A stretch of DNA of 64,000 bases, taken from the NCBI GenBank assembly GCA_965644295.1, contig CBFFRP010000358.1, positions 62,001-126,000 of the forward strand, in the 5' to 3' direction. A model generated the notes under the pieces. It was not told where the DNA came from. It was given only the letters and a program-made list of their open reading frames with translations, and did no database searches. Source of the DNA: Paraphysomonas bandaiensis (lineage: Eukaryota > Protista > Chrysophyceae). Below are positions 1-64,000 of this stretch, piece after piece; the stretch's first letter is position 1; every line of letters begins with the position of its first letter. The position numbers and the translations under genes were made by a program.

Positions 1-117
1 AAGCTGCTTGTGTGTCGCCGCAAGCACCAAGGTACAACCACTTCCGTTCTGTGTGTGAGGGAGAAGCTCTTTGCGGACGCCAGTCCTTGGTACAGAAGGT
101 TTAGTCAGGAGGACCCC

Positions 118-600
118 TTAGGATAGGGCTCCTCGGGACTCTGTGGAGGAGGATTCTGTATCAGTGAGAGTCAAGTGTCCTTGAACTGAGATACATAGAC
201 GAGGGGGTATGTTGGGACTCCTGCATGTCTTGGAATGGTTTAGCTGCGAGTTGGGCCTTGAACAGAGGAGTAGAGTTGGCATCTCTGCTGAGGTGGGGGC
301 GGCGGAAAAGGAAGGCGGGACCGCGTTAGGTCTCCGCTGCATGTGTAAATCAGTGTTGCTCAATTTAAATCGTGTATTACTGCAGTTTGAGCGCAAGCTG
401 GGGGGCCTTCGTGTGTGCCCACGTCGCTGCCGCAGTCTAGGGGGGAGTCTTTGTGGCCCCCTCCGGTTGGCAGCAGCATAACGCCCACTACGATCTCGGA
501 GCATTTGTTTGGCTGCAGTATAGAGCGGTTGAAGGAGGGTAACAACTGCTGTTTCAATATGGTACGTAGTCCACGCGCATTGAGGGAGCAATGATACGGT
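118..600 (-). pseudogene. Non-LTR retrotransposon (LINE-like) ORF C-terminal fragment
   Basis: Translation YHIETAVVTLLQPLYTAAKQMLRDRS aligns by eye with FHVLEKSVTSILLPLYGGGLRMLRNRG of the zinc-finger-bearing LINE fragment at 36858-37313. Confidence 0.45.
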
Positions 601-759
601 GTTCCGAAAACGCTTTCCAGGTTGCACTTTGGTGCTTGAGAAGCTTTGGTAGAGTTAAATAGTAGGATATCAGTTATATGTTATATCGCAATTCTATAAA
701 CGCCGTTATTTGACAACTTACGAGTAAACGTAACTCAAAGCTGAGAATTATAAAATATA

Positions 760-1027
760 ATCAGTATCTTTTATCATTCACCAATTTCATGTTATCTCTA
801 ATCTCTACTACCAACTACTACCACTCATTTCTCGTACGATCTGACGTCGGTTCTAACATGGTCACTATGTTCTATATTCAGTTTCACTGCCATATACTTA
901 TCGTCATGATATTAATTCTCATAATACAGTTAACCATAACTGTATAATTATCGTAACGGCTGTAATTTGTAATTTAAATACCTTATAACTACAGCTTTCA
1001 ATTGCTCTCAAATAGCAAAACTCAACA
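760..1027 (-). mobile_element. Degenerate Copia LTR related to the 38962 element
   Basis: Reverse complement from 1027 reads tgttgagttttgctatttgagagcaattgaaagctgtag, matching the LTR start at 38962; left boundary approximate. Confidence 0.7.
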
Positions 1028-1247
1028 TTTACTGCTAATAAGACATTCACTACTATATGCTCTACAAGTACAATACGTGTCATACAAGAAAAAATATCAC
1101 TTATGCATTATTACATTTTGAAACAGCGGCTCCTCTATTAATACTTCCTCGTTGTACTATCACGTACTTTGATCACATGACAGCAGCGAGGACACTACAT
1201 TGGTCACGTCACCAGCATATCTCATCTATGTAGAGACGAGATTCCGG

Positions 1248-2144
1248 CTACCGCTTTTTCTTATCACCAGCAACTGGCTTATTGTAGTTACTGGGATTAG
1301 GCGCGTCTTCATTTTCTCGTACGTCTTCCAACTCACCAAGAACTGTCTTACGATATGCAACCCTCATAATGGCATGAAACCAGTAGATATGCAGCACTTG
1401 GAGAACGAAGAGAGCAACAATAAAAGGACGGCAGTAAGGAATATCCATTAACATATAATGTTCGAAAATGGCAGATCGAATAACTTTAAAGGGAAAATAG
1501 TACAGGCGAGAGATAATCCATGATAGGATCAGGCCGATAAAAGCGATAGTAGACAATATCTCTTGGCCCATGTAATTCAGGATTTTCCCAGCTTCAAGAA
1601 AAATATCAGCAATATCGTGTAGTGCCAGTACAATGAGCCCTATTCGTTCGTAGTGCATGACAAAGCTGAAAAATATTAATCCGATCGTAACCACATGATG
1701 CACAGCCATCTCAACAAAATCGTTGCGGCGTGTTTCCAGAGTAAAATGACAAAATAACCCGGAGATATAGAATGCTAGCTCCCATAGATAGTAACCATTA
1801 ATGCTATACGATCGAGGGTACGGATAGTGCTGAATGCAGTCTATCGTAGAGTCCCATATACCGAGCGACCGAATGATCTCCACTGACCACAACCAGCTGA
1901 ATGTGTAGTAGATGAGTTTAAACAGACTCTCACTGGCCTTATGAGCAGTCGCCATGCGCTCTTGCTCGGTCTTATAAGGCACGATATAGTAGAATGCTCT
2001 CCATGCGAGGGCCTGCAGTATATAGCGGTACAGGGTCATGAGCACAGCCAATAGGAGGGCGTAATGATAGGGGATCTCCATGGGGATGCCGAACACACCC
2101 GCTAGAGAGGAGAGATCCTCCTCAGAGGGAACCAGGGAGTGCAT
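1248..2144 (-). CDS. LAG1: Ceramide synthase (LAG1/LAC1 family, TLC domain), intronless, 298 aa
   Basis: Lag1p motif RRNDFVEMAVHHVVT...RIGLIVLALHDIADIFLE; multiple TM segments; C-terminal EDVRE and KKKR. Confidence 0.93.
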   Translation of the reverse strand: MHSLVPSEEDLSSLAGVFGIPMEIPYHYALLLAVLMTLYRYILQALAWRAFYYIVPYKTEQERMATAHKASESLFKLIYYTFSWLWSVEIIRSLGIWDSTIDCIQHYPYPRSYSINGYYLWELAFYISGLFCHFTLETRRNDFVEMAVHHVVTIGLIFFSFVMHYERIGLIVLALHDIADIFLEAGKILNYMGQEILSTIAFIGLILSWIISRLYYFPFKVIRSAIFEHYMLMDIPYCRPFIVALFVLQVLHIYWFHAIMRVAYRKTVLGELEDVRENEDAPNPSNYNKPVAGDKKKR

Positions 2145-2478
2145 GGTAGAAGATGAAATGAGATTATGCAGAAGAGGAGAGCTCTATATAGTGAGAGTGT
2201 ATATATGGCGATTGCTGTAGAACTATCAACGTGTTTCTGTATATGTATGTACTCTGCTGTATGTCTCACCCAGCAACTCCTTCCTACCTACACAGCAGAC
2301 TACTGTACGTGGAATGGTTGTACGTACCCACTCAGTTTGTGGACAGTACGGGTACAGTGGTGTATACGTACGCCTGTATAATATACTACAGAAGTATACT
2401 GCACTGTAGTACTGTATTCCATGTCTCTTGAAGACTGCGGCTCTGTTCATTGATGCGCATCCCACTCAAAAGCCGCCC

Positions 2479-4311
2479 ATGCTGCCTCACCTCCTTCCGC
2501 TCTATGCCGTCTCGTTCATTCTCTTCACAGGAAGACTAGTCGTCTCTCTCTCCCCCTCTGAGGTGGATATTAGATGCATATTTGGCTCTAAGCATCAGGA
2601 CAGTCATATCTTCGAGAGACATAAGGAGGAGCTGCTAACCACACTCAGTGGATCCTTCCCAGCATGGTACAATGACTCTGTGAGTGGATTTGTTCGACGA
2701 TCAATTGCATGCTTTCAGTCAGGTGATATGAACACAGCCTTCGAGCATCTGGACTCCACTCTGAAGATTCAGTGGGGCATGCAGCCGCTGTGGAGCCCCA
2801 CCACTGAGAAATATATGTGGGAAATATCACGCAGGTACTTAACACAAACGAAGTATGTGGAGGATGTGTCGAATGTTCATAAAATCTTGCATGTCGGGAC
2901 GGAATTTTATAACAGCGGTGGTCACACGAGAGTTGTGTTGAGTTTTTTCGAAAACTTACCCAACTTAAAACAAGCACTTTTTATTACTAACAAGTACGGA
3001 AATGTTCCGGACCTGATTCGGTATAGCACCATTCCTAATCTAAGAGATAATATCTACTTATGTGATGCCAGACACGGCGACTATTTGGCATGCGCCCAAC
3101 GAGTTCGCGACACAGCCGTGGACTATGATCTAGTAGTGCTTCACATTCATACCCATGACTTCATATCTACTATAGCATTCGGTGAGGGTTATTATGGCCC
3201 CCGTGTGGTATTATTTGATCACGCTGACCACTTGCCGTGGATTGGGAGTTCCGTCTTAGATGCCAGGCTAGTGTACCGTCATACAGCTGCACAGCTTGCA
3301 TCTTCACGGGGTCTGGACCCCTCTAGAACAATCCGTATGCCTCTTCCTGCCAGTGTTAGCCAATCTCCATTTCAGAACAAAGAAGAATGTCGCAGGAGAT
3401 TAGGGATATCTGAGAACCAAGTAGTGCTGCTAACTATGGCTTCTACATACAAATATGGGAATCTTTTGGATTTTATAAACATTATCATCAGAATTCTGAA
3501 GCGATATTCAACAGCGTATTTTGTAGCGGTTGGTGTACCTAGTGTATGGCTGACGCATGCTGAAAACCAGGGAGTAAACATGTCACAAGTGAGATACATA
3601 AGACGTATTGGAGATGCAGCTCTTGCAGCGATGTATCATATCGCTGCAGATATTCATATTGATTCTTTTCCTTTCAGCTCAATAACTTCGATGATTGAAA
3701 CCACATTAATTAGTGGTGTTGCGGTGACTTTGTGTCCATGGACGGAAGAACAAGATATGATTTTGTGCGCACACCCCGGGGACTTTGGTTTACCGTCGTT
3801 CAACTCATCTTTCAGCGACATGCCTTTTCCAATAATTTCATATAGAACGAAGCACGCATTCGAGTGTGGTTTGCAGTCACTGGTTGCATTTCCTAATATA
3901 TTGGAGGCGTCTATGTCATATACTAGTCGAATGATGGGGATGCACACATCTAATCAGTGGGGAGATATCATGACAAAAGTTCTTGAAGATGTTCTAAAAT
4001 TCAGTCGTCGACCTGCCAACAATAAACTCGACAGTATTAGTTTGTCGAGTGGTAAATACGAGTGTGTGAATAGTGGACCGATTTTAGCTCAACTTGGTTT
4101 TCATATTGAAAAATCTGGTTCCAACGTGCAGGAGTTTAATATTTTTAGGTGGCGTGATAATGGATTAAGTCTGGAGCTTCAGCTCTCCGAGTATTGTGTC
4201 AATCTTGATTTGCACTATCCTGATTGCGACGATTTAAAGATTATTATAATTTCTCATCTACATAAACATGAAGAATATAGAGATATCCTATTGCGATACG
4301 CTGAGCTATAA
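2479..4311 (+). CDS. GT-B fold (GT4-like) glycosyltransferase with N-terminal signal/anchor, intronless
   Basis: GGHTRVV, FDHADHLPWIG, CRRRLGIS...LLTMASTYKY and AADIHIDSFPFSSITSMIE motifs; hydrophobic N-terminus after ATG 2479. Confidence 0.7.
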   Translation: MLPHLLPLYAVSFILFTGRLVVSLSPSEVDIRCIFGSKHQDSHIFERHKEELLTTLSGSFPAWYNDSVSGFVRRSIACFQSGDMNTAFEHLDSTLKIQWGMQPLWSPTTEKYMWEISRRYLTQTKYVEDVSNVHKILHVGTEFYNSGGHTRVVLSFFENLPNLKQALFITNKYGNVPDLIRYSTIPNLRDNIYLCDARHGDYLACAQRVRDTAVDYDLVVLHIHTHDFISTIAFGEGYYGPRVVLFDHADHLPWIGSSVLDARLVYRHTAAQLASSRGLDPSRTIRMPLPASVSQSPFQNKEECRRRLGISENQVVLLTMASTYKYGNLLDFINIIIRILKRYSTAYFVAVGVPSVWLTHAENQGVNMSQVRYIRRIGDAALAAMYHIAADIHIDSFPFSSITSMIETTLISGVAVTLCPWTEEQDMILCAHPGDFGLPSFNSSFSDMPFPIISYRTKHAFECGLQSLVAFPNILEASMSYTSRMMGMHTSNQWGDIMTKVLEDVLKFSRRPANNKLDSISLSSGKYECVNSGPILAQLGFHIEKSGSNVQEFNIFRWRDNGLSLELQLSEYCVNLDLHYPDCDDLKIIIISHLHKHEEYRDILLRYAEL

Positions 4312-4932
4312 ATGGATGTCATGTAGATATAAGGGTGACGATACTCTCACATATATATCTCTTCTTATATGGAATGATTAAGCCCGGTGATATGGTAAAC
4401 AGTACGACATTATTATGACTTTTAAGCGAAAGATGTGTTATGAACTATTGTGGTAGAGGTCCATATGCTGTTTTTTTCTTCGACGAGTCATACCGATAAT
4501 TCAGGTGCTTATATCTGCTTCAGATACAATTAAATCACTTGTGATTATATGGGGCGTCTGCAGCTATGACACGATAAACTGTTCTTATCTTTGCATAGAA
4601 TATCATATGCAGTAAACAGAGTAATGAAGAATGAACTGCAGTGTAATATAAATTTGATTCTATTTAACTTAATATATATCATAAGCAAATAGCTTCACAA
4701 AATAGTAATTTTAAATTATAATAAGTGTTATCTCTCAACAAAGTCGGACTTGCTAATAAGTCATTCACAATTAAAAGTGTTATGAAATAAGTAGTCCTTA
4801 AAGTAGTAATGTTGGTGAGTATAAAGGTTATACATACCCATCAAAGCTTTCAACCGCACCTACTCCTGGTATGCAAGATTAACTAACAGTATTGATTAAG
4901 ATGGGTAGTTGAGTTATGTTTTCAAATTCTGA

Positions 4933-5229
4933 CCTCAACAAAGTCGGACTGGCACCCTTTCGTGGTATTCTGGGAGATAAGTACCGGAGAGAACTGGAGC
5001 TATTTCTCCGGGAAGCTCACATGAGCCGCATAAACAGGTATCCGGGACTGGGCCCACCTCAAGGGAATCGGGGGTATTGGGCTGCATGCTGAAGTCATGC
5101 ATCCGGGCTGTTCATCTTAAGGACTCAAAAATCCTGTAGTCAGCAGATGTCAAGTATATCAACATTCTGCTTTCTCATTGCGTTTGCGTTGAGCAATAGA
5201 GCGAAAGTGGTTGCACCTTGTGCTTGCGG
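4933..5229. repeat. Unclassified dispersed repeat (other copies at 44591-44990; partial inverted copies at 1-45 and about 54510-54570)
   Basis: Shared blocks cctcaacaaagtcggact, aagtaccggaga, catccgggctgttca, taaggactcaaa and gcacctt(g)gtgcttgcgg. Confidence 0.75.
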
Positions 5230-5759
5230 TGATTCAAATTCTGCAGTGATAAATATTATATATATAGTATAGGGAAATACGGCGGTATAATATGAACTTA
5301 ATAAAGTTGAATTAAATATATTGAATTATCGGAATTACTAGGATTGTAACATAAGCAGCGACATGTCTGTATGTAACACATATATTTAGTCAACAAATGT
5401 CAGAGGTATATACTCAGGCACACAGTGACTAACAATACTTACGATATCAAATATATAATGATATGATACTATTATACTTACGACAGCATGTAAACAACCT
5501 AGCGGCAAGTTACTTGAGGCACTTAAAAGGTTAGTATATATATTATTAACGTTATAATAATAATAATAAAATATTAAGTGTATGGTAGTGTTTGTTTTAT
5601 ATATAATATTCTATATATAATATAGTAACTTTTCGTCAAAGAACAACAGAATGGGTGGATTAAGGCACGCTCGCATCTGTGAATGTTTTGACCGGAAAAC
5701 GTCGACGCAATGGTGAGGTATCGTACAAAGAATATAGCTCTATGCTTAACGGAATAGCT

Positions 5760-5962
5760 TGAACTGTGTATAATATATATAATATGTCTAGCCGATGATT
5801 TGAACTGAAGTAACGTGTAAGAAAGTAGTAAAAAATATTATACACACTCTGCTAATATCTTTATGGCTACTTTTATTGTGCATAGTTATACCATTTTCTG
5901 ATCATCATCAAAAATTTTACCAGGTTTTATACATTTCACTCGGTTTTGGTATTACCCTGACT
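5760..5962 (-). mobile_element. End fragment of the TA-flanked TIR element family (compare 36216-38773)
   Basis: About 200 bp inverted similarity to 36216-36435, ending ggttttggtattaccctgact|ta. Confidence 0.65.
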
Positions 5963-7742
5963 TAATATTATATATATGAACATTCTGTTGAACCCAATCT
6001 AAGTCAAAACACTTTTTTGAGATAATATAACTGAGATAACATAATAATATAATATATTAATAATTATTACGTCCGCAATAATATACTATTATAAAAATAG
6101 ACTAACTACCAGAAACGCACAAATATATTTATAGTATCAGCTATAGCCGAACTCACCAGCCAAACGGCAGCATCCAAATAAACGTCACAATTAAGTAAAA
6201 AAGGAGATAAGCATTAGAGATCTAGTCTAAAGTAATTCCCAACTCTACAAGAAGAGGCATTAAAACTATTCCAAATTCAACTCTATTTATTGCCATAATA
6301 TATTCCCAAAAATTTCACAAGGTTTTGGTGTTGCCCCGACTTGTTGCTAATTTAGTGATCCCATAATAGGAAATTACAATGAATGCTAAGAGTTGAGTGA
6401 GTGTAGTTACATATTTTTCAAGTTTGCATAGAAACAGAAATATCACACATATATTCTTTTCTCTTGATCATTTTGGTACCATTGCAATTTATATCCTACC
6501 GGTGTCATATATATAATATATATATATATTATAAAAATTAGTCTCCGCTATAATAATATGACTGATTCTACAGCAGTATAATATATATTATAATGACTGG
6601 CTCGAAAAGTATAGTTGATAGGAAGCTAGATACACTTCAATATTTTTAGTGTTCGTAGGTATTATAGATATCTCGCAAGTTCAATTTGATCATAACTCTA
6701 TGGATTGACCAGGTATATAGTGTTTATAGTAGTATGTTGTGACTAGAGTCTATCTATAAAAATTGGTTGCTTATGGTGTAGAATGTTATTAAATATTAAA
6801 ACAGAGAATTAAGTGTGTTATTAAACTTATTATTACCATATATATGTTAACTGAAAAGTATACGCGTACTAGTAACAACTAAAACTTAGCGTATATATTA
6901 CTAAACGTTGCAAATATCTATTAGTAACTACTCCTCTGCCCTAGACTTCACGTGTATAAACACCGTGTTTTAAACACACAAAGGAGCATTTAGTTGATTC
7001 TCCTCCATTTTCACCAATAACATCATCGTAAAAATATATTTTACAATGTTTGTTTTTATCAGGTTTAAATATACCATTTATGGGTGATAACTTCCCGCGA
7101 TTATAAAGGCATTACCAAGCATACTGGTATTACACTGCACTATGTAAGGTAGTAGTCCACCGATAATATTGCAATAGTTTTTTAAATATATTGACAATAT
7201 ATTGACAATATATTGTAATAATATATTAGTATCTTTTATCAGCGGTTAAATACACATGTGTATATTCTAATTTTAGGACTGGTCATTTAGAACACAGTCC
7301 TGTCAAGAAAAGACTCTCTGCTGCTTAGCTAATCGAAATTTTCCTCATACTCGTCCACTGAGCCATCATAGATGTCGCCACCATCACCATATTCATTCGA
7401 AATTGATGAAGTATGTATACATCTGGCCACAAGGGTCGATTAGATTTCAGAAACAACACTATTATAAGTGTAGTAGGATGCAAACTTTTGAGCAACAAGG
7501 AGAAAGCAATTACACTAAACACACACTAATACATCATATATTGCTATTGTGATATCTTATAAGTAACTTTGTGATTTTTTCTTAGATCCTTTCCAGAGGG
7601 AGATAATTCATGGAAAGAGTAATTCAATTTTGACAAATGCTGTGTGTATATTGTCCATTGATATACGTAGTATCATTATTATTTATCATTAACATAACAC
7701 TAGCTCCAACCATATATTCACATATTGAAAGGAATATCTTCA

Positions 7743-8425
7743 TTAACCAAGAATGGTCTGATATTCACATCTGGTGCCATAGTAACCGTGGAAGCAAGTA
7801 CATGTGCCATCCGTATAGTCGCAGAGACCACGACCAGAGCAATCACGACCAGCTTCGTTACCATATCCCTTCAAAACATCCGCTCCAGATGGGCACTCCA
7901 CTGCGAACAATAAATTAGAAATATACTATAAAATCACAACCATATTCAATGCTTACCAAGTGAACAATCCGGTCCACGACGGCCGAGATCGCAAATACAT
8001 CCGACGTGCTTCTCAGCATCCCAAGGAGTGGTGTAAAGCCTTCCAGCCTCAGCAGCCAGTTGAAGCTGAGTGAAACAAACACCAGCATCGCTGCAAGAGT
8101 TAGGACAAACGGTCCTCTCGCAGGCAATACCCTCGTAGTTCTCGAAACAAGCGCACTCACCAGTGGATCGATCACAAATACCCTTATTAGAGCATTCAAC
8201 CACGGGGTGGGCATCATTTGCCCCCTCGACAGTGCCAATCCAAGCTGTGGACTTGGGGCATGTACGACCAGAACAGTCAGCAAAGGTCCATGCAGGCTCG
8301 CCATCTATTCTGGCATAGCATGTGCACTTATCATTGGTTCCACAAGAACCGTGACCACTGCACCCATTGGGGCAATACGCCACCACCGCAGTCGCAAAAG
8401 CTGCAAAAAGAAGCTGTCTAATCAT
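7743..8425 (-). CDS. Mastigoneme/Sig-type EGF-repeat secreted protein, copy A (2 exons; intron 7901-7956)
   Basis: Signal peptide, then [10 protein letters not shown]...[16 protein letters not shown]...[28 protein letters not shown]; GT-AG intron; matches the stramenopile Sig/Ocm flagellar-hair family pattern. Confidence 0.88.
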
Positions 8426-8838
8426 TCTAGAGAGTTAATTAGTGGTCTTGCAGTCAACCTTAATTTATTGTATTGATGAGGATGTGATGCAATGTGATCA
8501 CAGTGTTTGCAGTTATGTAACGGAATTGATAGTGTGTGTTCAACGGACATGTTGGCAGTTCACAATACGGTGTCAGTGTATACCGGTATACTGTATAATA
8601 TACGGGCCGCATGCATATCTAGGTATCTTGTACAGGTACACTATTCAGTTTATGTATCCGCAACGTACTTGTGGACACTCAACATACATGTACAATTGGC
8701 GGTTTCAAGTCCCAAGGCAATATGCACGACTTACTACCATCTTTGCTGTCTCGAAAGTTACGGCACACCATCTCTGTCATCAACACTGTTTAAACATATA
8801 ACTATAATTGTAATTCATTAAACGATTAAACTTTAACA

Positions 8839-9524
8839 ATGCAGCTTAAAGTGATCGCCCTTCTCTCTATCGCTAGCGTCATTACAGCCTATTGCCCCAA
8901 TGGGTGCAGTGGTCACGGTTCTTGTGGAACCAATGATAAGTGCACATGCTATGCCAGAATAGATGGCGAGCCTGCATGGACCTTTGCTGACTGTTCTGGT
9001 CGTACATGCCCCAAGTCCACAGCTTGGATTGGCACTGTCGAGGGGGCAAATGATGCCCACCCCGTGGTTGAATGCTCTAATAAGGGTATTTGTGATCGAT
9101 CCACTGGTGAGTGCGCTTGTTTCGAGAACTACGAGGGTATTGCCTGCGAGAGGACCGTTTGTCCTAACTCTTGCAGCGATGCTGGTGTTTGTTTCACTCA
9201 GCTTCAACTGGCTGCTGAGGCTGGAAGGCTTTACACCACTCCTTGGGATGCTGAGAAGCACGTCGGATGTATTTGCGATCTCGGCCGTCGTGGACCGGAT
9301 TGTTCACTTGGTAAGCATTGAATATGGTTGTGATTTTATAGTATATTTCTAATTTATTGTTCGCAGTGGAGTGCCCATCTGGAGCGGATGTTTTGAAGGG
9401 ATATGGTAACGAAGCTGGTCGTGATTGCTCTGGCCGTGGTCTCTGCGACTATACGGATGGCACATGTACTTGCTTCCACGGCTACTATGGCACCAGATGT
9501 GAATATCAGACCATTCTTGGTTAA
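8839..9524 (+). CDS. Mastigoneme/Sig-type EGF-repeat secreted protein, copy B (exons 8839-9310, 9367-9524; 209 aa)
   Basis: Same mature protein as copy A with a different signal peptide; 56-nt gtaagc...tcgcag intron; stop TAA at 9522-9524. Confidence 0.88.
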
Positions 9525-9788
9525 TTGATGTCATTTACATATTCATTTGAAGTCCCTTTATACCGTGTTCATTAGTTGGGGTGTCTTTCTAACTAGTAAA
9601 CTACTACCGACTCCTTAGTTATGTCTGATTTAATTTTTATTAAATATGGAACATTATATATGTCAATTGCCTGCAGAGTATGCATTTAAGACTTAGGGTA
9701 AGCAACAAAATGCGCTACAAATAACTTTGTGATGTGCAAACATAAACATAATAACACCTAGAGTTAGGAACATAAAAACTTTTTACAT

Positions 9789-9911
9789 CAGGGCTAGGGA
9801 ACATTATATTGAAATGCAATAGTATTGATGGGTCAGTTCATAAACTCCATCAATATAATTGATGGGACGCTATCTAAAAATAGTACTGCAATATATTGTT
9901 CCCTAGCCCTG
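9789..9911. mobile_element. hAT-type MITE (123 bp)
   Basis: TIR cagggctagggaaca / tgttccctagccctg; 8-bp flanks ttttacat / tttttcat (7/8 match). A related end lies at 18346. Confidence 0.75.
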
Positions 9912-10842
9912 TTTTTCATCACCATCCCTTCTTTAAAGCTTTAAGGTATCAGGATTCCAACCAAACGTAAAAAATGTGGTGCACTAGTCAATGATATATG
10001 TAATAGGTAATAGGTAATAGTGCTTATACCCTGATATCACTGCCAGTCACTCCCGTGCCTTCTGATCTCCTGCTCGTGTTTGAATTCGTAGTAAAACGTC
10101 GGGGCATTCATTTCATCAATGTAAAGATATGACTCCAATAAAGTCTGGTACTGTAGTCACTCTACTTTCCAACTTCTTTTATTGGAAAGACACAAGTTCA
10201 AAACAAAAGAATCCGACAAACCCTGCAGCAGGGAACATACAAAGGCCACTCTATGCATACAGTAGAGCATCAGTGTTCAGGAATGTATGACTTAGAGTTA
10301 AATTAGAATGAATATTTATATATAAAGGGATTTATGCGGTTCATTCAAGAGTATAGTCAAGTCTAAATCTAGGTGTGTGGCCAGTACTCACAAGTAAGTT
10401 ACGTTCATACATGTCTTGTGCTTCTTCGTATAGTTCACGTATATCACGAGGTGGAAAAGAAAACAATCAAAGAATATTAAAACACAACGGCGTTAGTGTC
10501 GTTTCTGAGCATTGCATCCTATTGACGATATCTGGATATGGATATGCAGGAGGTGACACAGTGCACTGCTGTAGTCTATATCATACGTCGTAGTGCCCAT
10601 ATATACTACATGTATACCTATAGCCTACAGTACAGTATAGCTCTAGACGGCACAGTACCGCATACGTATGCACGTATCCGTTAGTAATAATATCCTGTGG
10701 GTATAGATACAGTATGCATACACGTCCAGAGTGTATACAGCACGCAGATATACGCACAGCAGGAGTATGTATACATGGACCATATCTACACACATAACTC
10801 AGCATACATATATATTAATAGAGAGGAATACCCGATCTCCTC

Positions 10843-11736
10843 ATGACACTCTCTACCACTCTCATTCAGGTATCCCTCTATGCCCCTGGTCCATTCTTCT
10901 GCTTCCCCTGGAAGCCCTATCTGAACCACTGCACCGGGACGGACTACAGGACCGGATATACGCACTTTGAGACCCACCATAGAGATGCGTTCAATCTCAC
11001 GTGGCATTTGGTGTGTTTGGTCTATCAATTGGCATCGAACTTTGCATTTTTAAGTGCAGTGGACAGAGCGGTGTTTGGCGATGGAGCGCAATTCTTCACA
11101 ATTATAACAGCCGTCATATGGATGCTGTATCTCGCGTCCATCTCTGCTTGTCCACGCTTTGTTCGGCTATGTTCTGTGGCAGCTATATCTGTTGCATGTG
11201 GTGTAGCACCATATATTATTGTTCGAAACTTGGATATATATATTTATTCTGCATTTTTGGCGATCTGGGCCCAGCATTTAGTCATGAGGAAGCAGGAAAT
11301 CAATAGAGGGTCTGCATTAATCGCACTCTCACTCATTGTGCGCGCCGCATTATTATTATTTCTTCCTTCTATAGTTTCAATCGTTATTACTAGAAATATG
11401 CGAGAAGTATTGGTGGTGTATTACGCTGTCTTGATGTGCCTGCTGTGTACTCAAAACGATCCCGTGGCAAGTGTTGTCATTGTGGGATCTATTGGAGGAA
11501 CCGCTTTGTCTGCTATTTTGTCTGAAGAGATTATATTTCTACATTCTTGTGCGTTTACAGCCATGCTAATGCAAGGCTTAGCACATGAAATTAGTGAAGA
11601 GAAGGCAACAATCTTGGCTTTACAAGGAAATGACGACCAGCGAGCCAAAGTGTCGTATGAATTGGCACATGTTACATACTTTCCTAACATGGTTTTTCAT
11701 GCTATTTACAACTCACTTGGCGAAGCAAGTATATAA
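10843..11736 (+). CDS. Mpo1/DUF962-like polytopic membrane protein (putative His-ligated dioxygenase), intronless
   Basis: HFETHH...NLTWH near the N-terminus and MQGLAHEISEE near the C-terminus resemble the Mpo1 His motifs; many TM helices. Confidence 0.55.
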   Translation: MTLSTTLIQVSLYAPGPFFCFPWKPYLNHCTGTDYRTGYTHFETHHRDAFNLTWHLVCLVYQLASNFAFLSAVDRAVFGDGAQFFTIITAVIWMLYLASISACPRFVRLCSVAAISVACGVAPYIIVRNLDIYIYSAFLAIWAQHLVMRKQEINRGSALIALSLIVRAALLLFLPSIVSIVITRNMREVLVVYYAVLMCLLCTQNDPVASVVIVGSIGGTALSAILSEEIIFLHSCAFTAMLMQGLAHEISEEKATILALQGNDDQRAKVSYELAHVTYFPNMVFHAIYNSLGEASI

Positions 11737-14197
11737 ACGGGGAACGTTGTAGTGTACACTATGAGGTATCAGGAACACGCTGCTTTATGTGTGTGGACTG
11801 CTACTATGTCATTAGGTAGTAATCGTCAATATATCAAAGAAATTTTAACTGAGGAAGCGTTGGTTGTAATAAAAATACATGGGTTACGTACGAACTCAAT
11901 GACGATGAAGTCAAGGCAAAATTAGAAGAATTGTGTCGCGTTAGTTTTAATGCTGAGTTATAGTCAGCAGTTGAGGATTTTAGCTATATATAGTAGTAAG
12001 AATGCTAGAAAATATTGTAGATAAACTGAAATACTTATCCCTAGGTTAAATGGTACTCCCTGATTAACATTAAGAAAAATGAAAGTATTGTTTCATATTA
12101 ATGGTATCTATACATAAGCTTAGAGAATGTCAGTTGCACTAGATTAACGATTAACATAATATATATAACATTTGTACCCTTTACACAGAACGATGCTGTC
12201 GGGATATAGCGAACTATGAGGTAAGTAAGTAATATTTACATAAGTAAAATTTGTATTTGCAAGGGGCTTCTTCTTGTCGTTGACAACATTAACATACTTA
12301 TGATTTATGTATATCATCACACTTAATCCCTTTTAGCTCTTAGTTGGGCTGCGTATAAATTCGCTACAGCTTGCTTCTATTAATTGATAAAAACATACTG
12401 CCAATTTGACACCGACGAGGTATAATAGGAATGCGTATCTTAGCTATTACACATAATCACCATAAGAGGTACGAACTACATGTTGTAGCTAGTAGTGAAA
12501 GGTTCAAAATTGCTGTAATAGTTTCATTAACATGTATGACATTGTGTCCAAATGTGTTTATTATAAATCTCAGAGACGGATTATACAATTTGCCTGGCTT
12601 CTGGAGGAAAAGCTTAATCGATGATAGTCAGACAACTGCAGAATCAAATAATAATCATTCGTGATAGTGGACAACCATCTTCAGCATTTCATTGCTTGAA
12701 GACAAATAATAACGATCATGACAGCAATGCATAGGCTGTAAAACAGCATTTTTGTTGTGAAGAAGTTAAATTGTATTTATTTAGCTATATATAATAATTA
12801 ATTTAATTGATCAACAATATGAGCGATTTGCGTAGTCCCTGAACGAGCGTTTTTGGATTATTTGTGCCGGAAATTGCGACCTCTATAAACTTCTATAGTA
12901 AGATTCTTCGTAAGAAAAACCTTTTATGCGTTGACACAGCCAAACAAGATAACAGTAGCATGAGTAATTCTACATTGTAGTGATTGATCGCTATTGGCTT
13001 CTGTCTGGCCACTTGCTATCAGGTTCGGTACTGACGTGTTGTGTCTAATTCCAATTGATATGGAGTATGTCAAGTTGGTGAAATTACGGGACGTCTTAAA
13101 AAGTTTTCAAAGTACGGGAATAGAATTACAGGAGGAAGGTGAACACTAATATTTATAAATCCCTGCTTCAAAAAACGGCTGTCGTGAAGATTCAAGGTTG
13201 CAACAAAGCCTCACTTATACCCCCGGACTGTACAGGATCGAATTAATATATCATCGTCTTCTCTGGGATGTTGACAGCTAATATATATATATATATATAG
13301 CTAATTGAGTATGTAGTTTAATATCAATTGAATTGCAATTCAACTAATTGAGTCAACAAGAAGTAATAATTACAATTAGAAGTGACTACGCCAATTAATT
13401 TACAATTATTACTTGTTTGGGAGCACTAATTCATAATGGTTAGATTTTTAGTTTTGCACTGATCAAGCAATAATGGCACTAGAAATCACGCCCACCCACT
13501 CCTTTGCTTTTCCTCAACATACTCCCATGGAACTGATCAGAGTTGCGTAACAGTTATTAATATAATAACAATTTTATTATTTTTGCAGGTTGCAATCAAA
13601 AATTGTAAAGTCGATGTGATGGCCGATCATAACAACTCTCCAATGTACATTAACATTCTGCTTGCTCGCTGCGTTTGCTTCTTAGAGTATGAGTTCACAC
13701 TATTCGGAATCTGTGTGCCAAATGACAGAGATAACACGACAAACTTTCCCCATGGATCCATAGCAATGGCAATGTGCAATGTGATTAGACGTCTACTGCT
13801 TATGGTAGTCTTTCGATTTCGATTTAGCAGAGGTCATCGAGACCTGATACTATATCTGACACTGTACATTTATGTGCTTTTATGTTACTCCTTGCTTTTA
13901 CTATATATTATATGCTTTAATTCACAAGCGGAGATGGTACATGACTTCCTACACTGCGTAAGTTACACTGAAGAAGATTACAAGAAGAAGGTGGCTGAGT
14001 CCATACAATAAGTGAACAATATGCAATCGTGAGAAATTTCCTATATTCTTGTTTCAAACCCAGGACATTTCAAAGTGTTAAAGTAAATGAGTATTAACGT
14101 TAATATTATTTTTGTATCCATTACAAAACAGAAAGACAAAAATCTATTGATTGAAGATTGAAGTACCTTTCTGCTCTTGTACTACCCCTGTCAGCCC

Positions 14198-14700
14198 TGT
14201 TGAGTTTTGCCGTTGGAGCAATTATTAAAAGCTGTAATTCTACCCATCAGTGATGTCTCGTGATGTTGTGAATATTCAATGTACAGCTGATGAGGATTTG
14301 GTGGTTGCGTATCCGTCAGTTATGTCTTGTGATGTAAGGATTCAATCGACAGCGTATCCGTCATTTATGTCTCGTGATGTTGTGAAGATTCAATGTACAG
14401 CTGATGAGGTCTTGGTGGTTGCGTATCCGTCAGTTATGTCTCGTGGTTTGGCAAATCAATGTACAGCTTTGAATTGAGAGGGAGTGTTGAGTTTTGCTGT
14501 TTGAGCAATTAAAAGCTGTAATTCTAAGGCGTTGGAATTATGACCGTTAGTCGAAGAATACAGCAGTGATGAGCTGTATTATGAGAAGTGATATCATGAC
14601 GATGTAAGATCGTACTAGAAATGAGTGGTAGTAGAGATAACGTGATATATCGCTTATTATACTTATTATAATCTTCTCTTATCTTAACTTGATTTAATGA
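14198..14700 (+). mobile_element. Copia relic: LTR-start fragment, tandemly amplified 3'-UTR, PPT (14476-14484), LTR from 14485
   Basis: tgttgagttttgc at 14198 and 14485; repeated ggtggttgcgtatccgtcagttatg equals the 3'-UTR of the 38962 element; PPT gagagggag. Right boundary approximate. Confidence 0.75.
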
Positions 14701-14994
14701 GTGAATACACGTCCAGTTAACTTAGTAAATCATCCAATTGTGTCATATCTTGACAAGCCCATTGATCGTCATGAGCAACATAAGTGTTGCTGCCAGCAGA
14801 CATTGCCCCATTCGTAGCTACACTGTTTCTAACTGAAAGTGTCTTAAATTCAATGACTTCAGTAAAATATCAGTATGACCATAGATATAAGACAATAAAT
14901 GATAAGAGACGTTGATCACAATTTAACTAATTTTATTATTTGAATGCATGTTATGTTTAGTTACTTCATTTACATTCAAATGTCAGTTTCGGAT

Positions 14995-15335
14995 ACGATG
15001 GCGGATTCAAACTGACAGTAACTTCCAAAGTTCGATCAGTTCGGGGCAATTATCTGGATTAAGAAACTCAACGTGTGGCTCATGCAAAAGAATCGAAATC
15101 ACTCAAGACTCAAGGAGCGACCAGTGAAACCAGATGATAATGCACCGACAGCAATTCAAGTCAAATACAAGGAGGATATCGAAAAGTAGTTGGAGAGTAA
15201 GGACACTTGTATCACCTCAAGCTGTGATGGAAGTACTGGGATGGTCGATCAATACTTCCGGGAGAAAGACATGCTTCAGTACGATGATCCTGAACAGGGT
15301 TTACTAGCCAGTGACTTCATTGCGAGGCTATTGAA
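14995..15335 (+). pseudogene. Decayed Copia gag N-terminus
   Basis: LPKFDQFG..W.K.L.VWLM.KNRNH...KDTCI...VDQYFREKDML matches the gag at 39281; contains stops. Confidence 0.85.
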
Positions 15336-15912
15336 GTACCCACTGACCTATCGAAACACGGGGGAAACTGCAACAACTGTGTAGTAATTTATAGCTCAAG
15401 GCGATGCACCCTCTAACGATATGGTTACCACGTGATCAAGCGAAGGTCCTCAGGATATGAGCAGTCAAAAGAAAGAAGAACGAAGAAGGAAGAAGGAAGA
15501 AGGATCTAAGGACAGCTCAAATGAAGCGACATGGGAAGCGTCACAGCGTTAGAGGCGCTCTGTTTGCAAGCAAGACAAGTCGAGAGTGGCGTCATCAGGA
15601 TGACAGTGTGCACATATGCATAGCACACTTGCAGATGAAGATGATAAAAAACTGAAAAGTGAGGGAAAGCAAAGAAAACCCTCATTTTTTTGCTATAAAC
15701 TGAAAAGAGTTTTTGAGAAATGCCGGAAAAGCCCACAACTCCTCAAAACCGTTTCTGTTCTAGTCGGAACAGCTGGGCGTGTTGGGGGATCACATGCGCT
15801 GCACTGTGCTGCAGCATGCTTTGGATATTTAAGTATAAACTACTTGAATGACTGAAGGGACACATGGACAGAGTTCGACCCTTCCTGCGACTCACCGCAT
15901 GAATTGTTGAGT

Positions 15913-17068
15913 ATGGATTATATTAAGCTGAGTCGAGTCGAGTGTATAATTGACTATGCACGCAAAGACGAATACAGGGCGCTCAAATTCATGCTCAAAG
16001 ACCACCCTGAGCTAGTCAACTGCATGAATGAGGTGAGACACTTCCTGTTCGTCCGTCCGGTCGAGTTAGTGTTTTCTTTATTCAGGACATGGACAGCGCT
16101 CTTCATGTGGCATGTATTCATGGCAACCATAGATCAGTAAAGATTCTTGTGCACCGGCATGCGGATATACAACAGAAAAATATGGTATGTGTTCTGCGGT
16201 ATATCTACGTACCTTGAATACAGATTCGTGTTGTCACTATTCAACTAACACTTATTCAATACAGTTTGGGAAGAGTCCCTTGCATATTGCATGCTATAAA
16301 GGCTATCCGAAGATAGTTCGTTACCTTATGCTTTCTTGCCGTGCTCAGATAGCAGCTCTTGATTATGTAAGTGGACATAGTTAATTCCAATGAGTATCAT
16401 GACTGACAGATTACCAATGATGCTGGTATTTTATTGCAGCGCGGGAACACCCCACTCCACGAGGTTTGTGTGTCGCCCACACCATCCTCTGAGATTCTGA
16501 AGCTGTTGTTAGTTTGTGGGGCCGATATTCACAAGTTGAACGATGTAAGCCGCTTTCTAGATGTAGACACTGTGCATTGCGAAAGTATACTATCATATCT
16601 ATGCCATATGCTATCTTCGAATGGAATGCCGCATAGAATTGACTCCAAAAAATCGGCGTACTTTTAGTTACAATGTTCTGAGAAATTTATAATTTACGTT
16701 CTACATGTAGTTCAGAATGTCACCGGTTCATGTGGCAGAGAAGATCAGTCCACACCCGGAGAAAATTCTTCCCATTATTAAGAATTATCTCCCTGTAAGG
16801 AATTATATGTCGTCAGTGATGTAACGATTGTAGATATATATTGCATATTGAAGTTCTTGCTGTGTACTGTCAAATTTCGGCAGATTTATGTATGATGTGC
16901 GTATAGTGAAGTGCAATGTTGCATGGTACACAGTTTTGCTGACTTAATCGGCGGATGTAGGTGGAAACGACCTCTGAGGAAAGAAAGCGCGATAGAGTTT
17001 TGTTCAGCCTAGGTATGGGTATTGCTGCTGGTTTTGCTGGAGCGATGAAAGCAGTACAGGATAGGTGA
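15913..17068 (+). CDS. Ankyrin-repeat protein, 6 exons (15913-16032, 16086-16184, 16265-16366, 16440-16544, 16711-16794, 16961-17068)
   Basis: SALHVAC, KSPLHIAC, GNTPLHEVC and MSPVHVA ankyrin motifs joined in frame through canonical phase-0 GT-AG introns. Confidence 0.85.
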
Positions 17069-18691
17069 TGCCATATCGCATTCTACACGTGTGCTTTTCG
17101 TGTAGATGGTGTACGTTACTACTTGAACTGTATTAAATGTAGTTCAGTTTATAGTACTATCTATACTACTACAAGCAATATTTACTGATATATGTTCTTC
17201 TGGAAAGTATGTTATGTATTTTGATGGTCGTTGATTACAACATCTTTTGTACTCCGTTGTGTTCTGTTTTATGAATTGGGTGGTGGCTAATGATAGTGTG
17301 CAAACCTCAGACAAAACGCAGCTGTGTTGCCTAAAGCAGAAGAGTGCTCCACCATAACAAGAGGTCACCAGCGGTCAGGTGCTGTCATAGTGCAGGATGC
17401 ATCTGAATTCAGAAGCAATTTAGAAATGCTTACTAAACGAAGAAAGCGCAAAGACAATTCGAAAAAAGGGAGTCAAATAATTCCCACATGAAAGTAATAT
17501 ATTGTGTGAATTGGATACACTCAGTGGTGTCGTTTATTGTTGTAACTTCATGCATGTATGACCGCCGTTGTCAATGTGATGTGCTTATATATGTAGGCCT
17601 CTGTAGCTTTTATTGATGGTAGTATGTTTTCATACGTTTTATTATTGTTCATTGTATCCAGATGTATTTCAATGTGATATGTCCTGTAGCGGAGATTCAG
17701 TCTGATTGTCGTAAATGTAGTGGTGAATCCATTTTTTTAATGCAAACTTTGTGGAGATACAAAAAGTGAAGATACATTATTACTTTTTTTCTTCTACTGT
17801 ATGTGTTGAAAACTCATCGTTATGTAAATTGGAAACTATTTAATGTAGCGATTGCTGTAGTTCTCTCGGGGTGTGTCAATATATGCGTTAGTAATAGTGT
17901 AAGTAATTATACTATACAGCACTACTCTAGAGTTATGATATAATATGGGAATAAGCTTGATTATAGATACTGTATAAGAATCTGTCTGGGATTGTATATC
18001 ACTTAGTGGTTGAAGTACAACAGCTCAATGTATTAAAAATATACAATATAGTGACTACCAGGGCTGCGTATCAATTAATTGATTCTCAATTAATTGCAAT
18101 AGTTGAAATTGAAGTAGCAATTGCAATTATAATTGACTACGTGTAAGTGTTAAATGATAGCCCTCAGCTCAAAGCTCAAAGAGTGGAAGGGAAGGAAACT
18201 ACAGCGTTTTGTTTATTCTTTTAATCTTCTCAACTACTGTATTCTTCACTGACAGTCACAATTCAAATTCCTTTAAAAAAATACAGCTTTTATTGATCAA
18301 TATTGCAATACGCAGGTTTCTTGAATAATTTAGAGGGATACTCGGCAGGGATAGGGAACAATATATTGTATTGCAATATATTGTAAAATATATTGATTGG
18401 TGAACTGGTCAAATATTCCATCTGCTGCTTGCTGCTCAGAGTTTTGTTATTGTGCCTTACACCTTAACACGTAGTTGGAGGTGTCCAGTTATAAGAGCTT
18501 GGGGGTGCCTGAGCTATTGTAAGGCTAATAACTAGAGTATTCTCCTTCTTATTTTGTTTCATCATTCCTATATTATCTTATTTATTTAGTCTTTTATAAG
18601 CTGCACCCGGTGTTATACCTCGGGTTAGCTATAGGCACATGACACACAATAATGTATATCAAAATTACATACACACAATATTGATATTGTT

Positions 18692-20391
18692 ATGCATGCT
18701 ATCAGTAATAGCGATGACATTGACGAGCTAACCGATACACCAAAGAGTGTTCAAGATGCTCTTTCAGGTAAATATAAACAGCAGTGGATCGATGCTATCA
18801 ACAGAGAAATATCCACTCTTCAGAGGAAAGGATGCTGGAGATACACTGCGTTGTTACCACCTGGAGCAAGAGCCATAAAGGGGAAACTCATATTCAAAAT
18901 AAAAAGAAAACAGAATGATATCAAATTCAAGGCTCGACTGGTCGCACAGGGTTTTACTTAAATCCAAGGCATCGATTATAATGATACATACAGCCCCGTC
19001 GCGAAGGCTACATCACTACGTACAATTAGTGCCCTTTCGACTATTATGAGACTCAAATTGCACCAAATCGATTTCACAACTGCGTACATCAATGCTGACC
19101 TCGAAGAGGACATATACATGCATCCCCCTCCTGGCATGGACGTCCCTGACGGAAAAGTCCTCAAACTGATGAAAAACATCTATGGTCTAAAGCAAGCAGG
19201 TCTTAACTGGTATAAGTGCTGTACAAATTTTATGCTAGATATGGGTTTCACCAGACTAATATCTGACCCGTGTATATATTCAAAAAGCAGATTAAGGGCA
19301 GGATTATGCTAATAGCCATGTATGTGGATGATATTATTATAGCATCTACATCCGACACTGATATCCAACAATTCAAAGACCATTTATCCAAAAAGTTCGA
19401 TATTACGGATCTCGGACTCTTAGATTATTATTACTTGGGGATTTCCATCCATCAAGACTTTGATAAGAATATCACGACTCTCAGTCAGGAGCAGTATGTC
19501 AACAAACTACTGGACAAATTCAATATGTCCAACTGTAAACTCATGTCAACACCTATGTTACTTTCCTTCAACTATGATTTACATGAATACAATCATCTTT
19601 CAGAGTCAAATCAAAGCTATGTTCAGAATTTCCCCTACAAGGAGGTCATAGGTTCCCTGATGTATCTAGCTGTATGCACTCGACCGGATATCGCCTACGC
19701 AGTCAATACTCTTGCCAGATTTTCTGATATGCCTAATCTAACTACCTGTAATGCTGCGTTACATGTTCTTAGGTATCTCAAAGGCACTGCTAAGCAAGGA
19801 TTGATATATTCTGGATCCCACATAACATTGTCAGGATACTGCGATAGCGATTGGGCACGATGTCACCTCACTCGACGGTCCACTACAGCTTTTACATTCT
19901 TCATAGGTAATTGTCTTATATCATGGCAATCTTGATTACAGACAACTGTGGCATTGTCATCTACTGAAGCTGAGTATATGGCATTAACGTCAGCAGCTCA
20001 GGAAGCATTATGGCTACGCTCTTTATTATCAGAAATTGGTTTCAAACTTCCATTCTCAACAACTATTGGGTGCGATAATAAAGGTGCAGTCCGATTATGT
20101 TACAATCCTACTCATCATCGACGTACAAAACATATCGAGATTCGATATCACTTCATCCGTGAACACATTGCGGAGAACATTTTGACTGTGGATCATATAT
20201 CCACAAAGTCAATGTTAGCCGACCTCCTTACGAAACCACTAGGAGCAAATAACTTCCGCACATTGCGAACTACATTGATGGGGGGAGCAGGGTTCGACAT
20301 CCCATCCAGCAACAACAGAAAGCGATCAACAACCTCAGAGACACCTAAATCACAATTACCAAGCCACAAGCGACCTAGGTGGCTAGTTTGA
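18692..20391 (+). pseudogene. 5'-truncated Copia RT-RNase H (second family), with stops and a frameshift
   Basis: FKARLVAQGF, IYGLKQAG, YVDD, TRPDIAYAV, YCDSDWA, SSTEAEY, RTKHIEIRYHF; TAA at 18959-18961, frameshift near 19280, TGA at 19933-19935. Confidence 0.93.
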
Positions 20392-20590
20392 GTTACACGG
20401 AGTTTTTACCATTTTTTTTTACTTTTATTAATACATGATGCTGGACTAGAAGAATAGTCTCACAATATGGCATCTCTGCAGTTCGCTTATTATTGACTAG
20501 TGACTGCTACTCTGGTTTTTACTCTCAGTGTGCATAAGTTCATATTCTCTCTATTATCTACGGTTCACTGATTATTTCGTTGAGGGGGCG

Positions 20591-20876
20591 TATTAGGATT
20601 CAGCTTAATACATGATTGTATCTGTGAGTTATAATGTTCAATGAAATATACCATGAACTGAATTAGAGAGAGTATCTGTCGAAGATACGTGATCGTCATC
20701 ATAACGTCGTCATTATCAGTTACACTTCTAACTATTCCGTTATGCATGATAGCTACGTTCTATATTGTTATTCAAAATTTTCACTCTATCGTGTTCATTA
20801 CTTACACTCTAATAATCACAACATTGTTTTACTATTATAAAGATCAATTCTTTATTTATATTAAGAACTTGTAATA
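20591..20876 (+). mobile_element. Putative 3' LTR of the 18.7-kb Copia with TATTA...TAATA ends
   Basis: Directly follows the PPT-like tgagggggcg (20581-20590); 5-bp inverted termini; no partner LTR in the window. Confidence 0.45.
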
Positions 20877-20973
20877 TTGATTTGGCGTGAGTGATGCGGA
20901 TTATATAGTAATAAGTGTAAGTGCATGCAATGCTATATCAATACAATGATGGCATGCAGTGCAAGGTGCAGTG

Positions 20974-21258
20974 TGCCCCATTCTGAGCGCGTACTTAGGT
21001 AGATCCAGGTGGGGGCCGGGTGGGTGCCTAACTAATACTTGATTTAAGTCCCATACGTTATTTGCTAGCTACCTACTGAACCCAACTAGCTACATCATTA
21101 TCACACGGTATTCAGCGCTGAATATGCAGTGAGAACCCAGAGCGGGGAACTGCTGAACTAAGCAATGTGTATATAGGTAGAGGCGAGCAATCGCAGCACT
21201 CGGCAGCACCCACTAGAGGGCCGCACGCAGTAATTAGTTACGCTGTCAATATGGGGCA
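20974..21258 (+). mobile_element. 285-bp MITE (TG...CA family), left copy
   Basis: Imperfect TIR tgccccattctgagcgcgta / reverse complement tgccccatattgacagcgta (16/20). Confidence 0.75.
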
Positions 21259-22084
21259 GTCCTCTACATATTGGCACCACCTCGTCGATGAACTCTTCAC
21301 TCTTAGCCTTGTGGTCTTTGCTTCCACACTGAAAACACCCTATATATGCTTCTGAACCCACTTGCTGTGCTTCTTTCCTCTGCTGTAGTCATCTCATTTC
21401 GCTTGAACTGCTTCACACGACATACACATACATGCAGTATGCAGTATAAGCAGTTGACATTCTCTACACCTTCTTGTTTGTCTAGCTATCACTTAGTTTC
21501 ATCGAATTCTTCATACGCATCTTTGATAATCTGATATGTAGTCGTTGCTTTAGTATGCAGCATTGGGCGGTATAGCTAACCATCACACACAACTCCTTCA
21601 GCTCTGGAGCAGGGGGTGGTTCATTGAAAATCATCATTTTACACAACTCCAGATCTCCAGACATCCATCTCAAAGATGAGAACAACCGCTATCTGTTCGA
21701 AGCTTGATTCCTCATTTCGATCAGTGGATGCTAACCGAAGCAACGAACCACAATACTATTAATAGTAAGATATGCTCACTCCATCATACTGTACTGCTGA
21801 GTACTGCTATATTACATGCAGCAGTACACACACTCCTATGTACAGCAGTACAAACACACTCATGTCATGTACACATCATCTCATATATAAAAATGGGGTT
21901 TTTACGGAACTAAAAACTGAGGGCGTCGTGGTGCCCGTCCCTCAGGGACGGGGTGGCAGTATTATATGAGGGACGGGCCCTCCCCTTCGGGGACGGCCAA
22001 ATCAATTTTTCATTAAAAAGACACTTTTTCACTTTTCACTAATAAAAAAACGATGACTTTTCAATGAATAACAACCACCCCCTG

Positions 22085-22101
22085 TATGTATGTACAGTAT
22101 G

Positions 22102-22133
<32 letters not shown>

Positions 22134-22263
22134 TGTATGTATGTATGTATGTATGTATGTATGTATGTATGTATGTATGTATGTATGTATGTATGTATGT
22201 ATGTAGGTATGTATGTATGTATGTATGTATGTATGTATGTATGCATGTATGTATGTATGTATG
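22085..22263. repeat. (TATG)n microsatellite at the inner end of the left arm
   Basis: Tetranucleotide array with a few variant units. Confidence 0.97.
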
Positions 22264-22309
22264 TTCACTAATAGAAAAACCATGACTTTTCAATGAATAA
22301 AATCCCTTG

Positions 22310-23623
22310 GCGATGTTGCTTTCCATTTGGCCTATCAATACCAATAGCGACCTTTTCATTGGGTCTAATTTGAAAAAATGGGTATTTCCTAACTCACTTC
22401 TCAACCTATCCATAAGAGTTGGAAGCATTTCATTGGACAAAACTTCCTTGTAGGGATCATCAGCTGTTGTCCTACGCTTCGCTTCCATGCATGCATGTAG
22501 ATTGGCAACCTTGGTATACATCTGCGTCATGTTCATAAGCCTCCCAAATCGTTGCTGCCCCATTCTGAGGGCGTACCCTAGTGAAGTACTAGTGTTGACT
22601 AAGCTAAGTAACGTATAGATTGTTAATAAATCTCAACGCATTCTTTGTGATCTACACTATACGTATACTTGCATAGCCTATATGAGATTACGAGAAACCC
22701 CGCGCATTCTAGGGGAGGGAGGGGGGCGGCCAATGTCACACTAGACCTATACTGAGCCATGCATGGTCACGAGAAGCTCGGCGTAATCTTTGTTAGGTAA
22801 TAATGGGAAGGTACACATGGTCCTACTAGAATCTGCGCGAATTACATAAAAGTCATGCATAGTCATGCATAGTTATGAGAAGTCCCGCGTAATCTCAGCA
22901 AAGGTTAACACAGGTGGGAGGGGCAACAGAATATGCGCGTGATCTATGTGTCTATGTGGTCAGCTACATTGGTACACGGGTGGGTGGGTAGTAGAATCAG
23001 TGCTATATCTCGGTGTTTTAGGTGGTGTGCAGCCAGCCTACACTATGGCAACGCCCTCGGAATGGGGCAGTTGCAACACAAGTATCATTTTGCTCATGTC
23101 ATAATTCTCGTGCTCTACCACCTTCAGCAGGTTTTGGCTCTAGCCCCAATTGATTTCGATTCTTCTTGATCAGATGGATCCTTATCTTCTCAGCTGATAC
23201 CTCAGCCTCCTCCTTGACAAACTTCAGCACCTTGTTCTCCTTCCCTCATCAGAGCTACCACACGCTACCATATGTTAGAATTAGACATTTCACTGAAGTT
23301 AACTTTGCTCTACACGTAAACCTTAAGCTTGCTTTGTTGCACACAATGCACTTTCAAGTAAGAAATTATAATTATTAATCTGAACACTTCACTACGTATT
23401 CAGCCGCATCTGTTTATCATATGTTCATCAGTCTATCTTATATAGTCACACATCAGTAACTGAATTCAATTCCTTTGTAACTATAACCACCCGTATTAAC
23501 TCACTTCAATTGCAAATTATTTCACATCATATTGCAGAGCTCAACATTCTTTGAGTAACGGTTATAATTCAAATATCATTGAAACTACAGCTTTTAATTG
23601 CTCACAAACAGCAAAACTCAACA
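22310..23623 (-). mobile_element. Truncated Copia: 5' LTR (23273-23623), PBS-like tggtagc, decayed gag interrupted by a MITE
   Basis: Reverse complement LTR tgttgagttttgctgtttgtgagc...tctaaca; gag-like KNRNQLGLE...DTCVATIWEA reads across the MITE insertion site. Confidence 0.8.
22556..23069. mobile_element. 514-bp MITE with TGCCCCATTC TIRs and perfect 5-bp TSD GTTGC
   Basis: tgccccattctgagggcgt / acgccctcggaatggggca; gttgc at 22551-22555 and 23070-23074; removal restores the gag frame. Confidence 0.88.
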
Positions 23624-23871
23624 GAATCACGTACCAAAAGATTTGGCTGCATCTAATTATAAACAACAAGAATCTAGCTAGTACAATGGGACAGCACACA
23701 ACTGAGAAACGCACAGGTGGTTCAAACCAACAAGCGGCTAACAGTTAGTAGGTTGTTCAGTTTCTTAATTAGCAACAAAAGCAAGATATTATGCCATACT
23801 GCAGATACAAAAATTCAGAAATTCAAAACAACTGAATAGCACAATTGACGTTTTCCGTCAGACAAGTTGTA

Positions 23872-26091
23872 TCAATTCGGTGATTGCAATACATTTTTGG
23901 TTTCTGGCGAAGAAAAAACATCAAGTTTTAAATCGACTGGCCCTTGTGATAGAGATGATTTGTGACCACGGTATCGGCAGCAATATGCACAACATCCACA
24001 CACGCCGCAACAACCCGCAATTGCGATGAAAACAAAGACAATCACCCAGGCAGCCTTCATTTCGGTTTTGCAATAGCGTACGTGACCTTCAATCTTAATG
24101 AAACAGTTGTAGAGATCTTCGTTTGCCCCACAGTTTTCGTCATCATCATAATTAGGATCATTCGTGCCATAATCGTCGCATACACACATATCGCACTTAA
24201 TATACTTTCCCTCATCGTTTGAAGCATCATGAAAACAATCTGTAGCAGGACCACACATAGAGTCGTACATACTGGTTGGAGCTGCAGTTGGAGTTCTCGT
24301 AGAGGATAAGGTGTAACGCACATACAGGCTGCTGCCTTCATACGCACAGAATGTTCCCACATCACTCGTGCCAATTACCTCAACCTGAAGATTGCCGTTG
24401 ATATCAACCAGTTGATCAATTTCTAATTGTCGAAAACACTTGTAGAAAGCTTCTCCACAAGCATCGTCAGGGTTACACACACCATAACCCACTCCATTGA
24501 CGGTAACATTTGCGTACTCATCAGACCCATCAAAATCTGTAGGAAACACCTCCACAGTAAGATATTTAGGGTGGGTTGCGTCAACTGCAGTAAATGTATA
24601 TTTCACTCCTTCATCAGCATCAGCTGTTCCTCCTTCAAATTCCTGTATCAATACGGTAGGTGATAGAGAGGTAATAACATGGGTTGGATAATGAGTAGGA
24701 TCATTTGTAGGAGTTGTGGTAGGCGAATAGGTGGGTGGATTCGTTACTCCAGTTGCTGTCGGAGATTGGGTGGAAGCAATTGTTGGAGTTGTAGTGGGCA
24801 ATAGAGTAGGCGCATTGGTTGGGGTAGATGTAGGAGCATGGGTGGGGGTAGAAGTAAGTGGTGGTGTATTAGCATTCGTAGGAGTCGTGGTAGGCGATTG
24901 GGTGGAAGCGAATGTTGGAGTTGTAGTGGGCAATAGAGTAGGCGCATTGGTTGGGGTAGATGTAGGAGCATGGGTGGGGGTAGAAGTATGTGGTGGTGTA
25001 TTACTATACCATCGGATGCTGTCGTCTCCATAAGAAGCAGACAGAATATCAATTGTGGAGTCACCATTAATATCAACAGCATACACAGAACGCACTGAGG
25101 AAGCACTTGAAGTTATAGTGTGAGGTGTGAATGATTGAAAACCATTATTCTCATACCACACAACTGAATTCAAGTCTCTCAGAGCAGACACTACATCCAT
25201 ATCACCATCACCATCAATATCAGATGCATACACGGAATATGCACCATCAGCAGACGACTGTATGGTATGTGCTGTGAATGATTGAAAACCATTGTTCTCA
25301 TACCAGACCACTTTATTTACATCGTATGATGCAGATAATACGTCAATGTCGCCATCATTGTCCATATCAATAGCATAGACAGCACCAACTGCGCTGCTCG
25401 ATATTATATGATATTCAAAATTTTCAGAACCATCATTCTCATGCCAGTGAAGACCATCACTAAGACTGTAGGCAGATAGTATATCCATGTCACCATCACC
25501 ATCCATATCAATAGCATACACAGCTCTGGCACTATTAAGTGTATTCGCTATCCTATGTGACGTGAAACTCTGCAATCCGTTATTCTCATACCAATTAATT
25601 TCCCCGTCATACTCTCCAGCAGAAAGAACGTCAATGTCTCCATCGTTATCTATGTCAATGGCAAACACCGAGCGCGGCCCATTGGACCAGGTTTCAATTA
25701 AATGCCGCGTAAACGCCTGAGCTCCATCATTCTCAAACCAATAGATCTCATCGCCTGTATATGCAGTAGCAAGAACGTCAATGTCATTATCTCCATCCAT
25801 GTCTATAGCAAACACACAGCTTGCACCCCTGACAGTTGTGGATATGTCATGCACCATAAAGCCACCCACTCCATTGTTCTCATACCACGCTATCCTGTCA
25901 TCATGTTGGGATGCAGACAGGACATCTATATCTCCATCACCATCCATATCGATTGCAAACACTGATTCGGCTCCATCTGCAGCGGAGGATATCGTATGAG
26001 GGTTGAAAGACGCAGCATAGCATTGGCTTGTGTACAATGCATGAAGAGTAAGCACAATGAGCTGTTGCATCTGGGACAACTGGAGTAACAT
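23872..26091 (-). CDS. Type-I membrane protein: signal peptide, 7 FG-GAP/VCBS-type repeats (beta-propeller), P/T stalk, Cys-rich domain, TM, Cys-rich tail; intronless, about 739 aa
   Basis: Seven DxDGDGDxD-type loops with WYEN motifs; TPTNAPT repeats with an internal duplication; TM AWVIVFVFIAIAG. The ORF-track N-terminal MYVC run is microsatellite; real start is ATG 26091 or 26070. Confidence 0.85.
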   Translation of the reverse strand: MLLQLSQMQQLIVLTLHALYTSQCYAASFNPHTISSAADGAESVFAIDMDGDGDIDVLSASQHDDRIAWYENNGVGGFMVHDISTTVRGASCVFAIDMDGDNDIDVLATAYTGDEIYWFENDGAQAFTRHLIETWSNGPRSVFAIDIDNDGDIDVLSAGEYDGEINWYENNGLQSFTSHRIANTLNSARAVYAIDMDGDGDMDILSAYSLSDGLHWHENDGSENFEYHIISSSAVGAVYAIDMDNDGDIDVLSASYDVNKVVWYENNGFQSFTAHTIQSSADGAYSVYASDIDGDGDMDVVSALRDLNSVVWYENNGFQSFTPHTITSSASSVRSVYAVDINGDSTIDILSASYGDDSIRWYSNTPPHTSTPTHAPTSTPTNAPTLLPTTTPTFASTQSPTTTPTNANTPPLTSTPTHAPTSTPTNAPTLLPTTTPTIASTQSPTATGVTNPPTYSPTTTPTNDPTHYPTHVITSLSPTVLIQEFEGGTADADEGVKYTFTAVDATHPKYLTVEVFPTDFDGSDEYANVTVNGVGYGVCNPDDACGEAFYKCFRQLEIDQLVDINGNLQVEVIGTSDVGTFCAYEGSSLYVRYTLSSTRTPTAAPTSMYDSMCGPATDCFHDASNDEGKYIKCDMCVCDDYGTNDPNYDDDENCGANEDLYNCFIKIEGHVRYCKTEMKAAWVIVFVFIAIAGCCGVCGCCAYCCRYRGHKSSLSQGPVDLKLDVFSSPETKNVLQSPN

Positions 26092-26231
26092 TGCAGTTAT
26101 ATTCAAGGGTTTGAGAGATAGACTTAAGTGAGCATGCTGAATGCCGCGAATATACATACACATGTACATATATACCCAAATAGGTCGAATATTAGGACAT
26201 AGACCACACAAAAGAAAATTCTTCAACACGG

Positions 26232-26556
26232 ATACATACATACATACATACATACATACATACATACATACATACATACATACATACATAAATACATACA
26301 TACATACATACATACATACATACATACATACATACATACATACATACATACATACATACATACATACATACATACATACATACATACATACATACATACA
26401 TACATACATACATACATACATACATACATACATACATACATACATACATACATACATACATACATACATACATACATACATACATACATACATACATACA
26501 TACATACCTACATACATATACACCTACATACATACCTACATACATACATACATACA

Positions 26557-26588
<32 letters not shown>

Positions 26589-26667
26589 CATACTGTACAT
26601 ACATACATACATACATACATACATACATACATACATACATACATACATACATACATACATACATACA

Positions 26668-26697
<30 letters not shown>
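26232..26697. repeat. (CATA)n microsatellite, continued at 29216-29294 after the Ginger insertion
   Basis: Long TACA array about 140 bp upstream of the FG-GAP ATG. Confidence 0.97.
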
Positions 26698-26698
<1 letters not shown>

Positions 26699-29215
26699 GT
26701 TACGACCCGTGAGAAAAATGTGCCAGTCGATGAACTGTTCATCGACTGGCAGTTTTTGACTATCACTCAAAAACCCACCAAGAAAGTGAACCCGTCAGTG
26801 AAGTGGCTTATCCAGCCGTGTTTTTTTTCATTCCACCCACATACCATCGTAAGATATCGTAGTTGATGATTATCGCTCAATGCAACAGCATGATAGTAAT
26901 ATAAGTGCTACATATATCATTGTATCAAACAAGAAGGAATGATATCGGTGGTTAAAACTGTCTCATCAGGAGCACTGTACGACCAGAAGTTGCATCGTCA
27001 GTAGACGACAACACTAGATCTATCACTGATTCCATTAAAATTGAAGAACACAAACGACTGTTCTATCTGAATGCACAAAATGCTTTCGCAAATTCAATTA
27101 TTCAACTATGAATAATGTTATCGAGGGCCATGAACCAGAGGAATGTACAGTTGTGGCTTCAGCGAATGAGTCTGTTGCAGTATTGGTAAATGAGCACGGT
27201 GATACTCCATCAAGAGGGGCGAAAAGTAAAGCAGTGAGTGCCGCACTAGCTGAACAAGGCGAAAGGATGAAAAGATTTTCCACGTCTGGCACTCCAACCG
27301 ATGAGGCGGAACTCCTACAGGTGGGTAGTGTTGTTTTAGTCAAACCACATCAGGTGGACCGAGGACAAGTTGATGAAATCAGGTTTCCAGCTGTTGTTGT
27401 TGAGGTTACCCCCAATGAATTACTTCGTCTGTACGCTCCCAGGGGAGTTTTAAACTCGTGTTATAACCGATCAGATCTGATTCACGAGCCGAATAAGACC
27501 CCTGCTTCATACCAACGTCATCTTGGAAACTATGAGAACTGGAGAAATTCGAAGACTATATCAGAGAGAGAAACTGCAACTATGTTTTCTCCATCCTTTG
27601 GACAGGGGTTTAGTAATTGTAGTTGCAAGGGTAAGTGCAACAGTAATAAATGTGTGTGCAAGAAGAATGGATTTCTCTGTAACTAGGTGCCACAAAAGCA
27701 ATTTGCTTGCGTATTGTAACAAGTAGTTGGTGCCATAGTAAACTACAGACTACTACTTAACTGAGTAGAAAAACAACCTTAACAAGTAACATGAATCTTA
27801 TTTGGTACTGGTTGCATGAATCTTATTAGCAACTAGTGATATATAAATCGCTATTTATTAACATCATCAGTACATCAGCTCTAAGTATTTTAGTAGCTAT
27901 TTACCTTAATATTGTGTCCACTGTCTGCAGATGATGATGATATACTGTCTGCAGATGATATATGTAATGAATAGAGTGTAGAAAGCCTATCACATAATAG
28001 TCATATTATTGAGTAGATCTTCATTCATATAGAGTCGATATTCATAATAATTGTACATATTCAAACATGGAATATGTACAAGCGAAAGCATATACAATAG
28101 AGAGCTCATAGTATAAAGTAACCCGATAGCTGGTTACTACAAGTAACATGAATATTATTTGCTACTAGTGATATAAACTAACATCACTAGTACATCAGTT
28201 ATAACTAATGTAATCAGTTGTTATCGTACAGCCTATAAGGAGTATCCGCTGTCATCATATATGTAACGAATATAGAGTATCATCTGTACAATAGTACTGC
28301 ATTAATTAAAAACATCAGTATATCAGTTATAAGTAATTTAGTCACTATTTACCTTGTTATCGTGTCCACTGTATGGGGAAGTGGACCAACTAATGTCCCC
28401 CAGGGACACAGCACTCTGCAGTTGATGTAACGCACATACTGGAAGAATTCCTCACCACGGGTTAATGGCACCGTCGAAGATCCGATGCGAACTTACTCAC
28501 AGACATTGGTCCAAAGCTAGGAGATATTACAGACCCCAACCACCAATGGGACCTACATCAATACATCCTCAGGCGAGACAGCACGTACGCTACACAAACG
28601 CAGCGAGACCCGCAGTATTGGACCCGCAGTGGAACGAGGCTCCCACACAAACTCCATCCAATCCGCACCCATAACTCCCCTAACACTACATCTCTTTCCC
28701 AGACCGCATACGCGAAACGGTATACGTCTGGAACAAATTCTATGCAATGGGAAGAAATCGAGTCAAAAGCAAAACCGGGATTGACCAGACAACAGCTGCC
28801 GCATGCATAGACTGTAGAATCACCAATCAGAGAATATGACAAACCAAGTTAGTAAGACTATAGATATATACATAGCTTCTAGTCACAACCGTTCCCATGT
28901 AAAAATAAGATATTCTTATGTCTTATCCATGCTCTCATGAAGAAGGAAGTAGCACTGAAGAGGGATACAGATATCTATCTTGATACTGAAGGCTGGTAGG
29001 CTGGAATAGCATCTTGTGGGCTAATAATCAGGAGCTCTTATGATCATAGTTATGAGATGCTGTCTGCTGATATCATACGCTGGGTATCCGAGTGGACTTG
29101 CTGTATACTTGACTGTATTTCCCGTATATCGTTTCCTTTCAACATCATCAAACCAGTCGATGAACTGGCAGGTGCCAGTTCATCGACTGGTTTATTTTTC
29201 TCACGGGTTGTAACA
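26698..29215 (+). mobile_element. Ginger-like (integrase-type) DNA transposon, non-autonomous deletion derivative
   Basis: TIR tgttacgacccgtgagaaaaat / atttttctcacgggttgtaaca (1 mismatch); TGT...ACA termini; flanked by cata on both sides; internal transposase C-terminal remnant. Confidence 0.8.
27108..27726 (+). pseudogene. Ginger2/KRBA2-like transposase C-terminal region (no DDE core seen; frameshift near 27683)
   Basis: VGSVVLV...VDRG...VVVEV...GVLN..YNR and GQGFSNCSCKGKCNSNKCVCKKNGFLCN/TRCH...CNK, the Cys-rich tail typical of this group. Confidence 0.7.
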
Positions 29216-29245
29216 CATACATACATACATACATACATACATACA

Positions 29246-29277
<32 letters not shown>

Positions 29278-30120
29278 CATACTGTACATACATACAGGGG
29301 GTGGTTGTTATTCATTGAAAAGTCATCGTTTTTTTATTAGTGAAAAGTGAAAAAGTGTCTTTTTAATGAAAAATTGATTTGGCCGTCCCCGAAGGGGAGG
29401 GCCCGTCCCTCATATAATACTGCCACCCCGTCCCTGAGGGACGGGCACCACGACGCCCTCAGTTTTTAGTTCCGTAAAAACCCCATTTTTATATATGAGA
29501 TGATGTGTACATGACATGAGTGTGTTTGTACTGCTGTACATAGGAGTGTGTGTACTGCTGCATGTAATATAGCAGTACTCAGCAGTACAGTATGATGGAG
29601 TGAGCATATCTTACTATTAATAGTATTGTGGTTCGTTGCTTCGGTTAGCATCCACTGATCGAAATGAGGAATCAAGCTTCGAACAGATAGCGGTTGTTCT
29701 CATCTTTGAGATGGATGTCTGGAGATCTGGAGTTGTGTAAAATGATGATTTTCAATGAACCACCCCCTGCTCCAGAGCTGAAGGAGTTGTGTGTGATGGT
29801 TAGCTATACCGCCCAATGCTGCATACTAAAGCAACGACTACATATCAGATTATCAAAGATGCGTATGAAGAATTCGATGAAACTAAGTGATAGCTAGACA
29901 AACAAGAAGGTGTAGAGAATGTCAACTGCTTATACTGCATACTGCATGTATGTGTATGTCGTGTGAAGCAGTTCAAGCGAAATGAGATGACTACAGCAGA
30001 GGAAAGAAGCACAGCAAGTGGGTTCAGAAGCATATATAGGGTGTTTTCAGTGTGGAAGCAAAGACCACAAGGCTAAGAGTGAAGAGTTCATCGACGAGGT
30101 GGTGCCAATATGTAGAGGAC

Positions 30121-30405
30121 TGCCCCATATTGACAGCGTAACTAATTACTGCGTGCGGCCCTCTAGTGGGTACTGCCGAGTGCTGCGATTGCTCGCCTCT
30201 ACCTATGTACACATTGCTTAGTTCAGCAGTTCCCCACTCTGGGTTCTCACTGCATATTCAGCGCTGAATACCGTGTGATAATGATGTAGCTAGTAGGGTT
30301 CAGTAGGTAGCTAGCAAATAACGTATGGGACTTAAATCAAGTATTAGTTAGGTACCCACCCGACCCCCACCTGTATCTACCTAAGTACGCGCTCAGAATG
30401 GGGCA
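30121..30405 (-). mobile_element. 285-bp MITE, right copy (inverted)
   Basis: Reverse complement of 20974-21258 with about 7 substitutions. Confidence 0.75.
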
Positions 30406-31027
30406 CAGTGTAGTGTACATGCAAGCATACATGTAATAATAATATACACAATAGATATCACTAGTGAGGTTCTCACTCGTCCTGATGTAGCCATACAAGT
30501 ATCCAACCATAGTTAGCAATCGCACAATAATCCCCAGACAGTAGATAGCCAGATCTTTATCACGGGAGTAATAGTTTAACGCCACAGCGTTACACTACCA
30601 TATCCCACTCCTCTTACGTAACTGCTAAAGAACAGTTGTAGCACGGCTGCACACTGTGAGATACCTGTAAAATATTCAATAGAAAAAATCGGTTGAACAC
30701 ACCAGAAACCAAGGTAATAAGAATTTCAAGGCATCAAGAACTTCAAATGTTGTACATGAATTTTCCCAAGCAAGGGAGTAGCTAGTACCTCTCGGAACGG
30801 GGGGTATATTTCAATGGGGGCAATTAAATTAGTTTTCTCTGTTACTTAAACACATGTGAAGCTTATGTAAGTAACACTACAATTAAGTACACCATACACC
30901 TCATAAAGTACAAAATATATGCTTCAAGAGGCAAATATTATATCACATCAGTATTCGAAATATCGGACTACGAGAAGGGTTTGTTGAACAAACTTCAAAT
31001 AATTGCACTAACTACAATCTATTTCAC

Positions 31028-31720
31028 CTACGACATTGCTAGGCGTTTTTTCACGCTATCAGGGGCATCTCTGGCCACCAACCATGTGCGATCTCTTTTT
31101 CTTGCTACCCGAGGGCTATCAAGATAGGCATGAAGGCGCACATTATCACTATTAGGAAATCCCGCACCACTATGAACAAGGTCTCCCCTAAAGACAATTA
31201 TATCTGATTTGTTCAGTAAGATAGTTTCACGAGGGTATATCGTAGACTTCGCATTCTTGCCAGTAGACATTCCCACTGAGTGTCGCCATATATGAAAAGG
31301 TGTATTATCTTCAAGCGCCACAACTGCTCCAAGCGGAACGAGCTCATCAACACATTCTGAGAACTCTTTTGTAGGCAAATAATCACAGTGGGCGGCCTGA
31401 TGTCGGCAGCCTTTGTACGACTTAAGTACCACCCATGTTTTTTTTCGGCACAGAGAAGGGAACTCAACATTAAAGAGCAGTTCGATGTTGTGGATAAGAT
31501 CTCCAAACATGTCTTTGTTCCGGACGGTCTTCTGCCGCCTCTTGTTGTCATTGTGATATGCTGATTCATTGTGGTTAAATATACACACGCCGCCCTTGTT
31601 CATGAGCTGTCGGGCGGTTTCGACATGACAGTCCTCGACCTTAATCTGATTCCTTAAAACAAAGAAGCCGTGCTGGTGCAGCGTGCGGTGATTCATATCG
31701 TCAGAAGGCTCAGAGCTCAT
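31028..31720 (-). CDS. PhyH-like 2OG-Fe(II) dioxygenase, intronless
   Basis: HGFFVLR, QAAHCDY (HxD) and IVFRGDLVHSGAG...NVRLHAYLD. Confidence 0.8.
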   Translation of the reverse strand: MSSEPSDDMNHRTLHQHGFFVLRNQIKVEDCHVETARQLMNKGGVCIFNHNESAYHNDNKRRQKTVRNKDMFGDLIHNIELLFNVEFPSLCRKKTWVVLKSYKGCRHQAAHCDYLPTKEFSECVDELVPLGAVVALEDNTPFHIWRHSVGMSTGKNAKSTIYPRETILLNKSDIIVFRGDLVHSGAGFPNSDNVRLHAYLDSPRVARKRDRTWLVARDAPDSVKKRLAMS

Positions 31721-32178
31721 AGACTACGCCACTCGACATCTATTCACGATGAAACAACACCACTGAGAAGATAAGAACAAGAACAAGGCAGTGGTGGGGT
31801 ATGTTCTGTGTATGCAGAAGTCTGGCAGTCGGGGGGGCCTTCTACACCTACTGAACTATACACATACACACTCCACAGCTGGTGTACCATCACCCTACAG
31901 AGAAATCGTATAGCAAGCGGTACGGTGTACACTGAGGGACTAGGGGAATTTCTGAGGAATATGAAGTGCTGTCCAACCGAGTGTTTTTTTTGGACCATTG
32001 TACAGAATACAAAATCCAGGATTTCAGACTTCGGACTTGAAAAAACCTAAATATTAATATACATATAGCAGTTTCCTAGTAGATGTTGAGGCGGTGGGAT
32101 CAGAATCAGAATGTCGGGTATGGCTGTATGGGCGGAATCTAATCTCATGATATGACACGGCAGCACACCAATACAGGC

Positions 32179-35100
32179 ATGTGTCCTTCGAATCCCTTTT
32201 TATTTTCTACATACAGACTATTAGCGGTGTGGGTGTTGTTATATGCGGCTGATGCGTACCCCTATAAGCTCGGCTGCGGTCGATCGACCGCCCCCGGGAG
32301 CTTCATAATGGGCAGACAGGTCACAGTGAGCTCATCCAGGTAGAGGCGTGTTAGTCTGTCGGTATTTCTGTGTGTTGCTTATCGGTAAGCAGGACTGTGA
32401 CTGTGAGACGGGGAGGGCAGGAAGTGCAGTCAGGGTCCAGCTACGAGCCCGGCGAGACTCTGACTGTAACTGTCAGTAACAGTGAAGGGTATGTGCTACT
32501 GGAGGCATCAGGTCAATAGCACTGATATTAGATGACTCTATCCCTATGTGGTGTAATTGCGCACTGTTCATTAGTAATACTGTTGTATCCAGGTGGTGCA
32601 CAATTCTCAGGAGGGTCCTGCTCAAAGAGAAGATTTGAGGGCTCTTCTAGTATGGTAGCCATGCCTGTTGATGGTTCCACTGTTCAGATATGGGCACTGT
32701 GGGCGACTTGCTATTGCCAAGTGAAAAGCACTTCACTGATAACACTCAAAGCTCAAACGTCCTCTCCAACTGCGACTCCAACAACTCCTCCATCGTATCA
32801 GCCTACGTTTCTACCAACACTTTGTCCCACTGAATCTCCTACAATATGGCCAACAGCTATCCCTACAACACACCCAACTAGTGTGCCGACAGGATCCCCT
32901 TCGCTTTATTTAACCGAATCCGCAGTTCCATCTGTAACCCTTCAACCCAGCTCCCCCACATCCCCTCCATCGATTGCTCCCAGTCCAAGCCCTACAGATA
33001 CACCTACTGCTTATCCCTCATCTACGCCTACCAATATCCCTAGCCATGACCCTACTTGGGGACCTTCAGGAATTCCAAGCTCTGCTCCCACTCCGCTTCC
33101 GACCTCACTCGTCCATGCACCAGCCCCTGCACAAACTATTACCCCCACGCGGTTGCTGCCGGTACGATACACTCTGAGTGCTGTTATATCCGCGCGCGGG
33201 ATACTGCTCTCGGACCTTGACCTTTATATGAAACAGATCCTTCGAATTTTCTCAGATGCTCTAGCCCTGGAAGTAAATCGTCTATCTGTCAAGCCAATAG
33301 TAGAGCGAGCGGGCTCTTCTTCGACAATAGATACCTCTCAATCAAGAGCACTTTTAGAATCTCCATTTGAGAGTCAGTTTTTGTTGTCTGCTGTAGCGTA
33401 CGAATCGCAGTTTGATGCAGAACATTCTGCACAAATTCTAAGTAGTTTTCTGGAAGATTCCTCTTCATCGGGTTTTCGATCTCAGCTGTATGAAATGACA
33501 TCTTTGAATGTAACAACTGTTGCACTGTACGGAGTTGATATACTTCAATTTTACGAGATGTCGCGTTTTTCTTACATGTGTCAGATTAGTCCGAAGTTGT
33601 CCCTCCACTGGAGTATTACCAGTGGTTCGAAATCGGACTTTATAGTAGGTATGCTCTCATATCAAGGTATGTCATGGTTTGGTGGTGGTATAATCCACGC
33701 GGAATCGACATTGATGGTCGAAGACCCAGCCAATGTAGTGTATATGTGTACCTCGGTGGACTCTTGTGGTGTTTATGTTGTCACCAGCTACGGTGCCGGG
33801 GGAATCACACTGGACAGTAGATATCGCAATGGCTCTGGTATTTCTTACATGCATAGCACTAGTACAACCCAGTATTTGCATTTTCAGCGCCAGCGAGAAA
33901 CTGGTATAACCACCGATCCTGTTCTTGACCTAGGGATAGGTATGAGCAACAGATTAATTTGGGCTCATGGTGGAGAGTGGCCTACCAAACATAGCGATCG
34001 TGGAGTGGCGGCCGTTTACTGGAATGAGGGAAAATGCAAGGCACTCTCTGAGGAATACCCATCCACCTGGGTGTTGATCGTTGCTGGTGTTGTGATTCTA
34101 TTATCCCTCGCTACATTGTTGAATCACTGTCAAAATATTATTCCAGGAAAGTGTAAAACTCTTTTACATACTCAAGTGAGTGACATATTCCCATGTATTA
34201 GCTTTTTGCTCGCTGATGACCTAGGTTTGATCTCCCTGGGAGGACTTTTGCTTTCGAGTTTATTTTTGTGTTTGCTGGCGTGGTATGTACGTTCAACTGT
34301 GGAATTTTATGAATCAGAACGTGGCTATGCGAAGAACAGAGCGGTATCCATATCTGTCGGCCATGCCGCACTTTTTGTTATTTCCTTGGTGTCCTTGCCT
34401 GTGACGAAAATGCCGTACATTACTGTGTTAACAGGAGTAGCATATGACCGTATTACCAAGTATCACCGTAATCTGGGTCGTTTAGGCGTGTCACTTGTCG
34501 CAATTCATTTTCTAACGCTTTTAGATGTATGGGGTTATGACACTCTCTTCCAGAGTGACAGAATAGGTAGAGCAATTCCTGTATTTGGGTGGTTCGCTGG
34601 GTTGTGTTTTGTTGTTATGTCAATATTTGCTATGCATAGCATCAGAAGGAAATGGTTTAGTTTATTTCGATGGATGCATTTGCTTTTCATTCCTGGTGTT
34701 GGCCTCTTGTGTCTGCATATCCCGCAAGCGAAGTGGTTCTTGCTGCTACCCGTAGCGGTGTATATGATGGACATATTATTGAAGTGGAAGGCACTCGTCA
34801 CTCAGGTGGTGGTCACAGATGTAAAAGCTGTGGGTGATTCCTATACAATCTTGTCGCTGCGGTCTCACGAAATGAAAAGTTGTGCCCCTGGCTGCTTTGT
34901 GTGGTTGCATATCAGTCAAGTCTCAGCCACTCAATGGCATCCATTCAGTGTTTACAATTTCAATGAGCTTTCCGGCGAATTTGACGTTGCCATGAAAACA
35001 TGTCCTAGAGGGTGGACCGAAAAGGTAAATTTTAGGGTTAGAGAATCCCTTCCACTGAAAGTTCATGTCTTCGGGCCGTACGGGCAGTTGTCACTGGATC

Positions 35101-35810
35101 TTCGCAGTGGTGGCTATACTCATGTGTATTTGATATCTGGTGGTATTGGAGTTACACCTATACTTTCTATCGCCGATTACTTCAGTCGTGCTTCTGAAAC
35201 GAAAACTGTTGATACGTTGTTACCACAGTTTACTGTGATGTCTGTGGCAAAGTCGGAGTCATTCTTTGAAGAGTTTGCTGATTTTTTCTTATCTTATCGT
35301 GCGAGTGGAATGAACGTACTCTTGTATTGTACTGAGGGAAAAAGACCGGTAAAAGTGATACCTACACATATTTCCAAGCTGGAACAGAAGTCAGAGACAA
35401 TAAATAGCACAGCCTTAGCCAAAACGACAATTTCTCATACCAATATCGCATCGACTGGACAGACATCTGACGACGAGTTTGGGCAAGCTATTGTACTTGG
35501 AAACGACAACGACAGATCTTGTCAACCAAGCAGCAATACATACCACACGCAGACGAAAAAGCCACCGCTAAAGTTCAGTCCTCGTTCTTCACCGAAACCA
35601 GATATAAGTTCTATTTACAGGATAATGAAATTTTCCAGACCCGATGTGAAATCTGACCTGTTCAAGGTTTGCTCTTCAGGGAGGGCAACTGTTGCCGTTG
35701 TAGTGTGTGGACCGAACAGTCTCAGTAAATCAGTCCGTGACGCCTGTAATCTGGTTTCTAGGTCCACCAAATGCCGCATCGACCTGCACATAGAAGCTTT
35801 CAATATATAA
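32179..35810 (+). CDS. Ferric reductase/NOX-family protein with N-terminal reeler-like domain, P/T stalk and DOMON domain (exons 32179-32339, 32393-32511, 32593-35810)
   Basis: Heme His pairs YHRNLG...AIH and WMH...CLH; HPFS (FAD); GPYG, GGIGVTP, VCGP and terminal EAF (NADPH); DOMON-like LHW...WFGGG...LIWAHG...KH; spliced N-terminus gives a signal peptide plus YEPGETLTVTV. Confidence 0.85.
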
Positions 35811-36439
35811 TCGTCATATTATGCGGATGTGACTTCTGTGAGAATCAGCGAAGTGCAACACACTTATACGATAACTACAGGACTTGAAGATAAATGCGAG
35901 ATTGGCGGGTTATACCCCATTTTGTTTAATAAGGTAATGCTAACAGCTATAGACGTCGGGTGCCTTTCATTTTATAGGAGGGCTGTCTATACTTCACCAT
36001 ATTGTTTTGTTTCTTTCATTTTATATGTTGCAATAATATGGCGCTAGTTTCTGTATCAGTAAGTGACTTTCGTAGGATAGTTTAACTTTAATTAACTGAA
36101 CAGAACCTACACTCTATAATCTATTAATAAGAATTTATGATCATTACAATCCGATCTTAGACTACAATCTTATATACAGTCAATATATTTCAGTTTCACT
36201 ACCATAATTCAAATAAGTCGAGGTAATACCAAAACCTGGGTTTTGATGTAAAACCTGGTGAAATTTTTGGTGATGGTCGGAAAAGGGTATAACTATGCAC
36301 AATAAGTAACTATGAAGTTAATAACAGTGTGAAGAGTATTATTTATAATATTTTTTACTAATTTCTTCCATATTACTTCAGTTTTACAGCAATAAAAGTC
36401 ACCGACTACACATATATATTACATACAGTTCACAAGTAT

Positions 36440-36835
36440 GAACTATAACCATCTCACTAAACACCACTACACCATCTCAGAATACACCCACATACCATCT
36501 CACTATACACCCATATACCATCTCACTATACACCCATACCATATTACTATGCATCACTATACCATCCCACTATATTATACCACTATACCATCTACTGTAT
36601 GCCACTATACCACCTAACTATACATCACTACACTATCTCACTATACACCCATATACCATCTCACTATACACCCATATACCATCTCACTATACACCCATAC
36701 CATATTACTATGCATCACTATACCATCCCACTATATTATACCACTATACCATCTACTGTATACCACTATACCACCTAACTATACATCACTACACTATCTC
36801 ACTATACACCCATATACCATTTCACTATACACCTA
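36440..36835. repeat. Minisatellite of cactatacacccatataccatct-like units with a higher-order duplication of about 161 bp
   Basis: catattactatgcatcactat recurs at 36540 and 36701. Confidence 0.85.
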
Positions 36836-36857
36836 CGTATGGGACAAATCATACGCG

Positions 36858-37313
36858 ATGGGCAGAAATCAAGCCAAAGGGAAAACCGGGCCTGATCACA
36901 TAACAACGGCCTCAGCATGCGCAGACTGTGCACTCCCAATCGACAACATGGCACACATGCTTCTCACCTGCACACACCCCGACCTCACTCACATACGTGA
37001 AGATGTTCACCAAGCACACCACAAGTTCGACAAACTTCGCACACGCACGCTCCCCCATCCCTGGTTCCACACCGCCATAATCAAACTAGCAAAAGCCGCA
37101 TGGAATCCACACACACCCCAGGCTGAGCGCTACTGGACCGGCCACATTACTGCCACACAATTGACCGACGCATTCGGACGCCACATATCCAGCTCACTGC
37201 TCGAACATCAGTTCCACGTTCTCGAAAAATCCGTAACCTCTATCCTCCTTCCCCTATATGGTGGAGGGCTCCGCATGCTTCGAAACAGAGGTCTCAGACA
37301 TACAGTGGATTGA
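36858..37313 (+). pseudogene. LINE ORF2 C-terminal fragment (CCHC zinc finger)
   Basis: CADC...DNMAHMLLTC..PDLTHIR resembles the non-LTR RT-associated zinc finger. Confidence 0.6.
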
Positions 37314-37754
37314 GGAGTGTGGACTCGTGTAGAGAGGTCCAACAAGTACAAGCAGACGAAACATTATAACATCGTTTGATTGTGCACGTTAGAACACTTC
37401 CTATTCCCCCTGCTTTGAGCCCACCTGAACATTGAACCCATCATACTACACCGCAACCACACTGCACGAGCAGTGCTTACAACACGCACATCATGACAAT
37501 AATATATATATATGCATAACTTAACACACCATACACATGCATACATATAGAGTGATGCATGTATCTTCTGAGTTAGTATCTTCTGATGTTAATATGGTGA
37601 CATTGTTGATGACAGTGAGGAGTGCTCAGGAGGTGTGGTTTATCGGATGAGGTGTTCATTGTTGTGTGGATCACACCTCCTGAGCACACAGACAGACAGA
37701 CAGACACGTACACATACATCAGATTGCTGCAGAGCTGATACCACTCTCAGACAT

Positions 37755-38370
37755 GGCGACATATCCAACGACGACCCGGAGGCGGAGGAAGAGATACCAC
37801 GAAAGTGCACGAGCAGGGTAAGCAATACTGCTCATAAAGATGGTGACGGGGTCGTATGTCGTATATATGCGGTATTGTTCTGATTATTGTTGTGCGTTGT
37901 TACTATACACTGCACTAACTGTGTACATATTATGGTGTAGGAGAAGTGCAACGGGAAGAAGAATGTTGTCAACATTCGTGGCGACATATCCAACGACGAC
38001 CCGGAGGCGGAGGAAGAGATACCACGAAAGTGCACGAGCAGGGTAAGTAATACTGTTCATAAAGATGGTGACGGGGTCGTATGTCGTATATATGCGGTAT
38101 TGTTCTGATTATTGTTGTGCGTTGTTACTATACACTGCACTAACTGTGTACATATTATGGTGTAGGAGAAGTGCAACGGGAAGAAGAATGTTGTCAACAT
38201 TCGTGGCGACATATCCAACGACGACCCGGAGGCGGAGGAAGAGATACCACGAAAGCGCACGAGCAGGGTAAGTAATACTGTTCATAAAGATGGTGACGGG
38301 GTCGTATGTCGTATATATGCGGTATTGTTCTGATTATTGTTGTGCGTTGTTACTATACACTGTACTAACT
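37755..38370 (+). repeat. 225-bp tandem repeat (about 2.7 copies), each unit a 102-nt exon-like plus 123-nt intron-like segment
   Basis: Near-identical units; tgtag|GAG at 37941 and 38166, AGG|gtaag at 37817, 38042 and 38267. Confidence 0.85.
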
Positions 38371-38961
38371 GCTTATGATCCTTCACCTGCTTATGATCCT
38401 CCACCTACTAGCAATGTGCCCCCAGCGGCTGTTGCCGCGTCGTTTCCGAGCATAGGTACTAATACTACTGTAAGTAGTAGTGGTAAAGATGGCTATATGC
38501 GTATGCAATGTATCCGAAATCAGGCTATTCGGTTGGAGCGTTTGCAGTCTCAAGCGAAGCAGGTGTAGCTATATGAGAATATGATATTACAAAACACAAG
38601 TAATAATAGCAGGGCCAACTTTTAACGCAATAAATACTGCTAATAACAACTATACTTGCGACTTTTTCTTTATCTTTAACCTCTCAGATACAAATTACAG
38701 TAAAATAATAACTCAATACTTATATATGAAACCTGGTGAAATTGCTTTACCAGGTTTTGGTATTACCTCGACTTAATCATTAGTTCATGTAATACTGTAT
38801 ACAAGTTTACAATTACGTCGTTTAAGTTTAAGTAACGGTCATATTTCGGATATACTAAAATACAGCTTTTAAAGTCTTACTTCGACTGTGCAAACCCATC
38901 CCATTTTTCCTGGATAGCCAAAGTGCTGGTAACTTCGCTCTTAATCCGGTATTCCATTAAG

Positions 38962-41900
38962 TGTTGAGTTTTGCTGTTTGTGAGCAATTAAAAGCTGTAG
39001 TTTCCAAGATATTAGAATTATATCCGTTACTCAAAGAATACAGTAGTAGCTAGCTGTAGTATGAGAACCAATAATATGATAGCCATTGTAGTGATAAAAC
39101 TGAAATATACTGACTGTACAAGATAGTGACGATGTAAGATCGTACTAGAAATGGTTGGTGTAGTAGAGATAGAAAGAGTTGGTGAACGTCAATGAATGAA
39201 GTATGGTATCTCTTATAATTATATAATATTCCATATAAGTGTTAACAAAGGTCTTATTACTAAAAATGTCTATTTCTAACATGGTAGCAGACAGTAGTTC
39301 GGAGTGGAAACTTCTTCCTAAATTTGATCAGTTCGGTGTAGTGAATTGGTCAAAGAATCTGAAAGTGTGGTTGATGAGGAAGAACAGGAACCATCTGGGT
39401 CTAGAGGACCGTCCAGTAAGACCAGCAAATAATGCGCCAGTGACAGTCCGAAATAAGTACAAGGAGGATCTGGACAAGTGGCTGGAGAGGAAAGACACGT
39501 GCATCAGTTCGATATTTGAAGCTGTTCAACCAGTCGCTGAAGCCCTTGAGATCGTGGATCAGTACTTCCGGGAAAAGGATATGCTCCCGCAGGACCATCC
39601 TGATAAAGAGCAGTTAGCGAGTGAACTCATCTCTAGGTTAATTGTTCGGTTTCGAGGGGAAATCCAATATGAATTAGTTGAATTGAATAAGAAGTTTGCA
39701 GGATTCAAAATTCTACCGGGGGAACTCGTGTGCGCAGCAATCGATCGACTAAACGGCATCTGTCAAAAAATGTCCGAGTTGGGGGAACCACCCACTGACA
39801 TCGCTAAAAAAACGAAGTTACAGACTGCCCTCGAAACACGAAGCGATTTGGAGCAATTGTACACCAATCTCTACCTACAAGGTGACATAACCTTTATTGA
39901 TATGATCACCATATGCAGGAGATACGATCAGGCAAAAGGTGTCCCGAAAGAAGGCACCGACGAAGTAAACATGAATTCCACTGCTGATGAAAATGAGGTG
40001 TGCAGCTATCCCAAATGTGGCAAACGGGGTCACTCACAGAAATCGTGCTGGAAGAAGAAGAGAGACCTTAAGATCGCGAAATTAAGAAGGCAGGGAAAGA
40101 GTCGTGGCGCTAGGAATCGATCTGAGAGTCGCAGAGACAACAACGAGAAGAAAAAATCAGATGGCTGCTATGTATGTGGAGACACCAGACATCGTGCGTA
40201 TAAGTGCAAATTTCGTGCTCAAGTACGTAGTGACTCTGCCCAAGGAGACAAAAACCGGCCATTTTTGGACGAAAAGCCTGCAAAACGCACAGATTGGAAT
40301 CGTTTTTTGCGGAGAGAGGAGCAAGAGGAAGATTCGGACTCTGTGAACATGATTATGTATGAGGAACCGCATGATGATTCATGTGTCTCTGAAGAGGTGC
40401 TACACACTTCCGATGAACCCGTGTATTTAGACAGCTGTGCCTCTAATAAACTGTTCATTGTTAAGGACAGAAATTTCCTTCATACGGTCAAGAAGGAGGA
40501 TGGAAATATACAGACAACCAGAGCTGGATCCAGTTTACACTATGAGGAAACTGGAGGCTTTGGCGATTGGACTGACATCAAGATCTGCCCTGGATCAGTC
40601 AAGAATATCTGCTCTGGAGGAATACTCCGTTCTCACGGGTATGGATTGCAGTTGTTGAACAAGCCCACTGTTGTGCGACTTGATACTGGGGAGACTGTAT
40701 TGGAGGCAACCTACTCAAGCAACGGAATGCCTTATGTAAATTTACAGGAAATACTTGATCTTCCAAATTTGACAATGCTGGAGGAAGTATATTTGTCCGA
40801 CAAGGTGCATGAAGATCCGTTAGAGATGTTACACAAGCGCTGTGGACACGTCAGCAAACATAAGCTGATTGAAGCGTTTAAACACAGACTTTTTACCGGG
40901 AGCGGATTAACCCGACGACATCTCAGCAAGAAGAGTTTACGAAAAATGAAAGGTATTTGTAAAGCTTGCGCAAAATCAAAGATGACAAGGAAATCATTCA
41001 CCGCAAAGAGAGATGACGAACTGCAAGCTACAGAGTTCCTTGAGAAGGTTTCTGTGGACATTGCTGTATATTTCAATTGCCCATCCAGACAAGGATACAA
41101 ATATGTTCTGACATTATCAGATATAGCCACCAAGGAGTTTTGGGAATATCCGTTGGAGACACGGTCTGCGAATGAGGTGTTGAGTTGCGTGAAGGACTGG
41201 GTTGAGCGTAAACTCCCTACATATCCCGGTTCACACCGGTTGATACAGTACCATTCGGATGGGGGGCTGAGTTGATCGACAAGTCCATTCAGCAATACTT
41301 AATGAGCAAGTTTGGAACTAGCATCACTTGGAGCTCCACAGACAGCCCTGAGATGAATGGTGTATCTGAGCGTAGGAATCGAACATTGGGAGAAATGACT
41401 CTGGCTCTGTTAATGGACTCAGGATTACCCGTAATTTTTTGGTGGGATGCTTATGTATATGCATGCATGATAGTTCGACGAATGCCTACACGTACATATC
41501 GAGGTTGGATGTCTCCAATGGAATGCGTCCCAGGAGGTTCAGTCCCTGACTTATCGAGATTTCGACGCTGGGGGTGCAAGGCTTATGTGCTTATTCCCAA
41601 AGGTGATCGTCGAAAGGACTGGCAGGAGAAGTCGCAGACTGGGTATTTCATAGGTCTATCCAATACGAAAAAGGGATCCCGTGTGTGGCTTGGTGACAAA
41701 GAAGTCGTATCAGTACATGTTCTGTATGATGAAAGTATACCTCCAAGAGATAAGGAGTACTATGCAGAGCTTGAAGAGGCCTTAGTCAAAACTGACCCAT
41801 TAGATCGATCAGTTGAAGAGTTTAAACATCTGATTGGTTCGTATCATGTGGACGACGGGTTTCTCTTTAAGACTACGAGAGTTGTGGTGCGAAAAGGACT

Positions 41901-44393
41901 AATTGTGGCGTTTAGGGCGCTAGTAACTGCTGGGAAAGAGCAGATAGAAGAAAAAGTCCCTATTCACGTACGTGATATTGCCGAGTTGACTGGTGACTAT
42001 AACCGCAGGCTGTACTCAAAACCTCGTTCTTGTGACGACAAGAGAGGTGGATCGTCATCTACGCCGGCTTCGGGTGACACGCCCAATAAGTCTACGGCGG
42101 ATGAGATTCCAGGGAAGAGAATGTCCCTTCGTACTTTGCCGGAGAGTAGTGCGGGTGCTGTACCGAGTGGGGTCAGCGCGAATCGTGTCTTTGAGAATAT
42201 ACCTTCTTGTGTGCCAAGTGAGAATAGTGGTACTGTACATGCTGAGTCAAGGGAGACCAGTGGTAAACGTACGCGAATCCGAAGGGTGTTGACTAATGTG
42301 TCCACCCTGGGTGAGGTAAACCTTCTCCATGATGAGGAGATTGTTAACTTGTGTGATGAGAGTGATTGCGCACTTATGTCTAACTCGTCTACTTATAGAG
42401 AGCCTGAGACGTATGAAGAGTCATTGACATGTCCTGAAGCTTCAAATTGGAAGGAAGCTAGACGATTAGAACGGAATGCATTATTCAAGCGGGAAGTGTT
42501 TAATGTCGTTGAGACGCCACCTGGTGTTAGACCTCTAAAGTCCAGATATGTGTTCAAACGAAAATACAATAAAGATGGATCAATAAAAAAGCATAAAGCT
42601 CGTCTGGTCGCTCTGGGATATGGTCAAAGGACAGTATGCACATCCATCAACTTGACGTGTCGAATGCATTCTGTTATGCTAAAATCGAAGGAGACGTGTA
42701 CATGGACCCTCCTCCCGATTTTCAGTTGCCACCAGGACACTGTTTCAAACTATATCGCTCACTATATGGCCTTCGGAGTTCTCCACGTTCATGGTGGAAG
42801 ACCATACATGGATTTATAAAGTCTTTGGGATTCAAACCCTGCATTTTAGAACCATGTCTATATTATATGATGTACAAAGGTCATCGTGTGTACTTAACCA
42901 TATACGTTGATGATATAGTAATCGCTTGTGCGGATCTGACTATTTTGACAGAAATCAAGAAACGGTTTTGTGAAAGATTTGACATGTCAGACATGGGAGA
43001 ATTAGAGCATTTTCTCAACGTTCGAGTTACAAGGACCAAGAATTATATTCAACTTGACCAATCGACATACGCTGAAAAAATTCTCACCAAATATGCAGCA
43101 TTCCTTGGACCTTCAAACAAAGTTCGCAAATCCCCACTACCTGTAGATGCCATGGACAGGATTAATTGCACTGATAGTGAGAACTCATCTCAGGAGGAAG
43201 AGGGAGTCGACAATTATCCCTATCGTAGCTTACTAGGTGCCATGCTATATCTATCAATGAATACGCGTCCAGATATTGCGTATGCTGTTGGCCTATTGTC
43301 ACGATATGCTTCGAAACCAACAAAGGCTACATGCAAGTTGATGACTTATTTGTTACAATACATCAGGGGTACTGTGCGGAAAGGTATTCGGTTCAGTGGT
43401 AAGAGCTTTGACATGCATATTTTCACAGACGCTGACTGGGCAGGCGATACTGTGTCACGAAGGTCGACAACTGGATACATTGTGTTTGCAGCAGGTGGAC
43501 CACTCACCTGGCAATCAATCTTACAAGTTACTGTGTCTACGTCTTCAATGCAGAGTGAGTACCAAGCTATGTACGCTGGCATGCAAGAACTGGTGTGGCT
43601 TCGGGGGGTGTTGGCCGAATTGGGACTTCGACTGTACGAACCCACTCCATTTTTTTTAGATAGCCAGAGTGCTCGTGATCTAGCATTAAATCCAGTGTTC
43701 CACAAAAGATCAAAACACATTGAAATCAAATACCACTGGGTGCGTGAACATGTAGATCCAGAAGGACGTTTTAACACTGCGATATTGTATCACGTTGGAA
43801 CTGATAACCAGACTGCAGACATATTTACGAAATCTTTGTGTGGCGTTATATACGAGAAGCATAGAAAGAGATGTCTAGGAGAAGATCAGAAGTCATCTGT
43901 GGATGTCATCAGAGAGAATTCATACAAACGAAACAGAGGCTCATAAACGTGTTGTCTACGGAGAGGCTAGCTGAAACGTCGGAGCCATACGTCCACCGGT
44001 TTGTCCTATACGGTTTCGGTGGTTGCGTATCCGTCAGTTATGCCATGTGTTACAGCTTTGAATTGAGAGGGAGTGTTGAGTTTTGCTGTTTGTGAGCAAT
44101 TAAAAGCTGTAGTTTCCAAGATATTAGAATTATATCCGTTACTCAAAGAATACAGTAGTAGCTAGCTGTAGTATGAGAACCAATAATATGATAGCCATTG
44201 TAGTGATAAAACTGAAATATACTGACTGTACAAGATAGTGACGATGTAAGATCGTACTAGAAATGGTTGGTGTAGTAGAGATAGAAAGAGTTGGTGAACG
44301 TCAATGAATGAAGTATGGTATCTCTTATAATTATATAATATTCCATATAAGTGTTAACAAAGGTCTTATTACTAAAAATGTCTATTTCTAACA
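38962..44393 (+). mobile_element. Full-length Ty1/Copia LTR retrotransposon; 320-bp LTRs 38962-39281 and 44074-44393; TSD TTAAG
   Basis: TG...CA LTRs identical by eye; PBS tggtagcaga (39282-39291); PPT gagagggag (44065-44073); ttaag on both flanks. Confidence 0.97.
39281..43946 (+). pseudogene. Copia gag-PR-IN-RT-RH polyprotein broken in two places (G-run near 41265; RT deletion near 42630)
   Basis: Zn knuckles CSYPKCGKRGHSQKSC and CYVCGDTRHRAYKC; PR YLDSCAS; HKRCGH/CKAC; IN VSVDI...HSDGG...NGVSER; RT YVDD; RH TDADWAG. Confidence 0.92.
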
Positions 44394-44434
44394 TTAAGAA
44401 GCACATTGAGATCTAAGTACCTACGACATAGGAG

Positions 44435-44548
44435 CAAGGCTGCGTAACAATTATATTAATTGCAACTAAATTGCAAATGTTTTTAGCAATTAAATTGCAA
44501 TTATTAAATAAATTCCATTGCAATTAAATTAATTGTTACGCAGCCCTG
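44435..44548. mobile_element. hAT-type MITE (114 bp)
   Basis: TIR ca(a/g)ggctgcgtaacaatta; 8-bp flanks cataggag / catagaag (7/8). Related ends at about 13538 and 18059. Confidence 0.75.
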
Positions 44549-44590
44549 CATAGAAGAGAATAAGAGTTCTGACTATTGTGAGGCTAACTC

Positions 44591-44990
44591 CCTCAACAAA
44601 GTCGGACTCGAACCTTTTCTTGGTGTTCAGGGGGACAAGTACCGGAGATATCTCTCCGAGAAGCTAACGTGAGCCGCAAACATAGACAGCAGATAACGTT
44701 CTGCCCTCCACTCAAAGTCTAATGCTTGTGTGGCACAAGGTGGGACACTAATCAGTGTCACTTGGGTCTTGACCAATAAATAGATATCCAAGAATGGGCC
44801 CACTTCAAGGATATCCGGGGTAATAGACTGTCTGCTGAAGAAGTCAAGCATCCGGGCTGTTCACCCTAAGGACTCAAATATCCTGAAGTTAGCAGATAGA
44901 TGTCAGGTATATCAACCTTCTGCATGCTCACTGGCTTGCTTTGAGTGATAGAGTTAAAGTGGAGGCGGTCGCACCTTGGTGCTTGCGGCG
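44591..44990. repeat. Second copy of the 4933-5229 dispersed repeat
   Basis: Colinear shared blocks with an extra internal segment. Confidence 0.75.
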
Positions 44991-45099
44991 ACGCGCGAGC
45001 AGCCCCCATAGCGTCAAATAGTAGGCTATTAGTAAATTAAATACTAGATAGATATTTGTTTAGTTTTAACTCTTTTATGCCAATTGCTAAATTATACAG

Positions 45100-45430
45100 A
45101 GTGAGGCTAACTGAAATGCCGGAGTCATACGTCTACCGATTGGTTTTGGTGGTTGCGTAGTATTCATCAGTTATGTCTCGTGTTATGAAGATTCAATCTA
45201 CAGCTTTAATTGAGAGGGAGTAACTCTGCAATCAATCAAAACTTGCATTTTAATGAATAAGAAATATGACTGTTACTTACACGATGCAGTAGATGTTAAA
45301 AAACAGTATTACATGAACAGTTCCTAACGATATAATATATATATTGACTGTATATAAGATCATGACTATCTAAGATCTGATAGTATTGTTTGGTAGTAGT
45401 GAGAATATAAATTAAGTGAATGACAATACT
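45100..45430 (+). mobile_element. Copia 3'-UTR, PPT and degenerate LTR relic
   Basis: gaggctaactgaaa...ggtggttgcgta...acagctttaattgagagggag matches 43963-44073. Confidence 0.65.
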
Positions 45431-45992
45431 TTATAGAAGATGTTGATCGCAATTTCCATAATTATTGAGTATATACTTTCTGTCTGTTCAGTTAATGGAG
45501 TTAAACCATCCTGCGAATATCGATTTCACTTGCATGGAACATAACTTGATCACAGTATGCATTCCCTCAGTGCCCTACTGAGGAATAAGAGTACAGTTAC
45601 TGTAACTACAGTACATCACTGAAATTGCTTTTTTGAGATTACGCAATGTCGGCTCTCATTCGACTGAGATATACTTATGTAATAATTGTATGAATGGTAA
45701 ATGAATTGAACAGGAACAGGTACATATGTAAAAGAATAATCAATCTAATTTAAACGCATTACAAGTCAATGCTCACTCAGTTTAGATTTCAACAGCACAC
45801 ATGACATTAGTTAATTATTAATTAGAACTATATATTAATTAAGCATAAAGTGCTAGTCCCATTTTTAAGATATAATATAAGTAATCTAATTTCCAGTGTA
45901 ATAGCAATGTTACCTCACAACGAAACCACTCCACAGCCTAAAAATAATTGATGTGTTTATCTTTGAATGCTCATATAATTTCAAACATAATA

Positions 45993-47425
45993 CTATCTCT
46001 GGCCCACAACCCGAAGAGTCTCTCGAGCTATTTGCAGCTCTTCATCCGTGGGTACTACTAATAGCATTATTGACGAAGATGATGTGGAAATAACTTCATC
46101 GTTACGTTCATTCCGTGCATCGTCAAGGGACATGGATTCAAAACATTTCAAATGAGATAAAATCTTTTTACGAATGAGAGAACTATTTTCACCGATGCCA
46201 CCTGTGAAAACGATTGCATTCAAGGGACCTGGAAGCGCAGCTACAAGAGCTAACATTTCTCTAGCTGCTTGATGCGCAAACATATCCAATGCCAGGACAC
46301 ATCGCTGTTGTATATCTTCCAGTACCCCATCCCTAGATATTTCTTTCCTGTCCCCGTTGTCACTTCGACGCATACCACAGGCCACCGAATATTTTTTATC
46401 TACACTAGTTTCGGTGGAATCATCGGGGGCTGAGCCATTCGGGTAGGCAGCATTCACTACGTCTCTGAAGTCGTGTGACAATCCGGACACACCTAGAAGT
46501 CCAGATTTTTTATTGAGTATGTCCATAATAGTGGGCATGCCACCCTCTAAAGCAGATGATAGATGACCGATTACAGAAGGATCAAGAGAACCACATCTAG
46601 TTGCCATCATAAGCCCACCTAGTGGGGTAAATCCCATGGTCGTGTCTCTGCAAGTATATTTAGGTGTTTCATCAACTGGGCAAAAAGACAGAGAGACAGC
46701 AGCCGCGGAGCAACCAGAGCCTAAATGAAAAATTATTGCCTGTTGGTCACGTTCCCGAAAGTCACAGGAATTCGTACTTAAGATACTATACAGACGATCG
46801 GATACATATGAGTAACTTATTCCGTGGAAACCGTATTTTCTGATGCGATGAGCGAGGGAGATTTCTAAGGGAAGAGGGTAGAGATGTACGTGTGGTGGGA
46901 TGGTGTTGTGGAATGCAGTATCAAACACAGCCACGTGGTCGACGTTCGGGAAGACTTCTTTGCATAACTGAATGCCCCGTAAATTGTGAGGATTGTGTAA
47001 CCTGAAGTCACGTCATCATATTACTACAAACACATATACATGTCAGTATCGCGAATCACTTACGGTGCCAGTGGAAAGAGATCCTGCAGCTGTCTCTCTG
47101 CCTCATCTGTGACGATGAGTGGGGCCGAGAAGGCGCTGCCCCCATTAACGAACCTGTGGCCCACAGCCCTCACGCTATCACCAGCACACACTTCCCGCAG
47201 AACCTCCCGCACACAGTCACTGTATTCCCTCCCTGTGAGTCTCTCTATGGTTCCTTTGGTCCTCCCTTCCCTCCTCGTACCTCGAGCTGAGGAAGATTCA
47301 TGCACACTCACCACCTCATATTTCACAGAGGAGGACCCGCAGTTCAGGACTAACACTCCTCCGTTACTTCTGTTGTTGCTGAAGGATCGCCGGATGGTTC
47401 GTGCTGACAGGGTCGAGGGCCTCAT
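45993..47425 (-). CDS. ackA: Acetate kinase (intron 47002-47063), with a mitochondrial-type presequence
   Basis: VLNCGSSSVKY, VGHRFVNGG, LAP|LHN, VFDTAFH, KYGFHGISY, HLGSGCS, MGFTPLGG, FTGGIGENS, PTDEELQIA. Confidence 0.95.
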
Positions 47426-47526
47426 CTGTCCTTAAGAATATGCGCAGCAGACGCTCATAGATACACAGAGCACACCCCTCGCTCATACAGGACTACAACA
47501 GAGTACACTGGAATACAGACTCCACA

Positions 47527-47582
47527 AAAAAACCCAAAACTCACAAGACTGACCCTTAAAAACCCTTAAAAACCCTAAAAAA
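47527..47582. promoter_or_regulatory. Clustered AAAACCC(T) motifs in a 222-bp bidirectional spacer
   Basis: aaaaaaacccaaaac, aaaaacccttaaaaaaccctaaaa; similar clusters at 56341-56412 and about 15675-15750. Confidence 0.4.
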
Positions 47583-47647
47583 TGAGGAAATATCAGAGAT
47601 AGCAGTGTGGTGTATACTGTTTCAGTGCGTTGTAGAATGAGTCCTCA

Positions 47648-48802
47648 ATGAGTCTGTGCATATACACACCCACTTATCGTGATATGCACCTAACGCGTAT
47701 CGTGTTGCTTTATCTGGCAGCTACTGGAGCTCTCTTCGCCGATGAGCTGACAGAGAGCGGTCTGGTCTCATACTTGAGTCGGGTGGGTGCATCCATCCCG
47801 TATGAAGAGTCCAGCCACGACAGGTCATGCCCTCTCATAAGCATACGCAGCGCCATCAAGCGACTGAAGCTACCGGGAAGCAACCCCCATGTGCTGGTTC
47901 ATACACCGTGCTTTTCCACTGACTCGTTTGGGAACATGTGGTCCAACTATGTGGAGGCCAGAATATGCGCTAATGTGTCTGGTTTGCACTATGTAGCCCC
48001 TACAATGAGATGGAAGCACATGCGCGGTGATCCGTACTTAGATTCTGTTCCAGCGATTGTGTTTAATTCGAACAAGCAACGTTTAGGGTTCAACGAGGTG
48101 ATGGCCACATGCAAGTGCCCTTCCCTCTGTCACGAGTCTCCGGAAGGCTTGTTGCACAAATACCCCAACATGGTCCGTGATATGTTTCTGCCTCCGGTAC
48201 TTCACCATTCGACATCTATGACCGATGTGCGAGTGTCATCCAGCTGGAGACACACCCTAAAAGCTCCCTACAGCAACAACACGAAGGTTTTGCCGGCTGT
48301 CCCATCTACTGCCATACACTACCGTTGCGGCGATAACACCGTCGGAGCGTACGGGTTTCTGCCCTTTAGAGTCATTAAGAATAGGGTTCCTTATGGTCAA
48401 GAGACTATTTATATTTTAGCAGAGCCAGCCACTAGGAAAACTAAGTTTCAGCAGCAGCAGCGTTGTAATATCATCCTCGACAGGCTGCACGCTTATGTGG
48501 CTAATCACTTCAAAACCTCTACCGTTTTGACTCTTAGAGGTGCCAATATGTATGATGACGTTGCGCGGTTGACATTAGCGGAAACTGTAGTTTGCAGTGT
48601 GAGCACTTTTTGCTTCTTCCCTGCGTTGGCGTCATCCCGAACAGTATATTTTCCAGTCACAGATCTGGTTGCAAAGTCCAGGAAGCCGTTCTACCGTCCG
48701 AACTTCATATGGCTTAACAAAGACAGCGAGAAGGTATTGCTTGGTCCTAAGAGTCTTCGGATGGATATTAAAACTCTCATTGCTACTCTAACTGCATCTT
48801 AG
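47648..48802 (+). CDS. Secreted/Golgi protein, GT11/GT23 fucosyltransferase-like, intronless
   Basis: AIHYRCGD (HxRxGD-like donor motif) and DDVARLTLAETVVCSVSTFCFFPAL; signal peptide after the second Met. Confidence 0.55.
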   Translation: MSLCIYTPTYRDMHLTRIVLLYLAATGALFADELTESGLVSYLSRVGASIPYEESSHDRSCPLISIRSAIKRLKLPGSNPHVLVHTPCFSTDSFGNMWSNYVEARICANVSGLHYVAPTMRWKHMRGDPYLDSVPAIVFNSNKQRLGFNEVMATCKCPSLCHESPEGLLHKYPNMVRDMFLPPVLHHSTSMTDVRVSSSWRHTLKAPYSNNTKVLPAVPSTAIHYRCGDNTVGAYGFLPFRVIKNRVPYGQETIYILAEPATRKTKFQQQQRCNIILDRLHAYVANHFKTSTVLTLRGANMYDDVARLTLAETVVCSVSTFCFFPALASSRTVYFPVTDLVAKSRKPFYRPNFIWLNKDSEKVLLGPKSLRMDIKTLIATLTAS

Positions 48803-50400
48803 ACAAGTAGTTATATGCAGTACTTTACAGGCGGTTCTTAGATATCTGGGGCTTGTATGGCAAAGTGTGTTGCACGTTTCATTAATTTCACCACAGCTCC
48901 TAAGCAGGCTATATCATTTTGCAGTCAAACTTTTGAAACGTGTGTGGAAAGCCTGAGTATTGAAATTTTGGATAAGAGATGATACTCGTTTCGAAAGGTT
49001 AAATTGCAGTTTATCTTAATGATATCCATATGCCAAACTTAGAAAAATCGAAGTTTTATTGGAGTTGACAGGCTGTCGTTGTGTAATTATTGTTATCTAC
49101 CGAGTTATATAAGGCTATATTTTCCCGGCGGTGATATGAGTATTCTATTGAATTTACAGGTTAAGTTTTTGACAAGATTTGGATAAGTCAATATAATATT
49201 ATAAAGTGTTGTATTTTTAGTGCTTTTGTATATCTTCGCTTGCTATATCATTATCCTCGCTCTGATAGTACATTGCCCCAGAATTGAGTCATTCACCTTC
49301 GCTTGCTGAACATATAATATCATATAACTATTGCTGCTTCCTTACAATTACTACAGAAAGAGTCTCTCTGAGAGACCAGCAACACAAAACCTATCAGCCT
49401 ACGGCTTACGGTACTGAACCCATTTCTTGTGACATATTGACCCCCTGTTATAGCCCTATTCACTCTAAACTTTGGAATTTATCCCTTTTCTAGCAAATAC
49501 GAATGCATCACGAACGTAACATATATCATATCGGTGTCATAACCAGGGTGGCGATTAGGGGTAGATTTGATCAAAACACCTCATGAGCAGATATGGAGAA
49601 TCAATCCACTGAAACTATACTGTCAAAAAAATAATAACAAACGGTTTCTTAGCCTGTTCACAAATTGTACGTAATAAATATGAAAGAGATGACGGTCGAA
49701 TACTTTGGAACCGTGTACTGAACAGTAATAGTTTGGGCGGATATGGCGATCATTGACTGTTTAGACTGGCGTGCTCTTACAGATCACAAGAAAAACATAT
49801 CTATACGAGGGATGGCAGCATCAATTTAAACAGTATGGAGTTTACTATTTGGTGAATAGCTTGACAGAGACAGTACAAATTCTAATATTGAACATGAATA
49901 GCGTTCTTCGTTGCAGGTATGTATCAGAATTGCTCGAAGCAATATTAATAGATGAGTGATGTGATTATGAAGCATAATTTATGATTAATTTAATATATTA
50001 TCACACAAGCATGAGCAATATATATCAATATATTACAATATACTGCGAGGCCAAATTTTGCTAAAATAATTATCAATATATTGTAGCGAGCAAAATTAAA
50101 TATATGCAATATCTGTAATTTGACATTGTCATAATTGGTGTAAAAATCTAGTCAAGTTGATGGAAAACCTAGATTTCAATAATTACCATTCTGAGTTTAA
50201 CAGCGACTAAGTTGAATAGGTGCTTATGGTATATACGTATTTACCTATGCACAGTTCTTGAAAAAATAAGAGCAGGTTAATTATCTTGCTATTACATACT
50301 ACTGCAACTAAATATAAAAGTGCTTTATGCTATATGCCTCATATCACACTTCTCTACAAACTAGGGTTCCTGCCACGAAAATGAGCCCAACACCGACGAC

Positions 50401-51513
50401 TTAACAATGCCAGTGTTCCTCTGTCGCCCTTCTGTACAATAGACGCTTGGCGTACTCATACAACTCTATGTCCGCGGCATTTCGAGCACGCAGGTGTCTA
50501 ATGATAGCAGGAGGCATTAAGTCAGTATATCTTCCTGATATATTTAAAGTGCGTTTGTGTTTTTGGATGAAGCCGGGACGCGCATGCAATTTCAGGAGCT
50601 TCTCAGCAAGGTTGTGCGATATATTCAGAGTCTTCATGAGCGCTCCAGTGCTGCAGGTGGAATGTTGCTCGTCTGACAGAATAAAATCAAAATATTTATC
50701 GAGCATATGCTTGGCAGTGGCAAGCCGGCGAGGAGCTCTTTCATATGCCAGGGCGACATCACAACCGAACCCCCGTGCCACATGACTGTCACTCAGATTC
50801 ACCAAACTATAGTTGTTGGTAACGAACCCGTGGGCATCAGGAATACAAAAAGATTTATTGTGCTGACAGCCTTCAGAAGAATTGACCTGCTGTGCAAACA
50901 ATTTCTGCGCAGAGTAATCATAAGGTATCTTGCCAGCTGTTAGCCGTGTCACAAAATAGTTGTCCAGATAGCCATCGCGAACAGTTGAATGATTCATCCA
51001 ACGGTACCACAGATCTTCATTGGTTCTAATGTATTCCAGAGCCTCTAGTGTGGTATTTAGATGACAGCTACAAATTGTAGGATCAACCCACGTATTGCTA
51101 CACACATCTCGACAAGGGCGGGCGAATCTTTTTATAGTGCCTAAACCTAATCCAGTCTGAGTCGATGCAAAAAAAGCTTGTGAACCTATCCGAGAAATAG
51201 GATCCCGTAAATTCGTGAATAGAACCCAATGACGAGAACTATCGGACCGCGCATGAAATATATTTTTGCATAAAGGTTCGTTGTAGCATTTATATTCATT
51301 ATGAAAGATGGTTGCGAACTTGAGAGGGGCAGACGTATTCGCATACCAGTATCGCAACATTTCAATTATATTAGTGCCCCCTGCCTTCCTCATATGAAAT
51401 AACACCAGCGTTTTATTTGAATCTGGTGTGTTTCGGTTCATACTATCGGAGAGTGTGAGCTCATGAGACAGTGAGACGGCTGTCAGCAGAGTGAGTAGAG
51501 AGACTGCACTCAT
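50401..51513 (-). CDS. Carbohydrate sulfotransferase, intronless
   Basis: 5'-PSB FHMRKAGGT, 3'-PB LRDPISRIGS, C-terminal NAADIELYEYA; signal peptide. Confidence 0.85.
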   Translation of the reverse strand: MSAVSLLTLLTAVSLSHELTLSDSMNRNTPDSNKTLVLFHMRKAGGTNIIEMLRYWYANTSAPLKFATIFHNEYKCYNEPLCKNIFHARSDSSRHWVLFTNLRDPISRIGSQAFFASTQTGLGLGTIKRFARPCRDVCSNTWVDPTICSCHLNTTLEALEYIRTNEDLWYRWMNHSTVRDGYLDNYFVTRLTAGKIPYDYSAQKLFAQQVNSSEGCQHNKSFCIPDAHGFVTNNYSLVNLSDSHVARGFGCDVALAYERAPRRLATAKHMLDKYFDFILSDEQHSTCSTGALMKTLNISHNLAEKLLKLHARPGFIQKHKRTLNISGRYTDLMPPAIIRHLRARNAADIELYEYAKRLLYRRATEEHWHC

Positions 51514-52068
51514 AACACTCACAGAGCACTAGTAAGGTCTCTGTATGAGTATGTGTGTGTGATAGCAGGTGTGGGATCGGGTCATTGCTGTCATCCACAT
51601 GACTGACCTGATTGACTCCATCAGACATGCAGTTCATGTATGTCGCCGTCCACTTAGCCTCCTGAGATACACATAAACACGACATGAGACCTATGAGTCG
51701 CTCTTCACATCAGCTGATGACAATGTTGTGACGAAGATGGAACATACTGCTGTGGGCTGTCGGCTTCACTCGCTCTATCGTCCATGTACAGAAGGAGATA
51801 CCCACCCAATCAAATCCGAGATATCAGAGTTGTAATTTTCAGTTTAGTTTAGTTGACTGCTGAAGATATGCGATTAAATATATCCCATATATGGGATAAG
51901 AGCAGGTACTATGACTGTGTTATGAGCAGGGTTATGTATCTACAATACACACACACACACATATGTATGAGAACGGAGTACACTGATAGTTATATTAAGC
52001 GACTTCTCGGTTCATAAGTAACCTACACACTAAAGAAAAAGACATCACAAACAGAAATTCCTGTTAGT

Positions 52069-53405
52069 ATGGATCGTCGAGCAGCCAATGAGAAGATGCT
52101 GAGAGAGGCCACTGATACTCAGAGCAAGACGAAGGAGGCGGTTACTCGCATCCAGCAGCAGACGGCCGCCACAGAGGAGCTGGGCGCTGCTACTCTTGAA
52201 GAGCTTCGAGCACAAGGCCGACAGATGGATGAGATTAATGCCGATGTGAATGAGGTGAACAATAAGCTTGACACCGCCCAGGGCCTGCAGGACAGGTTCG
52301 ACGCATGGTCCGGCAACATCTTCGGTTTCAAGAAGCGCGCTGCTAACAAAGAGGCCGCCAGTGAAATTGCATCTCGTGCAAGGGAAGAACTTCAAAACAT
52401 AAAGGAAGTCTTCGAGAATGAAAAGTACGACATGATGAGTCGGAAGTGGAGATCTGTTGGCATGACACTTTGCAACAGTCCCAGTACCAAGGCTCCTGAA
52501 TTGTTCGATCCCAATTCCCAGGGTGCAGTAGGCGGGGGTCATACCAAGTGGGACATCGACTTCGGGTTTGCAGGGATAGACAGAGAGGGATGGACTTATG
52601 CCAATGACTTCGCGTACCTGAATAAGCACGGCGCTGGTAATATCACTTTTTGTTTGAAACAACTGTTAATGACCTTCTCACATTATAGGTACCCCCGAAC
52701 CAGCCTGGAACTCTTATGCGCGCCGTAGGAAATGGAAATATAGTGAAAAGAGCGGTAACGAAGTAGTTGACGGGTAGGTCACACTTTAAATTAAAATCAA
52801 CTATCCATTAAATCATTGTGGTTGACTGCTACTTGCAGAGTCCGAGCACGCAACAAGGAGCGTATCTCCGCCCGTCAAAACCAAGCCCATGGTCAGACTG
52901 AGAAGATTGGCTACGTTCCCAGGAACAATGTGAGCGCAATGAAGGCATCAGGCTTAACAAGCACCAACCGGACTGCTAAGAACAAGGAGGAGCTGGACGA
53001 AGAATCGAAGAAAGGTCTTGCAGTACTGAGCCAAGGTACTATGATGGGGCAATTCATGCTGAAATTTCAATAGGCATCGCATGTTTGGATAGTAGGCTGA
53101 CATTAGCTGTTTACAGGTGACGCTGAGATTGATCAGGGTATAGATGCGATCTCAAAGGGGCTCGATAACTTATCGTCGATTGCCAACAACATGAAGGAAG
53201 AGGTACTCACTCACCTGTACTCCACACTTTCATGTTCAATTGCTGTGTTTTTTGCCATATGAATAAAGACGAATATATTTACGTAATACCTTGTTTGCAG
53301 ACTAGGAGCCACAATAAGAAATTGGAAGCTATTGAGAGCAACATGGAAAGGGCGGCCAACAAACAAGCTGTCGTCAATGCCAGACAGAGGAGGTTCCTCT
53401 CTTAG
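52069..53405 (+). CDS. SNAP-25-like Qbc-SNARE with an internal dysferlin (DysF)-type domain, 5 exons
   Basis: Qb motif TEELGAATLEELRAQGRQMDEI; Qc motif DAEIDQGIDAISKGLDNLSSIANNMKEE|TRSHNKKLEAIE; linker WDIDF..IDREGWTYANDF...YARRRKW; canonical introns; stop TAG at 53403-53405. Confidence 0.82.
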
Positions 53406-55202
53406 TTTTAATGCCAACAAGCTCGCACATCCACCCTTGCACAGACCTATGTATGTCATTCATCTATTAACATATTTGATTATATCTATTTCTCCGTTTC
53501 TAATGTTCAGCGCACCCCTTAAACTGTAACTTGCATAGCTAGCCATCTATCTCCCGAGTCATCTAACTTCCCCTGTCTTTCTAGTTTATATATCATCCTT
53601 CCCTCATCAACATTCATATATAACTCTTCCTTTCTTCAATGTGACATCAAAGTTGCAGCATGAATCGCATGTAGTGGTGGTGTGCGTTATGTATTACCGT
53701 ATTACCAGTGAGATCTATAGTAGGTAATGTCAATTATCTACACTAGTAGTAAGGCCCGAATTAAGTCCATAAGATATGAAGCTGCAAATCATTGGTTGTC
53801 ATTATTTATACATGTCGCTAACTAACAAACTCATTCTTGAATACTGTGCTCCTCTTTGGCAGATATCTTGGAGACTTTGTACTTCCTCATAGGAATGTTT
53901 CTGTTGGAAATTGCACATTCTTAACTAGATCTCAGAGAGAACTTGTCGTTAGACTAGATAGATTACTTAATATCATTTACATGAAGTTGTGATAAACAAC
54001 ACAAACTCATTTTGTTCCGCGCTTAAGCTCCTACACATGTGAACTGTGAACCTCTCGCTATTAAATATGTCTTAAAAGATCAAACTATATCAGTTTCTCA
54101 ATATCATCACAGCATTTGTACGTCACTATATCTCACTGTATTCTCGTACATTGTCTTCAAGTGACATACTAGAATAAGATCCATATTCTAATATCGTCTG
54201 AAGGGTAGAGTGTATCAAAATTTCTGCTTATCAATATAGCTTGGTACTGCATACTGCATACTACAGAACAATGAGACATACAATACCAGTAAGGCCCAGT
54301 GCAGTATACTGTATAGTCGAAGTCTTGTGACTAGTAGATAATTATTGCAGAGTTGTAAAACTCTCGACTTCATTACTAACTCTTTAGTCAGTGTGAATAA
54401 TGGTTGCACGATAAAGAACCATTGTATTAGTAATAATAGAAGTTATCGTACAGATACGAAATTTTGATCAAAATCTAAACACACTTTGGCTATATAATAC
54501 CTAACATCTAAACCTGCGGACTTCAGGATTTTGAGTCCTTCAGATGCATTCATCCCCAATGCTCGACTTCAATAGGGAGACCAAAAAAATCTGGTGTTGG
54601 TTATTGACGCCTACTGCTAACAATAAGACTTGCACGGGTCCAAAATCCCCGGTTACCCTTAAGTTGTTGCGGTGGATCTATTCCCAGATGCCTGTTTATT
54701 CGTCAGGGTCCAAAGATGCCTGTTTATTTGGCTATAAGTGAGTAGTACTATATTTGCGAACCCTTTTGTCAATACATACTACATACACCTCACACTCTCA
54801 GGGTATCATGATGATACAGTTCCCCTGAGAGCTCATTCATGAAGAACATCTACCTATGATAAGTACGGATCAGCTTCACAGTAACTATCACGCATGCGTG
54901 AGAATAGGCATTTCATCAAAAGCTAACCAACGACCCCGAATCAGCCAAGTGCGAGACCATTCACTGTCGGGAAATATTATTCAACCTACGACCGACGTCG
55001 TAGTCAAACTAGTCACATAATTTTGTGGTGTAAAGTGTAAACACCTAGTCATAAATGTACTTGCATATAAATACGCATTACAGCTGTTGCCATGAGAATA
55101 TATATACGTAGGTTGTGTCAAACGGCATTGAATATAGTTAGGGCTGATTGATTTACTACAGGAGAAACTGCAAGTAGCTAAAACTTATAACACACTTGCA
55201 AT

Positions 55203-56077
55203 TTAACGATTAGCCTTAGCCACACGCTCGATCTCGTCCTTCTTCTTAATGGCGTAGCTGTTTGAAGAACCGCGGGCAGCGTTGATAATCTCATCGGCGA
55301 GGCATTCAGCGATTGTCTTAACATTGCGGAAGGCAGACTCTCTTGAGCCAGTGGTCATTAGGTAAAGTGCCTGATTCACACGGCGGAAAGGAGAAACATC
55401 CACAGCTTGACGACGGACCACACCGGCGGTACCGACACGAGTGGAGTCTTCACGGGGGCCGCTATTGATGATGGCATCCACCAACACCTGCAAAAACTCT
55501 TTACGATCCACACATACCGCAATATCACTACATTTATAAGGCGCATAAACTTCACAAACAGTACATATATCAGGTACGACATGTGTAAGCACTAGCACTG
55601 TTAAGTACGGGAAAAATGGTGCTGACCTGAACAGGGTTCTGGTCAGTGAGAATGTGAATGATTTCGAGGGTGTGCTTGATGATGCGGCATGCCATAAGCT
55701 TCTTGCCAGTGTTTCTGCCGTGGCGCATCAAGCTGCAAGCAAGGCGCTCCACAATGGGGCACTTAAAAATGTTTAGTAGGGCAGAGTGCACAGCTAGCAA
55801 AGGATTCACCTGAGCCTTGCGGAAGCTCTTGCGTTGATATCTGCCAGCGGTGTGGTTCATGTAAGTGGCGTGCTTTCCTTTAACAGCAATAAAATCCTAG
55901 TGAAAGAATTAATTAAAACACACACATATCAACAGACGCTCTTACCACAAGAGAGATGTCGCTGATCTCCACCTCGTCTAAGGCCCTGTGAGTGTAGTTA
56001 GAGGAAGGGAATGACATACAACAAAACTATTCCAACCATTTGCCAAAAAGCTTAATTTCGTTAGCAGGTTCAGCCAT
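55203..56077 (-). CDS. RPS5: 40S ribosomal protein S5 (uS7), 5 exons
   Basis: [56 protein letters not shown]. Confidence 0.98.
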
Positions 56078-56535
56078 ACTGACAGCAGTTAATACAATCA
56101 ATCAACCAGTTAATAATCCGAGATCATAACATACATACATTCACGATTCAACACTGTGTTTTTAGTAAGTTATACCCATCTCATAACAAGAACCACACCT
56201 ATGATAATATCTTAAACAGACGTGATTTTCAGTTCCATTGTATTATGGACTACAGGATATTGCATAGCAATCCATTCTGGATTCTATAAAATAACCAGTT
56301 TTTCATTCAAAAGAGCGCTAATATCAGTCATGAGTATCACAAAACCCATAAAACCCGGCATAGTTGGCCTACTGTGTATATATCGTCCAAAACCCATTTA
56401 AAATTCAACCCTCTACTCTGCCTCTATTTCAAATGAAGTGGAAATGAGGCACAATCATACGCAAACACACTTTATTTAAGCCAAATACATAGAGATCGAG
56501 TGTATTCCATCTCTTCGGCCTATCCTGTGGGAGCC

Positions 56536-59500
56536 ATGAGCCTGATGATTCCTTCTAGTTTCGATGAGAGAGAGGATGATACAACTCTGCGCACATTAAT
56601 CGACTTCACACTCACTGACTCGGATGGAAATATGATTCCTCTGAGTGCTTTGGGGGATGGACAAGCCCATGCTGAGGCCACAGGATACGTGATGGAGCCG
56701 CTCCCTGTCGCCTGGAGAGAGAAGCTACTCGAAATTCTTTCGTCGTGCTCTACAGCTGACTGCGAACGACTTGGAATCAGTCTGACCACAACTGTCTCCA
56801 ATCCCCCCCTTCCACTTTCCCCTGTGGACTGGGATAGTATTAATGTAGGTAGTGTATTGGATGGGTATTGCACGAAAACTTTAAAGTGGTACGAGGCGAA
56901 AGTTGTTGAGGTTGCGAAGGTCGTCTCCAATGACAAGCCAGAAGGTACGCAATGTGGCGCTGTCGTGTGTAGTGGTCGTTACAGAAAGCATACCACAGTA
57001 GCTGTAATCGATATACTTGAGTTTTTATTGCGTTTATGTTGAAAGCTCACTAGTTTACAGGGGAGGGGTCCTCATATAAAGTGCACTTCAAAGGATGGAA
57101 CTCTAAACATGACGAATGGATTGAACGGGGATCCGACCGTCTCTCTGCTCACCACTCCATGACTCAGGCAGCAGACATGCAGGATGTTGTTCAGCGAGTG
57201 ATTGTACCCTGGTATGAGAATACCGATCTCTATCAACAGGTGCTGGCGTGTGCTATGTTTGGTAACACTCAGTCATGTTGAGTGATGTGTCCACCTCTTC
57301 AACACACTTATAGTTGTGTATATAAGGTACAAAGAATGCTGGGACCTCTGCCGCATAGGGATGTCATTCCCATTACAATACCTGATGTAGAGGACTGGTA
57401 AGTATATTTATCTGTATAGGTGACAGCCTGTATATTGTACTTGGGTTAGGTGTAGTTTTAGCGCGAGCCTTGTAGCATGTTTTCTATGTGTTACCTGATA
57501 CCATCGTAACGTTATTGATACAGTTTGAATTGTACTGTTCGTGTATAGGTGTATTGACTACAGCTATGCAAACCCTACTTTGTGGTTGATATCTTCGGCT
57601 GGAGTCTGGTATCGAGTGTGTGGCCCCTTAGTTCCGAAGGGCTGTCAGCCCAGTCCGGAATATAGTTCTATACTTGAGCCGTACTTAGAAAAGTATGCTG
57701 CCGCAGCCCATGTTGCGTTCTGTTTAATGGATTTCTATCCAACCAATCGCAAACTTTCTCTGAGTGATGTTGTTGATGAAATCACCATCAGAAGTGGAGG
57801 CAGGATCGATGAGTGTGTTGTCCTGAGTCACTTTGATTTTATTGCAGAACAACTAACTGAACTTTCGCACCCTAACGACGTGGATGGTACCCTTAACTTC
57901 AGCAAAAGTGTATTTATGTCGCAGTTATTGAAGAAAGGTAAGTCCACGTTGCGGTCCAGAAAGAAAAAAGGACGCCTCTCCGAACGCAAACTAATTGGTT
58001 TGCCAAAGAGTGTCGTGGACAAATCTCACGGCGGCGTATATGATCTTGAGTTCGATACCCCAAAACAAATTTCCAATAGAGAGAAGGTATCTAGAACCAG
58101 TACTGACCCATATGGGACAACCAGGGTCAAAGGAAAGCCTGTGGTTATGAACGACGCAGATCTGTGGGCCATCCAGGCGCAGCATGGTGTCACGCCGCCC
58201 CCTCTACCGTCTCCTCTTCACACTGATGACACTGATAGGTTATTTTCAGTAGACCAACGTCAGACATTTATTCCTTCTGTGCTCCGGGTATGGAGTTGCC
58301 TGATGAACTTTAGGGCCTATCTCGACATTCCGTTTGTGTCTTTGGATGATATGGTGGCTCTGCTGCGGGGTGAATTTAGAGCAACAGATCCACTCTGGAG
58401 TGACCCCTCCTCGGCGCACGCATTGCTGCGTGAGATACATATTGCACTGCTGCGCCAGATAGTGTCCGATCGGAACTCTGCCTCCTCCTACACAAAGGTA
58501 GAGAGGTCACAGTGCTTGCTGAGGAATACAAAGTCAAAGCATCTTTCCTCGGACTACATGGATGCCCTATCATTGCCCATGCCTGTCAAAAATGCTGTTT
58601 GTTTATGGAAAGCCATGGGATGTGATACCCCTCCTGTCGATGGATCGAAGGTTTCTTCCATTTTGCGAATCTGTGAAACCTGGGTCGAGGCGTCAAGACT
58701 GATCATTACGGAAGCAATGGAAGAGAGCCCACCGTCGCCAGAATATTCTGATGTCGTCGCAGACGTCGAGGCGATCCTGGAATCTCTATTGACTAATCCT
58801 ATCAGCAAGTACTTTACCCACGTTTCAAATGTGGAGGTGGATAATGAAAATGGTGGAAGACTGGAGGCAGTGCATGTTACCGGAAGGTGTCCGCACGACC
58901 TAACTTGTGTGCTTGACAAAATTAAGCGTGGTGTATATGAGTTCGGTGCCTACAACGAGAGCCATGACGATAGCAGTGTAGGTATTTTAAATCCTGCTAT
59001 TTCCAATGGGGAGAAAACAGTTACGTTGAAAGTTTTTGATATGCCTATTAGGAAGGGGTTATATGTAGATGCGTACAGCCCGTACATACATGCGTGGAAT
59101 GAAGGTGTGGTTGTCGATATAATACCCACACCTAGTGGTGAGGACAGAGGAAATAGTTTTGTCGTCTCTTTCGAAAGGTGGGGGGATGCGTTCAACGAGA
59201 CATATGATGGCGATACTCTTCTTGTGGCCCCGGCTCGCACGTTCACTAAGAATATCGACCTGCGACACCTTAAACCCGACACTATTTCTGAGGCTGCACT
59301 AAGAAAAATAGTGATGAATTACAAGGAGAATCAATTGAAGACCACACCCCGAGATCGCAGTTATACTCCACACGAGGCCATCAAACGGGATGTCGAGAGC
59401 ATATTTAACGCAGCGATGAATCAATACAGCGAAAACACTGATACATACAATGCAGCAGTCGCTCTTAAGAATGAGTTCCAACGCCAGTATGAATTGGAAG

Positions 59501-62500
59501 TAAGAACAAAGTTAACTGCTCTGGATGATAGCCACGACCCAAAGTTACGACGTGATGAGGAATCTTTGGTCTGTAGCTTGAGGGATGGTTCTTATTTAAC
59601 ACTGTCACTAGAAAGAAAGGTATATCTACTACAGTTGCTGTGCACTGAGATGTTGGGGACGTCAACTTGTAGGAGCTACATAGATCAGGTGGCTGATCTC
59701 AAAATGCGAGCAGAGAAAAATAAGGCATCTGAGCGCAAGTCGCGTTGTGGGGCTGATGTGGAAGGCAAAGTACCTAGACCCATGAGCAGAGGTAGTCGAG
59801 GTGTGAAGCGCTCACTGGACGGCGCGAACAAGGATGACGACACTGATGCTGGAGAGAACGACGGGAACGTGATATCAGTAGATAACTGTACCAAAATCCC
59901 CGAATCCATTGATAGCAGTGCTTCAGTGGCAGCTTGTGAAGAGTCGCGTGAGCAAAAATACGATCATTCCCAGGTTGAATTGCGTTTTTCTCCTGTGGGT
60001 TGTGATAGAGATGGTCGGGAGTACTGGATATTTCCACACGATACGCATCCTCATAGGCTCTTCGTCATGAACACCATAAGTCCGGAGTGCATTGTGTACA
60101 GCACTGTTGAAGACATTCAGAGGGTTATAGACTGGCTGAGTATATGGGGCGTGAAAGAATCGATGCTTAAAAAGTTTTTGACTACATGGCTAGAGGACAA
60201 AATGCACAAACCCCAGAAGGTTGAGGTTACGGAGGAGGATAATGACAGAACTTGTGAGACAGTTGCATGCCCAGCGGGCAATGATGCTCTAGTTGGAACT
60301 GTGTTGGACAATAGGGAGAATGCTGATAGTAACCAGGTAGCCCAGCCTGCTGTGGTCACGACAAATGATATGCCTGGCCACTGCTCCCTCTTCCCAGTTC
60401 ACGTCACACTTACTGCCAAGGGCCAAATGGAGGCTGGTGTTAAAGACCTCGATGGACGAGTGGTGCTAACCACCTTCAAGTACAATAGTAACAACACCAG
60501 CTGCGCGAAGGAGTGTGGACTCCGTATTGGAGATCAGATAGTAGCTGTGAATGGTACAGCAGTTTGTGAAATTGCTTCACTCCAGAGGTGTATAAAGAGA
60601 GCCGTATCTAATGCTCGGGATAAAATGGCAACCACTTCCGATTCTAATTGCGAATCTGGTTCTTCGGAGAAGGCGATGGAGCGCCCGAAACTTTTCGTAC
60701 TTGTGCTACGCCATCCCGATCCACTCTCTTTACCTGCTTTCAAACTTGCGCACAATGTGGACAGTGAGCTCAGAGATGCGCTACACTCTCAGGTCAACGA
60801 TGATAAGGCCAGGTTAAGTAATTCTAAAGAAGACTCAATCTATCGGTCAGTGACCAAATGTGACAATTACGCTCCAAAGCGGTTTTGCGGCTTGTTTTTG
60901 CAGATGCTCTTTGATATACGGAACTGCTATTCGACAAACCCGCGCTGGATGGGAAATGACATGAGGGCCTTGCTGGAGACAGTTGCGGGACTGTTTGGAT
61001 CCAAAATTGCTGTTGACACCGAAACTGTTGTGGTATCTCTAAGAAGGTGCCTACTTGAGATGGAAAATGTGTTGTTTATTTCTGGGCGTACATTGCGCAA
61101 ATTCTGGTTGGAAGGTCGATACAGATACAAATGGCGGGTCTCTTGTATGCGTGCTCGCGGATATGGCATGCTCTCTGTTTCTCTAGCTATTCTGCATGCC
61201 GCTGTTGACTGGGCTGTCATTGAAGATGCTACTCTTCCAATGGATCGAACAGCATGGATGCAGCTGTGCCATCGGGCGCATCGCATCAATGCACCTACAC
61301 CAATGGACACGGTGGTCTTTTATCCTGAAGGGCTCAGAATTGCAACGAAGGCTATTGTAAACAACGGCCATATAGAGTTGCCTGGAATTTCGTGCACTAC
61401 CAAATTGGATGACTTCGGGGATAGCGGTTTTCTTTGTCAGGTTCTAACAGTTCGACTGTATAGCGGTGGACCCCGCATGAATCCGAGTGACTGCTGTCCG
61501 TACTTTAGGCTGGACCTCAAGGTAATGCCTACATATGCAGGGGTCGCTTATCGTCCCGTATTGCTGCCGTACAATGAACCCTCTATGGCTCTTCATGTTA
61601 AACAGACACGGCTCTACAACCGTATACTCAATGTACTGCATGCGATGCCAGAGGCATTGCCTTTTGTCAATCCCGTGTCACGTCAAGACTATCCTGACTA
61701 CTACACTGTTGTGCGTCACCCAATGGATCTTACCAGCATATCCCTGAAGGTCAAACATGGGTCGTACCACAGTACTGAGGAATTTAGGAGCGATGTTGAG
61801 CGCATTTTGGTCAATTGTAAGATGTACTGCACCGACAGATTTCCTGATATGATACCTTTAGCCGAGGAGGTGTATGATGTTACTGTGGGACTGTTGAACA
61901 AACTTAAAAGTGAGCTCGCTGGAAATATCAATGGAGATGGCACTGACGAAGAACCCGTTGTTGATGTAAGCAGCGAAAGGCACAGTCTTGATAGTCGTCG
62001 TAGCCCCGTGCGCGAGGCGCTACCCACACCTGAACAAGACGTCAGCGCTGTACGAGGTAATTTTGTGAATGCAATATATATAAATTACGAAGTCATATGT
62101 CGTTGAGTATAAAAATTAGAATAAATACATTGGAAATGTTAGTTGTTATTAACTGCGAATTTAGGTACCACTCCGCCGTCCTGCTCACGAAATCTTCTCT
62201 CGACTTCTCGTCCCCAAGCTACCACTCACCCTCTCCCCATACCTTCTACTCGTTCGATGGCCCCACAGCCTCTATCGAACTCAGTATTAACTGTTTGTAT
62301 TCCTGCAAACAAACGACTATGTGAAAATGAATGCATAGTTGATCTTGTGGCATACAATAAGAGTTTAGGACGCTTCAGATACGCCTGTGAAGATAGGGTG
62401 GTTCTTAAGAAGTATGGAGCAATCAAAGAGAACCAAAATAACCCATCGGTTGAGTCGCAGTATGTAAGTTCTTATTTTCAGCAGTGGTGTATTTGCGTTT

Positions 62501-62922
62501 TATATTTAGGAGTTATTTGTATCTAACTCTCAGATTAGCGAAGTGCATGGAATATCTTGTATCTATGATTATTTATTTCGTTATTGTATCGCAGTGGATA
62601 TAGGCTCATATAATTCTTGTGCAGGGCGCCATAGTTGGCTGTAAAAACAGTACTGATACGATCATCCCATACAAGTGGTTAAATGTGAGTCGAGCTTTCT
62701 GTCACTGTGCAATCCGTGTGTAATGTTTAGTTTATATTTACTGCCTCAGTTTAGTAAGTGCCAGAAAACTGCATCCTCTATTCTAAAATATATTTATGAC
62801 ATCCTTGTGTAACATTTGTTTAGGTTGAGTGGGATCTATTGGATGACATATTCTCATCTGTTAACCCATGGGAAGTGTCTCTTGTGAACTCGTCGAAAGG
62901 AAAGAAAGATCTAGTACAGTGA
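56536..62922 (+). CDS. Large multi-exon chromatin regulator: RFTS-like, Tudor/chromo-barrel x2, DDT, bromodomain x2, WHIM/WSD, PDZ, BRWD-like C-terminus
   Basis: WCIDYS...LWLIS...WYRV (RFTS-like); HFKGWNSKHDEWI (chromo-barrel); LRVWSCLMNFRAYL (DDT); LSLERKVYLLQLLC (WHIM1); PVGCDRDGREYWIF (WSD); GLRIGDQIVAVNG (PDZ); PFVNPV...YPDYYTVVRHPMDL (bromo); VNPWEV. 3' exons less certain. Confidence 0.82.
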
Positions 62923-63449
62923 TACTGGGTGTGCTACTTTTAACTAGGAATTATTGAGCTAGAAATATTTTGTATTATACACTCTTTGTTACAATAATAA
63001 TAAATAAAGCATTTTATCTGAACATATATTCATTGTGGGGTGAAACATACAAAAATACATCACCTACGGTATTATATATAACATAAATAATTACACAATT
63101 TTCTTATACCAGCACTATGATGGGGATACTATGTAATTCAGTTAACTATAAATTTAATATTAAAGTATTTTCTGCAGCCGGGACGTCCCCTCATTTTCAT
63201 ATTCAGAAGCTATGCACATCGCTGTGTGTAGTTAGAATTTAGAATTATACGGCGTATTTATAAATAATTGGGGGGCAATAGAGTGTCAGGTGGAAATCAA
63301 ATATCTTACTTCGTGTCCTATATAAAAGTAAATATACGAAGTAGAGCGAATAAGTTCATACATATCTTTTAAACATTCACTCCTACAAACATACTGCACT
63401 GATACATATTAGTGTGTGTGTAATGTAACTAAAAATAAAATATATTTCA

Positions 63450-63863
63450 TCAGACGCAACTCTTCTGACTCGGAATTTCAATGACTATCCAGCTATTGCA
63501 GCAGGTCTTGTGGAGACTCCACTGTATTCCTCTATCGTAGTATTTAGGAGACATACTCACTTGATCGAGTTCATTAATGAGGCGCTGCTCTGCTCGAGAT
63601 ATACAAACTCTTGGACAAAACAGCGACGCACCCAAACTACACGGAGCACACGCATAGCCAAACACGTAGCACATCGTGCACGGCCAGAACTCGGCAATAG
63701 CTTCATTTATCTTCTCCATGCTCCTCTCAAAGTCAGATTGAGAGATGTGACCGTTGAGTTCAGCGGGATACGCGGAGTCATAACTGCTCGATATGCCTGA
63801 CAAGAACTTGAGTCCAACTGCTCTGCACCGCACAGTTACCACACCCTTTCCAGATGATGACAT
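63450..63863 (-). CDS. GOLGA7/ERF4-family small Cys-rich protein
   Basis: YPAELNGHISQSDFERSMEKINE...CYVFGYACAPCSLG...YYDRGIQW; real ATG at 63863, upstream MYVC is microsatellite. Confidence 0.7.
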   Translation of the reverse strand: MSSSGKGVVTVRCRAVGLKFLSGISSSYDSAYPAELNGHISQSDFERSMEKINEAIAEFWPCTMCYVFGYACAPCSLGASLFCPRVCISRAEQRLINELDQVSMSPKYYDRGIQWSLHKTCCNSWIVIEIPSQKSCV

Positions 63864-63916
63864 CAATTCAACTAGAAGGAAGAAGGATGAACTACCCTCA
63901 TAACAACTTCCTGCTA

Positions 63917-64000
63917 TACATACATACATACATACATACATACATACATACATACATACATACATACATACATACATACATACATACATACATACATACA
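63917..64000. repeat. (CATA)n microsatellite running off the window end
   Basis: Perfect TACA array 53 bp upstream of the ERF4-like ATG. Confidence 0.97.

Follow-up and report, generated by a model that had tools for sequence, protein, structure and literature searches.

When an intact gene has a duplicate at a dispersed site, retroposition or an unexplained segmental duplication is the usual explanation. In Drosophila, the 'transposing elements' of the Foldback family take host genes to new sites between long inverted terminal structures, and in this respect they are like the unit described here. However, Foldback arms consist of internal tandem repeats and are part of the element, whereas the arm interior of the present unit is Copia relic DNA from the flank of the donor. 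In maize, alternative transposition of Ac/fAc with re-replication generates Composite Insertions (Zhang et al. 2014, PMC4270019). In these, outward-facing termini surround copied donor-flanking DNA, a single outer duplication has the length typical for the family, the internal joint is made by break repair, sometimes via repeats, and the donor keeps its copy. The present unit resembles the maize insertions in these features but differs from the hAT elements Ac/fAc with their 8-bp duplications in being bounded by a 285-bp non-coding TG..CA element with a 5-bp duplication. In addition, both termini are the same end, resulting in a 1.2-kb inverted repeat, and the event is reconstructed from one genome and was not observed as in maize (PMC4270019). 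A natural case is the maize White Cap (Wc) locus, which was created by a Tam3L macro-transposon; a composite with two 'left' termini is also described there (10.1101/082677). At Wc, as here, a new site received intact host genes enclosed by two elements without duplications of their own, and one matching outer duplication surrounds the whole. However, Wc contains two full-length autonomous-type hAT elements and its donor is known, while here the ends are miniature, the donor-like locus shows one copy, and the inverted arms are long (10.1101/082677). In bacteria, composites bounded by MITEs have been described as TIME-COMPs (PMC4133298) and as a MITE pair around blaPER-1 (PMC3934969). As in the present unit, two miniature non-autonomous copies mobilise the intervening DNA in trans and a single flanking duplication results, but these composites are Tn3- or IS-derived and prokaryotic, and nothing here suggests a related enzyme (PMC4133298, PMC3934969).

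The window, the whole stretch of 64,000 nucleotides that was analysed, comes from Paraphysomonas bandaiensis, a marine flagellate. It contains a 9,432-bp unit (20974-30405), thus a block of 9.4 kb, with an intact membrane-protein gene inside. The terminus TGCCCCATTCTGAG faces outward at both ends of the unit, where two complete inverted copies of the 285-bp element M are located, M_left at 20974-21258 (+ strand) and its sister M_right at 30121-30405 (- strand). The preliminary description had recognised both copies, the CAGTG next to each of them, and the missing duplications of their own: the inner flank is GTCCT in both cases, and one duplication of the length typical for the family surrounds the unit and none the single M copies. 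It had, however, limited the inverted repeat to 285 bp, while the arms really comprise 1,191 bp each (20974-22164 and 29215-30405), consisting of M and about 0.9 kb of adjoining DNA that terminates in a (TATG)n array. M is non-coding, has TG..CA ends, and is bounded by imperfect TIRs (TGCCCCAT...ATGGGGCA) with 8 perfect nucleotides and about 16/22 matches overall. In the left arm, M is followed by the arm interior A (21259-22082), which contains the start of a Copia-like relic (21260-21609) together with nested older repeats and matches the right arm at 100% identity, and by a (TATG)n array (22083-22264), in which the homology of the left to the right arm stops. The right arm starts at its inner end with a (CATA)n array (29216-29296) and continues with the interior A' (29297-30120), the reverse complement of 21259-22082 with 0 mismatches. 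The arrays at the arm ends are inverted copies of each other. The unit combines the same element at both ends with inverted outer termini, as composite or macro-transposons do, with outward termini around copied donor-flanking DNA and an internal repair joint, as found in Composite Insertions.

The site of integration can be read directly from a repeat family, here termed T. The left half of a T copy is found at 20883-20968 (20887-20966 matches at least 20 loci at 85-92%) and its right half at 30411-30657. Nineteen uninterrupted T copies read ...CAAGG-CA-TAGTG-TAGTGTAC..., without the insert and without one 5-mer. They contain one YAGTG at the position of the left target-site duplication (CAGTG, 20969-20973), and a second CAGTG is present in the assembly at 30406-30410. 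The spacing of the T halves is exactly 7 nt in the 19 empty copies compared to 7 nt plus 9,432 bp plus 5 nt in the window (the halves are separated by exactly 7 nt in 17 of 18 loci). Because the flanks of the unit are the two halves of one repeat, and 19 copies read through, the unit must represent a single insertion with a 5-bp duplication, and the earlier worry that the CAGTG-rich flank weakens the duplication is settled by these copies. Judged from the junctions, one integration has demonstrably joined two copies of the same M terminus to a staggered 5-bp cut in the older T repeat. This is what had been proposed before, namely that the unit inserted as one piece via the outer ends of two copies of one family, producing the family's 5-bp duplication. 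The suggested search for empty sites was successful only with respect to the 19 paralogous copies; an allelic empty site was not found in the assembly.

It is very improbable that the unit is an assembly artefact or that the flanks match by chance in a locally rearranged region. A mis-join would not produce a precise 5-bp duplication where 19 paralogues are contiguous, and a single collapsed sequence would not show the 7 differences that separate the two M copies. In addition, an independent short-read contig (run X1) crosses the right junction between M' and the flank. This contig is the only one doing so, its depth is about half that of the adjoining unique contig, and it has a G, not a C, at 30406, so that it is in conflict with the assembly at this position. 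An artefact would also fit a 1.2-kb segment that occurs three times at 100% identity, once at a contig end that stops inside M, and the indel errors of the assembly, which shows 4 gaps in 1,055 nt against short-read contigs.

Between the left array and the gene, the Copia-like relic continues (22265-22555); of this, 22323-22555 is colinear with a Copia family termed E, and 22265-22486 is missing from the copy on contig C149 (see below). The relic is interrupted by a solo sibling element of 514 bp (22556-23069, + strand) that has the same termini as M and, as noted before, its own duplication (GTTGC) on both sides. Family E copies run through this site without a break, overlapping by 5 nt, and 4 aligned copies provide empty sites. 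At least 279 candidate copies of the sibling element exist, and C149 shares this insertion together with its flank. The gag-side part of family E follows at 23070-23546 (- strand) beside the 3' end of the gene. An intact frame of this family in L051 carries rve and SH3_retrovirus. Beyond M, the continuation of the relic is kept in 13 E copies but is missing on both arms. The arm interior and the 3' flank of the gene match successive colinear parts of one Copia relic, and this places them next to each other before the event.

The cargo is gene F (23872-26091, - strand), whose uninterrupted reading frame had been noted earlier. The frame contains no internal stop and encodes 739 residues with seven FG-GAP/VCBS repeats (PF13517, E 2.8e-59, 7 stretches). 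Its product, an FG-GAP type I membrane protein, carries a hydrophobic leader at the N-terminus and a single transmembrane segment at the C-terminus. Upstream of the gene there is an (ACAT)n array (26230-26697), the reverse complement of the arm arrays, in which the homology to C149 stops. This array is interrupted by R (26698-29215), a later nested 2.5-kb TIR transposon with the TIRs GTTACRACCCGTGAGAAAAAT, of which at least 10 other copies with inverted ends and 94-100% identity are found elsewhere. Its flanks (CATACATA/CATACATA) are uninformative within the 4-bp repeat, and the ORFs of R do not contain any Pfam domain. Because R is a multi-copy TIR element within the array, the right arm must formerly have abutted the gene's own array, with 29216-29296 being continuous with 26230-26697. 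With R removed, the joint is located in the (ACAT)n/(CATA)n array, and the insertion had a size of about 6.9 kb at landing. The preliminary description of the interior as ordinary host DNA is correct for the gene, which is intact and not transposon-derived and of which a paralogue is found elsewhere among ordinary genes, but not for R. Capture of the Pack-MULE type, which is characterised by Mutator-type long TIRs, a 9-11-bp duplication, and gene fragments, was rejected given that the duplication comprises 5 bp and that the unit carries a complete gene together with its flanks.

Contig C149 is colinear with 20986-26462 of the window, comprising M, arm, relic, and gene. It ends 12 bp inside M, and beyond the colinear part it contains host genes (silicon transporter, NSUN5-like, XPD-like, and CFA20). 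The search for a donor locus that had been recommended thus led to a copy among ordinary host genes. A second M was not found on C149 within 40 kb, and a search for the donor-side outer flank of M did not identify any. Two M copies bracketing the cargo are not seen at this locus, where the contig end lies inside the one M. The earlier picture of two separate MITEs bracketing host DNA in the manner of a bacterial IS-X-IS is not supported in that form: M and its flank are duplicated in inverted orientation over 1.2 kb to give the arms, and C149 has one M in 40 kb. The coding sequence of gene F and its C149 copy differ by a dS of 0.076, and the spacer differs by 13-20%. M and A of C149, however, are 100% identical to the left arm, including M_left and the M copy at the contig end. 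Either another conversion is needed to explain this identity, or the last 1.3 kb of C149 are an assembly overhang attached via the microsatellite.

The single M in C149 together with the inner joint of the right arm in the gene's upstream microsatellite points to a single donor M that was used twice. We read 20974-30405 as a composite insertion from one donor M, of which the same end was used twice, and regard the chances of this reading as about even. The source was presumably a locus like the present C149, with a single M in a Copia relic next to an FG-GAP gene. The same outer end of the donor M could have been used twice in two ways. Either the M end was paired from both sister chromatids, or a strand broken in (ACAT)n may have folded back onto the inverted (TATG)n 4 kb off and copied out to the cut M end. 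Both routes would generate M-A-array-relic-gene-array-A'-M' with the internal joint concealed in a microsatellite, would leave a copy at the donor, and would result in an intact gene duplicated at a dispersed site. Later, R would have entered the array, and gene conversion from the arrays would have held the arm interiors identical. Concerning a one-time origin of both arms from one donor element, the arm interiors do not show any difference over about 900 bp but the M copies differ at 7/285 positions (97.5% identity), with private derived states in each copy. If both arms had simply been duplicated at the same time, about 22 differences would be expected in the 900-bp interior, of which none is observed, and therefore later conversion must be invoked. 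Points against a single donor M are these 7 versus 0 mismatches and the identity of M and A to C149 despite the dS of the gene. Others are the missing donor outer flank and transposase, C210 and C620 without outer duplications (see below), the G at 30406, and the paralogous nature of all empty sites.

The same differences would be expected if the unit were a classical composite (macro)transposon, as had been proposed, with the gene lying between two separate, inverted sister M at the donor and the outer ends cut and pasted together. The private derived bases in both M copies are as for copies that have been apart for some time, and the M copies are older than the arm interiors. Elsewhere in the genome there are direct M pairs with outer duplications, and the maize Wc macro-transposon provides a precedent (10.1101/082677). 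Nevertheless, this origin is unlikely. The sole donor-like locus shows no second M within 40 kb, and it would be left unexplained why the inner end of the right arm, with R removed, is located exactly in the gene's upstream array. The arm identity would have to result from later conversion from M to the microsatellite, requiring that M inserted beside an inverted array and that conversion imported 0.9 kb without prior homology of M and array.

On contig C210, two 1,303-bp arms ending in M form a palindrome around a 58-bp loop. Such a cargo-free palindrome (M-A-array-A'-M') could have existed first, with relic and gene being filled into the central microsatellite by gap repair on a C149-like template, so that the gene was copied by recombination and not by transposition. 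The gene segment is bounded at both ends by arrays able to anneal, and C149 and the window evidently exchange sequence, as the identity of M and A to the left arm indicates. However, A and the 3' flank of the gene belong to one colinear Copia relic, which makes the block of left arm and gene segment ancestral rather than a later fill-in. Given also that 22265-22486, between array and relic, is absent from C149 and that the divergence is uneven across the supposed tract, we consider a palindrome-first origin improbable. On C210 and C620, where the M pairs are inverted, no outer duplication was found.

M is a MITE by being short, non-coding, and high-copy (at least 232 candidate copies in the genome), and by its TIRs and target-site duplication. 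Only 3 of 26 M copies, all three of them solo, have their own 5-bp duplication. Because of these three copies and the sibling's GTTGC with its empty sites, the M family can be assigned 5-bp duplications. An autonomous partner with M termini and a transposase was found neither in the window nor in 74 further loci. Ginger2/Tdd and other integrase-like DDE elements also have TG..CA termini, and TDD-4/5 also make 5-bp duplications (PMC2836005). However, Ginger termini read TGTNR while M starts with TGCCC, and an integrase-type transposase bounded by M-like ends was not found (PMC2836005); a relation of M to Ginger2/Tdd is a lead only. On C77, C297, and C362, direct M pairs have common outer 5-mers (TCACG, GTAAG, and CCCCA, respectively) around unrelated cargo, and the members of these pairs are sisters (98-100% identity compared to a family mean of 94.5%). 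TG..CA ends and a duplication within 4-6 bp are also found in LTRs and solo LTRs. If M were the LTR of a non-autonomous retroelement, the unit would be an aberrant cDNA put in by integrase. The directly oriented sister pairs with their outer duplications would fit, and a purine-rich GGGTGGGGGG precedes three 3' copies having at least 1.2 kb of upstream sequence in common. This is nonetheless quite improbable: the window pair is inverted, and the DNA beside M in the window is the interior of another retroelement. No tRNA primer-binding site of the TGG type follows any 5' copy, a polypurine tract does not precede the 3' copies of C297 and C362, and the interiors of different units have nothing in common and encode neither RT nor integrase.

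The unit is a clean and fresh example of the whole-gene copying known from maize, not a new principle. The origin of a dispersed gene duplicate in a transposition-type insertion can here be followed at the level of single bases, with 19 paralogous empty sites, a donor-like locus, and a visible internal joint. The suggestion that such units are a route for expanding surface-protein genes agrees in part with two to three further paralogues of gene F, but none of these is shown to have been moved by M ends. If the other M-bounded units are of the same kind, they would provide a natural system for alternative transposition, so far documented mainly in maize genetics, and a concrete mechanism for surface-protein gene turnover in a heterotrophic stramenopile. 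Tentatively, this small TG..CA family with 5-bp duplications might routinely build and move cargo units in the chrysophyte by double use of one element's end, the same end giving inverted arms and opposite ends giving direct pairs. In that case, the family would act as a permanent natural engine by which whole genes are duplicated to dispersed sites, with the FG-GAP copy and the amplified C77/C430/C6 unit as its products.

The 9,432-bp unit at 20974-30405 is a single insertion with a real 5-bp duplication. It interrupts a moderately repeated family, T, which is matched by 90 bp to the left and 247 bp to the right of the unit, and in 17 of the 18 loci having both halves of T these are separated by exactly 7 nt. 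Nineteen T copies recovered with a pattern search are uninterrupted and read CATGCAGTGCAAGG-CA-TAGTG-TAGTGTACATGC or close variants, and the window reads ...AAGG-TG-CAGTG-[9,432 bp]-CAGTG-TAGTGTAC... at the same site. Compared with these copies, the window therefore contains, in addition, the insert and a further 5-mer. The two 5-mers carry a C that is absent from the T consensus and are therefore copies of the local target. The uninterrupted copies also answer the reservation, made in the preliminary description, that a flank rich in CAGTG weakens the evidence for a target site duplication. These empty sites are paralogous T copies, and a pattern across the reconstructed site revealed no allelic empty site in the assembly (its sole match is a paralogue on contig C503). 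That the structure is an artefact is unlikely, because the duplication is exact where 19 paralogues are contiguous, and because the right junction is crossed by an independent contig.

Both copies of the 285-bp element M had been placed exactly (M_left, 20974-21258, forward; M_right, 30121-30405, reverse). They are inverted, with TGCCCCATTCTGAG facing outward at both, CAGTG on the outer side of each and GTCCT on the inner side of each. The inverted repeat does not end with M as had been described but comprises 1,191 bp per arm, 20974-22164 pairing with 29215-30405, according to both a repeat finder and pairwise alignment. Mismatches between the arms are unevenly distributed, with seven within M and none across the adjoining approximately 900 bp (the arm interior, A), and a (TATG)n/(CATA)n array terminates both arms. 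On either side of the left-arm (TATG)n array there is a 42-nt direct repeat (22035-22076 and 22264-22305, 90% identical); the array and one 42-nt copy look like an insertion or duplication inside the Copia relic.

This relic, which had been noticed in the interior before, is indeed present and belongs to a Copia-like family, E, at 21260-23546. The segments 21260-21609, 22323-22555, and 23070-23546 are colinear parts of one E relic, and elsewhere an intact E frame encodes an integrase core and a retroviral SH3-like domain. Because the parts are colinear, the arm interior and the 3' flank of the cargo gene must have been neighbours before any M event. The continuity of the relic also weakens an alternative in which a small palindromic element inserted and the gene was filled in later by array-anchored gap repair. 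E extends past the M site in each of the 13 copies examined; both arms lack this extension and have T sequence in its place. The outer flank of M has been exchanged. The sibling element within the relic (22556-23069) has GTTGC on both sides, and family E copies run unbroken over its site with a 5-nt overlap, constituting a second set of empty sites. Together, these two observations bear out the earlier claim that the element family generates 5-bp target site duplications.

The cargo gene (26091-23872, minus strand) encodes a protein of 739 residues with a hydrophobic leader, seven FG-GAP/VCBS repeats, and one C-terminal membrane span. A protein search retrieved distant FG-GAP proteins only, the best full-length match having 56% identity, and an exact product of the gene in other assemblies is not on record. 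Within the genome, a paralogue at C68:102202-104999 is 86-92% identical, has an open 678-residue frame lacking about 97 residues, and shares the Copia-relic 3' flank (81%), and another at C66:364347-365915 is 62-77% identical and contains stop codons. The upstream side of the gene is occupied by an (ACAT)n array of 470 bp, which is reverse-complementary to the arm arrays. Inside this array lies R (26698-29215), a 2.5-kb non-coding TIR element with inverted ends of about 60 bp containing internal palindromes, which was considered as the Copia relic and rejected. It has at least 10 further copies (94-100% identity), of which the one on C352 is split by a 7-kb insertion, and a 387-bp repeat with at least 20 copies at 82% is nested in it (28430-28815). 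The flanks of R are compatible with an 8-bp duplication, which is however uninformative within a 4-bp repeat. R is a later arrival in the array; before its insertion, the unit was about 6.9 kb long, with the right arm adjoining the array that belongs to the gene. An array variant motif, CATATACATACTGTACATACATACA, at the arm-proximal end (29272-29296) recurs at 26583-26607 inside the array upstream of the gene, and this second occurrence may have been left behind by unequal exchange or by the original joint.

A donor-like locus is found on contig C149 of the same assembly, whose last 5.3 kb are colinear with 20986-26462 of the window in the order M, A, array, relic, gene; the relic contains the sibling insertion present in the window, with an identical flank. 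The homology ends within the array upstream of the gene, and ordinary host genes follow (a silicon transporter, an NSUN5-like methyltransferase, an XPD-like helicase, and CFA20), without another M copy within 40 kb. The contig stops 12 bp inside M, and as to the donor-side outer flank of M, neither GTCCT joined to M nor the sequence upstream of the Copia relic joined to M occurs in the assembly. Identity to the window is patchy, with 100% in M and A, 80-87% in the relic, and about 95% in the gene, the proteins being 92.8% identical (dS 0.076, dN/dS 0.49) and the two gene copies differing at 99 nucleotides. The complete identity of M and A with the left arm would reflect either conversion or an assembly overhang attached via the array.

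Concerning the origin of the unit, it is most likely that the outer end of a single donor M was used twice, because there is one M at the donor-like locus, the arms consist of M plus donor flank, the same end faces outward twice, and the joint lies in inverted microsatellites. Both sister chromatids could each have contributed this M end. Alternatively, after a break in (ACAT)n, the strand could have folded back to (TATG)n and been extended by copying out to the cut M end, in which case the fold-back loop would comprise the relic and the gene. A simultaneous duplication of M and A without later conversion was rejected, as about 22 differences would be expected in A and none is observed, against seven in M. 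Each M copy has private derived bases. Later gene conversion, beginning at the fragile arrays and proceeding outward over varying lengths, could have produced this contrast between A and M. The composite of two MITEs proposed in the preliminary description is possible and accounts for the divergence of the M copies, but leaves the single-M donor and the position of the joint unexplained.

Every sequencing run is made up of short-read contigs breaking at M, and the read comparison covers the part beside the microsatellite stretch. On the unique flank, runs X5 and X6 have too little depth to inform about presence or absence. The sole short-read contig over the right junction, from run X1, has a G at 30406, where the assembly has a C, and a depth of 17.9 versus 31.5 in the next unique contig. 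Relative to the unique flank, the depth in two runs is 1.6-1.8x for the arm interior and 0.57x for the junction contig. Two readings fit these depths equally well: either the insertion is hemizygous and the C149 copy is real, or the insertion is homozygous, base 30406 is heterozygous, and there is no C149 copy. The G/C difference could stem from heterozygosity of the base, hemizygosity of the insertion, or an error in the assembly. Loose T-like ends at 30404 (X1) and 30411 (X6) look like paralogous T copies rather than an empty allele.

The behaviour of M is that of a miniature non-autonomous element. M and its sibling family together have about 500 candidate copies in the genome, and among the 26 M copies fetched with flanks only three have a 5-bp duplication of their own. 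A near-perfect palindrome at C210:3092-5753 (2,662 bp; L006/L007) is bounded by an inverted M pair and has arms of 1,303 bp, a single mismatch, and a 58-bp loop. It looks like a product of the process proposed for the unit, with a loop of 58 nt, and there is no outer duplication around it. A 98% copy of its cargo is located at C338:236587-237466, without an adjoining M and 170 bp from a sibling-family element, and, considered as a second single-M donor, neither supports nor refutes the model. Direct M pairs sharing the outer 5-mer are present on C77 (5.1 kb, TCACG), C297 (3.7 kb, GTAAG), and C362 (2.4 kb, CCCCA). The members of M pairs are sisters (98-100% identical, compared to a family mean of 94.5%), and close pairs occur in the sibling family, too. 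The interiors of these three units have no sequence in common and encode no reverse transcriptase, integrase, or transposase, and beside their 5' M copies there is no primer-binding site. A retro-type origin of the window's unit is weakened by the missing primer sites and by the inverted orientation of its M pair. Inside the C77 unit (227082-232173; L017/L018) lie an ORF encoding an F5/8 type C domain and one that is Cys-rich and has a hydrophobic tail. The units on C77, C430 (L022), and C6 (L023) have 1.2 kb or more beside the 3' M in common, at 86-93% identity, and therefore one cargo unit seems to have been multiplied.

Neither the window nor the fetched loci contain a coding region bracketed by M-like termini (TGCCCCAT ends). 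The TG..CA ends of M and the 5-bp duplication are reminiscent of integrase-type enzymes. Duplications of 5 bp are made by TDD-4/5 (PMC2836005). The M terminus differs from that of Ginger, TGTNR (PMC2836005). Maize is known to have composite insertions (PMC4270019) and gene-carrying macro-transposons (10.1101/082677), and bacteria to have MITE-bounded composites (PMC4133298, PMC3934969). The anatomy proposed for the unit is that of the maize Composite Insertions (PMC4270019). A near match is Tam3L, the macro-transposon of the White Cap locus, where a composite having two 'left' termini is included (10.1101/082677). The principle is already known, and the unit is a well-documented further case in a new lineage.

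T copies are often paired 2.0-2.6 kb apart, in direct or inverted orientation (for example C238:21927/24505, C503:100/2709, C424:25623/27542), which probably makes T the terminal repeat of a small element rather than a free-standing repeat. A very high-copy repeat at 18864-20856 (more than 500 candidate loci, 96-98% identity), which does not belong to family E, stops about 27 bp short of the T copy.
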